A DNA stretch of 64,000 nucleotides, from the NCBI GenBank assembly GCA_050273025.1, contig CP158635.1, positions 20,150,001 through 20,214,000 of the forward strand. Reading direction: 5' to 3'. Shown piece by piece: positions 1-64,000 of the stretch; positions within the stretch are counted from its first letter, which is position 1; every line of letters begins with the position of its first letter. Both the position numbers and the translations under genes were made by a program. The notes below the pieces were generated by a model that was not told the origin of the DNA, did not search any database, and was given only the letters and a program-made list of their open reading frames with translations. The DNA is from Cenococcum geophilum. Lineage: Eukaryota.

Positions 1-2374
1 TAATAATAACCTAGCTAAGTTAACTATGGAGGACTTAGGCCCTACGTAGCTATAAAGGAAAGCTAGGAATATTAGACGCTATACTAAACTAAAAGATAGG
101 AAAGATAACTTATAGAAAATAGAACGTAAGCTAAAGAAGACTATAAACCCTATACCGCAAAATATAACCCAATAAATATCAGTAAAGAAACCGGTAAACC
201 TCCTACTAGTTAATATCTACTATATTAGTGCCGTGGGATTCCATTAGAACTTAGTTTAGCTTAATACCATCGCCTTTATAACTAGCTTATATAAAATTAA
301 TTAAATAATTAAAGAAAAAGAAAGTAAGCTTAGCGGATAAGAAAGCGAGCTTATAAATAAGGAACTAGTAAAACAAAAGCTGCCCTATTAATTAACTATA
401 AGATTAAGATTAAGCAGGGTAAGGAAAACACCCTTAGCTTTAGCCCCCTCTATAAGTAGTCTATTGCTAAATTATAGGCTATAAAGCAGTATCTTATTAA
501 TAACCTAAATAAGGGCTTTATTAAGCCTAGCCAAGCCCCTTTTACCTCGCCTATTCTCTTTATTAAAAAGCTAAATAAAGGACTTCGCTTTTATATTAAC
601 TATTATAAGCTAAATAATATAACCCGTAAGGACCGCTATCCGCTACCCCTACTTAATAAAACTCTAGCCTAAATAAGTAAAGCTAAGATCTTTATAAAGC
701 TTAATATCCGCTAGGCCTTTTACTAAATTAGGATAAATCCTAGGTCTAAAAATCTTACTATACTTTAGACCTATTACGGAATATATAAATATAAGGTACT
801 CCCTTTTAGACTAACTAATAGACTAGCTATATACTAGCGGTATATAAATAATATACTCTTTAACTACCTTAACTATACGACCTATTTAGATAATATTATA
901 ATCTACTTTAAAAACGAGCTAGAATATAAGGAGTACGTTTATAAAGTCCTATAACAGCTCTATAAGGCTACTCTAGGTTAATATTAAGAAGTTAGAGTTT
1001 AGTATTAAGCGTATAAAGTACCTAGGTTTTATTATTAGTATAAACGGAATTAAAGCCAACCTAGAGAAAATAGCCGTAATTAACTAGTAGGCACCCCCAC
1101 GGACTATAAAGGGGGTATAATTATTTTTAGGTTTTTATAACTTCTATTAACGCTTTATTAAGAACTATAGTAGGATCGCCTGGCCTCTTAACTATCTTAC
1201 TAGAAAAGACTAGCCCTTTTACTTTAACGCTATATATAGGCAGGCCTTTAATAAGCTTAAAAACGGCTAGTATCGGCTCCCCTACTTGCCTATTTTAACC
1301 TAAAACAGCCCTTAATGCTAGAAACTAATACCTTAAATAGCATAATAGCTAATATTTTTTCCTAAAAGCAACTAGATAGAGAATGGCACCCTATTATATA
1401 CTATTTAAAGACTATAATAGATGCCAAGCTAAACTACTTATAAGAGTATATATATTAGATCCCGCCGCGCTTGTGAATAAGTTCGCAAGCACTCTATATC
1501 TTTTTGGCCGTATAGCGACGTAGAGGCGGGATACGTTACACTACCACATCTATAATAAAGAAATGCTAGCTATTATCTCTAGCTTTTAGCACTAGCATAT
1601 ATAGCTAGAGGGGACCCCCAAGCTAATTAAGGTAGTTTTAGATTATAAGGCCCTAGAATACTTTATAATAACTAAGGCCCTTATAGCCCGGCAGGCACGC
1701 TAGGCGGATATTCTATCTTAGTTTAACTTTTTAATTATATATAGACTAGGCGCTATAAACTACGCAAACGCTCTTATAAGGCGCGAATAAGACCTAAATA
1801 ACTAGATGGCTATAAAGATGTTATTACGGACCTAGGCGCTACTATAACTAGAACACCTTAACTCCTAAATATAGGCAGAACTAAGCACGGACTCCTTAGG
1901 CGCCAAAATATATCCTATTAACTCCTCTAAACTTAACCTTATTAATAAACTACTATAGGCCAACTAAATGACCCCCTCTTTATAAGAGTACCGTAAAAAG
2001 GCAAAGAATATTACTAGCTTATGGTCCCTTAAAAATAGACTACTTAAGTACTAAGAATGGCTAGTAGTAGCTAAAAAACAGAACTTACGGACCTAGCTTA
2101 TTGCCAAAGCTTATACCTAGGTCTCTACGGCCTACCCTAGAAAAAATAAGACCTATAAGATTATTAGTAACCGCTACTACTAGCCCAGAATAGTTATAAA
2201 TATTGACCGTTATATACGGAACTGCGACAGCTGCTATAAATATATAATCCTATAAAATAAGACCCTAGGACTATTAAAACCACTCCTAATACTAAAACGC
2301 CCCTAGCAATATATCTCTATAGACTTCTATAAGCTATTTATAGACCATAACGGATATAATATAGTTATAATTCT
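1..2374 (+). mobile_element. Gypsy/Ty3 LTR retrotransposon 1, pol fragment (RT, RNase H, integrase N-part), RIP-degenerate
   Basis: Degenerate motifs: GLRFYINYYKLN/KDRYPLP (~580-650), YLDNI (~885), LETNT (~1320), LNYHIYNKEMLAI (1428-1575), integrase zinc-finger region and ISIDF (~2315); many in-frame stops. Breaks off at ~2374. Confidence 0.85.
1439..1540. mobile_element. 102-bp solo-LTR-like insertion in the Gypsy RNase H
   Basis: Ends TATAA (RIPed TGTAA)...TTACA; 5-bp TSD ctact 1434-1438 / ctacc 1541-1545; removing it restores AKLNYHIYNKEMLAI. Confidence 0.75.
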
Positions 2375-5300
2375 ACTGGGTATGAAAAATCCTAATTAGC
2401 TAGTTAAAATTAGGGTCTATAGAATATTATACTCTTACTCCCTTTTAACCTAACCTTTAACTTATATATATAGAGTGTTTGTATTAATAAACGTTTCTAG
2501 AGCCTTATTTAAGTTTACCTTTATTATTATATCTACTAGGTTATCTTAACTATTAATTTATTAAATCTTAAAGAGTTTTTGCCATTTATAGGATTAATAA
2601 AGTGCTATAATATTAATTATAAGGCGCTTCTCCTTTATAGTACTAAGCTTAACTAAATACTTATAGAGGGAATATAAGTTAGTATATACGATTATAGGGA
2701 TAATGGGAAGTTTGAGTTAATCTATAATTATCTTTAGGGTAGTTCTAATTACAATTGCCATATTAACTCCGCTAACTATTCTATATATCTCTAATACTAA
2801 AACGCTTTAAGTAACGCGCTTATTCTTAATTAAGCTCTAATAAATAAGATTACCGTAGATTATAAAGTTATTCTCTCTAGTAGATTCGTTTGTGATAATA
2901 ATCTTATATCCTAGCTAGGAGCTAAAATCTTTATTATTTATAAACGATCTATTAACAAATATAAAGAGCTTAGTAGTGGGAAGATTAATAGGCACGTAGT
3001 ATAGTCCCCGGTTAAGATAGTTTATTTATTAAAAAAAAACATTTATTTAGGGTAAGAATATTATCCTTAGTTAGTTCCTAGTATTAGGTGGTAATAAAGA
3101 GATTAAATAAAGCCTTAGGTTAATAGATAGAAGTAATATAAGCTCTATAAGCATATTACTCTATATATCCTTACTTTAAAGAATTAACGTTAATAACGTT
3201 AATCTTTTTACCTTAACCCTTCTGGTGTAAAGCAATAGAATCCTTATTTAGGGAGAGGATACATTTATTAAAGAGTAATAGTATTATTAAATTAAGCTTT
3301 TTCTTTAGCTTTGCTATAAGATTTGCTTTTACTAGTTTATCTTCTTTAAAAGCTAAGAATTAGTTATCTCCTAAAATAATTATATTATTAGTTTATATGC
3401 TAATAATTCTAAATAGAGTTCCTATGGTTATAATAAGGAAGTATAGATTAAATATAGAAGTAGTTATTAAAAGCTTTTCTTTATAGTGCTTACTATAGAT
3501 AGCCCATTAATAAGTTTCTACCTCTATAATTTTATATAATAGCTTAAGCATAACCATAATTATATCTTCGGGGTATTAGTGGCGAATTTACTCTAAAAGG
3601 TATACTAGTATTAAGCGCTAAAGGGGCGTCTCTAATTAAGTATAGGCTTAAGTAATATCTCGTAAATAAACCGCTATTCTATTCTTTATTAAGGAGAAAG
3701 CTAGCGTAATAATAACTTACTAACTAGCTCGTTAAATTATAGGAGATTATATAAAAATTACCTCCTTACTATTATTATTGTAACCTTAGATAATAAGCCT
3801 TAATTTCTTAAATAGGGCGTTAGTAGCTTTACCCTTAATCTTATTAACTATTCTTAACTTAAAGATATAAACTCTATTAAACTTAGTAGGGTTATACTTC
3901 TTAAATTTAAAGACTCCTCTCGTAATAAGACTATTAATCTCCTACTTATTAGATGCTTAAAAAGGAGCTCCTAGAGTTATAATATAACCTTCCTTTTAAA
4001 GCTGTTTTGTAAGTTTAAAGTTAGCCTTCTTTTTAGCTATTATAAAGGCTATTAATAGCTTAACTCTATTCTTAATAGCAGTAATAAATTGCTCTTTAAA
4101 ATTAATAAGATGTTAGTAATTTTATAATCCCTTTAGGCGACCTTTACCGCGTTATAGTTGTAGCGTATCTACTATAATTATATTAGGATTATAGTTGCCT
4201 TCTAAAGTATATTAATTATAGTTCTCCTTTAAGGTATATTTTATAGCATCCTATAAAGGCTTAGAACTATTATCTTTATAGTAAGGCTTAATAATAGTTA
4301 AATGGAATTAAGTGGGTCTATAAGGCATCTAAATAGTATAAGTTTAACTATTAATTATAATAAGTTAATATAGGCCTAACTACCCTCCCTTTTTACGCTA
4401 TACGCGTACCTTAAACTAGAGTAGTAGATTAAGCGTAGTTAAGGTATTTAGGCCATTTCTTATTCCTAATACGTTATTAACCTAGCGTATAGCATAGAGA
4501 CGTTATACCTCCTTCGTTGCCTTATAAATAGCCTTAGCTTATTATATAATAGAGGGAGATAGTAAAGAATTATTAGTTATTTAAGGGTAGGCGCTAAAGA
4601 CTAGTAATATAGGTATAAGTCTATCCGGGCTAGCGGAATTGTTAATAACTTTAATAGCTATTTATAAGGTAAGTTCTTTACTAATATTCTTTAGTTTTAA
4701 AGAAATAATTTTATATACGCGGTGTAATAGCGTATAATATTGCTCTACTTTTCTAATACTATTATATACCTTAATAGGGACTTCCTTAACCTTAATTACC
4801 ATTACCATTATCTATTATTAAAACTCTATAGATAAAAAGTTCTTTCCTATATTATAGACGATTTAGCTAGGGGGTCCTAAGTAGACATTAATTTAGTATA
4901 ATTAAAGGGTATCCTATATATTCCTAGCTAATATATCCTTTAAGAAACGTACGGCTTAGAAGAAGGTTAAGAAGTTAATAACTTAGAGTACTGGCTTACC
5001 GCTAAGATATATAACATTAACAATAATATAAAAGTTAAAGTTATAGTTATCTTTAAGGCTAAACTTAAATCGGCTAGGGAACTTCTAGTTTATTTAGTAG
5101 TAGTAATAGTACTTTATAAAATACTTAATCGCCTTAACCTTAACTTTATAGCCTACTTACTAAAGGACCCTAAGTAGTTAGTAAATAGATAGGTAGCTAA
5201 AGTAATGGTGTAGTTAACGTAACTCTAACTTAGTTAAGTAGCTCTAAGTAATACTCTTTTTTAGTTAATAAAGGAGTAACTAGGGGTAACCCTACTTATA

Positions 5301-6537
5301 TATAATAGTCACCTAATTATCTCCCTAAATAAGTATATTCTTAAGGTTATTAAGCTTAACGCCTAATTAATTTATATCTTTAATGTAAAATAAAAATAGG
5401 GTATTTATAGGAATAATATAGAAAGTAATGCACCCTAAGGGGGTTTGGACCCTAATTATGCTAAGAAAAATTATAGTACCCTTATTAAAACAAATCGTAT
5501 ATTAGCCTGCTATTAAACAGTTAATTTAAATAGAGCTATTAAGCTGCTAAAGGGCTCGAACTTAAGGTTCTCTTACTATAGATACTTCTATGGCTCCAGT
5601 GTCTGGCATAATACTATAAAAGACGTTCGCTAAGTATCTGTTATTAAAGGAGAACGTAAAACTCTCCTATAGCTTATTAAAGATATCTAACTTCGTAATA
5701 GAGTAAAGCGTAGATTAGTTATTAAGAATAGTAACGGTTTATATACTATCTACCTTACTATACTTAGTAAAGTATTAGTTAGGTAAGTAGTTCTTAATTT
5801 CTATATCTATAAGGAGCTATTTAGCCTTATTAACCTTACCCTTAAAATCTTCTACGCCTTTATATTAAACTAAGAAGCTTTAAAAGTAGGCTATAGTAAC
5901 CTTATAATTTCTAACATTTCTTATACTTTAGTAAACCTTATTATATACCTCCTTTTACTTATTAAGAGAATGCCTAGTTAACTAGCAATTCGGTTTCTTA
6001 TAAATATAACACTTCTTCTAATAATTACTTTAAATAAACCTCTATAAGGGCCTCTACCTTTACCTTATAGTTATTAATTATACCCTTTACTATATTATCT
6101 ACCTTAGCTACTATATATTTAATTAATCTAGTTATAATTATATTAGTTAGGCGGGTTAATTAAAGTAGGTTAAAGTTAGGCATTAAATTACTATACTTCT
6201 TAAGAGCGTAAAGCGGTACTAATAAAAGATCTTAATTAAGTATATACTCCTTCGTAAGTATTTACAGGATTAAAGAAAGTAAGGTTATATTCTTTAACGC
6301 CTTAATATACGCTAATAACTTAATTATATAGGCTAAAATCCTTTTAATATAATTCGGATAAACCACGCTAAATTATCTAAAGTTAATTAAAGAGCTTTTA
6401 AAGATAATTAAGCCAAGGGATATCTAGGTTTATAGCAATAATCCTTAAAAAGGTAATCTCTCTCTATTTTAATATATACTACTACTTATTCTCTTTTATT
6501 TTAAAGTAGTATCTTAACTTATATATTATGCGGTTAA

Positions 6538-6962
6538 TGTAACGGAACCTTGTAGTAAGAACTACGATGGGTTCGTCAATGGGCTAGGTGTGTAGGAAAT
6601 GCAAGTATAAAAGTCAACAACGTAATAACAACTGGTGGAGTGGTTGCCTAATAGATTAACTCTAATTATATTCTGAGAATTACTATAAGGAAGGAACTAT
6701 CTAGGTAGGGACTAAGGGTCCTTAAATACACAACCGTACTTTTATAAAATCCTTCTTATACGTAATATACGTCTTATATATAAGGTACGTAAGTTTCTCT
6801 TATTCCTCTCGTTTAATACGTAGTATATTATATGACCTTAGTTACTATTCCTCGTTATATAGTTCTATGGGTTCTATTCTAGACTATGCTTATATTAACT
6901 AACTAGCTTCTTCTAACTCCTCTCTAAGTAGTTATAGCATTGTACTTAAAGCGTCCGTAACA
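6538..6962 (-). repeat. 3' LTR of Gypsy 2
   Basis: Direct repeat of 14065-14489; the differences I saw are almost all transitions. Confidence 0.95.
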
Positions 6963-9900
6963 CTATCTCCCTCCTCTTTATCTTTATTCTTAAAGATTTA
7001 AAATATCTCTAAGTCGTTTACTAGAGGTATAATATCCGTCTAATTAATTTAGTTAATATTATTGCTTATTATACCTAAAGCAATTTCTTCTTTACACGCC
7101 CAACGTCGTGCTCGCACTATTGCTGTAATATTATCTTTTAGTAAGATTATGCCATCTCCGTATTCTCGTTATTTAAAAGAGGGATTAGTTTATATTACGT
7201 TAGTAAGTCCTTTATCCCGGCAACCTTCCTCTTATTTAAAGTGCACTAAAGCGAATATTTAGTTATCCTATAACGTTCGCTCTACTTCTAATGCTAAATA
7301 TACGCGACCTATTACTCTTAATAGTCGTCTGGTTCCCTAATTAATTTATCTTAGGGTTTTATATTTAATCTGCTGCTGCTTAGCTAGATGGTAAACTATT
7401 ATAAGCCCTTGCTAAGTTAAAACGTTCCTGTAACGCGGAATAGAAGGCCCTAAATACTTAAATTACGGCGTCTACTTATTTACTTCGTCTTAAAAAGGTT
7501 TATAAGAAGGTCTATTCTAAGGAGTAAAAACTTATAAAATAAGGTCTATAGGAACTAGGTAATAAAAGAACGGATTCTCTTCTAATAGAGAAGGAAATAG
7601 ATCTAAATAGTTCGGCAACTGCTCTTTTTAGGTCCCCCTTAGGTGACTTATTCTTTAGCAATTCTTTTTTATTAATACTACCTAACCTAATCTCTTCCGA
7701 TACTCCTATACCTTTTCTATAACGTTCTTTAAATTCTCTAGTAGCTCCTAGGTAGTCTTAGTATAGCCTATCTACTTAACCTTATACTATATTTCGTTGT
7801 CAATGTCCTTATAATTAACGATCTTTAATACTTACTATTTGTCTTCTTCTTATCCTCTATACGTGTCTGCTTTATAAACCAGTAGCTTAATATTCCTATA
7901 TACTAGCTCTAGTATTACAATGTGCTATATAGGGTAGATCTTCATTTTAGCTAGTAGGTTTAACTTAAACGTAACCGGTGAAATCCTCTATATAATTTCG
8001 AAAGGTCCTAGTCTAATATAGTCCAATTTCTTACTTAGTTATTAACTCTTAAAATTTTTGTATAGTAGCTATACTTTATCTCCCTCCTTAAGATCTAGTC
8101 CCTTAGATCTCTTAGCATTATAGTACTTTTTTATTCTCTTTTATACTTTCTTTACTAATTCCATAAGGTTTATATAAAGATTTATTAATATCTTTATTCT
8201 CTCTTTAGCTGTACTACTCGTTTTCTTTACTTACCGTAGTAATAACGATGTTTTTAGCTTATATCTATAATTTGCCTTAAATAGTAATGTGCCTATTCCT
8301 TCTTAAGGTGTTGTATTATATATAAACTATATAACTAGTAACAGTAATACCTAATTATTCTATGCATAATTGATATAATATCTTAGATACTATTCTAGCG
8401 TCTAATTTAATCTTTCTGTTTAACCGTCTGTCTGCGGATAATATACGGTAGAAGTTACTACTTAAACTCCTTACTCCGCTAAGAACACTTCCTAGAATAC
8501 TACTATAAATCTTAAATCTCTATCTAATATAATTTTACTTAGTGCTCTATGTCTTATAAACACTTCTTTAATATAAATTCTAGCAACATCTTCTGCTAAG
8601 ATTTCTTCTGTACATACTATAAAGTATCCCCACTTCATAAGCTTATCTACTATTACTAAGATTACGTTATAATCTTATCCGGTAATAGGGTCTTTTAATT
8701 TTAGTAACTTAATAATAAAGTCCCATAATATAACCTCCTATGGTCTCTCTGGTATTTTAACAGGTTATAGCCCTCCATATGGCTTATACCTTATTAGTTT
8801 ATTCCTTTAGCAATCTAGATATTCCTTTATAACCCTTCTAGCTATCCTTTAGATTCTATTAATGATGTACTCCTCCTAGAGTCTTAACACTAAGCCCGTA
8901 GCTCTATTATATCCTTAGGTTAGTCCCTTATAGAAGTCCTCTATAAACTGCTCTACTATACTTCTTAGGATATACTTTATTTTTTTGATTCTTGTATATA
9001 TCCGTCTATAGATCTTCTAGCTATGCTTTTAGAATTCTTTGTACCTAAAAGCTTTCTAGTATCTTATAGACTTTCTCTAGTTTGTTATCTTTTTAAGTTG
9101 CTGCGATTTTCGGATGATTATACCTAATTAATCTGTCTATATCTTTTTGCAATAAAGCCCTTAATAGCTTTTCCTTATTTTATAGTTTAGCTTTGCGGCT
9201 TAGAGTATCTACCCGCGTATTGTCTGTACCTTTAGTATGCTAAATCTTGAAATAGTATTCCGTAAGCATCTCTGCCCATCTAACCTATCTTTAGTTAAGT
9301 TCCTTCATTATTAGGAATCCTATTAGGTTCTTATAATCTATCTTAACTATAAATAGTTTCTCTATGCCTTATAAGAATGCTCTCTATTTCTTTAATACTA
9401 TAACTATACCTAATAACTCTTTATTATAGATGTTATAGTTTAACTCCGGTGGTGTTATCTTCCGACTATAGTATACTACTAGGTGCTATCTATCTTAATG
9501 CCTTTATATAAAGCACGCCCTTAGTATATAGTTTAATGCATCTGTTTTTATAACCGTCTCTAGTCCTAGTTAATAGATCTTAAGAACTGGCTCCTAGGTA
9601 AACAACTCTTTAACTTTTTTAAAGAGTTCTCTTTACTCCTTCCCCTATGCCTATAGTTCTTCTTTCTTTATTAACCGTATAAATAGCTTAATGTCCTTTA
9701 ACCATTACGCTATAAACCTTTTATAGTAATTGCAAAACCCTAGGAACGATTTTAACTATATAACGTTCTCTAGTTCCTACTAATTTACTATAGCCTTAAT
9801 CTTCTTTAGATCTATGCTAAGTTAGTTTAGTTTAATAATAAATCTAACGAAATCGGTTTTCTTGGTGAAGAACTCGTATTTCTTAATTGCTATTGGCATC

Positions 9901-12900
9901 TGTTCTTCTTATAGTCTCTTTAAGACCTATTTAACGTGTTCCCTATGTTCTTTCTTAGTTATTAAGTAGATAATAATATTATTAAGATATACTATAATAA
10001 ATTCATCTAAGTGTTCTCCTAATATATTGTTAATACGCTTTTAGAACGTTACTAGTGCGTTTATAAGCCCGAATTGTATAACTAATAGTTTATATAGTCC
10101 TTTCTTTAACCTAAAGGCTGCCTTCTATTTGTTGCCTTCCTTAATTCTAATCTAATAGTACGCCCATTTTAGATCTATCTTTGTAAAGATTTGCGCATTG
10201 CCTATCCTGTCTTAAATTTCGCTAATTAAGGGTAAAGGATACCTATCCTTTCTAGTAATGCTATTTAACTATTTATAGTCGATATACAGCCTTAGTTTGC
10301 TATTCTTCTTTGGTACAAATAGTACTGGATAACCCGCTGATGACTATGATAGTCTAATATATCCCTTTTGTAAATTTTTCTAAACAAACTCTTTTAACGC
10401 TCTACCCTCTTCTTTAGTAAGCTTATAGATTAGAAAGAACTTTAGACTTGTTTTTGGTTCTAACTCTATCTTATAGTCCTATACTGCATATTTTAATAGC
10501 TTCTTACTTTCTAGTGACTATAGTTTCTTGCCGTACTTGTGGTATCTCTTTAGTATATAACTTAGTCCTTTTTCTATTTCTTTATAGGTTGCTTCTACTT
10601 AGTACTATACTAACTTGGCTTGTTATTATATCTTACGGCGTTAAATATCTCTAATATTGACCTAACCTATAATCTAATTAATCCTTAGATTATATTCCTG
10701 TAATTAAGGCATGCTTAATACTGCCTCGTCCTGTCCTAATAGTAGAATATCAAAAGATATCTTAATTTGTCTTCCTTTAATAGTTATCTAAATAGGTCCT
10801 ATTTTAAGATTAATGATCCCTCCTCTATAGGTTATTAGATCTCCTAAAATTATAACTAATAGGTAAGGTTGCTTTTTTTATCTATAAGGTAGCCCTATTC
10901 TCTTAACTACTACTAGTAAGATATGGTTTCGCGTTACTCCACTATTTATTAGTGCTTTAAACTACTAATCTTACCAATTAATCTATAAATTTAGGTATTG
11001 TCCTTAAATTCCTTTAAGGGTCTAAGGCTCTACTACTGGCTCCCTTTAGTCCTATAGGCCTCTACTTTTCCTAACTGTTAGCTACTTAATCCTGGTGCAC
11101 TTGGCTCGCTCTTTAGCTAATACCTAATTCGCTTTTTATCTTTAATATGCTATAGATACATGTTTTCTAGGCATTCCCACCACTGTTGTCTATCTAAGTA
11201 TTCTTCTATAAGGAATCTTCCTAGTTAAAGTACTAAACTTCCTTCCTCTTAGATTTCTATTAGATACCATCTATATATATATTTAGCATTTCTATACTAT
11301 TACTCGTCCGTCATCTAGTATATCCTTATAGGGTATTTCCGATTCTTTTCTTTTAAATTTTTATGCATTTTATATATGTCGTCTATACACGCAATCTATA
11401 ATAACGTATAGTGTGCTAGGTGCTTTAGGTTAACTCTTAGCTCATCTTCATCCTTAAGTTTAAACCTTTGTTGTGCTAATCTAAACATTATAACTTTATT
11501 TGCAGGTACTAAAATACGCCTTTTACTTCTCTAGTCCTCTAAACGTTCCTTTAGATCCTTTAACGTTATAATTAAGGCTCCTTTAATATACGTTATAGCC
11601 TTCTTTATAATTAGGTGGTTCTAAATAACCTTTTCATCCAACTATATATAGAAATCTTCCTACTTATTATTGCGTCGTTGCCTATACTACTTTTGGTATA
11701 GCTACTAGAGTATATACGGTCTATCCGTAAGGAAATATCTCTTTATTACTACATTATAACAGCCTTTAGTATGTCGTTCTTTAAACCTAGTAGGGATCCC
11801 TAGATCCTCTTCTTATTCTAGTTTAGTAAGCTACTTAGCTCTTAGTATGCCTACTTTTAGCCTATTAGTAATTCTTTATACTAGTACTCTATCCTTTATA
11901 CGTCCTAATATGCTAAATCTTTTGTCTAGTTTCTGTTCTTACCATATAATAATTCTTTGCCTAAACTCTTCCATAGTTTCTTTTAGTTTGCGCCTTACGC
12001 TCCAATCCTTAAAGTCATCTTACTTCTTAATCCTAGTATCAATTTTTTAATCTTTAGTCCGAACACTTTGTTTAACTAGTAAATCCTCTAGGTCCATATA
12101 TCTGTCTCCTAGTTTAATTACTATTTATGCCGCAAATTCTCTAATCTATAAAGAAGCTCCTTGCCTCTAGTCTATAGGTGTCCTAATTTATACTCTGAAT
12201 TCTTAACCCCTTAGGTTCTTTAATCCCGAGCTTGCTTCTAACTTAAGCTTAGCTCCAGCCTTAGTCTAACTAGGCTTACTTAGTGTTCTTATCTCGTCTT
12301 AAGAGTCTTAAATCTCACTCATCTTATCTTAAGAATCTTATGCCGTTGGGAATTCTTATCCCAAGCTCATTTGTATATCTTTAAACTAAGCCACTGCTCT
12401 ACTCTATTGGTTATCGTCCATTATAGGTCCTTAAGCTTACCTTATCTTATCTTAAGAATCTTAGTTATCTCTTATTTTATCTTAAGAATCTTAAGCCTTT
12501 AGCCTTTTGCCTTTATTAAGTGCTAAAGTGGTTTACTGTCCTACTTCTCTTGCGTTTCGCAAAGCGATAGACATTATATCTAGTAGGGTTTTAATCCCTA
12601 CTAATATTCTTTATTCTATAATAGAATCATCCTCTACCTTTAATATAATATCTTTAAGGTCTGCTCGCTCCTAGTAAGCGGCCTTTATTGCCTTATTGTT
12701 ATAGAATATTTTACCTAGGTCGAATTTATCGTCCTTAATATCCGATCTGCGAACTAGTTCGTTAGTTCCTCTATATCCTATAGGTGCTAGCTCTTATAGC
12801 CAATAGCTTACGCCATACTTAACGTCCTTATAAATTTGGTATACATTATTATAACAAAACGCAAAACTTTTAATTAAACACTCTTTTGTTCCTTACAGCA

Positions 12901-14064
12901 CATTATTATCCCTTTATACGTATATATTGTCTACTAGTCTTATGCCTTTTACTATATAATAACTCTACCCACTTCTACAGTCTCTGACGTAATAACCCTG
13001 TTTTCCGTAATTTATATAAGCTCCTTCTTTAAACCATTTCTCTTATTATAGAGTCCGCCTAAATGTCTTCTGCTGTTAAGATCCCTAATTCGGCCTCTGC
13101 TCCTTAGACTTTTAATTACTTAATCCTTATCCTCTGGGTTTCTATAGTTTGCTCTATCTCTTATAGGCTTCTTTAGTACTACTTAGGTCCATTAGCTCTG
13201 CGCCATACCATAGTTTCTAACTTAGCTTTTATCATTACGTACTCTGCGCCTTATATAACTATAAAACTCTGTCCTAACCTCTCTTAGCCTGTTCCCTTTA
13301 GTAGATCTAATTATTAATCTTAATCGCCTAATCTATTAGATCCCTTAGGGTATCCGCATCTTCTATTAGGATAATTGCATCCTAGACTTTAGCCTTAAGT
13401 TCCTATTTATACTGTGCTATAAGCGCCCTATTATTCCACTCTACTTATATTACTAGTGTCTGGAACTATATTATATACTTAATTACTAAAGTTCGTTATA
13501 TAAGGTTCTAGAGTTTTCTTTCCGCTATAGTTATTTCTTCCGGGTCTCTAAATATCTATGTTAGTTATTCTGCAAATCCTTCCCAACTTAAGAATATAAA
13601 TCGCACGTCTTAGTTAGTGGTTATCATTCCGTTTGCCTATATCTCTATAAGGTAAAATTTAAACCACTTAAGTACTTTTCCTAATAAGAATAGTCCTATA
13701 TAGGCTATCCAATCCATGGGTATAGGTAACTTTGCTCCCTCTTATAAGACCTTAAAGTATATCTATATAAGGAATCCTTTAAGCTTTAACCTCTCTCCTA
13801 TAAATCTCTTAATTAATAGTAGCTTAATCTTTACTACTCCTATCCCGTTAAGTCTTTCTTCCAATACTATATTATTAGCTGTTAGCTAGTTAACTATTTC
13901 CTATAGCTATCCAACCGTCACAGGTTGCTATAAGTCAGTATCCGCCATACTAATATCACCTCCTGTCCTTAAAGTAGTTGCTGCCGTTAATGGCGTTATA
14001 GTGGCTGCTTTTGGTGGCATATTATTCGACTTCTTATATTAATACTATAACTGGGTAATAATTG

Positions 14065-14489
14065 TATAACGGAACCTTATAGTAAAAACTACGATGGGTT
14101 CGTTAATAGGCTAGGTATATAGGAAATGCAAGTATAAAAGTTAACAACGTAATAATAACTGGTGGAGTAGTTGCCTAATAGATTAACTCCAATTGTATTC
14201 TAAGAATCACTATAAGGAAGGAACTATCTAGGTAGGGACTAAGGGTCCTTAAATACACAACTGTACTCCTATAAAATCCTTCTTATACGTAATATACGTC
14301 TTATACGTAAGGTACGTAAGTTCCTCTCGTTCCTCTTATTTAATACGTAGCACATTATGTGACCTTAGTTACCATTCCTCGTCACATGGTTCTACGGGTT
14401 CCATTCTAGACCGTGCTTGTATTAACCAACTAGCTTCTTCCGACTCCTCTCTAAGTAGTCATAGCATTGTACTTAAAGCGTCCGTAACA
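14065..14489 (-). repeat. 5' LTR of Gypsy 2
   Basis: Direct repeat of 6538-6962. Confidence 0.95.
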
Positions 14490-15762
14490 GTTAAAATTAT
14501 ATCCTTTTCCTACTAAATAGTTATAATAGAAGGTACTAGCTTAGCCCTTAAGCATAATAGAATAGGCGTTATAGTATTAATTAGACTCTATTCCTACTTT
14601 CTAGTAATAGTTATAGAAAATATATAGTTTTAAATTAAGGACATTATATAGTTTCTTACTAAACTTCTTCTCCTAATCTAAATAGAGCTTTATAAGCTTT
14701 ATAAGTAATTTTAAACTACTTCTAATTTAAGATTAAAATAGAGGAGGTAGAAGTTATATTATAGGCTATAGTAGGGACGTAGGTCTAATTGGTAGAGTTT
14801 AAAGATTATTAAATTGCGGAGTAATAGGATCCTATACCTGCTCTTATTAGGGTATAGTATCCAACGTTAAAGCTATAGGTTAAATTAGATATAGAGAAGT
14901 TAAGGGCAGAGGTAGATTTGTCTTTAGAGGTATATTGCTTAAATTCTATCGTAAGTTAAGCTTCCTTATAATGCGTAGTTAGTGCTTAATCTCTTATAGA
15001 GTCTATTCGTGCTCTTCTTTTATATTAATAATATGCTTCTAAATATTATCTCTAATAACTCCCCTATCTATAGGGATAAATACTTTATACTCCTAAAGGA
15101 AGTTACGGAAGTCCTATATAATATCTTTATTTATAGGAACTTATATTTCCTTTATTTATCTAATAAAGTCCTCCTTTATATAATACTATAGTATAATATT
15201 ATTATATTCGCTGTCTTTATAGTATACTATACGGTATAATAGGAATCCGTTTAGGTCCTATTACTTAGCGGTTATAGGGTTAATATCTCTATTCTATATC
15301 TCTGGGTTAATATTATCCTCGTACTTCTTTAGGTAGGTTAACGCTATAGTAGGTATAAAATTAACAGGGTGTTGTACGTTAAAGGTAGGTAAGATTTTTC
15401 GGTTTTATAGGATCTCGTAGGTTTACTGTCAAAAGGTAGGTAATTTAAGATGTTATTTAACGCGTTTTAGACGTTATTTAACGCGTTTTAGACATTAACT
15501 TAGGACCCTAGGTTTAGTAATACTTCTAACCTAAAGTATAACTAAATCTTTATAAACGCGATTATTCTACGTAATAAACGCAACTTAGTATCTCCTAGTA
15601 CTTAGTAACACTTTTATTACTAGTTTTCCGCAAGTTTAAGGTAGTATAGTGTTGCTAGGATCCATTCCATATAAGCGCATATAGCACCCCTATATAAGAC
15701 TATCTCTTCTATTTAAAAACCTAGCTGCTCTATAATTAACTATATAATTAACTACTAATTAG

Positions 15763-15928
15763 TATTAGTTACACAGGGTAACTCACTAATAACGACTACT
15801 CGAGTAGGTTATAGTAATGTTAGTTAATAAAGCTTATTTATTAAAATAAGAAAGGGCGAGGAGCCTAAGACTCCTCGCCACGCTAGTGCCGCGGCATTAT
15901 GTGACGACCGCTTGCCTTATTCCTAACA
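15763..15928 (-). repeat. 5' LTR of Copia 1
   Basis: Reverse complement starts TGTTAGGAATA and shares GCCGCGGCACTAG.GTGGCGAGGAG...CTCCTCGCCC with the Copia 2 LTRs. Confidence 0.8.
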
Positions 15929-16587
15929 CTATATTTTCTCTTTAAATAAACTATAGAAAGCTATAAATAACCTATTACCTAGATAAAGGAATAACCATCC
16001 CTTACTAATCTAAGTTAATAGCAATGATAAATAGGCAATTAAAGAAATACTAGCCTATAAGCTTATAAGGGGAACGTAAAACTATTTTATTAGTTAGAAA
16101 GGGTATAACCTAAACTTTACTTAATACCTTATATAGAACTTTATAGGTAGTTCCTATAAGCTTTAAGAGTTTTATAGTAATTACCCTAATAAACCCAGGC
16201 CTTTAAAATACCTTAACAAGTAAATAAAGTGCTAGAATAGCGAAGATAATAAGCTACCTATTAATTATAAAATAAAAATACCTTACGGGTATAAAACGGA
16301 TATATAAAGCCTAAGGGCAGGCTTTTTTAGAAGGGGGGGGGTAATGTTACGGCGCTGGTAAAAACTAGTAGATATTGGTGGATTGTAGTAAATAATCGCA
16401 GACAGTTTTAGATAGTTTTAGATAGTTGCTATTACGTAACTAGAGGATTATATATAACGTTAAGTGGCGCCGCCCTCTATCTCCTCCCCTTTCTTTAGCT
16501 TTAGATTCTCATTTATAGACTACCAATTATATAGGCTTACGCGTCCCTCTTACCGTACTTATGCCTTAATTAACTAAGTCGCTAATA
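15929..16587 (+). mobile_element. Gypsy 3' end: chromodomain, PPT and LTR (16345-~16587); probably the end of Gypsy 1
   Basis: Degenerate chromodomain at ~16030-16200; PPT AGAAGGGGGGGGG just before TGTTAC at 16345. LTR right end approximate; link to Gypsy 1 is inferred. Confidence 0.7.
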
Positions 16588-16738
16588 AAAATAGTAGCTC
16601 TTACCTCTTTGCTACTATATATATAGGAATTAAGTCTTTACCTTATATTTAATAGATATAATTAATACTATAATATTCGTATAAGCTAAAATAAAGATAT
16701 CCGTATAAGCTAAGATAAAGATATTTATATATCCGCAC
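16588..16738 (+). repeat. ~150-bp direct repeat, copy 1
   Basis: Aligns with 21509-21662 (TAGCTCTTACC...ATATCCGCAC); contains internal TATAAGCTAA sub-repeats. Confidence 0.85.
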
Positions 16739-17536
16739 CGTTAATAATTACTAAAGTAAGTTACTATAGTAGTAATTATTTGTTGGTAAGCTAATTTAAT
16801 AAAATTAGTAGCGTAAATATTTACCTTTAATTAACCTCCGTACCTCTTTTTCCTCTACTAACCTTTTACCTTATAGTACTGCACCACAAACTTTATTATT
16901 ATTATTTTATCTGCTATCCCTTAGTATTCTACTATTTATAATGCCTTTATTTACACCTATAAATAATAGCAGCTAGGTAGTTAAGGAACTTAATATACGC
17001 AAAATAAATAAGGATGCTATTAAGCACGCTATAGCTACTCTTACTAAGCCTTTAAACTCTATTTCTAGAGAGTAAGCTTTCTAATACTAAATTGTGCCTA
17101 TAGCTAATATAATTTTAGAAAATATATACCAAAGCGCTTTTTATAGGATTTAGTAGATAATAAAAATATAAATAGAGCAAAATCTGTTAAAAACCCGCGT
17201 ACTTTTTTGCTGCCTGCTTTTTTGTTGCCTATATCTTTACTATAGACCACTTTACCGTTAATTTCTTCGCCGCCCGCTTCTTTGCTATTTACCTCTCTAC
17301 TACTACTACCTAATACTTCTAAAAGGAGGCTTAATAAGGCTTAATTATCCTCTTTTCTTAAAAAGTAGGCTAAAAAGGCTGCTAATATTAACCTAAAGGC
17401 TAAAATAGCCATTAAATTGTATGTGTTAGTTGTACTATTTTAATATCTTATCTACTAATTTACCTCTTATAGTAACCTAAACATTTATAAAGTTTCTTTA
17501 GATAGTGAATTTTTAGATAGCGGTAAAGATAAGGAT

Positions 17537-20517
17537 GCCAGACAAAATATCCTTCGCAATTCTACAAAAGGCCTACCCTATTATAGAAGATCTTCTATAT
17601 AGAATCTACCGGATTTTATTTACCCTAGGCTATCAACCAAAAGCCTAAAGAGAAGCTTAAGGAGTTATCCTCCCTAAAGCAAATAAGGGGGACTACTCCT
17701 TACCAAAGTCCTATAGACCTATCTCCTTATTAAACTGCCTAGGAAAAACCCTAGAGAAGATCTTCGCTACTAGATTAGGATATCTAGCTAGTACTACTAG
17801 CTTACTTCAAGATTCGCAACTAGGAGGAAGAAGACAGCGGTCCGCAATAGACGCAGTCCTACTACTTCTAAATAATATCTAATCTAAAAATAGTAGAAAA
17901 AAAGCTAGACAAAGGATAGCTACTACGTTATTCCTAGACGTAAAAGGGGCCTTTGACCACGTCTCTAAAAACCAGCTTCTATCTATCTGTAAGGAACTAG
18001 GACTACCTATAGTGCTCACACAATGGGTAGCTACCTTCCTTAGCAATAGAAAGCTACAACTTTCCTTTAATGGGCAAATATAAGAAAAAGTAGAACTAGA
18101 AACAGGGATACCACAGGGATCGCCTATATCCCCTATTTTATTTCTACTATATATACGTAATATCTGCAGCATACAGACAGAAGGAGCCTATTCTCTTAGC
18201 TACATGGACGACTTTGCAATTGTAGTTACTTTAAATTCAGCTAAATCTAATTGCAAAAAGCTAGAGAGAATAGCGCTAGAGCTAATGTCTAAAGCCAAAG
18301 AAGCTGCTATTAGTTTTAACGTTAGCAAAACAGAGCTTATACACTTCTATAGTAAACGTACCACTATAGAAGAAGGGTTAAAGCTAGGAGACGTAGAAAT
18401 ATCCCCTAAACCCCTAGTTAGGTGGTTAGGGGTATTCCTAGACTCTAAGCTTACTTTTAAACAACATATAGAAATACAAATCTCTAAAGCAAAGGCAGCC
18501 TTCTATTTAATTAGAAGACTAGGTAATATATAAAGAGGTCTATCTCTACAAGCCCTACGACAGCTCTATATAGCTTGCGTTACTACTATAGCAGACTACG
18601 GAGTACAATGCTGGTGGAAAAGTAAATCTAGAGACTACCTACTAGATAGGTACCAATCTCTACAAAATGAGGCTCTAAAACTAGTTCTAGGAGCGTTTAG
18701 AGGATCTCCTAGCCAAGCTATAGAGATTAGTTGTCATGCCTTGCGCTACCCATACGTTACGTATGGGCTAGAGAGCTTATAAGACATTCCAACCGGCAGC
18801 CCGTCCAGTCGCGAGACACTGCTGCTATCTTTTTAGTTTGTATGACCGAGTGGGTTGGGCTTGGGCATAACATTAAAGCCTCTATTCCTCCTCCTAGGAT
18901 TAGATTTAAAAAGCTTTGCAATAACTACGCAATAAGAATTCTAAAATTCAAGGAAAACCACGTAATTAAGAAGGTCTATATAGAAGAGATCAACAAAGAT
19001 AGGGACGAATTAGCAGCTAGTTCTAGCTCTAGTTTTAGCCCTAAAAACTCTACTATAAAGCACCTCTTACAGCCAAAGACACAGCTACTATCTCTAGCCT
19101 CTAGAGTTCAGCAGCTAATTCAAAACTGGAAAATAGAGAGAATCTCTCTAGATTGGCAAAAACCGTGGTCTCCTCCTATTCCCGCATCCTTTTCTATCTC
19201 AAAAGGTAGTAAGGAAGAAGCTGCACAAGAACATTTAAGACTAGTAGAAAATCTATAAGAATCCCTAGAGTGGGACCTAGTAGATTTATACTATATAGAT
19301 GGCTCTAAAGACGGTAAATTAAATGCAGCTGCTATATGCAAAATAGGAGAGAGAAATAGGATTAAATATACAACAAACTGGAATCTAGGACCCTATATGG
19401 AAATTATGGACGCAGAGCTCTATGCAGTCTATAGGGCCCTAGAGCACCTAAAACAATAAAGACTAGAAGAGAAACAAGTCTATATCTTTATAGATAGCCA
19501 AGCAGCTATTAAAAGATTACAGCTTAAATCTCTTACAGGGGGGCAAGAACTAGTCTTTAAAATTACGCAAAGCTGTTCCTATTTAGCTAGTAAGGGGATC
19601 TCTATTAACTTTTACTGGGTTCCTAGCCATCTAGGAATCTATGGGAATGAAATAGCAGATAAGCTAGCTAAAAAGGGCCTTTCTAGAAGAAAACTACAAT
19701 CTTCTTATACCTCCTTAGCCTATATAGGGAGAGCAGCAAGAGAAAAGATACTAGAATAGTGGAAAAACAATTAGCAGCAGAATAAGAATAAGGGAAAACA
19801 CTATACTAGGATCTGTAAAGGAAGCTATTCCTTTTCTCTTAAAGCCCCTAAGGATAAATATCCTAAAAGGCTACAATTAGCTTTCTTCCAGCTAAAGCTA
19901 GGAAAAGGCTATTTTAAATCCTTCTCTAAAGTAATAGGGGGGGAGAATGAAGACGGTAGATGCTTTAGGGAATATAGAGCACTATAAACCCCTAGGCACC
20001 TACTACTAGACTGCAACCTATATAGAGAAGAAAGAAGAGAAATGCAAAAGAAACTAAGCTCTTCTCTCTCTCTAAAGAAGCTATTTTGTACACTAAAAGG
20101 AAGAGAGGCGCTTTTCCTATTTCTAAGTAGGACAGGGATAGCTACTAAAAAGTGGCTAATAACAGCAGGATCTATAGAAGGAGGTAACTCCTACTAGGCT
20201 TCTAGTAAAGAGATATTAGTAAGCAAAAGGACAGAATCAAATTACAAAAGGACAGGGATAGGCGTTAGGATTTCTTATTTCTTATAGTTTTCTACCGTTT
20301 TCTCATTACCTAGTAGTTGCTTATAACTTAGTATTTTACTAAGGAACTATAAACCCCTAGTTTAGGGACTTATAAACTACTAGGATATAGTTACTAGTAT
20401 ATGTTAAGCTGCCCTAAGGGATTCATATATATAGGACTATAGCGCCATAGCCTAGAGGCTGCATGCGCAGTATTGTACGTAGTATAATACAACAGATATA
20501 AAAAAAAAAAAAAAAAA
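17537..20517 (+). mobile_element. LINE family A copy 1 (Tad1-like, RT + RNase H), 5'-truncated
   Basis: TSD GATAAGGAT at 17528-17536 and 20518-20526; poly(A) 20500-20517; RT motifs LDVKGAFDHV, GIPQGSPISPILF, YMDD; RNase H DGS and WVPSHLGIYGNEIAD. Confidence 0.95.
18732..18872. mobile_element. 141-bp solo-LTR-like insertion in LINE A1
   Basis: Terminal IR TGTCATGCC...GGCATAACA; interrupts the LINE frame AIEI/KASIPPPR; TSD imperfect (ttagt/ttaaa). Confidence 0.7.
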
Positions 20518-21508
20518 GATAAGGATCTTAATAACACTAACTCTTATAATCTCTATAGCCCTTACAATCTCAACAGCCCTTATAATCTCTATAGTACCAT
20601 AAATATAAATAAGCGCCTTTTTATTTAAGTACTATTAGCGAATAAATAGTATACTCTAAAAGCTAGTGTTTAGAAAAATATAAAGGAAAGTCACTAGTAA
20701 ATATTAACACACGTCTAAAATATTAAAGGTAGCTTTAGTAAGCTACGCAATCCGCTATATACTCTATATAAGAAGTATAGCCATAAATATCGCGTTTATA
20801 AGAAGGACTCCAGGCCTTATTTTAGGGGTGCGTGCTTAAAATATTATATAGGCAGTAGGTTATACGGAAAGGTACGTGCTAATAATATACTATTATTCTA
20901 TTAGCTAATACGCGAATAGAAAAGTTTATTAAATTTAGAGCTGGTTATACCTTAAAGCAAAAAATATACAAAATTAGCTTCTGCTAGTAATCTAGCTGAA
21001 ACGCCTACTAAGAAGGTATAGTATCTATATATTAATAATACGGATATTACTAATATTTAGATAGCTTCGTTCTTATACTATCCCCACCTACGCTATTACG
21101 CCTCCCCCCTATTAAGACTCCTACTTATAGTAGTACCTATAGCTATAGAGGTACCTACTTTACCGCTGCTTCTCTAACTCTTTTACTAATTACTAGCACG
21201 CCGGGTACTGCTATTGCTACTACCGCTTTTGCTAGCATTAGGTCTATTAGGGTATATTTAACAATTGCTATTTCTATATATATTAATATAGTTTATAAAT
21301 AGGCAACTAATATAGTAAAAGATATTTAAGCTATAAACCGCTGGTTAAATAAGTTTAGAAATTCTCTAAGTAAGATAAAGGATAAGCTTGCATTCCTAAG
21401 GCGTAGTATTATTACACTTATATATAATACTGTGCTACTAGATATTAAATAAGTGGATATAAGTTAGCTGTTATAATAGGTTGGCTATTATTATAGGTTT
21501 ATAATAAT

Positions 21509-21662
21509 AAAACAATAGCTCTTACCTTTTTGCTACTATATATATAGGAATTAAGTCTCCGCCTTATATTTAATAGATATACTTAATTAATATTATAATA
21601 TCTATATAAGCTAAGATAATAATATCCATATAAGCTAATATAAGATATTTATATATCCGCAC
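21509..21662 (+). repeat. ~150-bp direct repeat, copy 2
   Basis: Aligns with 16588-16738. Confidence 0.85.
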
Positions 21663-21999
21663 TATAAAATAGCTTACTACTACGTTATATACCACGCACT
21701 AAGAAGATTATATGCTGGCTGGGGTTATTATTAATAAAAAGAACTCAATTAATATATTAAAATAGAAACGTACTATAAGCCTAAACATTTAAAAGTCCTC
21801 TAGTATATTATCTATAGTCTTACTAAATCCATTCTTATAAGGGTTATATAGTAAACCGCTAATATAAGATATCCACATATTAAAATTAGTAATGCCGCCC
21901 TATAAGAGCCGCTTTAATCTAAGTTAAAAAATAGTAGGTGCCTTAAACCTAACGTCCTATATACGCTAACGTATAATAGAAGTATATCTAAAATTAAAA

Positions 22000-24900
22000 C
22001 AATATATTACTATTATTCTTAGTATTTATTAAGCAATTTATATACTAACTATTATATATATTAGCAGAGGTATAGGTATAATATTAGGATAATAAACTAT
22101 ATAAATATATTCAGCAGCTTCCCCTAATATCTCTATATTTTTATTAGTATTACTAAAGCTATATATAAGGGGATTAAATAGCAAACCGGCTGCAGTTAAT
22201 AGAAAGGCGTTAAATATATTTATACCGTCCTTTACAAGTTTTTTATATATCCGCGCTATAAAAGCAAAGAAGCCTTAAAATCCGCTAAGCGCCGCGTATA
22301 TTGTACGATTAAATCCTTTCTAATTTAATCTATAAGATAGCGGATATCTAGCGCTAAAGACTTAGTCATATATTCGCTATTTCAACTGCCCTTGGAGCTC
22401 TTGCTGCACCCGGCCCAAAAAGACCAAAAACAACTAAAAGAACCCTGAAAAACACCCAGAGAATCCCCCTAAGATGCATGCATCGCAGGGGAGACACACG
22501 TCGAACGACGGTGGTTCGCACTCGCGCGCGCCCACCAGAACCACGCCTAGCAATGGCCCTCCATAACAAGAACGGGCGAATTCCACACTATAAAACGGAA
22601 AGACCTTTATTAAGAAGGCATTTAACAAAATATAAAGCCTATTAGACGCGTTTAGTATCTATAGTTACGGGGGAGCAACTATTAGCTATAACGAACTAAT
22701 ATAGCTAGTAGAATAGCTCCGCCAATCTAGCGTACCTTAGGCGCCCCTCTAGTAAACCCTTAACTAAATCCTCTAACGGCTAAGCAAAATTAAAAATAAA
22801 TAAAACCCCTCCCTACCGGCGAACCGCACCTAGGCCGCCGTAGCTGCGCCTCTATAGTATAGGGAGCCTACCCCCCTAAAGATAATATCCGGATATATAA
22901 TTATAATATAACCAAATATAGAGAAAGCAGAGGGGATTAGGGGATAATTAGAAATAGAAGTTCTTACAGAAATTTATAAAGAGGTTTACGACGCCATTAT
23001 AGTCCAACACCTTAGGAGCGGAGATATTAGAGTTACCTTAAGGGACTAATAGGTAAAGGAATAAGCTATAAGGGTAGGGGACAGGCTAGGAGAACGTATT
23101 AGCATAAAAGTACTCTATAAAGATTACCCAGTTAAAGTCTTAGTGGTTCCCCTAAGCTTTAGGGTAGAAAAGGGACGCTAGGCGGATAATATGGCAACTA
23201 TATATAAGATAATAAAATAAATGGAACGCCTTATACTAGGACTTAAGATTACCCGAATCTAATAGCTTTAACAGGAAAATGTAAACTAAGTATATAATAA
23301 GAATAATAAAAGAATATAAGGGTCGCCAGAGACTTGCTAGGGAGACGCCGGTCAAACGTATAGCCCCCTTATTATTAGTATACATACACTAGGAATGCAA
23401 AAACTCCTTATCTAAAAAGGTATTATTATAAATAGCCTTATATACGACGCAAGGCTCTATAACTATAAACTCCGCTTAAAATAATGCTATTACTATGTAT
23501 AATAGGGATATACCTAATCTACATGCGCAGTATAGGTGTGCTGCGGCCACTGTATAGGCCCCTATAATATAAAAAACTGCTTAAATTAAGACTAAATAAA
23601 ATGTATAAACTGCTACCAAAGTATATATAAGGCGTGGGAGAGAGGAGACTGTATTAAATACAGGAGACGGAAGGTAAGGGCTTAACAGCTACGGGAATAA
23701 CTATACGCTAGGTTATACGAATGGAAATAATAGGTAATAAGCTAGGGGGGCGCAGGTACCTTTTTAGTATTTCTTACCTTTAATACTAGGGGGCTAGGCT
23801 AGTTATCCCAAGCCTTAATAGGCCAGAAGCGTTGCTGCGCGATATTACTAGACCGTATAGGGATATAAGGGTCACAGGGGATATAAGGGAGAAAACGCCC
23901 TGTAGGAAGACTATTATGGACAGCTATAGCAAGCTTAAGACTAGGATAATTAAGAATTAGATTTAACGCGGCAAATATAACATTTATAGCTAACTCTTAA
24001 AGGGTATATAGCTAACTAGTAAGAACAGGGGAGGAACTGGAGATAATAATAGATTTAGATATAGAAGCGCTACTAGGAACACAAGATATGGGAATAGAAA
24101 GCTCTATATAAAATGAGTAGTAACTAGGATGCAGATACAAGAGATAGAAGCTCTAAATGTCCTAGAGAAAGTAGAAATAGAGGAAGCGAGGAATAAAGGA
24201 GAGGCGAAGGACCCCTACCGGGGGTCCGCCACCTATCTATTATACAGTACAACTATGGCAATATAAACCACTGTCTTGTAAGGCCCTTGCTAGACAGCTT
24301 AGACCTAGAGAAACACCACATCCTTACTATATAAGAGCCGTATTACAATGCCTATATATAATTAATATACTACCCCTAAGGATTCTAGCTCCTATATAAA
24401 CCAAAAGCAGCTATATACGTGTGCTTTATAATTAGTAAGGCTATTAGCCTATCCTTATGGTTATAGCAGGCAGTTAACCCAGATATTACAGTTATAACAA
24501 TCCAGACATATAGGGGACTGGTTTAGATTTTTAATATATATAACCCTAGGGTTAAAGGGGTCCTATAAACAGAGAATATTATATTAGTAATAAGCTTACT
24601 AGAAACTAAAGACATAGAGTTTATCCTATTAGGAGATATAAACCTCTACTACCCGCGGTAGGGGGGTATCTATATTGCTGCTGAACGACAGGTAGAGTGC
24701 CTACTAAAAGCTATAAACACCTAGGGCCTTAAGCTAGCCACCCCCTTAGAAGCAATTATATGGCAATAAGGCACCGCTAGAAGCATAATTAACCTTATAT
24801 TTATGGACGAAGGCCTATACCAGAGACTTAAAAGGTGCAACCCTAAAGAAAAATAGGTACTCGCTTTAGACTATATCCCTATCTAAATATAGCTAGATCT

Positions 24901-27900
24901 GGATATTAAGGTATAATTAAATAGCAAAAGATACGCAATAAGAAAGCTTAAGATAGATAGCTTCCTTAATATAGTTAAACAACAACTTTAAGACCTAGAA
25001 GAAATCCACCCGATACTAAATAAGCGAGGCTTAGTGGTTACCCCTAAGGAAATCGACTAAAGACTAGAAAGGATCTAGATAGTAATTAAAAATGGGTTAG
25101 AAGAGCACTGCCCGGTTTTAAAAGCGGGCCCCTACGCGCGACACATATAGTCCGTATAATGCGCGGTTCTTATTACTAGCTAATGACGAGCAAGAAGAAA
25201 ATATATAAGCAGCCACAATTCTAAAGACGAGAGATATTATAAAGATATAAGAAACTAGCTAAAGAATACCCTAAAAAAAGAAGTAAGGAATAGCTGAAGA
25301 CGGTTTATAAATAAGTATACTACTAACCCGAGCCTCCCCTATAACAAAGGTCTTTAGAGGATAGCGAAATGGGCAAAAAGAAAGGTAGAACGTCTAGTAG
25401 AAGACTTATACCTTCCGCCCCTACAAAGACCAGGTAAATTACTGGCTATAAGCAATAATAATAAGAAGGCAAAAATCCTTATAGAAAGATTTTCCCCCTA
25501 ACTAGCTTTAGCAGACCTTAGCGATATTACGGGCGAAGCACCGGTGACTTACCTAAGGGTTAATAGTAATATAACAACTAAAGAAATGGCTAGAACTATT
25601 AGCCGCCTTTTAAATAATATAGCACTAGGACCAAATAGGATCCTAAATAAAGCCCTAAAGACCTACGGACCACTAATAGCACCTTAGCTTACGGATGTAG
25701 CTAGAGTATGCTTTATAATAGGCTACTACTTAAGACTTAGAAGAGCTATAACAACGTTTGTTTTATATAAAGAAGGTAAAGCAGATTACTTATTTTTAGG
25801 GAGCTACCGCCTTATTGCCTTAGAGAATACCCTTAGCAAGATCTTAGAAAGGGTAATAGCGGACTATATAGCAGACATAGTAGAGGAACACGCCCTACTA
25901 CTACAAAGCTAAATGGGGGCAAGAAAGAACCGCTTAACACTATTAGTACTTACGCTACTTGCTGCCACTATTAAATTAGTATAGGCGATGCGAAGGGACT
26001 TTATAGTATTAATGCTTAGCCTAGATATTAGTGGCGCCTATAATAATATACCCTATAAGCGTCTCCTATATATCCTTAGAGCAAAAGGCTTCCCAGAATA
26101 GATTATATAATTTATTTAAGGGTTTATAGGCTAAAAAGAAATATTACTAGTCTTTAGCGGATACTAAAGCCCCTTTATCGCAGTTGCAACAGGAATACTA
26201 TAAGGATTACCCCTTTCGCCTATACTTTTCCTTTTCTTTATAAGCAACCTACTTAACTCCTTTAAGGAAGGGGCGACCTAGGGGATAGGCTTTATTAATA
26301 ATACAAACCTAATTATATACGGGCCAACAGCCGTAGAGAATTGCAGAACGCTAGAGAAAGCTTATAATACCTATATAGAATAGGTAAGACAATATAGAGT
26401 CTAATTCTCACTAGAGAAGTACCAGCTAATCTATTTTATAAGAAAACGTAACCAATCTGTAGATCTTTAGCACATAATTCGCATCTAAGGCTTTAGGGGT
26501 TAGCCAGTTTAAGGCCTAAGAGTATTAGGAGTATGGGTAGATAGTAAGCTCCGGTGGAGCGTATATACGGCCTAAGCGGCCTATAAGGGCTAAGTATAGT
26601 ATATCGTATTATCTAGGATTGTTAATTCTATATAGGGCCCATGCTTTTAGAGGTTACGCCTACTATATATAGCAGTTGTCCGGCTAACTATAATATATAG
26701 GTCTAGTATTTGGGCCATTGGAGAATCTAAGAAAGGCCCCCCTAAATCACTCCTTAAACTACTCTAAAAGGTCTAAATAGCCTGCCTCTAGAGTATAATA
26801 GGCGGATATAAGCGAACGGCTATAGTACTGCTTAAGAAGGAAGCTAATATTCCCCCCCTATAACTATATATTAAAGCCGCTATAATATAAAGGGCGTAAA
26901 AGGAACGCAACTCTAATGTTATAAAGTATATTAAAACACGCCTAAATAAACTATGGAGGGACCCTAGGGCGCCTTATAGGAGAACAAACTAATAACCCTA
27001 AAGTAGGGAAGATATATTAGAGAAACAGGTAAAGAAAGCAGAAGAAGAATAGTGCTGCTTTAGGGCCTAGGCCCATATAGAGGAGAAAGGGAAACGTATA
27101 AGAGGCCAGTAAGGACAATAGTAAGAGAAAAAAAAGAGCTAAAGTAAAGTATAAAAGAACGCCAGAAAACTAACTACTGTAATATAATACTAGCTAGACT
27201 AACGCTAGAGAGGTATATAGGAGTTAAAGGTATAGAGGTTAACTAAGGCAAGAAGAACCTAAGCCGTAGCATAGTTAACGCTATAGGGGGTAAACACTCT
27301 AGGGCTCTAAGAAGGCCTAATAAAGGCAGAAAATATAATAGCAACACTTTTAAGAATAGGAGTAATAGGACTAAAAGACTGGCTCTACTGGGTGGGTATT
27401 TTAGTAGGTAGCCTAAGATGCAAATATGGCTAGCTAAGACAGACACTAAAGTACGTAATACTGTTATGCCCCTTACGTACTAACTAAGAAGTAATACTCT
27501 TAGTAGCTGGCATAGAGAACTATAAGATACTGCTCTTAATATAAAAAGGCCTTAAGGCGGTTACCTAGTAGCTTATTAGCTAAAATATACTAAACCAGTT
27601 CTGGGTTATAAAGGAAATGGCAATAAAAGGCAGGGGGGTAAGCAACGGGTGCCCTCTAATGACTCTATAGCAGTAGAGTAAAGTTTACAATACTAGCGCG
27701 TCCGTAGGCTTATTACGGCAGCAGTGGTTCCTAAGGAGGTTAAAAAGTAAGGTAGTAGGAGTACTATAGGTAACTTGCAGGCGCCTCGCAGGCGCCCTAT
27801 AGGCGAGTCCTAAAAGGCAGGGAGATGGATTACGGGGTTTTCTTAAATAGAGTTTTCTCCCCACATATATATAAGGAGTAGTCCGCGTGGGCCCAATAGG

Positions 27901-30460
27901 GATCCAAATCGGACGTTAAGCAATGAATTATTATTATATTCGCTATTTATACGTTTGCTAAATATACGCTTAAAAATATTACGGAGCGCGCTAGTGTAAC
28001 TTATTATAAGAATACTCTATTTAAATAGCTTATTTATACTAAACGTCGAATTCCTACGCGTTTAGAGTAACTCCTTAAGTTAAAGATTTAGTAGTTTATT
28101 AAGGCGACCTATCTTAAAGAAGCTATCTAGCCGCCCTTAGAGGTTAACTAAACTATTGGCAAAGATAGCCTATTAAAGCACTAGATTATAAGCGCTTATT
28201 CTAACTAGTTGCTATAGGATTAGTATATTATATATGTAGTTCTTTAATAGGCTTTTAGTAAAGTATAAGCAAAGGTAGGGGATTATATACTTTAGTAGTC
28301 CAATATCTATATACTTAATGGCGTATTTTAGAAGCTTATAAGTATTAATAACCTATAAGAACTGGATATAATTAAAGAACTCTATATTATAGTTACTAGC
28401 GGCAAAGCTTTATATACCCATAGAGGATAACATTACTATTAGGTAACGTATATTAATAGGTAGCTCTAAATAATTAGACGTGCGCTAATTTACATTATAA
28501 TATATATCTCTTAAAAAAGCTGCTATACAGATATTTTTAATATACTCTAGAAATTGCTGTGGAGATAGGTTTTATATATATCGCTTAGCCTCACTATCTG
28601 CCTTAATATTGTATTTATTGCGGATATAAAGTAGGAATAACGTAATAAAATAAAGCCTTTTCCCTAGAAATATTGCGCCGTCTTAGATGGTTTATATAGG
28701 CGTAAAGCGCTAAAAACGACTACGTGGCTTCCTTGCTATTATAGAATATACATATAACTATATATACTATAGCCCCGGAATAGATAATACCCACTTATAG
28801 CTATTATACGCGTATTCCGCTTTAACTCGCTCCTTTTTATATAATTAAATAAGCTTTACGGTTTTCTAATCTCTATATATTAGGAATAGCCAGTTATTAA
28901 AAGTAGTTTTATAATTATACTATAGTTAGTCTAAGAATATATTTTCTATTATATAATAGTTGCCGTTAATAAAAGCTTTGCTATTAAGAATAGGCCCTAG
29001 AGTTATATACTCTATCCTTTTATAAGAGAGAATATTAACTACTAGTATACGCGGATATTTAATATCCGTGTTAAAGTTAAATATACTATTAACCACAGTA
29101 GGATATATATATTAAATAGCGTCCGTAATAAAACTTATAAATATCTACTTCTAAAGGTTATTAAACTTATTCTTAGCTATATTAATAGCCTTATCTAGCT
29201 TAAGTTAGCGGGTATTATTTAATATTAACTGCTTAGGGCACCCCTTAGGCATATATACTCTACGAAAGATTTTTCTAGTAGTATATAAATTAAAGTTGCT
29301 AATCTTGCTAATAACCTAATATTAAGTCTTTTGGTAATAATTAAAGATATTATAAATAATATAGATATTATTATAAATAGATAGAGACTTAATTAGTTTC
29401 TTAGAGGTTATTAGCGCTAAAAGAGTTAATAGAATTAATAGAACCTTTTTTAGAACGGTTAGCTAGCCTAAGCCTTTTAGTATTAAGAGTTATATAACTC
29501 TTAATTAGACTAAGGCTATATAAAAAAATAGTATACGGCGCTTTATACTAAATACCTAAAGATATAAACTAAGTAGATAGGCGAAACCGTTTTTATAAAG
29601 TTTTAAGCAAACTCTAATAGGAATATAGAGGTAACTATAACTATATATCCACTATGCGGATCCTAATTACACTCCTCTCTATTTAGTATAGATATTCCCT
29701 TAATAAGCTAGAATAGTAGTAGACCGTGCTATTAAATAAACTTAGCTGTATTCTTAAAGTTAATATCCTAAAACTCTATATATTAAAGGGGCTATATTAT
29801 AACTATAGTTAGTAAAGCTCTTTTTAAATATAGCGAATAGTATAGGCTACTAGCGTTATATAAGTATTAGGCGCATTAATAAGTTCTTTTTATATTTCCT
29901 TATCCTCTAGTAAAGTAATAAGTAGGTCCCTTACTTTTTTCTTCTTTTTATTACCTTTATGTCTATTTCTACTTTCTAAGTACTTAAAGACTAGCCTTTA
30001 AAAAGACTAACCCTATTTTTATAAAAGGTCTTTAATAATATTAACCTTCTCTTCCTTTAATATCTTTATCTAACTAGTAGATGGAATATCTATAAACAGA
30101 ATATCCGTAGATAGAATATTCGCTAGTTATAGAGAGGATAGGCGGCGTAGGCGTAAGTGTTTAGCGTTAGTGGTTACTACATAGCTCGGTAGTATAGAGG
30201 TGGAATTATAGCCTCTACCACGGCGACTTCCTCTTAACATTACGCGGGTATAAGGAGCTAATGATCTTATAGCTTTATAGAGTGGGCTTTTCTCTATAAT
30301 TTAGTGTACTTTTAATATTAATAGGTATTATAGAAGGGTAGATTAATTTCGTTAAAGTTAATAAAGTCTTCTTATATAAACAGTATTTAGGTTTTCTATA
30401 AAGCTTGCCAAAGTCTCTTAGACTAAGAAAATAACTGCCGTCCTAAATTAGCTTAGTAAA
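22000..30460 (-). pseudogene. DUF6589-type (Academ-like) transposase relic, interrupted by LINE B1
   Basis: Minus-strand translation: IYRD*KTV...KWVLSIPGL (~28770-28880) and LKYAIKYIDIGLL...KNY...NSLVNL*GRLDSFF...NKLLN (~28085-28335), matching my recollection of the GDQxT / PGLxH / AIKxGD / LVNxxG pattern. Ends approximate. Confidence 0.55.
22383..27934 (+). mobile_element. LINE family B copy 1, near full length (ORF1 with Zn knuckles; ORF2 APE + RT), RIPed
   Basis: 14-bp TSD TATATTCGCTATTT at 22369-22382 and 27935-27948; GDINL (~24632), LDISGAYN (~26020); co-linear with 37664-43239. Confidence 0.95.
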
Positions 30461-30465
30461 TGGCG

Positions 30466-30979
30466 CATCGGGAAAATATCCGCAGGCTGGGATTCAAACT
30501 ACCCGTCAAGTGAAATCAAATACTGCCAAATAGGTCAATTGGGCGCCAAATGGCTGCAGTCGACGCCGCTGACGTCGTTGACGCATTTGACGTTTTTGAC
30601 GCGCATTTAACAGTCAACCTGCGTGCAACTTAACAGATTTTTTAATTTTCCAAATTTCGTTTATTTTCGCTTAGGCTCTAGTAAACCCCCTAGTAACGCT
30701 TTAAAAAAAACACGTAATAATTTTTTTTATAAAAAGTATACTTAGGGAAGTTGTATTATACGTATATTATATCCGTATTATACTATAGGGAACTTAGAAG
30801 ACTTTAAGTAAAAAGGTAAATTAATAAAATTGCTAATTGCGCAGATTGCGCGCTAATTGCGTGTCAAAAAAACACGACATAGGCTAGTCGGTCGAGTTGT
30901 CAAATGCCCTCAACTGCGCACTAATTGCGCCAACGACCGACCATTGAGGCCATTGAGAAGGGACCATATTTTGCCGATG
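30466..30979. mobile_element. 514-bp non-autonomous TIR element (possibly hAT-type)
   Basis: 14-bp TIR CATCGGGAAAATAT / ATATTTTGCCGATG (one mismatch); inner IR TTTTTGACGCGCA / TGCGTGTCAAAAA; ends escape RIP; possible RIPed 8-bp TSD aaatggcg/aaataata. Confidence 0.6.
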
Positions 30980-31237
30980 AAATAATAATATTTCAAAGCT
31001 TGCCTATATGCCTAATCTTCTACTAAGCTAGTATTTAATAAAGGACTGTATCTAAACCTTCTTCTTTATCTAGAGCGCTTAAATTTACGCTAAAAAGCAG
31101 TATATAAGCGACTAGATTAATAATATAGTAGATTAAATCCAAACTCTATAGAGAGGTCGTTAATATAGGTATTATTATTATCCGCATTATCTGCTATAAA
31201 GTTGCCTGCCTGCCGCTTACTAAGTCTAAACTTAGTA

Positions 31238-31661
31238 ACGTGTTTTATCAGCGAGCTAGCTATATCAGCGAGCTAGCCACCTTAAAACTTACCAAAAATT
31301 AGAAAAATCCCACCTTAATATCTTAATAACTACTTTATAATAAATTCTAATAATTTAGATTTAGACTTTTATATACACTCTATAGCTTCTATTAAAGTTA
31401 CAGAGTAAATAGTTTAGTAGTTTTTAAGATATAGTAATCTGGCCTTATTTTAGCCCCTAAATTTTAATATTTTAAAAACTACTAAACTATTTACTATGCA
31501 ACTTTAATAGAAGCTGTAGAGTGTATATAAAAGTCTAAATCTAAATTATTAGAATTTATTATAAAGTGGTTGTTAAGATATTAAGGTGGGATTTTTCTAA
31601 TTTTTAGTAAGTTTTGGGGTGGCTAGCTCGCTAATATAGCTAGCTCGCCGATAAAACACGT
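31238..31661. mobile_element. 424-bp fold-back MITE, Fot1/pogo-type
   Basis: 195-bp inverted arms 31238-31432 and 31467-31661, ACGT termini, TA TSD at 31236-37 and 31662-63. Confidence 0.9.
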
Positions 31662-34103
31662 TAAGGATTTTTATAATATTAGCTGCTATATTAATACTAA
31701 GATGTTGCTCTTCTTAATAGAAGGAAAAAACGGTGCTAGTTTTTACGTCTATAAAGTAAACAATAATTCCTATATAGTAGTTAGTAATTAATATAATAGT
31801 GGCCTAAAACTAAGCTTATTAAGTAATAATAAATAATTATAAGATGTCTAAAGATTAAATAATATATAAATCTTACCTAGCGCTTTACGTAGTAGAGCAG
31901 TAACAACTTCCTTATATTAGTTAAACTTAGTAATTATTAACTCTCTAATTATTAAATATAGGGGTAAGTGTAACGGAACTAGCCCAGTTATAGTAGGAAT
32001 GTCTTAGTGAAATACTTAATAGATAAATTCCAACGCTTTAACCAAATTCTGCTAGATTAATTAAATTTTACTAAAGTCTGTTAAAGACCATATATGTATA
32101 TACGCACGCATTGACTACCAAGCCCCTAACTATTTAATTATATAATTCTCTTGTTATTCCTTTCTCTTCTTTATATAACGTCTTGTTCTTAGCAAGAGCT
32201 ATATACCCTTAGATTTAGATAGAATATATATTATTCCTTTAAATCTTCCCTAAAGTCTCTCTGCGCCCTTATATTACGTTATATTAAAATAACTACTATT
32301 AAAATAATAAACGAACTTAAACCTACCGCGTTAACTATAAGTATTATAGCCCTAGTTAGGGAATAGTTAACTATAATATAATAGTCCTTTATAGATGCTT
32401 TGGCCTAACAGCAAGTAATATTAGAAGCTTAGTACTAGTAATTAATGGGAATAATCTATAAAGAACTCCGTAACCTTAAAGCACTTATATTAGAGACCCT
32501 AATAATAACACCTATAAATAGAATTAAAATAACTATATATAAACCTGGCCTATTAAATATAAACCCTAAACTAGTAATAGTAGATTAACCTATACCTATA
32601 ATAAACCTAGTACCTACTATAAAATCTAAAAAGCTCCTTAACCCTCTAATATTTAATAGAAATTAAAATAACCTATATCCCTTTATAACTAAGCTCTATT
32701 TTAAACTTTTAATAAACTATAACTAATACCCTACTAAAGCTAGTAAAATTAGCTATAGAATATCTTATTTAAGTAAAGACGCTACACGAACTATAGACCT
32801 ATTCTTCTATAATAGCACCTTTATTAATTTTAAAATCTTTATCTCTCTACTAGAATAAATGTATAATAACGCTAGCTGTAAATATATAGCTATTACTAAA
32901 CTTAAAAACCTACAATAACGGAACCAAGACTTTACTAGCTTTTTTTTTATAGAATTTTTAGGCCTTATTAGTAAATTAGATTAAAATAAAGCCGCTAAAG
33001 TTACTGCTCTCCGTTAAGCTATTTTAGATAAAATTAGAGTATAGTTAGTAGGTAGAGAACTGCTAAAGGACTTACCCAAATTTGCTATAATATATTAATA
33101 AATTAATAAGGACCTTTAATATAATAAATAGACTTATTTCCTAAAGCTAACTATACCTTACGTTTAAAACTCTATAAAACTAATATATACCCTAAAGCGC
33201 GACCTATCTTTAAGACCTAAAAGCCTTATATATAACCCTATAGACCTTAATACTACCTAATTCTATATACCCTTAGGAACTAATAAATAAAGAACTTAAG
33301 CCGTAAATAGATAATGCTTTAGATGTGGTAAAAAGGGATATATTTAAAGGAATTATTAAACTTACCCTTTTAAAAAGGTCTAACGTAGTTCCTCTTAGTC
33401 CTTAAATTATACTTATTCTATAAATTATACTTAGTTGCTATAAAGTGTCTTACCTTTAGTGAATTTGGAAAACAAATTATCCTAGGGCTAAGTTGCGCCT
33501 TAGGATAAGAAGTGGAAGAGTATAAGTATCTAAGCTCTTTTAGCGCTAATATATAATATAACTCCCTTAATATATATAGCGAAATTTAAATACTTAAAAA
33601 AATAGAAAGAAGTATAAATCCTTATAAATAGTGGAGCCACTAATATAGGCTTTATTAATATAAACCACGCAAAAACTTAACGCTTAAATTTAAAGAAACT
33701 TAATAAGCCCTAAGGCCTATAAGGCTTTAATAGTAAGCCTTTAATATACGATAAACTAACGCACTATACTTTTATAAATATATAGATAGGCAAACATCTT
33801 AAAAATATTTCCCTATTTATAATACCCTTAAAGTCTTATAAGGTAATACTTAAATATAGATAGCTAAAATAATACAACCCTTTAATTAGCTGGGTTAAAA
33901 AAACACTAAAATACCGTATAACCTACTACTAAAGTTATTACTTAAAATACTACTTGCCCTATAAATATATATATAATTAACTATTTAAATTTAATATAAT
34001 ATAAATTGCCCTTACTATAAACCTTAAACTAATATAATAAAGTTATAACTACTAATCGCAGTAAAGAATGCAAAGATAATATATTAAAACCCTTTAAAAT
34101 TTA

Positions 34104-36662
34104 GGACAGTGGTAAAGAGACACCCCCTAATTAATATGCGGACACCCCCCAATTGATATATAGATACCCCCCACTAATTGAGTTTAGTTCCTTCCTGATC
34201 AAGTTAGAATATCACGTGAATTTAAGTTGTTTGCATCTGCATGAGTACGCGACCGTCGCGCGCCCATACCCGAAACATCACCTCGCATTTGCCTTACCTC
34301 TACTATGGCCCTTAACCCACCCCCCCAGAAGGTGTACGACTTCCCAAAGCTTGCAATTGATGATATTAATGAGTTTATAAAAGGCTAAGGCTATACGGTT
34401 GCGACTTTCTGATCTAAAATCGATAAGTAGATACTACCAACTGTGCGAAAGATATGGCTTTGGTGTGCTAAAGGCCGTACCTATACTAGCACCTCTAGAA
34501 CGCGCTTTTCTGGCTCTCGCATGACAGAATGTCCCTTTGAAGCTACCCCAATGCGTACACCAATTGGCTGGGGCTTAGAAGTAAAAGATCCTGCTTATAA
34601 TCACGCAGTAGTTATTAATATAATTGCTCTACCGCAATACCGTTGGCGTACTTATAATATAAACAAAATAATTGCTAATATGTTAAGTAGTAGTATTAGG
34701 GCTGGTAAAATACTTATAAGTCTGCTAAAGAAGGATATTATAATAAGTATCTAGGATATCTATAATGAACGGAAGGTGTATAAGAAGAGAGCTCTCGGAG
34801 GCCTTACCTCTATTTAAGCATTAATTAAAGCGCTTAGCGACTACGGTGGCGATAATCTTAAATTAAAATACTACTTTGCGCATAAGGAGGACAATAGTAA
34901 TCACGTTAAGTACTTATTCTTTACTTATTTAGAATTAATTAAGTTCTTCTAGAAGAATCTTAACGTTCTATTACTTAATTGCACCTACAAAATGAATAAG
35001 TTTAAGATGCCCTTCCTGTATATAGTAGGGGTTAGTAATACTAAGTAGAACTTTAAGCTTGTTTATTACTTCCTACTAGGTAAAATAGAGGTTAATTACG
35101 GCTTTATAATTTAATAACTTTACCTTCTCTACCGCTGTTATAATTTAAAGCCTAAAGTTGTAATTACGGATAAGGAATAGGCACTTAAGAATGTACTATA
35201 TATATACTGTCCTAGTGTCCCTTAGCTCCTCTACCTATAGTATATTACTAAGAACGTCCTTACGCACGTATAGAGTAACTAGGTAATATAAGGAGACTTA
35301 TCTAATAAGGAGAAGGAAAAGATTTAAGGGCATTGCGATAACTTTATAAAGCGCTAGGTAGATTACTACAGCTAAAATACATTAGAGAAGTTTACTATAG
35401 CCTAGGACCAGCTTATAAAGGACTATAACGATTAGGAATAACTCATTAACTACTTTAAAGATAAGTGGTGGCTATATAGGAGAGAGTTTGCCACCTACTA
35501 CACGGATCTATTTATATATTTTAGAAATTAGTAAGTTAAAAAGTGGTACTATATAGAGTATCTAGGTTATTAGCTAACTAGAAGTCTTCCTAGTGTTGTA
35601 TTATAACTTAAGGGCGCGCACGCCAAATTAAAGCTGTTTCCTTAAGTTTCCACTGGCGATTTATTTAACATTATTTTGAATATTAAGAACCTTATTAAGA
35701 ATAACCTAAACAAGTATAGAGTAACCCTAGCTTCCTACTAAGATAAGCCACTGCATGATATTCGTAAGCCAAAGTTTAATAATATCCTATACAAAGTAAC
35801 GCCTTAGTGCCTCCTTTACCTTAAGGCCTAATTAAAGCTTACGAAGTCTCCTAATTACTAGCTAATTTGCAGCGGCGCATAGACTACAGTATACGGCCTC
35901 CCCTGCTGCCATATAATCTACTAGTAGCTACACTAAAGCGCCACCTTAATACTGAAGATTCGGCTTACTAAAATCGATATACACTAGTGGTTTAATTGTC
36001 CTCCGTTAGATCCTCCTCCCGGCCTACCTATTAATTGTTTACTTCTTATTCAATAGCCTTTAACTGTTAAACGCCGTCACGGCCGCCTAGCTGGCTCTAT
36101 TTGCGTTGATACATTAACCTATTATAAGCCATTAGCATTTAAACGGAATACTAGGTATACTACTTGTGGGCGTGGGCGTAGACGTAGGTGTAGGCGCGGG
36201 CGTGCTTGTAGAGGCAGTAGCACCTAAATAGGTTTACGTAGCGCCTTATAGGGTACTACGTAATCTAATTAATTAACTTAGGAGTAGGTAGGGGGGGTTA
36301 CAGGTAGTGCAAATAACGGTAGAGCTTAAGATACTATTGTAGGTACCTTGACCAATATTGGTGGTAATATTTAGCAGGCTTTTAGAGGCCTAGGAGCTTT
36401 ATCCTTTTATAAGGACTTTACTAAGGGCTCCTTTAGTACATTCTAACTTTAATTTAAACTCTACTAGTTATACTATAGCTAAAATTAAGATTTAATTGAG
36501 GTGTTACAGTTATAGAAGTTACATTTTAATAACTTGATTTTCGCGATGTAGATATAAACAACTTAAATTTACGTAATATTCTAACTTAATTAGGAAGGAA
36601 CTAAACTTAATTAGTGGGGGGTGTCCGTATATTAATTAGGGGGTGTTTCTTTACTACTGTCC
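34104..36662 (+). mobile_element. Mutator/MULE DNA transposon, RIPed
   Basis: Long TIRs (>100 bp) GGACAGTGGTAAAGAGACACCCCC...GGGGGTGTTTCTTTACTACTGTCC; motifs NCTYKMNKFKMP (~34977-35012) and VITDKE*AL (~35160). No TSD recognisable. Confidence 0.9.
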
Positions 36663-37663
36663 TTTATTTATTAGTAAGAAAATAAGACTATAAGATTTTT
36701 GCTATAATACTAGAAGATATTAAAAAGGTGTTAAAACTAAAGTAATATATTAACCCCTAACCTCTTATACCTAAAGAATATTATAATCTAATTAATATAT
36801 TTAAGAAATAATTTATAAACTAACTACCCCTATATTAAGACGAGTATAATTTTAAGATAGAACTTAAATCTAGTATAATGCTAAATTTTGACCTATTATA
36901 TAGTATATTATAAAAAGAGCTACTTATAATATAATAATACCTTAAAGAGCACCTAGAGAAAGGATTTATTCGCCCTAGTTAATTACTATTTACCTTACCT
37001 ATATTATTTATTAAGAAACCTAAAGAAGGCTTAAGGTTTTGTGTTAATTATTAAGCCCTAAATATAATTATAATTTAAAACTAATATCTAATTTCTCTAC
37101 TTTAAGAAATGCTTAACTATTTAGTGAAAGTATAATACTTTATAAAGCTCGACGTAGTCGCTACCTTTAATTAAATCTGTATTTGCGAAGGAAATAAAAA
37201 GTATATAGCTTTCTGTATATAATAGGGACTTTTTAAATACTTAGTAATACTATTTAGTATAAAAAATGGTCCTAGTATATTTTAGTAATATATTAATAAT
37301 ACACTTCGCGAATTCCTTAATAAATTTGTTACCGTGTATATTAATAATATCTTTATTTATTTTTGCTTTTTAAGTATTAGAAGCACGTCTAAATAGTCCT
37401 TAAACGTCTATAAGACATAGGCTTATAATACAATATTAAGAAATATAAGTTTTATATATCTAAAGTTATATACTTAGGCCTAATTATATCCTATAATAGA
37501 ATTAAAATGGACCCTAAGAAAATTACTATAATTATAAACTAGAAAAGTCCTAGTAGTATATAAGATATTTAAGGATTTTTAGAATTTACAAATTTCTATT
37601 ATTAATTTATTAATTACTTTTTAAAAATTATTTAGCTATTAGTAAACTTAATAAGAAAGAATA

Positions 37664-40600
37664 AAAATAATACTTAAGAAGCTAAAACGTGAAAACTTGG
37701 AGCTCTTGCTGCACCCGGCCCAAAAAGACCAAAAACAACCAAAAAGAACCCTGAAAAACACCCAGAGAATCCCCCTAAGATGCATGCATTGCAGGGGAGG
37801 CACACGTTAACCGACGGTGGCTCGCACTTGCGCGCAACCGCCAGATCTACGCCTAATAACGGCCCTCTATAATAAAGACGGGCGAATACCACACTATAAA
37901 GCGGAAACACCTCTATTAAGAAGGCATCTAATAAAATATAAAGCCTACTAAACGCGTCTAGTATCTAGAATTATAGGGGAGTAACTATTAGCTATAACGA
38001 ACTAATATAGCTAGTAAAATGGCTCCGCCAGTCCAACGAACCTTAGGCGCCCCTTTAGTAAACCCTTAATTAAATCCTCTAACGGCTAAGTAAAATTAAA
38101 AATAAATAAAACTTCCCCTTACCGGCGAACCGCACCTAGGCCGCTATAGCCGTGCTTTTACACTATAGGGAACCTACCCCCCTTAAGATAATAACTGGGT
38201 ATATAATTATAATATAACCAAATATAGAAAAAGTAGAGGGGCTTAGGGGATAATTAGAAATAGAAGTCCTTATAGAGATTCGCAAAGAGGTTTATAACGT
38301 AGTTATAGTCTAATACCTTAGGAGCGGAGACATTAGAGTCACCTTAAAGGACTAATAGGTAAAGGAATAAGCTATAAAGGCAGGAGACAGGCTAGGAGAA
38401 CGTATTGGCATAAAAGTGCTCCGTAAAGACTACCTAATTAAAGTCCTAGCGGTTCCTATAAGCCTTAAGGTAGAAAAGGGACGCTAAACGGACAACACAG
38501 CAACTATATAGAAGATAGTAAAACATATAAAACGCCTTATACTAGGCTTTAAGATTACCCAAATCTAATGGCTTTAGTAGGAAAATATAAACTAAGCAAA
38601 TAATAAAAATAATAAGAGGATATAAGGGTCGCTAGAGACTTGCTAGGGAGACGCCGGTTAAACGCATAGCTCCCTTATTATCAGCATATATATACTAGGA
38701 ATATAAAAACTCCTTATTTAAAAAGAAATAATTATAAATAGCCTTATATATAACGCAAGGCTCTATAACTATAGACTACGCCTAGAATAATACTACCGTT
38801 ACATATAATAGGGACATACCTAATCTATATACGCAGCATAGGTGTGCTGCGGCCACTATATAGGCCCCCACGATATAAGACACTACTTAAATTAAGACTA
38901 AATAAAATATATAAACTGCCACTAAAGCATATATAAGGCGTAGGAGAGAGAAGACTGCATTAAATACAGGAGGCGGAAGGCAAGGGCTTAACAACTGCGG
39001 GAATAACTATACGTTAGGTTATATAAATGGAAACAACAGGCGATAAGCTAGGGGGACGCAGGTGCCTTCCTAGCGTTTCCTACCTTTAGTACTAGGGGGC
39101 TAGGCCAGCTATCCTAAGCCTTAACGGGCCAGAAGCGGCGCCGTGTAACATTACTAGACTATATAGGGACATAAGGGTTATAGGGGATATAAGGGAGAGG
39201 ACGCCCTATAGGAAGACCCCTATAGACAGCTACAGCAAGCTTAAGACCAGGATAATTAAGAATTAGATTTAACGCGGTAAATATAACATTTGCAGCCAAC
39301 CCATAAAGGGTATATAGCCAGCCAGTAAGAATAGGGGAGGAACTAGAGATAATAACAGATTTAGATATAGAAGCGCTAGTAGGAATATAAGATATAGGAA
39401 TAAAAAGCTCTATATAAAATGAGTAGTAACTAGGGTATAGATATAAGAGACGGAAGTTCTAAATATCCTAGAGAAAGTAGAAATAGAAGAAGCAAGGAAT
39501 AAAGGAGAGGCGAAGGACCCTTATTAGGGGTCCGCCACCTATCTATTATATAGTATAACTGCGGCAACACAAACCACCGTCTCGTAAGGCCTTTACTAGA
39601 CGGTCTAGACCTAGAGAAATACTATATCCTTGCTATATAAGAGCCGTACTATAATACCTACATATAATCGACATACTGCCCCTAAGGATTCTAGCTCCTA
39701 TACGAACCAAAAGCAGCCACACGCGTGTGCTTTATAATTAGCAAGGCTATCAGCCTATCCTTATAGTTATAGTAGGTAGTTAACCTAGATATTACAGTTA
39801 TAATAATCCAGATATATAGGGGACCGGTATAAATTATTAATGTATATAACCCTAGGGTCGAAGGGGTCCCATAAACAGAAAATATTATATTAGTAATAAG
39901 CTTACTAGAAACTAAAGGTATAGAGTTTATTCTACTAGGAGATATAAACCTCTACTACCCGCGGTAGGGGGGTATTTATATTGCTGCTAATTAATAGGTA
40001 GAGTACCTACTAAAAGCTATAGACACCTAGGGCCTTAAGTTGGCCACCCCCCTAGGAGCAACTATATGGCAATAAGGAACCTCTAGAAGTATAATTAACC
40101 TCATATTTATAGATAAAGGCCTATACCAGAGACTTAAAAGGTATAACCCCGAAGAAGAATAGGCACTCGCCTTAGACTATATCCCCATCTAGATACAGCT
40201 AGATTTGGATATTAAGGCGTAACTAAGTAGTAAAAGATACGTAATAAGGAAGCTTAAGATAGATAGTTTCCTTAATATAGTTAAACAATAACTCTAAGAC
40301 CTAGAAGAAATCCACCTAATTCCAAATAAGCAAGGCTTATTAGCTACCCCTAAGGAAATCGACTAAAGACTAGAAAGGATTTAGGCAGCAATTAAAAATA
40401 GGCTAGAAGAGTACTGCCCAGTCTTAAAACTGGGCCCCTACGCGCGACACGCATAGTCCGCACAATACGCGGTTCTTATTACCAGCTAATAACGAGCAAG
40501 AAGGAAATATATAAGTAGCTATAACCCTAAAGATAAGAGACGATATAAAGACATAAGAAACTAGTTAAAGAATACCCTAAAGAAAAAAGTAAGGAACAAC

Positions 40601-43239
40601 TGGAGACGGTTTATAAACGAGCACATTTTTAACCCAAGCCTCCCCTATAATAAGGGCCTTTAGGCTATAGCAAAATGGGTAAAGAAAAAGGTAGGGCGCT
40701 TAGCAGAAGATTTATACCTACTACCCCTATAAAGAGCAGGGGAATTACAGGCCACTAATAACAATAATAAGAAGGCAAAGATCCTTATAGAAAGGTTCTT
40801 CCCCTAACCAGCTCTAGCAGACCTTAGTAATATTACAGGTAAAATACCAGTAACTCGCCTAAGGGTCGACAGCGATATAATAACAGAGGAAATGGCTAGA
40901 ACTATTAGCCGCCTTTTAAACAATATAGTACTAGGACTAGATGGGATTCTAAATAAGGCCTTAAAAATATATAGACCACTTATAGCACCCTAGCTTGCAG
41001 ATATAGCTAGGGCATGCTTTACTATAGGCTACTACCCACAACTCGGAAGAGCTATAACGACGGTTATTCTACGGAAAGAAGGTAAAGCAGATTACTTAAT
41101 CCTAAGAAGCTACTACCCCATTGCCTTAAAAAACACCCTTAGTAAGATCTTAGAAAAGGTAATAGCGGACCGCATAGTAGATACGGCTAAGGAATATAAC
41201 CTACTACTATAAAGCCAAATAGGGGCAAGAAAGAACCGCTTAATACTATCAGCACTTACGCTACTCGCTACCACCATTAAATCCGCATAGGCGATGCGAA
41301 GGGACTTTATAGTATTAATGCTTAGCCTAGATATTAGCGGCGCCTATAATAACATACCCCATAAGCGTCTTCTATACATCCTTAGGGCAAAAGGCTTCCT
41401 AGAATGGATTATATAATTTGTTTAAGGGTTTATAGGTTAGAAAGAAATATTACTAGTCTTTAGCGGATACTAGAGCCCCCCTATCGCAGTTACAACAGGA
41501 ATACCATAAGGATTACCCCTCTCGCCTATACTCTTCCTTTTCTTTATAAGTAACCTGCTTAACTCCTTTAAGGAAGGGGCGACCTAGGGGATAGGCTTCG
41601 TTAATAATATAAACCTAATTACATACGGGCTAACAGCCGTAGAAAATTGCAGAACACTAGAGAAAGCTTATAATACCTATATAGAATAGGTAAGACGACA
41701 TAGAGTCCAATTCTTACCAGAGAAATACTAGCTAATTTACTTTATAAGAAAACGTAACTAATCTACAGATCTCCAGCACATAATCCGCATTTAAGGCTTT
41801 AGGGGTTAACTAGTTTAGGGTCTAAGGGTATTAGGAGTATAGGTAGACAGTAAGCTCTAGTGGAGCGTATATACGGCGCAAGCGGCCCGTAAGGGCTAAG
41901 TATAGTATATCGCATTATCTAAGATCGTTAATTCTATATAGGGTCCATGCTTTTAGAGGTTACGCCTACTATATATAGCAGTTATCTGGCCAACCATGAC
42001 ATATAGGTCTAGTATTTGGGCCATTAGAGAATCTAAGAAAGGCCCCCCTAAATTGCTCCTTAAACTACTCCAAAAGGTCTAAACAGCCTGCCTTTGGAGT
42101 ATAACAGGCGGATATAAGCGAACGGCTTCAGCACTGCTTAAAAAGGAAGCTAATATTCCCCCCCTATAACTATATATTAAAGCCGCTATAATATAAAGGG
42201 CGTAAAACAAACGTAACTCTAATGTTATAAAATATATTAAAATACGCCTAAATAAACTATGGAGGGACCCTAGGGCGCCCTATAGGAGAACAAACTAATA
42301 ACCCTAAAGTAGGGAAGATATATTAGAGAAACAGGTAAAGAAAGCAGAAGAAAAATAGTGCTGCTTTAGGGCCTAGGCCTATATAGAGGAGAAAGGGAGA
42401 CGCGTAAGAGGCCAGTAAAGACAATAATAAGAGAGAGAAAGGAGCAAAAGTAGAGCATAAAAGAATGCTAGAAAACCATCTACTGTAATATAACACTGGC
42501 TAGACTAACGCTAAAAAGGTATATAGGAGTTAAAGGTATAGAGGCTAACTAAGGCAAAAGGAACCTAAGCCGTAGTATAGTTAACACTATGGGGGGTAAA
42601 CACTCTAGGGCTCTAAGAAGGCCTAACGAAGGCAGAAAATATAATGGCAACACTCTTAAGAACAGGAATAATAGGACTAAAAAACTGGCTCTACTAGGTA
42701 GGTATCCTAGTAGGTAACCCAAGATGTAAATATGGCTAACTAAGACAGACACTAAAATATATAATACTGTTATGCCCCTTACACACTAACCAAGAAGCAA
42801 TGCTCTTAGTAGCTGGCATAAAGAACTATAATACACTACTCTTAATATAAAAAGGCCTTAAGGCGGTTACCCAGTGGCTTATTAGCTAAAATGTACTAAA
42901 CCAGTTTTAGGTTGTAAAGGAAATAGTAATAGAGGGCGGGAGGGGTGAGCAATGGGCGCCCCCTAATGACTCTATAGTGGTAGAGTAAAGTTTGCGATAC
43001 TAGCGCGTCCATAGGCTTGTTACGGCAGCAGTAGTTCCTAAGAAGGTTAAAAAGTAAGGTAGTAGAGCACTATAGGTGACTCGCAGGCGCCTTATAGGCG
43101 CCTTGTAGGCGAGTCCTAAAAGGTAGGGAAATGGATTATAGGGTTTTCTTAAATAGAGTTTTCTCCCCATATGTATATAAGGAGTAGTCCGCGTGGGCCC
43201 AATAGGGATCCAAATCAGACGTTAAGCAATAAATAATAA
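37664..43239 (+). mobile_element. LINE family B copy 2, near full length, RIPed
   Basis: 15-bp TSD TAATAAGAAAGAATA at 37649-37663 and 43240-43254; co-linear with 22383-27934. Confidence 0.95.
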
Positions 43240-45762
43240 TAATAAGAAAGAATATAAAATTTAAATAGACTACTAAATATAAATAAGCTTTTAATAACCT
43301 AAAATATTATTTTATAACTGCTCTAATTTTTACCCACTTTAATTTAGACCTTAAATATATTATTAAAATAAACTCATCTAATTATATACTAAGAGGAGTG
43401 TTATCGCAATATAATAAGAACGGTAGGCTGCGCCTAGCAGCCTTTTTCTCCTAGAAACTTACCCCTACTAAATTAAACTATAAGATATATAATAAGGAAC
43501 TACTTATAATTATTAGATACTTTAAATAATGGCGTCTAAAACTTAAAGGATTATTATTCTTAATACGCGTATTAACGGACTATAAAAACCTATAGTACTT
43601 TATAACTATAAAGCAATTAATATAGCGCTAAATTTATTAAGCCAAATACCTTTTATAATTTAACTTTAAGATTATATACTAACCTAGCAAACTTAATTAG
43701 AAGCCTAACTTATTAATACAATAATTATAGGACTTATTTATAAACGCCTCTAACAAACGGGTTATAAATTAATTATAAATTCTACTACCTCCTAAACGCT
43801 TTAAGAAACTACGCCCTATATTTTTAAACGCGGAGCTTAATAAAAATAAATTAGAAATTAATAAGTAGGATATAAAAATTAATAAATTAATAAAGCTTAA
43901 ATATAAGAATAACCCCTAAATAGTAGATATAATAAAAGTAATTTAAATAGAGAAACGGTAATATAAGGATATTACACTCGCTAAATGTGAAATCCGTAAT
44001 AATCGGTTATACCATTAATAGAAGATAGTTGTCCCGAATTCTAAACCCTTATAATTTAAGATACTTAAATTTATATATAATTTCCCTATAGTAGGGCATC
44101 CTAGCTATATAAAGACCTATAAGATTATCTAATAAGTATATTACTGGCCTATAATATATAACTATATACAAAAATACGTTTAAGTATACAGAATATATAT
44201 ATATAGAAAGACCTCTTATATAAAGAAGTAAGGAGTACTTTAACCGTTGCCAATTCTAATATAAAGATAGCAAAATATTTTAATTAACTTTATAGTTAAC
44301 CTGCCTAACAGTAATAGGTTTATAAATATTATAGTAGTTATTAACCGTCTTATAAAAATGCGATATATAATTCCTATAGACTTAATTAATGCAATATTGG
44401 TAGCTAAATGGTTTATTAAATACGTCTTTAAGCTATACGGACTTCTTAATTTAATAATATCTAACTATAGAAGCTAGTTTATTTTAGACTTCTAGTAAGC
44501 CCTATATAGATAATTAAGTATATAAATATAACTCTTAACTGTATTTTATCTAGAAATAAACAGTTAAACTAAAATTATAAACGCGATTATAGAATAATAC
44601 CTATAAATATACTGCTCCTACCTATAAAATAACTAGAAAAAGTAGCTACCTTTAGTTAAGTTTACTGCAAATAATATAAGAAACGAATTAATAGGTATAA
44701 TGCCGTTCTACACAACCTACGGATAAAACCCTTAACTTAGATTTAAACTATAACCCAAAATTAATATAACAAAACCTATAATTAAGAGAATTTAACTAAT
44801 TAAATAAAGCAGTTAACGGAACTATTATAAAGTAAATTAGCGTACGCTTAAATAGTATAGAAATAGCATATAAATAAAGGACGAGCTCCCGCGTAGGGCT
44901 TTAAGAAAGGTAATATAATTTACCTAAATATATAAAACCTAAAGACTTAATAACCCTTAAAGAAACTAGACTAGAAGTTTATGGGCCTATACTAAATAAA
45001 TAAAAAACTAAGCCTATATACTTATAAGCTTAAACTACTAACTAAGATAAAAATATATTTAACATTTTACGTAAACTTACTATAACCCTTAAAAGGTAAA
45101 CCTATGACTTATAAAGTGCTACCGCTACCTTTTATAATTATTAATAATAGTAACAGTTCTTACTTTATTAACTTAATTAATAATATATAATAGAAGATAT
45201 AGTCTAAACAATTTAAACTTCTTATTAAATAAAAAGGATATAAGATATAAACCTAGGAGCCTTATAAGCAAATTAAGACTAATACGCCTTCCCTAGTAAA
45301 AGAATTTTATAAGGACCATCCTTTATAGCCTACTTTAGCTAAATAGATATAATATAAAAGTAAATAATTGCCACCTAATATAAATATATAAAATATAATA
45401 GCAAGAAGCTTAAAATTAAAAAGAACTTAAAATATATTATAACATTTATAATACGATTACGTAATATATAAAATGTTAAGGAACTTTAACCGCTAGTTAA
45501 AGTTATCTAATTAGTTAGATTTGCCTTACTAAGACCTACTATAAAGATATTAGTTCTGCTTACCGCCTTAACTAAGCTAATAGTAATTTTCTAACTTAGG
45601 GATAGAAAATCCCAATTGGCCTATTTAATAATAGAATTAGTAAAACCCTATACTGCTACCTAACGCGAAAATATAATACGTAATAAGTTATAAGTTTTAA
45701 CTAAAATTAAATTATTTAGACCTTTAGCTAAAAGGGGGAGTACTATAATAGGACTAGCTTAG

Positions 45763-48700
45763 TGTTAGGAATATAGGCAAGTTGCCGTTATATGCGGCAA
45801 GTTGCCGTCACGTGTCGCCGCGGCACTAGTGTGGCGAGAAGCCTTAAGCTCCTCGCCCCTCCCCCCCCCCCCCCCCCCTAATTAACAAAGAAGAACAATT
45901 ATTATACTATCTACGAACCGTAGCTACGTGATATCCCCTTATATAACCAACACTGATTAGTAGTTAACTTTATAGTTATACTATAGAACAGCTAGGTATT
46001 ACTAAGAAGAGACGAGCCACTATACCAGTGCTACTTGTGCTAAAGGAAGCTATCTTTTAAGGTTAGAACTGGTCCTAAACCTTAAATTGGACTCTTCTAT
46101 AAATCTAAGGATTTAAAGGCTAGAACTAGTCCTAAGCCTTCCTAAGATTACAGATTCTTGCGTCCATTATATAGAACAACACGCTTTATAAGTCTTTGCG
46201 ATTTAAGGCTAGAACTGGTCTTAAGCCCTATAATCGCAAATACACGTCATGAACGCGTACTAAACGACAATCCCTATACCGACAATACTTCCCTTCCTTT
46301 AAAAACATGGCTACGCCTACTTTAAATAACTAGAAAGACTTCTTACCACTAGGGGTAGCTAAGCACGCGAAACTTATTAATAAAGATTGGGACGAATTCG
46401 CCTTTAATACAATAACTTATACCGTAAAATAAGTTAATGGCTTTCTTCTATACTATATTATATTCTACTAAAATAGATACTACGCTGATTTATAACTATA
46501 GGAGTATTTTAGGGAGGATTTTATAGGATAGACTGCTAATACCTAAGCACTTAGTAACGTTAATATTGTTTAGGATTTTTAAGACTTCCTTTATAGGAAT
46601 GGGGTATATATTACCAAGAACGGTAACCTAATTACTAGTAATATTTAGGCCGTTATTACTAGTATAGAAGAACTAATATGGATAAAGCTAAAATTATACG
46701 TTAACTATAGAAACCTAAAAATAACCTATATTCTTTAGAAGGCAACTTTAATTTATATTAAAACCCCTAGAATGCTAACCCCCTACCTAAAGTTACTCTC
46801 CCACCTAGAGGTACTCTCCTACTTAGAGTTGCTCCGCCTCTACCCCCTCTACTCTAGCTAACCGGTAAGCCTTTACTATAAGAAGTTATAAATCTGATAA
46901 AGGTATATTCGGATAAAGAGAAGAAGTTTAGAGGAGAATTATACGATATGCTTAGAGCAAAACTATAGGTCTTTTATAACTGTTGTAATAAGGTTAAAAT
47001 TTAACGCTACTAGTACTATTACGCTTTCTCTATTATATTAAAGGGATAGGCAGTAATATTCTATTACAACTATATTATAGGTAAAAACTATAGCTTTAAT
47101 ATAATGCTTTAGCTTACTAAAGCCCACTTTAAAACTAATAAGAATCGCTAGCTTTATATATCTAAATAGCGGGAGACTATATTTTAAAGAGTTATCGCTT
47201 CTAACATAATAAAGACTTATTTAGAGTGCCTTTAACTACTCTTTAATAAACTCTAGAAAATCTAATGTGGCCTTACTAAAACTTACTAAAATAAGAACAG
47301 CCTAAGGGACTAGGTTATCTTAGTATGCTATAGCGTTCCTAAATGTAACTTGGCGCTATATAAACCTATAAATATATTTAAAGGAGTATATAATAAGCTA
47401 CGCTCTGCCGTAGGTACTGTAATATAAATATAAGAATCTTAATAGTTTTATACTAAAAACCTTACCTAATAAAGTATTCCTAACTAATATAATTATAACT
47501 AGACTAATTAAATATATAGTAGCCGTGGTAGGGAATATAGAAGAGGGTATAATTAATATTAACTATAAGGTAATTATAGAGGTCTTTATAGAGGTTTACT
47601 TCGAAGTAATTGCTAGAAGAAGTGCTACGTTTATAAGAAGCTAAATTGCTAGTTAACTAGACACTCCCTTAATAAGCGAAAGAAGGTATATAATAAGTTC
47701 CGTTAGAGTATAAGAAATGTTAGAAATTATAAGGTTACTACGGCCTACTTTTAAAGCTTCCTAGTTTAATATAAAGGCGTAAAAGATCTTAAGGGTAAGG
47801 TTAATAAGACCGAACAGCTCCTTATAGATATGGAAATTGAGGACTACTTACTTAACTAATACTTTACTAAGTATAGTAAGGTAAATAGTATATAAACCGT
47901 TGCTGTTCTTAATAACTAATTTATGCTCTATTTTATTGTAAAGTTAGATATCTTTAATAAGCCAAAGAAGAGCTCCGCGTTTTCCTTTAATAATAGATAC
48001 TCAGCAAACGTCTTCTATAGTATTATACCGGATACTAGAGCCGTAGGAGTATTTATAGTAGGAAAACCTTAAGTTTGAGCACTTTAGTAGCTTAATAGCT
48101 CTGTTTAGATTAACTATTTAACGGCAGGCCAATATATAATTCGTTTTGGCAAGGGTACTATAATCTCTCTTAGCATAATTAGGGTTTAAGCCACATTAGG
48201 GTATATTACTTTTTACGTTATTCCTATAAACACCCTATTTCTATTTTGTATTAGAGATATAGATAAACTAGGTGTTAAGCTTAATAACCTTAAGAATATA
48301 CTTATATAGGGAGATAATTGGGTGCCTATTATACGTAAGTAGGGTTACCCTTAGCTGCTCCTTTTTTTTTTTTTTTTTTTTTTTATCCATTGTATTATAC
48401 TACGTACAATACTGCGCATGCAGCCTTAGGCTATGGCGCTATAGTTCTATATACATAAATCCTTTCTAGGCAGCTTAATATATACTAGTAGCTATGTCCT
48501 AGTAGTTTATAAACCCCTAAATTAGGAGTTTATAGTTTCCTAGTAAAATACTAAGATACTACAACTACTAGGGAATGAGAAAATGGTAAGAAAAACTGTA
48601 AGAAATCCTAACCCCTGTCCCTGTCCTTTTGCAATTTATTTCTGTCCTTTTACTCTTTAATATCTTTTTAAGAGCCTAGTAGGAGTTGCCTCCTTCTAGA

Positions 48701-51700
48701 ATCCTATCTGTTTTTATTCTTCCATAGAATCTTCTTCGCGTACTAGTTTAGCAGCTTTAAGAGTCTTGCAGTCTTTACTATTAGCAAAGTGTTTTTCTTT
48801 ACAATTAATGCAAAGAGGGGTGGTATGCTGGCAAGGCTTGCCTGTTGTTATACAGGTAGAACAGGAATGGTCTTTAGATAAATGTGCAGCCGCACAGTAT
48901 CTGCAGGCTCTAGTAGAGCACCTATCTCCTATATGGCCAAATTTTTGGCAGCTTATACACTGCGTAGTAGGAGAGACTTCGAGGTATTTTACTACCTTAG
49001 TAGCTGTACCTGCAATTGATATCTCTTTTTGCTTGAGGATTTCTTGTCTTTTTTCTTCGTTCTCTATAGTAAAAACTATAGAGCCAAATCTAGTCTATGG
49101 ATTGTGTCTTTTTTCACTAGATAAGATCCATCTAGGTAGTCCTTGTATCCTTATAGGATTAAAGGTCTCGATTTCTTCTTTTAGAAGCTTAGAGCCTCCC
49201 TCTCCTAGAAAAGGTAGGGTGGGAACCCCATGGGCTATAATTTAAACCCAGGGTTCTAGTTTTTGTTCTCTTTAAAAGGTAAAGCAGTTATGCCAGATAT
49301 CCTTATACTTGACTAGGAAATCTGCATTATACTCTTCTGTAGTTGTAAGGAGAATATTTTGTTTCCCTTTAGTTCTAGCTATAGACGCTAGCACTGGCTT
49401 TTCCACCTGCAGTTTTGATACGAATAGTTGATTGACTTTGTTTCGTATAGAGAAGGTATCTAGAGGTTAGTCCTTTTCGTCTGTAATTAGGACTAGCTTC
49501 CTTTCTTATAGCTGCTTTTTCTTACTTCTAGTAGAAGTAGTACTCCTACTAGAAGGAGAAGGGGTAGGAGATGGTAGTGGTGGGGAGGGTAAAGAGGACG
49601 AAGTAGGGAGGTCCTTCTTCAGTCTCTCTGCGTAGGTTTCTTTAGTAGAGGCTACCTCCTTACGGAGAGCTCTTACTTCTTCTACTAGTCCTTTTAGGAC
49701 CTTATTTGCCTTTTCCTTTTCTTTTTCTTTTTCTTTTTCTTCTTCTTCTTCTTCTTCTTCTTCTTCTTCTTCTTCTTCTTCTTGTGTAAAGGGGTTTTCT
49801 CCTAATAGGATACTTCGTGTATAGTACACTAGCTGTTTAACTTGTTCTTTTATTTCTTCTCTTTCTTCTTCTTCTTCTTCCAGCCCTTTATAGGCCTGGG
49901 TTAGGCTTTCTAGGGCGAAGCTTAGATGTTGTTCTGGAGAAGGGGAATAGGAAGGGGAATAGGAAGGCATATTAGCCGTACTATCCGTAGTAGTCGTTGG
50001 TTTTATTATCTTTTTTGCAGGTTTTTGGTTTTCTTTTTCAGGAGAAGACTAAGGATGTCCTCTTTTTTCTCCTGTCCTAAACGGGCCAGGGGAAGGAGAA
50101 GGGGGAGAAAAAGTAGATGTAGAATCCTCATCACTTATTTCTATAGGAGGTTTTTTTTAGACCTATTAGGCCTTGGCATTTTGTATCTTATAGGGGGGTT
50201 TCCTAGTTTTTACTACCCTTATACCCTTTCTCCTTACTAATCCTACTAGAAGATTTCTGGGGAGATTAGGCTAAAAGGTAGTAGAAAATCTAGCCTCTAT
50301 ATTCCGTGGTTTTAGTATTTAGTTTTAGTGTTCCTGTCCGTGCCTCGCTTATAAGCTAGGACCACCCCTAAGAAGAATTTTCTGTTAGGGGGAAGGGGGT
50401 AAAACGACAAATAAATCCACCTCTAGCTCGCTAGGCAGTAAGAATTAGGTCTTAAAGGTTGGAAAATCGATTGTTTTTAATAGTAAGATGGGTATGCGTA
50501 AGTTTTGAAGTGTGGCGCTACCTTTTAGTAAGGTTGCATGTGTGGTGAAAGGTAGCTGCTCCTTTAATAACCAGAAAAGAGTGTTGCTTAGAGCTATTTA
50601 ACTAAGTTAGAGTTACACTAACTATACCGTTATTTTGGTTACCTATTAGTTTACTAATTACTTAGGGTTCTTTAGCGAGTAGGCTATAAAGTCAAGGTTA
50701 AGGTAATTAAGCATCTTATAAAATACTACTACTACTACTAAATAAACCAGAGGTCCCCTAGTCGATTTAAGTTTACCCTTAAAGATAACTATAACTTTAA
50801 CTTCTATATTATCGTCGACGTTATATATCTTAGCGGTAAGCCAGTACTCTAAGTTATTAACTTCTTAACCTCCTTCTAAGCCGTATAATTCTTAAAGGAT
50901 ATATTAGCTAAGAATGCATAGGATACCCTATAATTATACTAGATTAATATTTACCTAGGACCTCCTAATTAAATCGTCTATAATATAGGAAAGAACTTCT
51001 TATCTATAGAGTTTTAATAATAGATAAAGGCAATGGCAATCGAGGTTAAGGAAGTCCCCGTTAAGGCATATAATAGTATTAGAAAAGTAAAATGATATTA
51101 CGCGCTATTACGCCGCGTATATAAGATTATCTTTTTAGAACTAAAGGATGCTAGCGAAGAACTTACCTTATAAATAGCTGTTAAAGCTATTAATAATTCT
51201 GCTGGCCCGGATAGACTTATACCTATATTACTAGTCTTTAGCACCTACCCTTAAATAACTAACGACTTTTTACTATCTCCCTCTATTATATAATAAGCTA
51301 AGGCTATTTATAAGGTAATAAAGGAGGTATAATATCTCTATACTATATGCTAGGTTAACAACGCACTAGGAATAAGAAATGGCCTAAATACCTTAACTAC
51401 GCTTAATCTGCCACTCTAGTCTAAGGTACGCGTATAGCGTAAAAAAGGAGGATAGTTAGGCCTATATTAACTCATTATAATTAATAGTTAGATTTATACT
51501 ATTTAGATACCTTACGGACCTACTTAATTCCATTTAACTGTTATTAAGCCTTACTATAAAGATAATAATTCTAAGCCTTTATAGGATGCCCTAGAAGATA
51601 CCTTAGAGAAGAACTACGATTAGCGTGCTTTAGAAGGTGACTATAATCCTAATATAATTATAGTAGATACGCCACAACTATAACGCGGTAGAGGTTGCTT

Positions 51701-53935
51701 AAAGGGATTATAAAATTGCTAACATCTTATTAATTTTAAAGAATAATTTATTGCCGCCATTAAAAATAGAGTTAAGTTATTAATGGCCTTTATAACAGCT
51801 AAGGAGAAGGCTAACTTTAAGCTTATAAAATAGCTCTGAAAGGAAGGTTATATTATAACCCTAGGAGCTCCTTTCTAAGCATCTAACAAGCAGGAGATTA
51901 ACGGTCTTATCATAAGAGGAGTCTTTAAATTTAAGAAGTATAACCCTACTAAGTTTAATAAAGTTCGCATCTTTAAGTTAAGGATGGTTAATAAGATTAA
52001 GGGTAAGGCTACTAACGCCCTATTTAAGAAATTAAGGCTTATTATCTAAGGTTACAATAATAATAGTAAAGAGATAATTCTTATATAATCTCCTATAATT
52101 TAATAAGCTAGTTAGCGAGTTATTATTATATTAGCTCCCTCCTTAATAAAGAATAGAATAGCGGTTTATTTATAAAATATTACTTAAGCCTATACCTAAT
52201 TAGAGACGCACCTTTAGCGCTTAATGTTAGTATACCTTCTAGAGTAAATTCGCTACTAGTATCCTAAAGACACGATTATAGTTATGCTTAAGCTAATATA
52301 TAGAATTATAAAGGCAGGAACTTATTAGTGGACTACCTATAGCAAGCACTATAAAAAGAAGCTTTTAATAACTACTTCTATATTTAATCCCTGCTTCCTT
52401 ATTATAACTACAGGAACTCTATTTAGAATTATTGGTATATAAACTAATAATATAATTATCTTAGAAGATGACTAATTCTTAGCTCTTAAAGAAGATAAGC
52501 TAGTAAAGGCAAATCTTATAGTAAAGCTAAAGGAAAAGCTTAATTTAATAACACTATTACTTTTTAATAGATGCATCCTCTCCCTAAATAAGGATTCTAT
52601 TGCTTTACGCCAGAAGGGTTAAGGCAAGAAGATTAATATTATTAATATTAACTTTCTAAAATAAGGATATATGGAGTAATGCGCTTATAGAGCTTATATT
52701 ACTTTTATCTATTAACCTAAGGCTTTATTTAATCTCTCTATTGCCGCCTAATACTAGGAACTAACTAAGGATAATGTTCTTGCCCTAAATAAGCGTCTTT
52801 CCTAGTAAATAAACCATCTTAATTGGGGACTACTCTATATACCTATTAATCTTCCCACCACTAAGCTCTTTGTATTTATTAATAGATTATTTATAAATAA
52901 TAAAGATTTTAGCTCCTAGCTAAAATATAAAATTATTATCGCGAATAAATCTACTAAAGAAAATAACTTTATGATTTACGGTAATTTTATCTATTAAAGC
53001 TTAATTAAAAGCAAGCGCGTTACTCGGAGCGTTCTAGCGTTAAAGATATATAAAATGGTTAGCGGAGTTAATATAGTAATTGCAATTAGAACTACCCTAA
53101 AGATAATTATAAATTAACTTAAACTTCCTATTATCCCTATAATCGTGTGCACTAACTTATATTCCCTTTATAAGTATTTAGTTAAGCTTAGTACTATAAA
53201 GGAAAAGCGCCTTATAATTAATATTATGGCACTTTAGCAATCCTATAAGCGTTAAGAACTCTTTAAGATCCGATAGATTAATAGCTAAGATAACCTAGTA
53301 GATGTAATAATAAAGGCGAACCTAAATAAGGCACTAGAGACGTTTATTAATACAAATACTCTATATATATAAGTTAAAGGTTAGGTTAAAAGGGAGTCCC
53401 TAGAAATTTCTTAGTTATATAAGGTCTTAAGATATCTAGGAACTTTAACCGGCGGTTAAAGTTGTTTAATTAGTTAGATTCTATAGACCCTAACTTAACC
53501 CAGCTAATTAGGATTTTCTATCCCTAGGATAAAAAATCACTATTGGCTCGCTTACTACTAGCGCCTTAGCAGCCCTCTAAATAAGATATCTACCTGCGAC
53601 TCCTAAGTAAGAAAGCACTATATACTAAAAGGCAAACTTTTAGGATAGCGAGACTTATATTATAATAGTAATAGTAAGTAGGGAGGATTAATATTTGTTA
53701 CGCTAGTCGAGCGGTATATATATATAGATGGCAACCGTAAAAGAAGAGTTGCTAGTGTTGGGAATATAGGCAAGTTGCTATTATGTGCGGCAAGTTGCCG
53801 TCACGTGTCGCCGCGGCACTAGTGTGGCGAGGAGCCTTAAGCTCCTCGCCCCCCCCCCCCCTAATTAACAAAGAAGAACAATCATCATACTATCTACGAA
53901 CCGTAGCTACGTGATATCCCCTTGTGTAGCCAACA
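45763..53935 (+). mobile_element. Full-length Copia retrotransposon 2, inserted in the 3' LTR of Gypsy 3
   Basis: LTRs 45763-45952 and 53756-53935 (TGTT...CAACA); TSD CTTAG at 45758-45762 and 53936-53940; integrase precedes RT (KLRLII*GY ~52030); RNase H-like KSKRVTRSVLAL (~53010). Confidence 0.93.
48362..50552 (-). mobile_element. LINE family A copy 2: 5' region + ORF1 + 3' UTR, ORF2 absent
   Basis: Poly(T) 48362-48384; TSD TAGCTGCTCC at 48352-48361 and 50553-50562; 48385-48698 mirrors the LINE A1 3' end; ORF1 knuckles CISCQKFGHIGDRC (~48920-48962); poly-Glu (GAA)n ~49740-49782. Confidence 0.9.
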
Positions 53936-55289
53936 CTTAGTTATAGTAGGAATGTCTTAATAAAACACTTAATAGATAAATTCCGACGCTTTAACTAAAT
54001 TCTACTAGATTAATTAAATTCTACTAAAGTTTATTAAAGACCGCGTGTGTATATACGCATATATTAACCACTAAGCCCCTAACTATTTAATTATATAATT
54101 CTCTTGTTATTCCTTTCTCTTCTTTACGTAATGTCTTGTTCTTAGCGAGAGCTATATACCCTTAGATTTAGATAGAATTTATACTACTCCTTTAAATCTT
54201 TCCTAAAGTCTCTCCGCGCCCTTATAGTAAGAGGCCTACAGTTAATATAGCTTAATTAATATACCCTATAAGATCGCGAAATAAGCTACTTTTAAGCTTA
54301 TAAAATAGAATATTATCGCGGACGACCTATTGTATTAAAAGCTAAATAAAATAAAATAAATTAAGGATTTAGATAAGGGTGTTTCTTTAGGCTTAGTCCT
54401 CTAGCTTATTAGCTTAAAGCTATAGCTATTTAAAGACTAATTGTCCTTACTTTACTTAATTAGTAGAATTACTACTAATACTATATTCTTCTTATATATT
54501 CTTTAAGTAATTAGCGGTGCATAAATCTAGATATATATATTATATATAAGCCTTCTTCTTATAACAGACTCTATAAAGCCAATACTACTTACCTGTTTTA
54601 TTATATTTAATATTATATCTATACTTCTATATAGCTCCGCAACGTCTACCTAACGTTAAATAAGGAAGGTAGTAGCTAAGAAGGCGTTTCTAGTTGACAT
54701 CTGCGTAATTATCTGGCTGGAAATTAGTAGTAGACGCGTTAGTATTACGCATTAGAGGTTTATAGGTGCGGTAGGATTAGAATAGGCGGTAGAAAGGGTT
54801 AAGGTATTATTTAGCAATTATCTAACGCGTTAGAAGCCATAGGGCGAATCTAGTAGTAAAACTCTGCTTACCTGTAAGACCTTAGCGCCGATATAATGGT
54901 GTAAATAACGGGTAATACTTAGATAGGGTTTTTCTTTAGTAAAAAACACCAACAAAAATAAGAGTTAGGGCATTACTATATATAAACTTTAGTATATTTC
55001 TATATAATGTCAAAAGCTTTAATATTTTTTAATTAACTTAATTTAATTAGGACCTCTAGATTGAATGCGTTGCCAAGACCGCGAGCTCTCAGTTGAGAAT
55101 TAATTGAGTCTTGGCATTCAATTCAATTTAATATTGAAGCCTCGTTAAATGATTTACAAGCCTGTATGGGATAGGTAGCTTATTAACATAGTCCTAGATT
55201 ACCTTAAAGACGCCCTAATACTTGCGAGATTGCTAGAATTACCAGAATAACATTCCCTGTAAGTTATTAGCCGTGAGAAGCTACGGCTA

Positions 55290-56497
55290 TTAGATGTTGA
55301 AACCGCCGTGCTTCGCAGCCTCCACAAACCGCCAGAGTCCAGCCTCTTCAGCGGCTTTCCGTACTGATGCCACTTCATCTAAGTTAACAGCTCTGTTTAT
55401 ATCCCCATACCTCACTTTGGCCTTGACTGTCTTAGAAGCTTTTATGCCTCCGCGTGATGGTTTTCCCACATGTGCCCGAGGAAAATACTGTTCCATTATA
55501 TGAACCATGGTATCCAGAGAAACATTCCCTGCGAGCCATTTTACAATTTCTCTGCCTTCATCTTCTTTTCCAGGCATTACCAAGTGTCGAACTAGTACAC
55601 CTTTCTTCGCGATGCCATCCGCAGTAAAACAGAGATCGCCAACCTGCGCATGCATTGCCTTGATACTTTCCATCGCCGTTTCTGTATAGTTATCCGCCTT
55701 CAGGAGCCGCCTGGACGTTTCAGTGTTCCACACCTTAAAGTCTGGTAAGTAAATGTCTACAAGACCATCTAAAAGTTTCAAGCTTTCGAGAGAATCAAAA
55801 GAGGATGTGTTGTATATGATGGGCAATCTGAGGCCTAGTTCCCGGGCATGAAGGATAGACAGTGCGACTTGAGGGACGACGTGTTCGGGAGTGACGAGGT
55901 TGATATTATGCACTCGGCCCACCTCTTGTAATTTCATGTACCACTCTGCAAGCTCCTCGGGAGTAAGGTCGAACCCGTTTCGCTGATGTGCAATGTCATG
56001 GTTTTGACAAAAGACACATCGCAGGTTACAGCCGGAAAAGAAGACGCTGCCAGAGCCGTTGTGTCCTTGAATGCATGGTTCTATACATTGCTATAGGTTA
56101 ACGAGTCAAATTCCGATTATGCTGTATTTGATTGAAGAACGTGTTGGCTATTGAGGAATAATGTTCAAATACACGCCTCACCTTCCCCAAAGTGCGGAGC
56201 TATCGTATTGACCTTGACTGTTTCAGCACCGATGAGACACACTCCTGTCTTCTCGTATCTGTTCACACCGCACAGTCTTGGGCAAAGATTACAATTGCGC
56301 AAATGGGCGTAAGCTTCAGACCTCTTCTTTGCTGCGTCGATGGAGGATATTAGATGATGGCGGGGAATGTAGCGGTCGAGGAGGAACGGAGGGGCAAGGT
56401 GGAGCCAGCGCGAGGAGGGTTGTGGCTGCCGTATGGAGGTGGGGATTGATCGTTGGAAGGGCCTCTTTGGGAGGGAGGACGGGAATGATTTGGGCAT
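55290..56497 (-). CDS. Radical SAM protein, PflX/PFL-activating-enzyme-like family, 368 aa; exons 56497-56182 and 56080-55290
   Basis: ATG at 56497; GT..AG intron 56181-56081; spliced frame gives CNLCPRLC, PHFGEEPCI, CNLRCVFC (CxxxCxxC), NINLVTP, DIYLPDFK, LVRHLVMPG; 1107 nt open, non-RIPed composition. Confidence 0.92.
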
Positions 56498-56859
56498 TGC
56501 CGGTCTACGTGGTCGCGCATCGCAAGAGCCCAGTGTCGATCTAACACTCTTATTGTGGTTTGCAACTGTCGTTTTCAAAATATCGGTAAAAATCGCTAAG
56601 CCGCACGACCTGTATTACCCCAATCAAAAGAATCCTTGGCATGCGGATTTCCAAATTTTGCACCCAAACTCACGTGTAAAACCGTAAGACAACTAACCCA
56701 TTTCCATGTTAAACGCGCCTTATTATCGATATAACGTCCCTATTATTAGTTAGTAAGTTAAAGCTAACATTATTCTACTATTTATTCTATTTTAATGTGT
56801 TTTCTAATATTATAGTATCTTATACTAGGAGGAAATCCAATCTACCACCTCGCTACGCG

Positions 56860-56920
56860 AGGTGGCGTCTCGCTGTCTCGACTCAGGTGGCCTTTCGCTG
56901 TTTTAACTTAGGTGGCCTTT
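56860..56920 (+). repeat. 25-bp tandem repeat (~2.4 units), overlapping a 21-bp hairpin at 56845-56865
   Basis: AGGTGGC starts at 56860, 56885 and 56910; hairpin CCACCTCGC-TAC-GCGAGGTGG. Confidence 0.7.
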
Positions 56921-56921
56921 A

Positions 56922-57406
56922 CAGTGATGTGCACGACCAGCTTCCCCTTTAGCGAGTTGCAGATTCGGTACGCGCATCCAATTTCGCCTGGTTGCCACCA
57001 GCTGTACATCGTAATTGTAGCGAGCGGCTGTGGCTGCACGCAAGGACCTTTTTGGTTGCCCTGGAGAATCGCCTTGGTTGGCCAGGAGAACCAAATCGAA
57101 GACGACGCTTCCTTTTCTCCCCCTTAACTATGCCTCCATTATGCCCGCAAAAACGCGAATACAACGCTGTCTCTGCAGAGAGGTTGACGAAATTTGGCAA
57201 TATCGTACGGGTGGAAGCCTCACGATATTTGACAAAGATCACGACACTGCGGAGGAAGGCCGCCAGAAGTAACGTTCTTGTAGCCAAGCATACGGCTTCG
57301 CTACAATTACTATGTACAGCTGGTGGCAACCAGGCGAAATTGGATGCGCGTACCGAATCTGCAACTCGCTAAAGGGGGGGGTGAAGCTGGTCGTGCACAT
57401 CAATAG
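56922..57406 (-). mobile_element. 485-bp Tc1/mariner-type MITE, un-RIPed
   Basis: ~100-bp TIRs (56925-57023 vs 57298-57402), TA at 56920-21 and 57407-08, CAGTG terminus; 57199-57406 is homologous to the start of the Tc1-like element at 63127-63358. Confidence 0.8.
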
Positions 57407-57407
57407 T

Positions 57408-60263
57408 ATGTCCACGGTTCGATTTGTATGGCTGAATCAGCCGCTGAGTCACGATTTGGCAGGCAGGAGGCCCGTGCGCTCAGTGGCATGTGGATGTTAC
57501 CCCATGTCCACGGTCGATCTTCGATCGCCAGCAACGCCGCAGCAACGTCGCGCTCTTAATACCCGTCAAGCGCTATGCGTAGAGCTGTCTAAGGGCTCTC
57601 TGCTCGCACTAGGATAGTAAGAATTGGCCATAGGTTAATAGAGATATTTACGTTTTAAATTAGGCGCCGCTATTATATAAGTACCCTACTAAACTTATAC
57701 CACACTAAAATAAGCCCCTAAGGGGCTATAGATAAAGGCTTTAAGAGAACTCCTTAGAAGTTAGATATATATACTATTTTAAAGCTTTTCTACCCGCTTA
57801 AAGCCGTTTATAAAGCTAATCTAGCAAGCACTATATCTACTCCTACTGTTAATTAATCTGCTATATAGCCGCTTTCTTACTAATCCTCTAGGCCTACGCG
57901 ACCCGCTTAATCTCCTTAATAACCTTAAGCCGTAGGGAGTACTATTAGAGCTTATTTTGCCAGCTAGCCCGCTATCTACTACCTTATTTAGAATTTAGCG
58001 CTACTATAGAAGGATTACCTCTAAGCCCTTTAGTCTATTTACGCTAAAGGGCCTATACGGACTTTACTGTACGGCATATACAATATACAGGCGGCTACTT
58101 AGGCGGCTGCTTAGGCTTAGGCCCTTACTGCGGCTATAGCTATAGCTATAGCTACAGCAGCGCTAGCGAAGGGGAAGCTATAGCGCTTATCTGGGCCGAT
58201 ATATTCTAGCTTAATTCCGCGATAGATAGAGGCGCTAATAGACGTGCCGTTAGTAGATATGCTATTAGTAGGTATACCGTTAAACGCGAATATATAGATG
58301 CCGAAGGGACCTTAAGCTAAAAGATAAGGCTACTAAATGTAAGCAATTAAAGCTATAAAGACTGCGCCTACTAGGACTCGGCTATACGGTTAAATAACGC
58401 CTATAGCTTACGTGCTTAGGCGTCTATAGTCTTTAGGCGGTCTGTAATAGCTAGTACGGCCTAGTAGAGTATTAATAGCTAGCTAGGGCCTTCTTCCTCC
58501 TACTATAGGTAGGCTTTAACCTTCCGCGCGAAGGGTAGATAGGCCTTATACTAAAAGACTAAGTAGTTCTATATAGGGCTACTTAGGAATATCTTACGGA
58601 GGACTACTAAGTTCTATAGGATAACCTCCTAGAGATAAAATAGGAGGTTTATAGCGCCTATAGCCGCAAGGTTGTTAATCTAGCCGACCTAAGGGCTAAA
58701 CTAACCCTTTTAGACGTCTAGCTCTAGCTAGATTATTAATAGTAGTATATTAGGGGGGGCGACGCTTGCCCTATAAATCTTAAAGCAGCCTATCTACGGC
58801 GAATGGCCGGCTATTATCCGTATAAACTCCCGCGGCAGCGAGTTTAAGTAATAGCCGACTATCTACTTCTAGTTCTACCTACTAGCGCGTTTAATCTAGT
58901 CCTTACTAACCCCTTTTAGCTCCGCTATCTTAGCGCTAGCGCTTTACTTAATATAGGTCTTCTTCTATAAGAAGACGCCGATAGCCTAAAATGCCTTAGT
59001 AACCTACTCCCGCTGCGAGTTATATAAGAAGGCCGTTTTATAGTTTCTAGCGCTGCTCTTAATTAGGCGGATATTATACTACACTAACCGCTTACTAAAG
59101 TCTAGGAATAGCTCGTTGCTAAGGTCCTAGCGGTATAGGAGGTAAAAAGCTAGCCTACTAAGTATATAAATGAGTGGCTTCTTATTACGTAGAGCTCTAA
59201 TAGTCTTAAGGCGGCTATACTAGTTCTACTTACCGGCGCGTGTAGTAAATATTAGGGGTATATAGCGCGTAGGACCTTTTCCCTTAAACTTAAAGGTAAA
59301 TAAGTCTAAGATCTTAGCGGAGCGCCTATTGCCGCCGTAGGTAAGTATATAGTGGCCTAGTAGGATATCTATAAGCGTGTAAAGGTAGTATTCTAGTAAG
59401 GAGTTTCTGCGGGCCTATAGCTCGCGGCAAACGCTTTTAAACTTATCCTCTATATATCCGTTAAGCAGTATATTTCTACCCTTATCTACAAACTACTCCT
59501 TTTTCTACTACGCGTCCCTCTATTATAGAATCTTTAGGTAATCCCTAATATTATCCTCCCGCGGGGACTAGTGGCTATTTATCCCTATACCCTTCTACGT
59601 CTAGTAAAGGTCTATTAGGGTAGTAATATAGCTATAAACTAAGCGTTAGGAGAGCCGCGTCTCGTCCTAAGGTATATTATCGCTAGCCTTACGGCTTTTT
59701 CCTTTTAGTAGCTAGCCTGTAACCTCCTTAATAAGGAAAAAAAGTAGCTTCTCTTCCGTAATAGTATCGCCGTTATAATACTGCTTTTGCTTATAAAAGG
59801 CCTAGAAAGACACGCGTTAGTTATAAGTATACTACTCTGTAAAGCACCTACCTACTTACCTTAAACTTTTTCTACTTTAGCTTATAATTTAGAGACGTGT
59901 TTTTAGGTTTCTTGGAATATATAAGGGTAAGAATACTCTACGCGTTAGCGCGTAGTTTGGTATTATTTATAACGTTAATCTTTACGCAACTAATTAACGG
60001 CATTTTTAAGATATATAGGACGCTACTAGAGAAGCTACGCTATAAGGGGGGGTTCCTATTTTCCTATATACGCAGATATAGACTAGGGAGAAGAGGTAGA
60101 GAAAGCATACCTACCGGATAAGTAATCTTACCGTATAGGGTAAATAAACGGGCGTATGGCTAGGCTAATAGGCTAATAGTACACGCGTATTAGCGACTCG
60201 ATTAGTAGGGGTAAAGACATTTAAAGATGTCTACGGCTTGGCTGTAGGCTCGGCCGTAAACAT
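57408..60263 (-). mobile_element. Crypton (tyrosine-recombinase DNA transposon), left copy, RIPed
   Basis: Mirror image of 60270-63125. Confidence 0.88.
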
Positions 60264-60269
60264 CCGTAA

Positions 60270-63125
60270 ATGTCCACGGCCGAGCCTGCAGCCAAGCTGT
60301 GGACATCTTTAAATGTCTTTACCCCTACTAATTGAGTCGCTGATGCGCGCGTACTATTAGCCTATTGGCCCAGCCATATACCCATTTATTTACCCTATAT
60401 AGTAAGGTCACTTATCTAGTAGGTATACTTTCTCTACCTTTCCTCCTTAGTTTATATCTGCGTATATAGGAAAATAGGAACCCCCCCTTATAGCGCAGCT
60501 TCTCTAGCAGCGTCCTATATATCTTAAAAATACCATTAATTAGTTACGTAAAGATTAATATTATAAATAATACTAAACTACGCGCTAACGCGTAAAGTAT
60601 TCTTACCTTTATATGTTTTAAGAGACCTAAAAATACGTCTTTAAATTATAAGCTAAAGTAGAAAGAGTTTAAGGTAAGTAGGTAGGTGCTTTACGGAGTA
60701 GTATACTTATAACTAACGCGCGTTTTTCTAAGCCTTTTATAAGTAGAAGTAGTACTATAACAGCGATACCGTTATAGAAGAGAAGCTACTTCTTTTTCTT
60801 ATTAAGGAGGTTATAGGCCGGCTATTAAAAGGAAAAAGCCGTAAGGCTAGTAATAATGTGCCCTAAGATAAGACGCGGCTCTCCTAGCGCTTAGTTCGCG
60901 GCTATATTACTACCTTAATAGACCTTTACTAGACGTAGAAGGGTATAGGGATAAACAGCCACTAGTCCCCGCGGGAGGATAATATTAGGGATTATTTAAA
61001 GGTTCTATAACGGAGGGACGCGTAGTAGGAAAAGGAGTAATTTATAAATAAAGGTAGAAATACGCTACTTAACGGATATATAGAGGACGAGTTTAAGAGC
61101 GTCTACCGCGAGCTATAGGCCCATAGAGACTTCTTACTAGAATACTACCTCCGTACGCTTATAGATATCCTATTAGGCTACTATATACTTACCTATAGCG
61201 GCAATAGGCACTCTACCGAGATCTTAAACCTATTTACCTTTAAGTTTAAGGGGGAAGGTCCTACGCGCTATATACCCCTAATATTTACTATACGCGCTAG
61301 TAAGCAGAACTAGTATAGCCGCCTTAAGACTATTAGAGCTCTACGTAATAAGAAGCCACTCGTTTATATACTTAGCGGGCTAGCTTTCTACCTTTTATAC
61401 CGCTAGGACCTTAGCAACAAGCCGTTTCTAGACTTTAGTAAGCGGTTAGTGTAGTATAATATCCGCCTAATTAAGAGCAGCGCTAGGGACCGTAAGATGG
61501 CCTTCTTATATAACTTGCAGCGGAAGTAGGTTACTAAGGTATTCTAGGCCGTCGGCGTCTTCTTATAGAAGAAAACCTATATTAGGCAAAGCGCTAGCGC
61601 TAAGATAGCGGAGCTAAAAGGGGTTAGTAAGGACTAGATTAAACGCGCTAGCAGGTAGAACTAGGAGTAAATAGTTAGCTACTATTTAAACTCGTTGCCA
61701 TAGGAGTTTATGCGGATAATAGCCGGCTATTTGCCGTAGATAGGCTGCTTTAAGATTTATAGGGTAAGCGTTGCCCCCCCTAATATACTACTGTTAACGA
61801 TCTAGCTAGAGCTGGACGTCTAAAAGGGTTAGTTTAGCTTTTAGGTCGGTTAGGTTAATAACCTTACGGCTATAGGCGCTATAAACCTCCTGTTTTATCT
61901 CTAGGAGATTATCCTATAGGACTTAGTAGTCCTCCGCGAGATATTTCTAAGCAGCCCTATATAGAACCACCTGGTCTTCTAGTATAAGGCCTATCTACCC
62001 TTTATATAGAAGGTTAAAGCCTACCTATAGTAGGAGGAAGAAGGCCCTAGCTAGCTATTAATACTCTACTAGGCCGTGCCGGCTATCGCGGACCGCCTAA
62101 AGACTATAGACGCCTAAGCACGCGAGCTATAGGCGTCGTTTAACCGTATAGCCGAGTCCTAGTAGGCGCAGTCTTCGTAGCTTTAATTGCTTACATCTAG
62201 CAGCCTTACCTTTCGGCTTAAGGTCCCTTTGGCATCTATATATTCGCGTCTAACGGCATACCTACTAATAGTACGTCTACCGACGGTATATCTACTAGTG
62301 CCTCTATCTATTACGGAATTAAATTAGAATATATCGGCCTAGGTAAGCGCTATAGCTTCCCCTTCGCTAGCGCCGCCGCAGCTATAGCTATAGCTATAGC
62401 CGTAGTAAGGGCCTAAGCCTAAGTAGCCGCCTAAGTAGCCGCCTGTATATTATATATGCTATATAATAAAGTCCGTATAGGCCCTTTGGCGCGAGTAGAC
62501 TAAAGGGCTTAAAGGTAATCCTTTTATAGTAGCGCTAGATTCTAAATAGGGTAGTAGATAGCGGGCTAGCCGGCAGAACAAGCTCTAATAGTACTCCCTA
62601 CAGCTTAAGGTTATTAAGGAGATTAGGTAGGTTGCGTAGGCCTAAAGGGTTAGCGAGAAAGCGGCTATATAGTAGGTTAATTAACAGCAGAAGTAGATAT
62701 AGTGCTCGCTAGATTAGCTTTATAAACGGCTTTAAGCGGGTAAAAAAGCTTTAAAATAGTATATATATCTAACTTCTAAAGAGTCCTCTTAAAGCCTTTA
62801 TCTATAGCCCCTTAGGGGCTTATTTTAGTGCGGTATAAGTTTAGTAGGGTACTTATATAATAGCGGCGCCTAATCTAAAATATAAATATCTCTATTAACC
62901 TATAGCCAATTCTTACTATCCTAGTGCGAGTAGAGAGCCCTCGGATAGCTCTACGTATAGCGCTTAACAGGTATTAAGAGCGCGATGTTGCTACGGCGTT
63001 ACTAGCAATTAAAGATCGACCGTGGATATAGGGTAATATCTATATACTACTGAGCGCACGGGCCTCCTGCCTGCCAAATTATGACTTAGCGGCTGATTTA
63101 GCCATATAAATCGAACCGTAGATAT
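60270..63125 (+). mobile_element. Crypton (CryptonF-like; Ndc10-type YR domain + Gcr1_C), right copy, RIPed; coding region ~60490-62800
   Basis: Degenerate GNRHSTEILNL (~61200), SKQN*YSR (~61300), KKTYIRQS for the HxxR motif (~61570), ASR*N...YY (~61647-61685); Gcr1_C-like ALWRE*TKGL...*GSR*R (~62480-62565); GTAAGT intron at ~60674. Confidence 0.88.
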
Positions 63126-63126
63126 A

Positions 63127-64000
63127 CTATTAATGTTTACAACTAGCTTCTACCCCCCCCCCAGGCGAGCTTAGATTTTTTTTACGCCATTTAATTTCGC
63201 TTAATTACTACTAACTGTATATAGTAACCGTAGCGAAGCCGTATGCTTGGCTGTAAGAACCCCCTAATCCTGGCGAACTTAAAGCTATTCGCGATCGGCT
63301 TCCCTCCGCAGTATCGTAATCTTTATTAAATATCGTAAGGTTTCTACCCGTACTATATTCGTAATATAGCTCCGCAAATAGGCCTATATTAGCACGCCCT
63401 AATTAAGGATCTTCTTTAACTTAGAGTAACTTGAGCAGAGTGTGCCTTAGCTGCTAGTTATACACCCTAATTAATTACCGCGATTAAGAGGAACTTACGT
63501 ATATTTAGATCAACTTAGGCGCCTTTAAACAGTAAGGGGGGGCAGTTTTTACTAAGCAATCGGATACTCGTGGTAATATTAATGCGGCTAGATAAGAAGC
63601 CAACTCTCTTTAGCAATAAGATATAGTGGTTAATCTACAACACGTTTAATCTCGTAGTTAGCCGCTATATAATATTTTAAAAGCTCTACTTAGCTGGCTA
63701 AACAAGAAAGCGGGTAAGCCAATTAGATCCTCTATAGATAGAGCTTAAAGAGTAGCTTATATAAAGAAGTGTTTCTAGGTAGCCCTCAAACAAAGCGCTT
63801 ACAATCGCGATATATATTTCGCCATTATATTATAGTATACCGCCAATTAGCTTATATTTATAGATAAGTTAAGTATAAATTCAAAGACAGGTGTATAGAA
63901 GACTAGTTAGGCTCCCTCTAGTATTGCACCAATCCTATATACATTATACAATCGGGCTAAGAGGAGGCTTAATATATTACCTACGTATACAATTAACGGC
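63127..64000 (+). mobile_element. Tc1/IS630-type DDE transposon, 5' part, RIPed; runs off the window
   Basis: Begins after TA with a TIR homologous to the MITE; frame AN*LIFIDKLS...KTS*APSSIAP...RLNILPTYTING (63842-64000) fits QLVFVDES...GWAP...ILPAYT. Confidence 0.75.

Follow-up and report, generated by a model that had tools for sequence, protein, structure and literature searches.

The palindromic locus at 57391..63142 of the 64,000-nucleotide stretch analysed here (the window) consists of two RIP-killed CryptonF copies (NDC10_II plus GCR1_C) arranged head-to-head, and the 10-bp word that recurs within it, CCGTGGAYAT (reverse complement ATRTCCACGG), is, judging from the alignment of related copies, a true motif of the element ends that is conserved throughout this CryptonF family. 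By the same comparison the centre of the palindrome is an internal inverted repeat, lying 61 nt inside the real 5′ terminus. The two outer joints look like independent insertions rather than mirror copies of each other. The best overall explanation, which we hold to be moderately probable, combines this anatomy with insertion into the tips of two MITEs, a central loss, and RIP.

Assignment of the locus to the Cryptons in the initial annotation was borne out by Pfam searches, in which the recombinase-like NDC10_II domain and the C-terminal GCR1_C domain (PF12550) characteristic of CryptonF were both found in both arms. NDC10_II matched residues 227–576 of the left copy (58539-59588, minus strand; E 1.5e-43) and 60945-61994 of the right copy (plus strand; E 5.1e-42), and GCR1_C matched residues 730–804 on the left (57855-58079, minus strand; E 2.6e-7) and 62466-62678 on the right (plus strand; E 4e-6). 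No further Pfam family was matched in six frames of the left arm, nor by the open reading frames at 55290-55937 and 56165-56578. Both copies are dead, with 79 stop codons in the left copy (residues 100–860) and 80 in the right. Homologues of the window protein (best E 3e-257) nearly all carry both domains, GCR1_C being annotated in 59/63 among those listed, and an intact relative, P0001, is 65% identical to the window read-through. Arg146, Lys149, His241, Arg244, Trp267, and Tyr276 are kept in 15–17 of the 17 aligned homologues, a residue pattern that points to Arg146, His241, Arg244, and Tyr276 as a putative catalytic tyrosine-recombinase set. The alignment profile A1 matches Ndc10 structures (E 1e-5); a phmmer search of P0001 against the PDB gave 0 matches, such that Ndc10 was reached by the alignment profile only.

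The palindrome spans 57199-63359 at 88% identity by blastn, and a repeat search places its arms at 57374-60263 and 60270-63159, with 6 nt between them. The left Crypton copy (57403..60269, minus strand), which includes the 6-nt spacer and lacks the first 61 nt, is 78–86% identical at the DNA level to the listed relatives; the right copy (60270..63130, plus strand) lacks both the 5′ 61 nt and the spacer. The two bodies align over 2861 nt without gaps, and all 294 mismatches are transitions (0 transversions, 0 indels). An assembly artefact was rejected because the arms differ at these 294 RIP-type positions; none of the contigs listed spans the axis. Palindromic homology continues for ~200 nt past the outer sites, where the sequence is a different repeat. 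A transition-tolerant alignment revealed no convincing further palindrome past 63359, and a search of the window, which on the right side ends 640 nt past the palindrome, found neither the missing 5′ linker nor an inversion product.

A complete element of this lineage is ~2.94 kb in length. In gene orientation it starts with GTGTTGACGG (motif c), a short hairpin, and a linker, continues with CCGTCGACAT (d)-TCGCGG-ATGTYSACGG (e)-17 nt-YCGTGRACAT (f) and the gene, and finishes with CCGTGGACAT (a)-GGGGTA-ACATCCACAT (a′), ~80 nt, and CCGTGGACAT (b)-ACTATTG. The three sites at the junctions of the locus, and four extra copies of the 10-mer at 57504, 60227, 60297, and 63020, all lie where the initial annotation had placed them. 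Allowing up to two mismatches, the 10-mer has 12 matches across the window versus 8.6 expected, a number reached by 12/100 shuffles, and the window-wide count on its own is not significant; 10 of the 12 matches fall in 56927-63125, and exact copies number 3 versus 0.12 expected (P about 3e-4). Since the region is a palindrome, its centre is bound to be flanked by inverted 10-mers and each left-arm copy to have a mirror partner, and the independent positions of the word per unit are four (b, a, f, and e) plus the flanking half-site.

The initial annotation had proposed the 10-mer as the recognition motif of this Crypton, to be judged by its presence at the ends of related elements, and this test does not refute the proposal. 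Comparison was made with 75 metagenome loci, with motif counts taken on 22 full-length copies. With at most one mismatch the word is matched 28 times in these 22 copies, always in a terminal region and never in the body, and with RIP tolerance b is found in 22/22, a in 22/22, and f in 20/22. It occupies the 3′ tip (b, then ACTATTG) and also forms two inverted pairs, one subterminal (a-a′) and one at the 5′ end (e-f). Both pairs, and b with its heptamer, are retained in subfamily 2 and in the more distant lineages L006, L008, L009, and L030. In the left arm the a-a′ pair lies at 57488..57513 (minus strand; CCGTGGACAT-GGGGTA-ACATCCACAT in gene orientation), and its RIPed mirror image in the right arm is at 63020..63045 (plus strand; CCGTGGATAT-AGGGTA-ATATCTATAT); the pair is conserved across lineages and is perfect in L008 (CCGTGGATAT-GGGGCCC-ATATCCACGG). 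The left-arm e-f pair (60227..60263, minus strand) comprises f at 60227-60236 and e at 60254-60263, inverted and 17 nt apart; its right-arm equivalent (60270..60306, plus strand) comprises e at 60270-60279, an exact ATGTCCACGG, and f at 60297-60306 (CTGTGGACAT). Relatives keep this pair with 16–18 nt between the motifs.

The distribution of CCGTGGAYAT suggests that it is probably a binding site for the Crypton’s protein, either for its tyrosine-recombinase part or for its GCR1_C domain. The word could also serve transcription or another purpose. If the 10-mers were conserved cis-regulatory or structural parts (promoter, terminator, or hairpins), recombination would need only the short TG-containing repeat already described for Cryptons, a proposal consistent with the position of e-f upstream of the gene within a longer inverted repeat (arms ~15–19 nt), with conservation between subfamilies of the whole 3′-terminal 50 nt, beyond b, and with the definition of Crypton ends so far by 4–6-bp repeats only in the available part of the published description (PMC3212892). 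We regard it as unlikely, however, given that the word occurs 6–7 times within ~130 nt of each end, in both orientations and nowhere in the body, that it directly adjoins the exchange point at the 3′ end, and that the preferred target tip resembles the 5′-end word.

The unit joint in relatives is the 27-nt sequence CCGTGGACAT-ACTATTG-GTGTTGACGG (b-ACTATTG-c). Fifteen subfamily-1 unit joints were mapped, in 9/75 loci, and b-ACTATT-RGTGTT was read in all 13 of the joints listed, which come from 8 loci. At the 14 outer 5′ boundaries, 13 of which come from a single metagenome (Ga0307507, probably one fungal genome, although the flanks differ), conserved sequence begins at TG-GTGTT, with T at −2 in 14/14 and G (11) or A (3) at −1. 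Of the 14 outer 3′ boundaries, 13 carry the b motif plus ACTATT(G/A), and ATGT then follows ACTAT-TG in 9/13. The relatives thus have a short direct repeat at their ends and no long terminal repeats; the window copies lack their 5′ ends. The pentamer ACTAT is carried by 0/14 outer 5′ joints versus 13/14 outer 3′ joints, only the final TG being common to the two, so that a spacer identical in both partners, as in loxP-like exchange, is not found. From these boundaries the exchange point appears to lie at or next to the TG that closes the 7-nt spacer on its right, and not across the spacer. With arms of 10 bp, the b-c joint is 7/10 symmetric in subfamily 1 and 4–5/10 in subfamily 2.

The central site of the window (60254-60279) reads CCGTAAACAT-ccgtaa-ATGTCCACGG, with its 6-nt spacer forming the palindrome axis at 60264..60269 (TTACGG on the minus strand). 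In the alignment TTACGG is a RIP-type derivative of the TCGCGG or TCGCGA spacer of relatives, which sits between the internal motifs d (CCGTCGACAT) and e. The CGCG core of the TCGCGG spacer is itself palindromic. Upstream of d, relatives have 61 nt (c plus the hairpin linker) that are missing from both window copies; two contigs matching from 60270 onward have the normal linker before that point, and on the central side more than 20 related copies cease to match the window at 60266-60279. The d-TCGCGG-e arrangement is present in five unduplicated relatives (L017, L040, L066, L027, and L009). The d-e pair is 9–10/10 symmetric in near relatives only, and since more remote lineages have no recognisable motif d, the family as a whole does not share the central site. 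As an alternative crossover, the 6-nt centre and CCGTGG were considered as the terminal direct repeat and dropped, the true ends being given by the relatives.

The initial annotation had placed loxP/dif-like core sites at all three junctions of the dimer. Taken in full, this reading would make them equivalent unit junctions between complete Cryptons, with a centre made by the recombinase and ATGTCCACGG serving as both arms of each core. Inverted 10-mers do flank 6–7-nt spacers at all three places, the motif is conserved in relatives, and it is at the outer sites that the match to relatives breaks off. Equivalence of the sites is nevertheless highly improbable: the first 61 nt are missing from both copies, the counterpart of the centre in relatives is an internal site, the outer half-sites are part of a separate high-copy MITE, and the true unit joint is b-ACTATT-c in 13/13 of the array joints listed. 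The spacers also differ (ccgtaa versus actattg), so the three sites could not all exchange in a loxP-like manner.

The left outer joint (57391..57417, minus strand; TCGTGCACAT-caatagt-ATGTCCACGG) is attR-like and is made up of a MITE half-site (TCGTGCACAT, 57391-57400), a shared CA (= TG, 57401-57402), the Crypton 3′ pentamer ATAGT (= ACTAT, 57403-57407), and motif b (ATGTCCACGG, 57408-57417). Homology to more than 20 related copies ends exactly at this site (57397-57402), and the transition-only identity between the arms ends there too. The right outer joint (63116..63142, plus strand; CCGTAGATAT-actatta-ATGTTTACAA) consists of motif b (CCGTAGATAT), ACTAT, TA (a RIPed TG), and the half-site of a second MITE (ATGTTTACAA), with the relatives’ homology ending at 63131-63137. 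Description of the right site as RIPed holds for its transitions, but a G-to-T transversion additionally separates its outer half-site from that on the left. The outer halves, which had been read as arms of the Crypton’s own motif, are instead target DNA from a MITE tip.

MITE1 (56922..57402, no strand assigned) has ~100-bp terminal inverted repeats (56922-57023 and 57298-57402; 93% identity by blastn for 56925-57023 versus 57298-57402) and is preceded by TA at 56920-56921; from this TA and the CAGTG tip we take it to be a Tc1/mariner-like non-autonomous element. Its right tip lacks the last 3 nt, the place of which is occupied by the Crypton. An unoccupied copy of the target is provided by the inverted-repeat partner of 57380-57415, at 56910..56936 (plus strand; AGGTGGCCTT-TACAGTG-ATGTGCACGA), in which TA is followed by the intact left tip of MITE1 (CAGTG...). 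The 5′ flanks of two relatives (L066 and L027) end in TACAGTG or TACAGTA, the MITE-tip word of 56920-56926 in the window. The MITE is a separate repeat, much more abundant than the Crypton: summed contig depth, which is not a copy number, is ~40,475 at 57107-57407 versus ~90–100 in the neighbouring single-copy stretch. MITE2 (63131..63359, no strand assigned) is the remnant of a paralogous, RIPed MITE end, inverted relative to MITE1. The MITE tip TG-ATGTGCACGA is similar to TG-GTGTTGACGG at the 5′ end of the Crypton; the full 8/10 match between MITE half-site and motif rests on this genome, because past the heptamer the relatives’ flanks share only AT(G/A)T (9/13), and given ATGT, 4/6 of the remaining positions match the motif (P about 0.04).

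The outer joints appear independent because the Crypton arms differ by transitions only and the MITE flanks by transversions and indels as well (8 transversions plus 7 gap events in 201 aligned nt versus 0/0 in the Crypton body; Fisher 3e-10). Together with the resemblance of the MITE tips to the Crypton 5′ end, insertion into the tips of different MITEs would mean that each outer site is an attR-like hybrid joint of independent origin. A fold-back origin would account for the same palindrome in another way: a single Crypton and one MITE made palindromic by hairpin-primed or template-switch replication at the internal 10-bp repeat, recombinase-free, with the outer sites being one junction seen twice and the flanks diverging later. 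Retention of an asymmetric spacer at the axis is a classic signature of fold-back palindromes, and it is seen here; relatives already have, in single-copy form, a 9–10-bp inverted repeat at the axis position whose 6-nt spacer is the same, and none of the 75 related loci contains a further inverted pair of Cryptons. Against this, on either side identity by descent ends no more than 4 nt from the Crypton end, where 2861 nt free of transversions and indels give way to the 201 divergent nt, while a copied flank should be unchanged; both the flank and the outer limit at 63359 need extra events. A single inverted duplication, followed by ectopic gene conversion of one MITE copy, could also have produced the flank divergence, but overall we consider the fold-back origin rather doubtful.

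In the explanation that we favour, b-ACTATTG-c is the working joint, being the unit joint of head-to-tail arrays and presumably of a circular form too, and exchange with targets takes place at or next to the heptamer-ending TG. At the locus, two Cryptons would have inserted mirror-wise, each three bases inside the tip of a different mariner-like MITE copy. Their facing 5′ ends would later have been lost between the directly repeated d/e 10-mers, so that the axis of the palindrome came to be the internal inverted repeat and its 6-nt spacer. An unstable palindrome centre may have lost this DNA through replication slippage or through cruciform processing, or the recombinase may have acted at the near-symmetric site, and RIP would have killed both Crypton copies afterwards. 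No precursor that combines two insertions with intact 5′ ends was seen. In a more specific version, which we put forward tentatively as a possibility, the protein would read CCGTGGAYAT in a multi-site att region, integrate by MITE-tip mimicry, and also recombine at d-TCGCGG-e, fusing the mirror insertions; if so, the locus would give the first sequence-level core, accessory, and alternative sites for a eukaryotic tyrosine-recombinase DNA transposon.

Our literature search returned no paper in which binding arms or a defined joint are described for Cryptons, or in which the reaction is reconstituted. The conserved 10-bp word, the 27-nt array joint, the joint-like natural target, and the intact protein relatives now provide concrete substrates for assays, and they bear on the DNA-reading ability inherited by the domesticated relatives Ndc10/Cbf2 and Gcr1. 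For annotation, the locus illustrates that what looks like a tidy ‘three-site’ arrangement in a palindrome may be a mixture of true ends, target DNA, and a repeat internal to the element.

CryptonF elements of fungi and oomycetes were described by Kojima and Jurka (2011; PMC3212892, citing Goodwin et al., 2003), in the available part of which the ends are 6-bp direct repeats, e.g. TTGRTA for CryptonF-2_CGlo, with TAACTA also represented, and a circular intermediate is argued by analogy. The present elements resemble these in the TTG-RTG or TG-RTGT at their ends (compare TTGRTA), in a single protein with a tyrosine-recombinase region and GCR1_C, in a length of ~2.9 kb, and in having a short direct repeat at the ends, no long terminal repeats, and a proposed circular intermediate. 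They differ in the two-orientation 10-bp word, the 27-nt joint, the head-to-tail arrays, and the MITE-tip target, none of which appears in the same part of PMC3212892. The window copy is further distinguished as a head-to-head pair without 5′ ends.

Among other long palindromes, fold-back or centre-deleted forms occur in yeast and in Tetrahymena rDNA; as in these, the axis of the locus is a short inverted repeat that existed beforehand and has an asymmetric loop, but its arms end exactly at transposon termini and its flanks are not identical by descent. As in loxP and FRT, the sites of Cre and Flp, putative binding words are inverted around an asymmetric spacer of 6–8 nt; in FRT, too, the word occurs a third time. 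In contrast to these sites, the true joint here is 7/10 symmetric with exchange at one spacer edge, targets lack the same spacer (0/14), and extra copies of the word lie up to 130 nt away; core arms of ~11–13 bp in loxP and dif compare with 10 bp here. Multiple putative protein-binding words on both sides of the crossover, a target that resembles part of the element’s own joint, and head-to-tail stacking at one site are reminiscent of bacterial integrative elements with a complex attP, such as those with lambda-type integrases and the dif-exploiting elements that stack in tandem. Unlike such bacterial integrative elements, the Crypton has a eukaryotic host, belongs to the unrelated Ndc10-like recombinase lineage, has no known accessory proteins, and uses targets that are many and loosely alike.

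Both arms of the palindrome carry the remains of a Crypton gene. With each arm's frame translated through its stops (X at stops), Pfam returned NDC10_II (1.5e-43 and 5.1e-42, one frame per arm) and GCR1_C (2.6e-7 and 4e-6, likewise one frame per arm), which is the CryptonF architecture (Kojima and Jurka 2011; PMC3212892). Both genes have their 5′ ends towards the centre, and each copy holds 79–80 stops within residues 100–860. Of 63 homologues found (best E 3e-257, 65% identity), 17 were aligned; R146, K149, H241, R244, W267 and Y276 are conserved in 15–17 of these, a pattern that we read as the putative recombinase catalytic set, and a profile from the alignment matches Ndc10 structures (E 1e-5). 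The element behaves as a CryptonF in each of the tests applied for this class. Some Crypton proteins bear the public names ‘short-chain dehydrogenase’ or ‘YciI’ (P0012, P0061 and P0032), which are at odds with NDC10_II plus GCR1_C and are probably annotation errors.

The initial annotation proposed loxP/dif-like core sites at all three junctions of the dimer. Reading of the sequence and a pattern search located all three, CCGTAAACAT-ccgtaa-ATGTCCACGG at the centre (60254–60279), TCGTGCACAT-caatagt-ATGTCCACGG on the left (57391–57417) and CCGTAGATAT-actatta-ATGTTTACAA on the right (63116–63142), together with the four extra 10-mer copies that it listed (57504, 60227, 60297 and 63020). Matches with up to two mismatches show no window-wide excess (12 versus 8.6 expected; a count of 12 was reached in 12 of 100 shuffles), and 10 of the 12 are confined to 56927–63125; exact copies number three versus 0.12 expected (P about 3e-4). 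The inverted self-match spans 57199–63359 at 88% (blastn), and a repeat search places its arms at 57374–60263 and 60270–63159, 6 nt apart, with 338 mismatches on global alignment, 327 of them transitions. Because the region is a palindrome, inverted 10-mers at the centre, and a mirror partner for each left-arm copy, arise automatically.

Relatives came from one metagenome scan (75 loci, many of the same family at 78%–86% DNA identity). With up to one mismatch, CCGTGGACAT matched 28 times in 22 full-length relatives, in terminal regions only and never in the body. When RIP-type changes were allowed, motif b at the 3′ tip and motif a, about 100 nt upstream of it, were present in 22/22, and motif f at the 5′ end in 20/22; this tolerant search also gave recurrent matches in the body near 980 (21/22) and near −320 (16/22), which are probably coding or low-complexity coincidences. 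Subfamily 2 (about 70%–74% identity) keeps the 3′ tip CTGTGGACAT-ACTATTG and, close to the 5′ end, carries ATGTCCACAG-16 nt-CTGTGGACAT as a perfect pair. Among more distant, partly un-RIPed lineages, L006 has CCGTGGATAT-ACTACTG and an e-f pair (5′ motifs) spaced 18 nt, L008 has CCGTGGATAT-TCTGTTG as well as CCGTGGATAT-GGGGCCC-ATATCCACGG, the latter perfect, and L009 and L030 have b followed by ACTATTG; a strict match is absent in 9 of the 18 more distant loci, where some contigs may stop short of the ends. Related Cryptons thus keep the proposed recognition motif at their ends, in the full-length copies, in subfamily 2 and in several more distant lineages, and on sequence conservation we regard it as real and terminal.

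The relatives frequently lie head to tail in arrays whose repeat length is about 2943 nt; 15 unit joints were mapped in nine of the 75 loci in subfamily 1 (L023, L040, L041, L043, L053, L058, L066, L067 and L069), and subfamily 2 has arrays in L033 and L045. RIP-type changes distinguish neighbouring copies within an array, which shows that the arrays are not artefacts of assembly. Inverted copies longer than 150 nt occur in none of the 75 loci. Homology to the window always ends at 57397–57402 and, on the other side, at 60266–60279. With RIP changes allowed, all 13 inspected unit joints read CCGTGGACAT-ACTATT(G/A)-(G/A)TGTT.... The 14 outer 5′ boundaries share the start TG-GTGTTGACGG (T at −2 in 14/14; at −1, 11 G and 3 A); ACTAT is absent from every one, and the five bases ahead of TG are variable. 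Thirteen of 14 outer 3′ boundaries finish CCGTGGACAT-ACTATT(G/A), followed in nine of the 13 by AT(G/A)T, after which the flanks diverge. Together, boundaries and joints define the complete element as GTGTTGACGG through ...CCGTGGACAT-ACTAT, which in the relatives has the short direct repeat TG-RTGT at both ends, and the exchange point maps at or adjoining the final TG of the heptamer ACTATTG. The repeat resembles TTGRTA, the 6-bp repeat published for CryptonF-2_CGlo (supplementary file 1 of PMC3212892).

At the left joint the Crypton lies within a presumably mariner-like MITE (56922–57402), three bases in from its right tip. This MITE is preceded by TA, has terminal inverted repeats of about 100 bp (56925–57023 versus 57298–57402, 93%, blastn) and starts with CAGTG, as is typical of Tc1/mariner ends. 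The joint reads ...TCGTGCACAT-CA/ATAGT-ATGTCCACGG, or b-ACTAT-TG-ATGTGCACGA in gene orientation, and the left tip of this MITE is empty (AGGTGGCCTT-TACAGTG-ATGTGCACGA, 56910–56936). Crypton 5′ flanks in L066 and L027 finish with the same tip word, as TACAGTG and TACAGTA, respectively. The outer sites of the initial annotation are real and informative joints, but their outer half-sites are target DNA, the MITE tip, rather than Crypton. In contig run X1, summed contig depth, which is not a copy number, is about 40,475 for the MITE (57107–57407), about 6,200–29,800 for the Crypton body and about 90–100 for a single-copy neighbouring stretch.

Several observations concern the target and its surroundings. 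Cryptons of different subfamilies (L032:4280–4326 and L047:30–80) have identical 5′ flanks save one mismatch in about 45 nt, so one target type is taken by either subfamily. The 5′ flanks of two arrays (L053:455–574 and L063:3391–3510) are mutually reverse complementary along a stretch of about 67 nt, with a local score of 56, which implies that Cryptons reach one short segment from both sides, 5′ ends first. On either side of one solo element (L035:4240–4313 and 7293–7330), the flanks form a 17-nt inverted repeat (CAGCGGGTTAAGGGATA), indicating that this target itself was palindromic. Adjoining the MITE tip on the left, a 25-nt unit (AGGTGGCGTCTCGCTGTCTCGACTC and variants) is repeated two and a half times in tandem (56860–56926), and the last partial copy provides the left half of the empty target. 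Two X1 contigs connect 57397 to 56920 via 8 other letters, both ending CTG, which suggests MITE copies end to end with one TA in common. The un-RIPed single-copy stretch at 55290–56578 (minus strand; X1 depth about 90–100) has two ORFs (215 and 137 aa) that probably belong to a single intron-containing host gene; neither matched a Pfam family.

The two Crypton bodies (57403–60263 versus 60270–63130) align over 2861 nt ungapped with 294 differences, every one a transition, whereas the next 201 aligned nt, in the flanks, contain eight transversions and seven gap events, one of them an insertion of 22 nt (Fisher 3e-10); the earliest transversion is the fifth base past the heptamer (ATGTG versus ATGTT). 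Identity by descent therefore stops at the Crypton 3′ tip on both sides. We interpret the flanks as paralogous MITE copies and the outer joints as independent. A less likely alternative is that one fold-back event duplicated the locus and one MITE flank was later altered by ectopic conversion; fold-back copying of one locus would have brought its flank along unchanged, and the flanks here diverge. At the outer ends RIP has affected mainly one side (57199–57600 versus the mirror stretch 62930–63359): there is almost no mutation in the left MITE and in roughly the first 200 nt of the left Crypton, with 2–8 left-side changes per 200 nt versus 24–26 on the right.

The centre, which had been proposed as a junction between units, is not an element end, since relatives have an extra 61 nt upstream of the position matching the axis. 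This 5′ part comprises word c (GTGTTGACGG), a hairpin (GGCTGAGCG-CC-CGCTCAG...) and a linker, followed by d (CCGTCGACAT), TCGCGG and e (ATGTYSACGG); a search for the 61 nt found no likeness anywhere within the window. Read on the minus strand, the 6-nt spacer is TTACGG, which derives from TCGCGG by RIP-type change and so is part of the left copy. Two contigs from run X8 whose match to the window begins at 60270 have the normal linker ahead of it. Word d is recognisable in nearer lineages only; the e-f pair and TCGCG block are more widely conserved and jointly form a longer inverted repeat. The hairpin stands directly after the 5′ terminal word (e.g. L017:4324–4360) and is kept in subfamily 1, L009 and L027 and, modified, in subfamily 2 and L006. 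We consider the central site to be an internal repeat where a secondary rearrangement took place. The initial interpretation is thus partly supported, as regards the motif and the reality of the outer joints.

In the most likely history, two copies of one Crypton would have inserted mirror-wise at the tips of two facing MITE copies, giving a near-perfect long palindrome with both 5′ ends central. The centre would then have been lost between directly repeated d/e 10-mers, through slippage or cruciform processing of the unstable palindrome, or through the element's recombinase acting on the nearly symmetric internal site, whose spacer core, CGCG, is palindromic; RIP would have followed this loss.

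The likeness to loxP holds in outline only: the arms of the real Crypton joint are imperfectly symmetric (7/10 in subfamily 1, 4–5/10 in subfamily 2), and the partners here do not share a spacer. The Crypton word occurs six to seven times within about 130 nt of each end, in closer likeness to a complex attP. No description of binding arms of such a kind was found in the literature searched, nor in the available part of PMC3212892.

Follow-up and report, generated by a model that had tools for sequence, protein, structure and literature searches.

Head-to-head CryptonF copies joined at the same base to the tips of two Tc1/mariner-type transposons in Cenococcum geophilum

CryptonF elements of fungi and oomycetes, as described in excerpts of Kojima and Jurka 2011 (PMC3212892), are ~3-kb transposons with a single reading frame, whose product combines a domain of tyrosine-recombinase type with GCR1_C at the C terminus. 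They have no reverse transcriptase, and a short sequence is common to the element end and its target; the element analyzed here resembles them in all of these respects. In Chlamydomonas reinhardtii, the element CryptonF-1_cRei is active, and its end (CACCG) matches its target (CAYCG). Copies of it and its target sites lie at inversion and translocation breakpoints, which the authors, in the parts of the paper available to us, credit to the recombinase (Lopez-Cortegano et al. 2023, PMC9977147). A Crypton can also be tied to a DDE transposon: excerpts of PMC3212892 describe MarCry-1_FO of Fusarium oxysporum, which holds both genes inside one 16-bp inverted-repeat pair with TA duplications, is moved by the DDE enzyme, and has 15 copies. 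Our literature search, which had most subscription journals outside its scope, found no paper on Cryptons in inverted-repeat tips, Crypton tandem arrays or head-to-head Crypton pairs. Phage and integrative elements of the lambda Int type use tyrosine recombinases to enter attB sites that mimic their own core.

Here we analyzed a 64,000-nt stretch of the C. geophilum genome, referred to as the window (Table 1). Positions 57403-63130 hold a head-to-head pair of RIP-mutated CryptonF copies with an NDC10_II + GCR1_C reading frame. The outer end of each copy meets the tip of a Tc1/mariner-type transposon, a different transposon on either side but at the same base. Self-BLAST of the window returned an inverted repeat at 57199-63359. 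Within it, 57401-60269 and 60264-63132 form a gapless mirror, with 2568 matches, 301 transitions, 0 transversions and 0 gaps. For comparison, one unbiased pattern scan of metagenome contigs yielded 73 distinct related 3' ends, and 65 related loci (given L numbers below) were used. The loci come from few samples, such that several contigs may represent one organism and 'independent' rests on sequence differences. Units were aligned for 29 full-length copies.

Table 1. Features of the locus, in window coordinates
Feature	Position	Strand	Remarks
TA flanking the intact MITE left tip	56920..56921	.	TA target duplication of MITE; from sequence
MITE, non-autonomous Tc1/mariner family	56922..57402	.	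Inverted repeats 56922-57023 and 57298-57402
Crypton 3' end core CAATAGT (gene sense ACTATTG)	57401..57407	-	CA 57401-02 common to inverted repeat
Left Crypton copy, subfamily B, dead by RIP	57403..60263	-	Unit positions 78 to end
Left copy domains	NDC10_II-type recombinase region ~58539-59588; GCR1_C ~57855-58079	-	Pfam
Head-to-head joint at internal 'site II'	60254..60279	.	Half-site, spacer, half-site
Right Crypton copy, subfamily B, dead by RIP	60270..63130	+	Unit positions 78 to end; left-copy mirror
Right copy domains	Recombinase region ~60945-61994; GCR1_C ~62454-62678	+	
Crypton 3' end core ACTATTA (RIP form of ACTATTG)	63126..63132	+	63131-32 common to inverted repeat
Long Tc1/mariner-family element, 5' part, cut by window end	63131..64000	+	

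Read with stops as X, the left copy (57408-60266, minus strand) matched Pfam NDC10_II (1.3e-43) and GCR1_C (2.4e-07). A less mutated relative, L014, gave 6.2e-75 and 2.1e-18, and in both copies GCR1_C lies downstream of the recombinase domain in the same frame. NDC10_II is described, in an excerpt of PMC3212892, as the recombinase-derived fold of Ndc10/Cbf2. With NDC10_II and GCR1_C in one frame, the element is of CryptonF type. A six-frame Pfam scan of a Crypton arm found these two domains only and no reverse transcriptase. There are no long terminal repeats, the sole terminal symmetry being a 10-nt motif. A phmmer search of PDB with the L014 frame gave no match. In the stretches where the catalytic R-H-R-Y residues were looked for, the L014 protein reads THIGxSAG...GRW...GCYL and resembles THAGRVSG...GRW...GCYL in an excerpt of Additional file 4 of PMC3212892, a likeness judged by eye rather than by computed alignment. 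Inspected in the same way, the window copy has Tyr in place of the His of the THIGxSAG-like stretch, and stops interrupt it.

That the 301 arm differences are transitions without exception is the pattern of RIP. The left copy likewise shows 0 transversions against L001 as well as against the right arm, and in four runs the changes across the family are nearly all transitions. The mutated share was 62% in CpA context, 36% in CpG, 11% in CpT and 10% in CpC. RIP sites shared by the two arms gave a ratio of 2.41, within the range of 2.11-2.59 seen for unrelated copies and so with no excess. The last step in the proposed history of the locus, which these data show, is inactivation of each copy independently by RIP-type C-to-T mutation.

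The element on the left is a 485-bp MITE with inverted repeats of ~100 nt and TA at 56920-21. Its left tip is intact (TA-CAGTG at 56920-26), and its right repeat is missing the last 3 nt. Its GC content is 0.53 and RIP is slight. In the window, the repeat motif occurs at 56925, 57383 and 63131 only. A copy 93.7% identical to the MITE is present in L001, and further relatives occur in L007, L036, L015 and L030. The repeat family is high-copy. The repeat of the right element is without its CAG tip and holds a 22-nt segment (63274-95) that is absent from the MITE. An earlier, sequence-only reading had taken this right flank for a transposase-bearing relative. Its kinship is borne out, in that matching sequences in L053 and L015 (80% and 78% identity over 874 nt) encode a DDE_3 transposase domain (9.8e-15 and 3.4e-10, respectively), but no Pfam family was found inside the window by a six-frame search of 63127-64000 (874 nt). 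With 36-37 transversions, the right element is of a different subfamily from L053 and L015. TA duplication, inverted repeats ending in CAGTG and DDE transposase in relatives place both flanks with Tc1/mariner. The repeat tip reads TA-CAGTGATGTGCACGACC, and free ends of the family carry TA-CAGTG or its RIP form in 5/5 cases in the loci. All five unoccupied ends read TA-CAGTGATG, and one contig of run X1 has ...CATCA+CTG+TA.

The two outer joints have the same sequence, as the sequence-only reading had said: ...CATCAATAGTATGTCCACGG at 57398-57417, and its mirror CCGTAGATATACTATTAATG at 63116-63135. That reading had the Crypton abut elements ending at 57406 and starting at 63127. The abutment stands; the limits are to be moved. 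Homology to the inverted repeat ends at 57402 and begins at 63131, which leaves the repeat without its last three bases (CAG/CTG), and ATAGTA, including the 'TA', is part of the Crypton end core. TA-CTATTG is the Crypton's own core and not a target duplication, because 67 of the 73 related 3' ends carry it regardless of flank, with the 8-nt core CAATAGTA, or its RIP form TAATAGTA, standing before TGTCCACGG. The CA at 57401-02, common to Crypton core and repeat, marks the crossover point. The Crypton is inserted between CAGTG and ATGTGCACGA of the inverted repeat. The latter, found on the reverse strand at 57391-57400 and in RIP form at 63133-63142, matches the Crypton motif ATGTCCACGG at 8/10 positions, again as had been noticed.

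We then compared the flanks of the related 3' ends. Head-to-tail joints onto the same Crypton family account for 33 of the 73, with one constant joint; 11, on 9 contigs, adjoin this inverted-repeat family, always at the same base; and the remaining 29 are flanked otherwise, two of them (L003, L061) by a diverged Crypton-like 5' end and 27 by other sequence. Junctions with the repeat family involve several subfamilies separated by indels, either MITE end, and both Crypton subfamilies. The sequence nTGTT is common to the 23 of the 29 other flanks that were scored. Compared with the Crypton 5' end, these 23 gave a mean RIP-aware match of 6.0/10 versus 4.16 for controls, a value reached by 0 of 100000 resamples. 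The inverted repeat scored 9/10 in this comparison, which only 0.05% of control 10-mers reach. At 5' junctions outside arrays, the displaced tip TA-CAGTG was found in 8/14, and the flank core ended in TG, or its RIP form TA, in 14/14. Locus L007 holds a complete insertion standing alone, and its two flanks put together restore an intact repeat tip. At inverted-repeat targets, TACAGTG aligns against TACTATTG. The Crypton 3' core itself ends in TG, and the exact stretch common to element end and target is only 2 nt. Short terminal direct repeats that reflect likeness of end and target, as described for CryptonF, are present.

These comparisons strongly support a first step in which the CryptonF family would integrate by its own tyrosine recombinase, via a joined-ends joint CCGTGGACAT-ACTATTG-GTGTTCACGG. 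It would land where the DNA resembles the joint's right half, with (T/G)TG and then nTGTT. Of the sequences in the data, the Tc1/mariner tip TA-CAGTG-ATGTGCACGA would be the best mimic, leading to landing between CAGTG and ATGTG, after which the Crypton would have the inner repeat at its 3' end and the 5-nt tip, with TA, at its 5' end. On this strongly supported view, the repeat tip copies the joint of a Crypton circle (TACTATTG|GTGTTCACGG) and is a favoured landing place. Movement via an excised circle is suggested indirectly, by the 33 head-to-tail joints with their one constant joint. The window would hold two such landings, in the 485-bp MITE and in its long transposase-type relative. Site-specific targeting of the repeat by the Crypton was among the options that the sequence-only reading had offered, and it is supported by the 11 junctions on 9 contigs in addition to the two in the window, together with the displaced tips at 5' ends.

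Its second option was the reverse, that the Tc1 family targets Crypton ends. Two Tc1-family insertions at the TA of the Crypton outer ends, guided by a DDE target preference, would be in keeping with the fact that TA is the target of Tc1/mariner elements and is present at both joints, and with the tendency of family members to land beside each other's ends. Yet the Crypton-side repeats are both without the CAG of the CAGTG tip that all five free ends possess, the TA belongs to the core of 67/73 Crypton ends, including ones beside unrelated flanks, and a displaced TA-CAGTG occurs at the opposite Crypton end (8/14; L007). Double Tc1 insertion is refuted because the tip is missing at one Crypton end and found displaced at the other, and we give it almost no weight. 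A third option, a composite DDE+YR unit, is without support. Such a MarCry-type element would run from the MITE left tip to a far repeat beyond 64000 and be moved by a Tc1-type transposase. Its outermost tips would indeed point away from the block, with CAGTG at 56922 on one side and presumably a full tip at the far end of the long element on the other, and MarCry-1_FO shows that hybrids of this kind exist (PMC3212892, excerpts). However, a Crypton and transposase within one repeat pair in several copies, the hallmark of MarCry, was not found: the head-to-head layout is shared by 0/65 related loci. The Crypton is joined to either MITE end in different loci, which fits landing and not co-transposition. 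The far end lies outside the 64-kb window, with the closing repeat and TA duplication beyond view. We consider a composite very unlikely.

Landing at the tips leaves the question of one event or two. The sequence-only reading had observed that the Tc1 ends diverge differently from the Crypton arms, and this is so: 63131-63359 and 57402-57199 differ by 13 transversions and 3 indels (1, 2 and 22 nt), whereas the arms differ by transitions only. The chance that all 16 events fall at random within these 229 of 3098 aligned bases is ~8e-19. The first transversion between the flanks is at 63137/57396, and non-transition differences begin 10 nt outside the joint. The MITE end is nearer to L015, L030 and L053 than to the right end. 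It had been proposed that one insertion followed by inverted duplication would be implied if other Crypton copies had unrelated flanks and the two Tc1 ends were each other's closest relatives. Unrelated flanks are indeed seen at many other copies. The two Tc1 ends, however, are not the closest kin of one another, so that history does not follow. In a more elaborate version, an inverted duplication at site II, by fold-back or template switch, copied a single Crypton-repeat junction, and one flank was changed later, either by gene conversion or by switching template a second time, to another member of the family. Priming at a short inverted repeat would yield exactly the form seen, with the arms directly beside a 6-nt loop, and the abundant repeat family could supply conversion donors. 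Against this, the switch would need to lie no more than 10 nt into the repeat; the left element, whose internal structure recurs elsewhere in the MITE family, is a full member of that family rather than a degraded mirror image of the long element; common RIP history shows no excess between the arms; and independent landings at this base are common, making the extra steps unnecessary. We regard this version as unlikely. Two separate landings are favored because the non-transition differences start 10 nt out, the MITE is multi-copy, its end is nearer to other loci, and RIP sharing shows no excess. Overall, targeting of the tips, two landings, a central loss and then RIP is, in our judgment, probably the correct explanation.

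The centre of the pair consists of half-site CCGTAAACAT (60254-63), the 6-nt spacer CCGTAA (60264-69) and half-site ATGTCCACGG (60270-79). CCGTAA is the RIP form of TCGCGG on the strand of the left copy. A natural site II, CGTCGACAT-TCGCGG-ATGTCCACGG, is found at unit positions 63-87 in 46/47 5' regions, and the arms begin at the borders of its 6-nt spacer between inverted motif copies. BLAST of the right copy to the natural unit covers unit 62-2957, and both window copies are without bases 1-71. The place where they meet head to head is a second inverted-motif site, internal to the unit. In L044, a unit is broken near position 69, beside site II but away from the spacer border, and this locus has no bearing on the joint. 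Assemblies can go wrong at palindromes, and joints listed between opposite strands in the runs come from cross-mapping of the two arms, but the 301 arm differences and the different flanks indicate two real, separately mutated copies, and the joint coincides exactly with a natural 26-nt site rather than with a long common stretch of the kind that confuses assemblers; an assembly artefact is most unlikely.

How the centre formed can be inferred as follows. The copies face each other by their 5' ends, most likely because two Tc1-family elements already lay tip to tip. Tip-to-tip ends of this family occur in L051 (common TA), in L015 (6 nt apart) and at two joints in run X1; a pattern search of the loci for abutting tips returned mostly AT-rich RIP sequence, with L051 7247 the only real case. 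What was then lost would be the stretch separating the two copies of site II, namely the Crypton heads (2 x 71 nt), the two displaced tips and the TA, either through wrong-orientation exchange by the recombinase or by slippage at the hairpin in the centre. Because TCGCGG is only partly symmetric, the former would be inefficient. In a variant, two distant copies would exchange at site II, giving an inversion. Its reciprocal product (unit bases 1-70, transitions ignored) was not found in the window; a match at 63854 (77% identity) was judged to be at chance level, its continuation having no match. None of the 65 loci showed another head-to-head joint at site II, or two 5' ends turned towards each other, which is the proposed intermediate.

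The crossover maps to a 2-nt window (TG), which counts against a simple tyrosine-recombinase exchange. Textbook tyrosine recombinases make strand exchanges 6-8 nt apart. No heteroduplex segregants were seen: 13/13 repeat junctions keep the A of the target, and 14/14 non-array 5' junctions, including the 8 at repeat tips, keep the G of the Crypton. Our proposal does not account for the chemistry of exchange at this window. As in lambda Int systems, a joined-ends site with inverted half-sites would recombine with a chromosomal look-alike, and further copies, landing in the hybrid sites beside one already present, would build up arrays. Unlike those systems, this is a eukaryotic transposon with a 2-nt crossover window, and the element core is always kept at the 3' junction, in contrast to the classical 6-8-nt overlap model.

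Among described Cryptons, the terminal repeats TAACTA, TACCTA and TACTTA listed for CryptonF in excerpts of PMC3212892 resemble the core TACTAT found here. Relative to those excerpts, only the present element has a 27-nt joint with inverted 10-nt half-sites, long head-to-tail arrays with a constant joint, a transposon tip as target, and a second internal inverted-motif site. It shares with CryptonF-1_cRei an element end that matches the target, and that element provides a precedent for Crypton-linked rearrangement. The Chlamydomonas target, however, is a 5-nt motif near genes and not a transposon tip, and a head-to-head joint at an internal site is absent from the available passages of PMC9977147. 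MarCry-1_FO likewise ties a CryptonF recombinase physically to a mariner-type transposon, as excerpted from PMC3212892; here the Crypton instead splits the repeat 5 nt from the tip, and joint movement of the two elements has no support. The landing seen here could nonetheless be the start of MarCry-type hybrids.

Few eukaryotic transposons are as poorly understood as Cryptons: it is difficult to say where the elements end, and all that is known of their recombination sites is repeats of 4-6 nt. From the present locus and its 73 relatives emerges a view, at single-base resolution, of the joint (two inverted 10-nt half-sites around ACTATTG), of a target rule (TG, then nTGTT) and of the natural target that the element prefers, a Tc1/mariner inverted-repeat tip. 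The picture is directly testable with the recombinase and two plasmids. A bolder reading, which we put forward as speculation, is that tip landing is an evolved habit, with the joined-ends site copying the resident Tc1/mariner tip and site II serving as a working second recombination site. If so, every MITE end would be a safe harbour for the Crypton, and each landing would make a new outer end, CAGTG + GTGTTCACGG, that is 12/15 like the old tip and that the DDE transposase may still cut, a route to the birth of MarCry-type hybrid transposons. The Crypton would also be a two-site tyrosine-recombinase transposon able to invert, fuse or resolve its own copies. More broadly, the findings suggest how hybrid DDE+YR elements such as MarCry arise, and the position of the head-to-head joint at an internal site is a hint that copies of a Crypton are rearranged by its own recombinase, which would agree with the Crypton-linked inversions of Chlamydomonas. 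One transposon family serves another as a landing pad, and in this way shapes repeat-rich, RIP-mutated regions of fungal genomes.

Reading outward from the centre of the locus, the inner element is a Crypton, of the CryptonF type. On the minus strand, with stops read as X, the left arm matched the Pfam domains NDC10_II (1.3e-43) and then GCR1_C (2.4e-07) in one frame, the domain pair assigned to CryptonF in PMC3212892. A less mutated relative, at metagenome locus L014, gave 6.2e-75 and 2.1e-18, respectively. Since gene direction runs outward in both arms, the pair is arranged head to head and the 3′ ends are outermost.

Coordinates of features at the locus and at related metagenome loci
Sequence	Position	Strand	Feature
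Window	56630–56830		Repeat, also in L025 and L041 (∼80%)
Window	56860–56909		25-nt unit, two tandem copies, directly left of the MITE
Window	56922–57402		MITE (Tc1/mariner family)
Window	56925–57023, 57298–57402		MITE inverted repeats, ∼100 nt (self-BLAST)
Window	57199–63359		Inverted repeat (self-BLAST)
Window	57401–60269, 60264–63132		Gapless mirror
Window	57402–57199, 63131–63359		Stretches compared beyond the mirror
Window	57403–60263	−	Left Crypton copy
Window	57403–57602		Outer 200 nt of left arm, GC 0.57
Window	60270–63130	+	Right Crypton copy
Window	62931–63130		Mirror stretch adjoining long element, GC 0.45
Window	from 63131		Long element (Tc1/mariner family)
L003	7064–11729		Crypton head to tail on diverged Crypton-like element
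L015	1–4160		MITE end, Crypton (subfamily A), displaced CACTG-TA, 6 nt, TA-CAGTG of DDE_3-bearing long element
L027	6379–9507		Two Crypton 3′ ends tail to tail, 155 nt of heavily mutated DNA between
L044	1172–10110		Crypton unit split by ∼5.9-kb insert
L051	3780–4360		MITE, Crypton 3′ end at both inverted repeats
L060	1800–2190		MITE of the same family, Crypton 3′ end at both inverted repeats

The window consists of repetitive, AT-rich fungal DNA. Across the mirror, 2568 positions matched and 301 differed by transitions, with no transversions or gaps. Beyond it, comparison of the two flanks shows three indels (1, 2 and 22 nt) as well as 13 transversions, which begin 10 nt past the joint. Randomly placed, all 16 such events would fall outside with a probability of ∼8e-19, so the sequence-only reading was correct in setting the differing Tc1 ends against transition-only Crypton arms. 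Differences between the arms are of the C-to-T type, with CpA and CpG bias, consistent with RIP. RIP-hit sites are common to both arms no more often than in unrelated copies (ratio 2.41 versus 2.11–2.59 over 45 pairs), so the arms did not arise by late copying of a unit that RIP had already inactivated. RIP is also uneven: the outer left arm and the MITE (GC 0.53) are nearly unmutated, the opposite mirror stretch is mutated, and the long element more so (GC 0.38).

The left flank is a complete MITE whose family also occurs at L001, L007, L036 and L015. The right flank is ∼80% identical over 874 nt to the DDE_3-bearing elements of L053 and L015 and belongs to another subfamily (36–37 transversions). 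The MITE end is nearer to L015, L030 and L053 than to the window's right end; the two Tc1 ends are not each other's closest relatives, a kinship the sequence-only reading had raised. The two flanks are different members of the Tc1 family.

Metagenome contigs were searched with a RIP-tolerant pattern of 32 nt from the Crypton 3′ end, leaving the flank unspecified. This matched 65 loci with 73 distinct 3′ junctions; four public runs held thousands of Crypton-family contigs, differing from the window almost entirely by transitions. CAATAGTA or TAATAGTA precedes TGTCCACGG at 67/73 junctions irrespective of flank, so 'TA-CTATTG', which the sequence-only reading noted as the junction on both sides, is the Crypton's own end core. 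Head-to-tail joints (period 2957 or 2940) account for 33 junctions and share a single constant sequence, CCGTGGACAT-ACTATTG-GTGTTCACGG, the natural unit beginning GTGTTCACGG. This joint, in which 10-nt half-sites in inverted orientation flank 7 nt, has the form expected if the element's ends were closed into a circle. Of the rest, 11 abut the Tc1-family inverted repeat, two (L003 and L061) lie on the 5′ end of a diverged Crypton-like element (∼73% over unit positions 346–1770), and 27 are flanked by other sequence. The upstream flank of such a pair is a TA-CAGTG tip; landing sites seem to be shared across Crypton lineages.

The 11 repeat junctions, on 9 contigs, all read ...GTCGTGCACAT/CAATAGTA, with the break at the very base seen in the window. 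They span several repeat subfamilies set apart by indels, both Crypton subfamilies, and either end of one MITE family (judged by BLAST match orientation); the MITEs of L051 and L060 were each hit twice. Each therefore records a landing of its own and is not a copy of a single composite. A composite DDE+YR unit finds no support: the window layout recurred at 0/65 related loci, and its closing repeat falls outside the window. Had the Tc1 family instead targeted Crypton ends, the inserting element would have carried its full tip along. Crypton-side repeats lack the CAG tip, as judged from unoccupied family ends, which read TA-CAGTGATGTGCACGACC in 5/5 cases, and from one contig of public run X1 with ...CATCA+CTG+TA, among the matches listed; Tc1 insertion into a TA at Crypton ends was thus ruled out. 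The missing tip is found at the Crypton's other end. TA-CAGTG/GTGTT occurs at 8 of 14 non-array 5′ junctions, and the flank ends in TG or its RIP form at all 14. At L007, a whole solo insertion, joining the flanks gives an intact tip plus TA. The insertion point of the Crypton is thus between CAGTG and ATGTGCACGA; site-specific targeting of Tc1-family repeat tips by the Crypton is very probable.

The crossover falls within the TG common to ...CTATTG and CAGTG. A classical overlap of 6–8 nt with heterology is expected to yield both segregants, whereas here crossover is in effect confined to 2 nt and every 3′ junction retains the Crypton core. Among the other flanks, 23 were usable, and these have nTGTT in common following the core (T at position 2, 17/23; G at 3, 15/23; T at 4, 18/23; T at 5, 15/23). 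Compared with the Crypton 5′ end, allowing for RIP, they match at 6.0/10 on average, versus 4.16 at control positions (0/100000 resamples as high). The repeat tip matches at 9/10, a level reached by 0.05% of control 10-mers. The tip is therefore the closest natural mimic of the joint's right half, which accounts for the frequency with which it is hit. L011 and L013 have TA-CAGTG at the 5′ flank and a 3′ flank not of this repeat family (GGGTGTCCGGTTCG... in L011). Tips of other Tc1-like families may also be targets.

Within the Crypton unit, positions 63–87 hold a second inverted motif pair around 6 nt, CGTCGACAT-TCGCGG-ATGTCCACGG (site II), present in 46/47 5′ regions. Both window arms start at ATGTCCACGG (unit position 78). 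On the strand of the left copy, the CCGTAA between them corresponds to TCGCGG altered by RIP at two positions, and bases 1–71 and the displaced repeat tips are absent from both copies. Hence the head-to-head joint, as assembled, is placed to within 5 nt at the border of a putative recombinase-type site. At L044, the next array unit ends near position 69, just ahead of site II, followed by unrelated DNA. The 5′-terminal segment (positions 9–42, as in the L030 junction regions) holds a hairpin with 14-nt arms (GGCTCGGCTGAGCG..CGCTTAGCCGCTGAGCC), gone from the window copies.

How might the pair have arisen? Tip-to-tip Tc1-family ends recur: in L051 TA and a second member's tip come immediately after a displaced tip, and run X1 has at least two such joints. 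Had a MITE and a long element faced each other tip to tip, a landing in each would produce MITE - Crypton - CACTG-TA-CAGTG - Crypton - long element; if the stretch from one site II to the other were then lost, exactly the window layout would remain. L015, a different locus from the window (36 transversions in the long element), is one landing short of this proposed intermediate. The recombinase could have caused the loss by an exchange in the wrong orientation, since the spacer has a symmetric CGCG at its centre; slippage across the central hairpin, from one GACAT repeat to another, could also have done so. A further possibility is that exchange at site II between two distant copies inverted the DNA in between; inversions linked to a Crypton are reported for Chlamydomonas in PMC9977147. 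The window held no reciprocal product of an inversion, and the 65 loci showed neither facing 5′ ends, as in the intermediate, nor a second head-to-head joint at site II. Taken whole, targeting together with two landings and then loss or inversion, the account seems reasonably likely.

In the literature accessible to us, no report of Crypton insertion into the tips of inverted repeats was found. Where Kojima and Jurka treat terminal repeats, these are given as 4–8 nt only, alongside the MarCry fusion (PMC3212892). The window locus is a real case, informative on mechanism.

What the first reader, a model, noticed from the sequence alone, without database searches (positions are those of the whole stretch)
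57408..63125. Head-to-head Crypton dimer forming a 5.7-kb palindrome with a 6-bp centre
Seen: two 2856-bp copies mirror each other around CCGTAA (60264-60269). The checked anchor pairs (57408/63125, 57504/63029, 60263/60270) share one coordinate sum, so there is no net indel, and the differences I compared are RIP-type transitions. Established: Cryptons encode tyrosine recombinases and are thought to move through circles, which would more simply give head-to-tail junctions. Inference: this is an inverted-dimer product of the recombinase (end-to-end recombination or a hairpin intermediate), or the palindrome itself is the mobile unit.
Basis: partly seen in the sequence, partly recalled or inferred. 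Interest (0 to 1): 0.85.

Follow-up and report, generated by a model that had tools for sequence, protein, structure and literature searches.

The report
Inverted Crypton pair joined at recombinase site
Two mutated copies of a fungal Crypton transposon are fused head-to-head exactly at a short conserved inverted-repeat site inside the element, which looks like a fossil of the element's own recombinase joining two copies the wrong way round.

Summary
The palindrome is real. The arms 57408-60263 and 60270-63125 (2856 bp each) differ at 294 positions. All 294 are transitions, with no indel. Each arm carries a RIP-wrecked ORF with NDC10_II + GCR1_C, the CryptonF architecture, read outward from the centre.

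The arms are not whole elements. Thirty metagenome loci give a 2934-bp monomer, and both window arms lack its first 72 bp.

The centre is still not a random break. It falls on a conserved internal site, CCGTCGACAT-TCGCGG-ATGTCCACGG, present in 34 of 34 other copies. The window has the right half-site on both sides of that spacer, which carries two RIP-type changes.

The DNA outside the arms belongs to two different repeat subfamilies. So two separate copies were joined, rather than one copy folding back.

Best reading (0.58): the Crypton tyrosine recombinase recombined two inverted copies in the wrong alignment across a near-palindromic spacer. None of the 34 other copies is head-to-head and two loci hold head-to-tail arrays, so the palindrome is not the mobile unit. 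No read spanning the centre could be inspected.

The parts
55290..56614 (-). Neighbouring host gene (context only), of normal base composition. ORF 55290-56090 has a Radical_SAM domain.
   Evidence: ORF list. Pfam Radical_SAM E 2.7e-13. Single-copy depth in the runs.
56926..57401 (.). 'A-element': a 476-bp repeat with ~112-bp terminal inverted repeats (56912-57023 vs 57298-57415). Its ends (ATGTGCACGA) resemble the Crypton terminal motif. It is flanked by TACAGT (56920-56925) and AATAGT (57402-57407). It forms the left flank of the palindrome.
   Evidence: Inverted repeats I2 and I5 and the self-blast. A 94.5% copy lies in L023. Summed contig depth is 200-400x the single-copy bin.
57408..60263 (-). 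Left Crypton copy, monomer positions 79-2934. Its 3' end is at 57408 and its first 72 bp are missing. The RIP-wrecked ORF spans about 59939-57777, with NDC10_II at 59588-58539 and GCR1_C at 58079-57855.
   Evidence: Pfam on P0005. Mapping to the L007 monomer. Alignment to intact homologues, where the X positions fall on W/Q.
60254..60279 (.). Palindrome centre: CCGTAAACAT-CCGTAA-ATGTCCACGG. On the minus strand it reads CCGTGGACAT-TTACGG-ATGTTTACGG. That is right half-site (inverted) + natural spacer TCGCGG with CpG changed to TpA + right half-site.
   Evidence: Site table of the window and 34 other copies. Sequence read.
60264..60269 (.). The 6-bp 'centre'. It corresponds to the spacer of the element's internal site, not to filler or an element end.
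60270..63125 (+). Right Crypton copy, monomer positions 79-2934, mirror of the left copy. Its ORF remnant spans about 60594-62756.
   Evidence: tblastn of P0005 matches 60450-62756 at 74.6%. Monomer mapping.
63126..63131 (+). Hexamer ACTATT after the Crypton 3' end, mirrored as AATAGT at 57402-57407. The same 6 bp separates units in head-to-tail arrays elsewhere.
   Evidence: L002, L019.
63132..64000 (.). 'B-element': a longer relative of the A-element that shares only its terminal ~230 bp. It forms the right flank and runs off the window.
   Evidence: Matches to L023 814-1624 and L026 2311-3156. Subfamily alignment.

Best explanation
Two separate copies of one CryptonF family once lay in inverted, head-to-head orientation. 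Each had its 3' end against a member of an abundant A/B repeat family.

The Crypton tyrosine recombinase then recombined their internal sites. Each site, called site I here, consists of a left arm (CCGTCGACAT), a 6-bp spacer (TCGCGG) and a right arm (ATGTCCACGG), at monomer positions 63-88. The two sites were aligned the wrong way round. That is possible because the arms are near-perfect inverted repeats and the spacer is nearly palindromic (central CGCG); in 11 of 34 copies it is the perfect palindrome TCGCGA.

The product joins the two right half-sites across one spacer. It removes both 72-bp 5' ends together with whatever lay between the copies. RIP then mutated both arms independently.

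Shown: the structure, the family, the monomer ends, the identity of the centre with site I, and the unrelated flanks. Inferred: that the recombinase did the joining, and that the two copies were neighbours on one chromosome.
For: (1) The centre equals site I. All 34 of 34 non-window copies carry left arm, spacer and right arm. The window has the inverted right arm, the spacer and the right arm.

(2) Both window arms are of the right-arm type. The diagnostic base is C (29 copies) or T (5 copies) in the left arm of every other copy, never G or A. The window shows G on one side and A, a RIP change from G, on the other.

(3) The 6-bp centre read on the minus strand is TTACGG. That is TCGCGG with a CpG-to-TpA change, a change common between the arms. 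The breakpoints in both copies therefore lie exactly at the arm/spacer borders, where tyrosine recombinases cut (Kojima & Jurka, PMC3212892, passages: inverted repeats of 11-13 bp around 6-8 bp).

(4) The flanks are different elements. The body has 0 transversions and 0 gaps in 2856 bp. The flank has 11 transversions and 5 gaps in about 209 bp. The left flank matches the A subfamily and the right flank the B subfamily.

(5) The arms share RIP sites hardly more with each other than with the unrelated copy L007: observed/expected ratio 2.46 against 2.32 and 2.20. They were therefore near-identical, unmutated copies when RIP began.

(6) Symmetric spacers allow recombination in either orientation (PMC4691749, passages on loxPsym).

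(7) Active CryptonF elements cause inversions and translocations with target motifs at the breakpoints in Chlamydomonas (PMC9977147, passages).
Against: This is a single instance: 0 of 34 other copies show the junction. No reciprocal product (left arm - spacer - inverted left arm) was seen in the window or the 30 loci.

No read or contig across the centre could be inspected.

The window's subfamily has the spacer TCGCGG. In the inverted alignment this mismatches at both outer positions, which could hinder strand exchange.

Site I has no demonstrated function, and its binding or cleavage by the protein is untested.

The centre sequence alone also fits a fold-back at the same short inverted repeat if the one mismatch was repaired. 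The case against that rival rests mainly on the flanks.

The loci come from metagenomes and may be from related fungi rather than this genome.
Confidence: 0.58

Rival explanations
1. Fold-back without the recombinase. A break near the 5' end of one resident copy, or a replication template switch, let the natural 10-bp inverted repeat or the CGCG in its spacer prime an inverted duplication. One flank was later replaced.
For: The centre lies on a natural 26-bp inverted repeat with a palindromic CGCG core, the kind of sequence that seeds fold-back palindromes (recalled general knowledge). The centre is compatible with a perfect palindrome, CCGCGG, plus three RIP transitions.
Against: Intrastrand annealing of the left and right arms predicts one left-type arm, yet both are right-type; one mismatch repair could hide this. 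A single-copy fold-back also duplicates the flank. Here the flanks belong to different subfamilies, with 11 transversions and 5 gaps in about 209 bp against 0 and 0 in the 2856-bp body. A second event exactly at the Crypton 3' end would be needed.
Confidence: 0.17
2. Recombinase-made hairpin or sister-chromatid fusion. The recombinase cut both strands at site I of one copy and joined them into a hairpin, as telomere resolvases do, or joined sister chromatids. Replication then gave the palindrome, followed by a second rearrangement of one flank.
For: This gives exactly the inverted right arm, the spacer and the right arm, with breakpoints at the arm/spacer borders. The mechanism is recalled from telomere resolvases and was not tested here.
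Against: It predicts mirror symmetry far beyond the element. Clean symmetry stops at the Crypton 3' ends, and the flanks are different subfamilies.
Confidence: 0.08
3. Assembly artefact: a false join or a chimeric long read.
For: No spanning read was inspected. The family is highly repeated: summed contig depth is roughly 100x the single-copy bin, which by the tool's own caution is not a copy number. High repetition invites misassembly.
Against: Chimeric fold-back reads give identical arms, whereas these differ at 294 of 2856 sites, all transitions. A false join of two copies would not land symmetrically, to the base, on the borders of a 6-bp spacer.
Confidence: 0.05
4. The palindrome itself is a mobile unit: an inverted-dimer transposon.
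For: Both outer ends are genuine Crypton 3' ends followed by the same hexamer in mirror image.
Against: None of 34 other copies has the head-to-head junction, and each of the 30 loci holds a single pattern match. Head-to-tail arrays are what is seen.
Confidence: 0.02

Closest known systems
CryptonF DNA transposons of fungi (Goodwin et al. 2003, recalled; Kojima & Jurka 2011, PMC3212892, passages read)
   Same: A single ORF with a tyrosine-recombinase-like core plus a GCR1_C domain. Size about 3 kb. Six base pairs at the unit junctions. Multi-copy.
   Different: This family has recognisable short, imperfect terminal inverted repeats built on a 10-mer. It also has subterminal full sites (two inverted arms plus a 6-bp spacer) near both ends. 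The literature passages read describe Cryptons as lacking TIRs. Here two copies are fused head-to-head with 72 bp missing from each.
Crypton-mediated rearrangements in Chlamydomonas mutation-accumulation lines (PMC9977147, passages read)
   Same: A CryptonF element, with chromosomal rearrangements whose breakpoints lie at the element's recombination motifs. Those authors suggest recombinase action.
   Different: Those events are inversions and translocations between element ends or target motifs, observed live. This one is a fossil, RIP-mutated junction at an internal site that fuses two copies into a palindrome.
Orientation-independent recombination at symmetric-spacer sites (loxPsym/SCRaMbLE, PMC4691749, passages read)
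   Same: Inverted arms plus a symmetric spacer allow either alignment, so sites in inverted orientation can give deletions.
   Different: That system is engineered Cre/lox. Here the site is natural, its spacer is only near-palindromic in this subfamily, and the enzyme is uncharacterised.
Palindromes seeded by short inverted repeats after a double-strand break (recalled; no paper read here)
   Same: A large palindrome centred on a short natural inverted repeat.
   Different: That route keeps one arm of each type and mirrors the flank. Neither is seen here.

Membership tests
CryptonF transposon | Encodes a tyrosine-recombinase-type protein and no reverse transcriptase or DDE transposase | tested here: met
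   Of six frames of the arm, only one has Pfam hits: NDC10_II at E 1.5e-43 and GCR1_C, nothing else. NDC10_II is the Pfam family of Cbf2/Ndc10, whose central part Kojima & Jurka relate to CryptonF recombinase domains (PMC3212892, passage).
CryptonF transposon | C-terminal GCR1_C DNA-binding domain | tested here: met
   GCR1_C at E 2.6e-7 in the window copy and 1.1e-19 in homologue P0007. Of the 72 homologues, 71 carry both domains in the precomputed Pfam column and one (P0068) lists only NDC10_II.
CryptonF transposon | Catalytic residues of a tyrosine recombinase (R-H-R-Y) | tested here: inconclusive
   The 13-sequence alignment has conserved H-x-x-R, W and Y columns (THIGRS ... RWNQ ... GCYL). 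In the window copy the H is Y and the R is a stop. Assigning these columns to the catalytic set is by inspection only. The AlphaFold model is poor there (mean pLDDT 62.8). Foldseek gives Ndc10 at E 2e-4 and Cre only at E 0.28 or worse.
CryptonF transposon | Short (4-6 bp) direct repeats at the termini; no long terminal repeats | tested here: inconclusive
   Exactly 6 bp (ACTATT) lies between units at 3 tandem junctions and after both window copies. The one simple insertion with both flanks visible (L007) has TACAGT and TACCTC, which are not a repeat. TACAGT precedes 10 of 26 complete 5' ends.
Core-type tyrosine-recombinase site (two inverted arms, 6-8 bp spacer) | Geometry and conservation | tested here: met
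   10-bp arms matching at 9 of 10 positions, with a 6-bp spacer, conserved in 34 of 34 copies.
Core-type tyrosine-recombinase site (two inverted arms, 6-8 bp spacer) | Bound and cleaved by the element's recombinase | not testable with these tools
   Needs biochemistry.
Fold-back palindrome via a short inverted repeat | One arm of each type at the centre, and mirrored flanks | tested here: not met
   Both arms are right-type. The flanks are different subfamilies.
RIP (repeat-induced point mutation) | Only C-to-T and G-to-A changes in duplicated DNA | tested here: met
   294 of 294 differences between the arms are transitions. The stops in the ORF fall on W and Q codons of homologues.

The most novel reading that the evidence does not exclude
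The junction is a natural footprint of Crypton recombinase chemistry. It pinpoints a 26-bp site (10-bp inverted arms, 6-bp near-palindromic spacer) at which the enzyme can join two copies in either orientation. The family's sites are one outer half-site at each end, subterminal full sites near both ends, and a 6-bp unit junction. Together these would be the first concrete map of Crypton recombination substrates. The abundant A/B elements, with look-alike termini, would be non-autonomous passengers of the same enzyme.
Probability: 0.5. Interest if true: 0.65.

Novelty: new variant of a known kind. Interest (0 to 1): 0.5.

Why it matters
Cryptons are among the least understood eukaryotic DNA transposons. 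In the passages read, their ends are called hard to define (PMC3212892), and activity was first observed only in Chlamydomonas (PMC9977147).

This locus, together with 30 related loci, gives exact monomer ends, a repeated 10-bp candidate binding motif and a 6-bp unit junction. It also gives a conserved internal site at which two copies were fused. All of these can be synthesised and tested directly with a recombinase from an intact relative.

It also shows how such an element can delete DNA and build a kilobase-scale palindrome in a fungal genome.

The event itself is a single dead, RIP-mutated relic. It has no evident effect on the neighbouring gene.

Tried and rejected
- **Whole genome:** none is held for this window, so genomic copies could not be collected directly.
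- **Read laying:** the runs are kept as short Logan contigs. Only 32 of about 19,800 pieces and 24 of about 1,330 loose ends were listed. None bridges the centre, so presence or absence of the junction in the source strain or in other isolates could not be told. The lack of a listed bridging piece is not evidence.
- **Other Crypton copies in the window:** tblastn of the arm's protein found none.
rejected, because 30 of 30 loci continue upstream of the position matching 60270.
- **Circle integrated in inverted orientation into a resident copy's internal site, or integration of an inverted-dimer circle:** rejected. Both predict the 72-bp 5' piece next to the left arm's outer end. An A-element is there instead, and monomer positions 1-64 occur nowhere in the window.
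- **Shared RIP history of the arms:** no clear excess over an unrelated copy, so this is uninformative about duplication versus two insertions.
- **Intact ORFs among the 30 loci:** none found; all copies are RIP-mutated.
- **Structure prediction of homologue P0021:** low confidence. The Foldseek hits to Cre are not significant.
- **PDB sequence search:** only weak Ndc10 hits.
- **Literature searches:** 'Crypton' with 'head-to-head' and with 'head-to-tail' listed nothing relevant by title or abstract. One search was too loosely framed to be useful.
- **Not consulted:** Additional file 1 of PMC3212892, which lists Crypton termini. It may bear on the terminal-repeat comparison.
Full report
**1.

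The repeat finder reports inverted arms 57374-60263 and 60270-63159: 2890 nt, 90% complementary, 6 nt apart. Of the 301 differences, 298 are transitions.

Weaker mirror similarity continues outward to 57199 and 63359. The rest of the window (1-55000) is 26-40% G+C and holds no other copy of the element.

**2. The element is a Crypton.**

I translated the six frames of the left arm with stops read as X. Only the frame running from the centre outward on the minus strand (P0005) has Pfam hits: NDC10_II at E 1.5e-43 and GCR1_C at E 2.6e-7. The same protein matches the right arm on the plus strand. The two genes therefore diverge from the centre, which is head-to-head.

A protein search returned 72 relatives. 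Of these, 71 carry both domains and one carries NDC10_II alone. The best is 65% identical, and one is from Chaetomium globosum, a species listed among CryptonF hosts in PMC3212892 (passages). In the alignment the X positions of the window copy fall on W and Q of intact relatives, as expected from RIP.

PMC3212892 (passages) defines CryptonF by a tyrosine recombinase plus GCR1_C. It also says the central part of Cbf2/Ndc10 resembles the CryptonF recombinase domain.

The direct check of the recombinase fold was weak. The AlphaFold model of P0021 has mean pLDDT 62.8. Foldseek finds Ndc10 at E 2e-4 but Cre only at E 0.28 or worse. The PDB sequence search finds only Ndc10 weakly.

**3. The family is abundant, and its true ends lie elsewhere.**

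No genome is held for this window. Runs carrying the stretch were found and four were laid. They are short contigs, and summed depth over the element is roughly 100x that of the single-copy bin 56000-56533. By the tool's own caution this is not a copy number. One listed loose end (run X12, 3 contigs, just before 60269) showed a different sequence upstream of the right arm.

A scan of metagenome contigs with 24 nt from the start of the right arm gave 30 loci with one match each. In 30 of 30 the 70 bp upstream of the match are the same conserved sequence. In 26 loci this sequence ends at a sharp 5' boundary beginning GGTGTTCACGG, beyond which the flanks differ. The hexamer TACAGT precedes the boundary in 10 of the 26.

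A complete single insertion in L007 gives a 2934-bp monomer that ends in CCGTGGACAT. L002 holds two units and L019 three, arranged head-to-tail with exactly 6 bp (ACTATT) between them.

Mapped on this monomer, both window arms are positions 79-2934. Each lacks the first 72 bp, and positions 1-64 occur nowhere in the window.

**4. The centre is nevertheless not a random break.**

All 34 non-window copies (30 loci plus 4 further tandem or partial copies) carry an inverted-repeat site at positions 63-88. Its parts are:
- left arm CCGTCGACAT,
- a 6-bp spacer: TCGCGG in 21 copies, TCGCGA in 11, other in 2,
- right arm ATGTCCACGG.

The window centre read on the minus strand is CCGTGGACAT-TTACGG-ATGTTTACGG. 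This is the inverted right arm, the natural spacer with a CpG-to-TpA change, and the right arm.

The base that tells the left arm from an inverted right arm is C (29 copies) or T (5 copies) in every other copy. In the window it is G on one side and A, a RIP change from G, on the other. Both copies are therefore broken exactly at an arm/spacer border of the same conserved site and share one spacer.

The same 10-mer also forms both element ends and further subterminal sites near both ends, so the element has short imperfect terminal inverted repeats. This geometry matches the usual tyrosine-recombinase site described in PMC3212892 (passages).

**5. Two copies were joined; one copy did not fold back.**

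Outside the Crypton 3' ends (57408 and 63125) the mirror similarity changes character: 33 transitions, 11 transversions and 5 gaps in about 209 bp, against 0 transversions and 0 gaps in the 2856-bp body.

The left flank is a 476-bp element with terminal inverted repeats (56926-57401). Its sequence, including the absence of a 22-bp segment, matches a copy in L023. The right flank matches a longer relative found in L023 and L026 that has this segment and then continues differently. Their similarity ends at 57199/63359 simply because the two subfamilies diverge there.

A fold-back, hairpin or sister fusion of a single copy would have duplicated its flank. That is not what is seen.

The arms share RIP-mutated sites hardly more with each other than with L007: observed/expected 2.46 against 2.32 and 2.20. 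RIP therefore acted on two near-identical, unmutated copies.

**6. Mechanism.**

The best-supported reading is recombination by the Crypton recombinase between the internal sites of two inverted copies, aligned the wrong way round. The near-symmetric arms and the near-palindromic spacer (central CGCG; perfectly palindromic TCGCGA in 11 of 34 copies) would permit this. Sites in inverted orientation then behave like direct repeats. The DNA between them, including both 72-bp 5' ends, is lost, and the two right half-sites are left around one spacer.

Two papers lend support. Symmetric spacers allow either alignment in Cre/loxPsym (PMC4691749, passages). Active CryptonF elements cause inversions and translocations with target motifs at the breakpoints in Chlamydomonas (PMC9977147, passages).

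The recombinase's role is an inference. So is the assumption that the two copies were neighbours on one chromosome rather than on two chromosomes.

**7. What speaks against it.**

- It is one instance. None of the 34 other copies is head-to-head, and no reciprocal product was seen.
- The spacer of this subfamily would mismatch at its two outer positions in the inverted alignment.
- The centre sequence alone also fits a fold-back at the same short inverted repeat if one mismatch was repaired, or a template switch at CGCG.
- No spanning read was seen.
- The 30 loci are from metagenomes and may be from related fungi.

A misassembly is unlikely. The arms differ at 294 sites, and the join is symmetric to the base at a 6-bp spacer.

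**8. Verdict.**

The palindrome is real, and it is a head-to-head pair of 5'-truncated Crypton copies. It is not the mobile unit and not an end-to-end dimer. It is most likely a fossil of wrong-orientation site-specific recombination at a conserved internal site.

This is a new variant of a known kind, Crypton-mediated rearrangement. Its main value is that it exposes candidate recombination substrates of a poorly understood transposon class.

Noticed in passing
window 56926-57401 (and L023 280-774): A 476-bp element with ~112-bp terminal inverted repeats. Its ends (ATGTGCACGA) resemble the Crypton terminal 10-mer. It is preceded by TACAGT, the same hexamer that precedes 10 of 26 Crypton 5' ends. 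Summed contig depth is 200-400x the single-copy bin, higher than the Crypton itself. It may be a non-autonomous partner of the Crypton recombinase.
   Followed up: partly
window 63132-64000; L023 814-1624; L026 2311-3156: A longer relative ('B') of that element, which shares only its terminal ~230 bp. In L026 the same end abuts a Crypton 5' end; in the window it abuts a Crypton 3' end.
   Followed up: partly
L002 1-4839; L019 3419-10520: Head-to-tail Crypton arrays of 2 and 3 units, with exactly 6 bp (ACTATT) between units. This is what integration of circles at the unit junction would give.
   Followed up: partly
L027 240-330: The first 24 bp of the Crypton are replaced by an inverted 43-bp copy of the element's 3' end, joined at a short shared GCTGAG stretch. 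This is another inversion-type rearrangement in the family.
   Followed up: no
L029 6923-7045: Only the first 123 bp of the element are present. Homology stops just after the spacer of a second internal site (CCGTGGACAT-ATTCGA-AT...), so this is another breakpoint at a motif/spacer border.
   Followed up: no
window 57402 -> 60087 (runs X1 and X9): One contig in each of the two runs joins 57402 (the end of the A-element) to 60087, skipping 2684 bp with 14 other letters between. It could be an internally deleted derivative or a different junction elsewhere in the genome. Unexplained.
   Followed up: no
window 57408-57570 vs 62963-63125: RIP is uneven. The last ~160 bp of the left copy and the whole A-element look unmutated (G+C about 47%), while the mirror part on the right is heavily mutated. 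Many arm-specific changes are CpG-to-TpA doublets.
   Followed up: partly
window 56850-56925: Three tandem ~25-bp units beginning AGGTGGC lie directly left of the A-element.
   Followed up: no
window 1-55000: A long AT-rich block (26-40% G+C) next to a normal-composition gene region (55-57 kb). The palindrome sits at this border.
   Followed up: no
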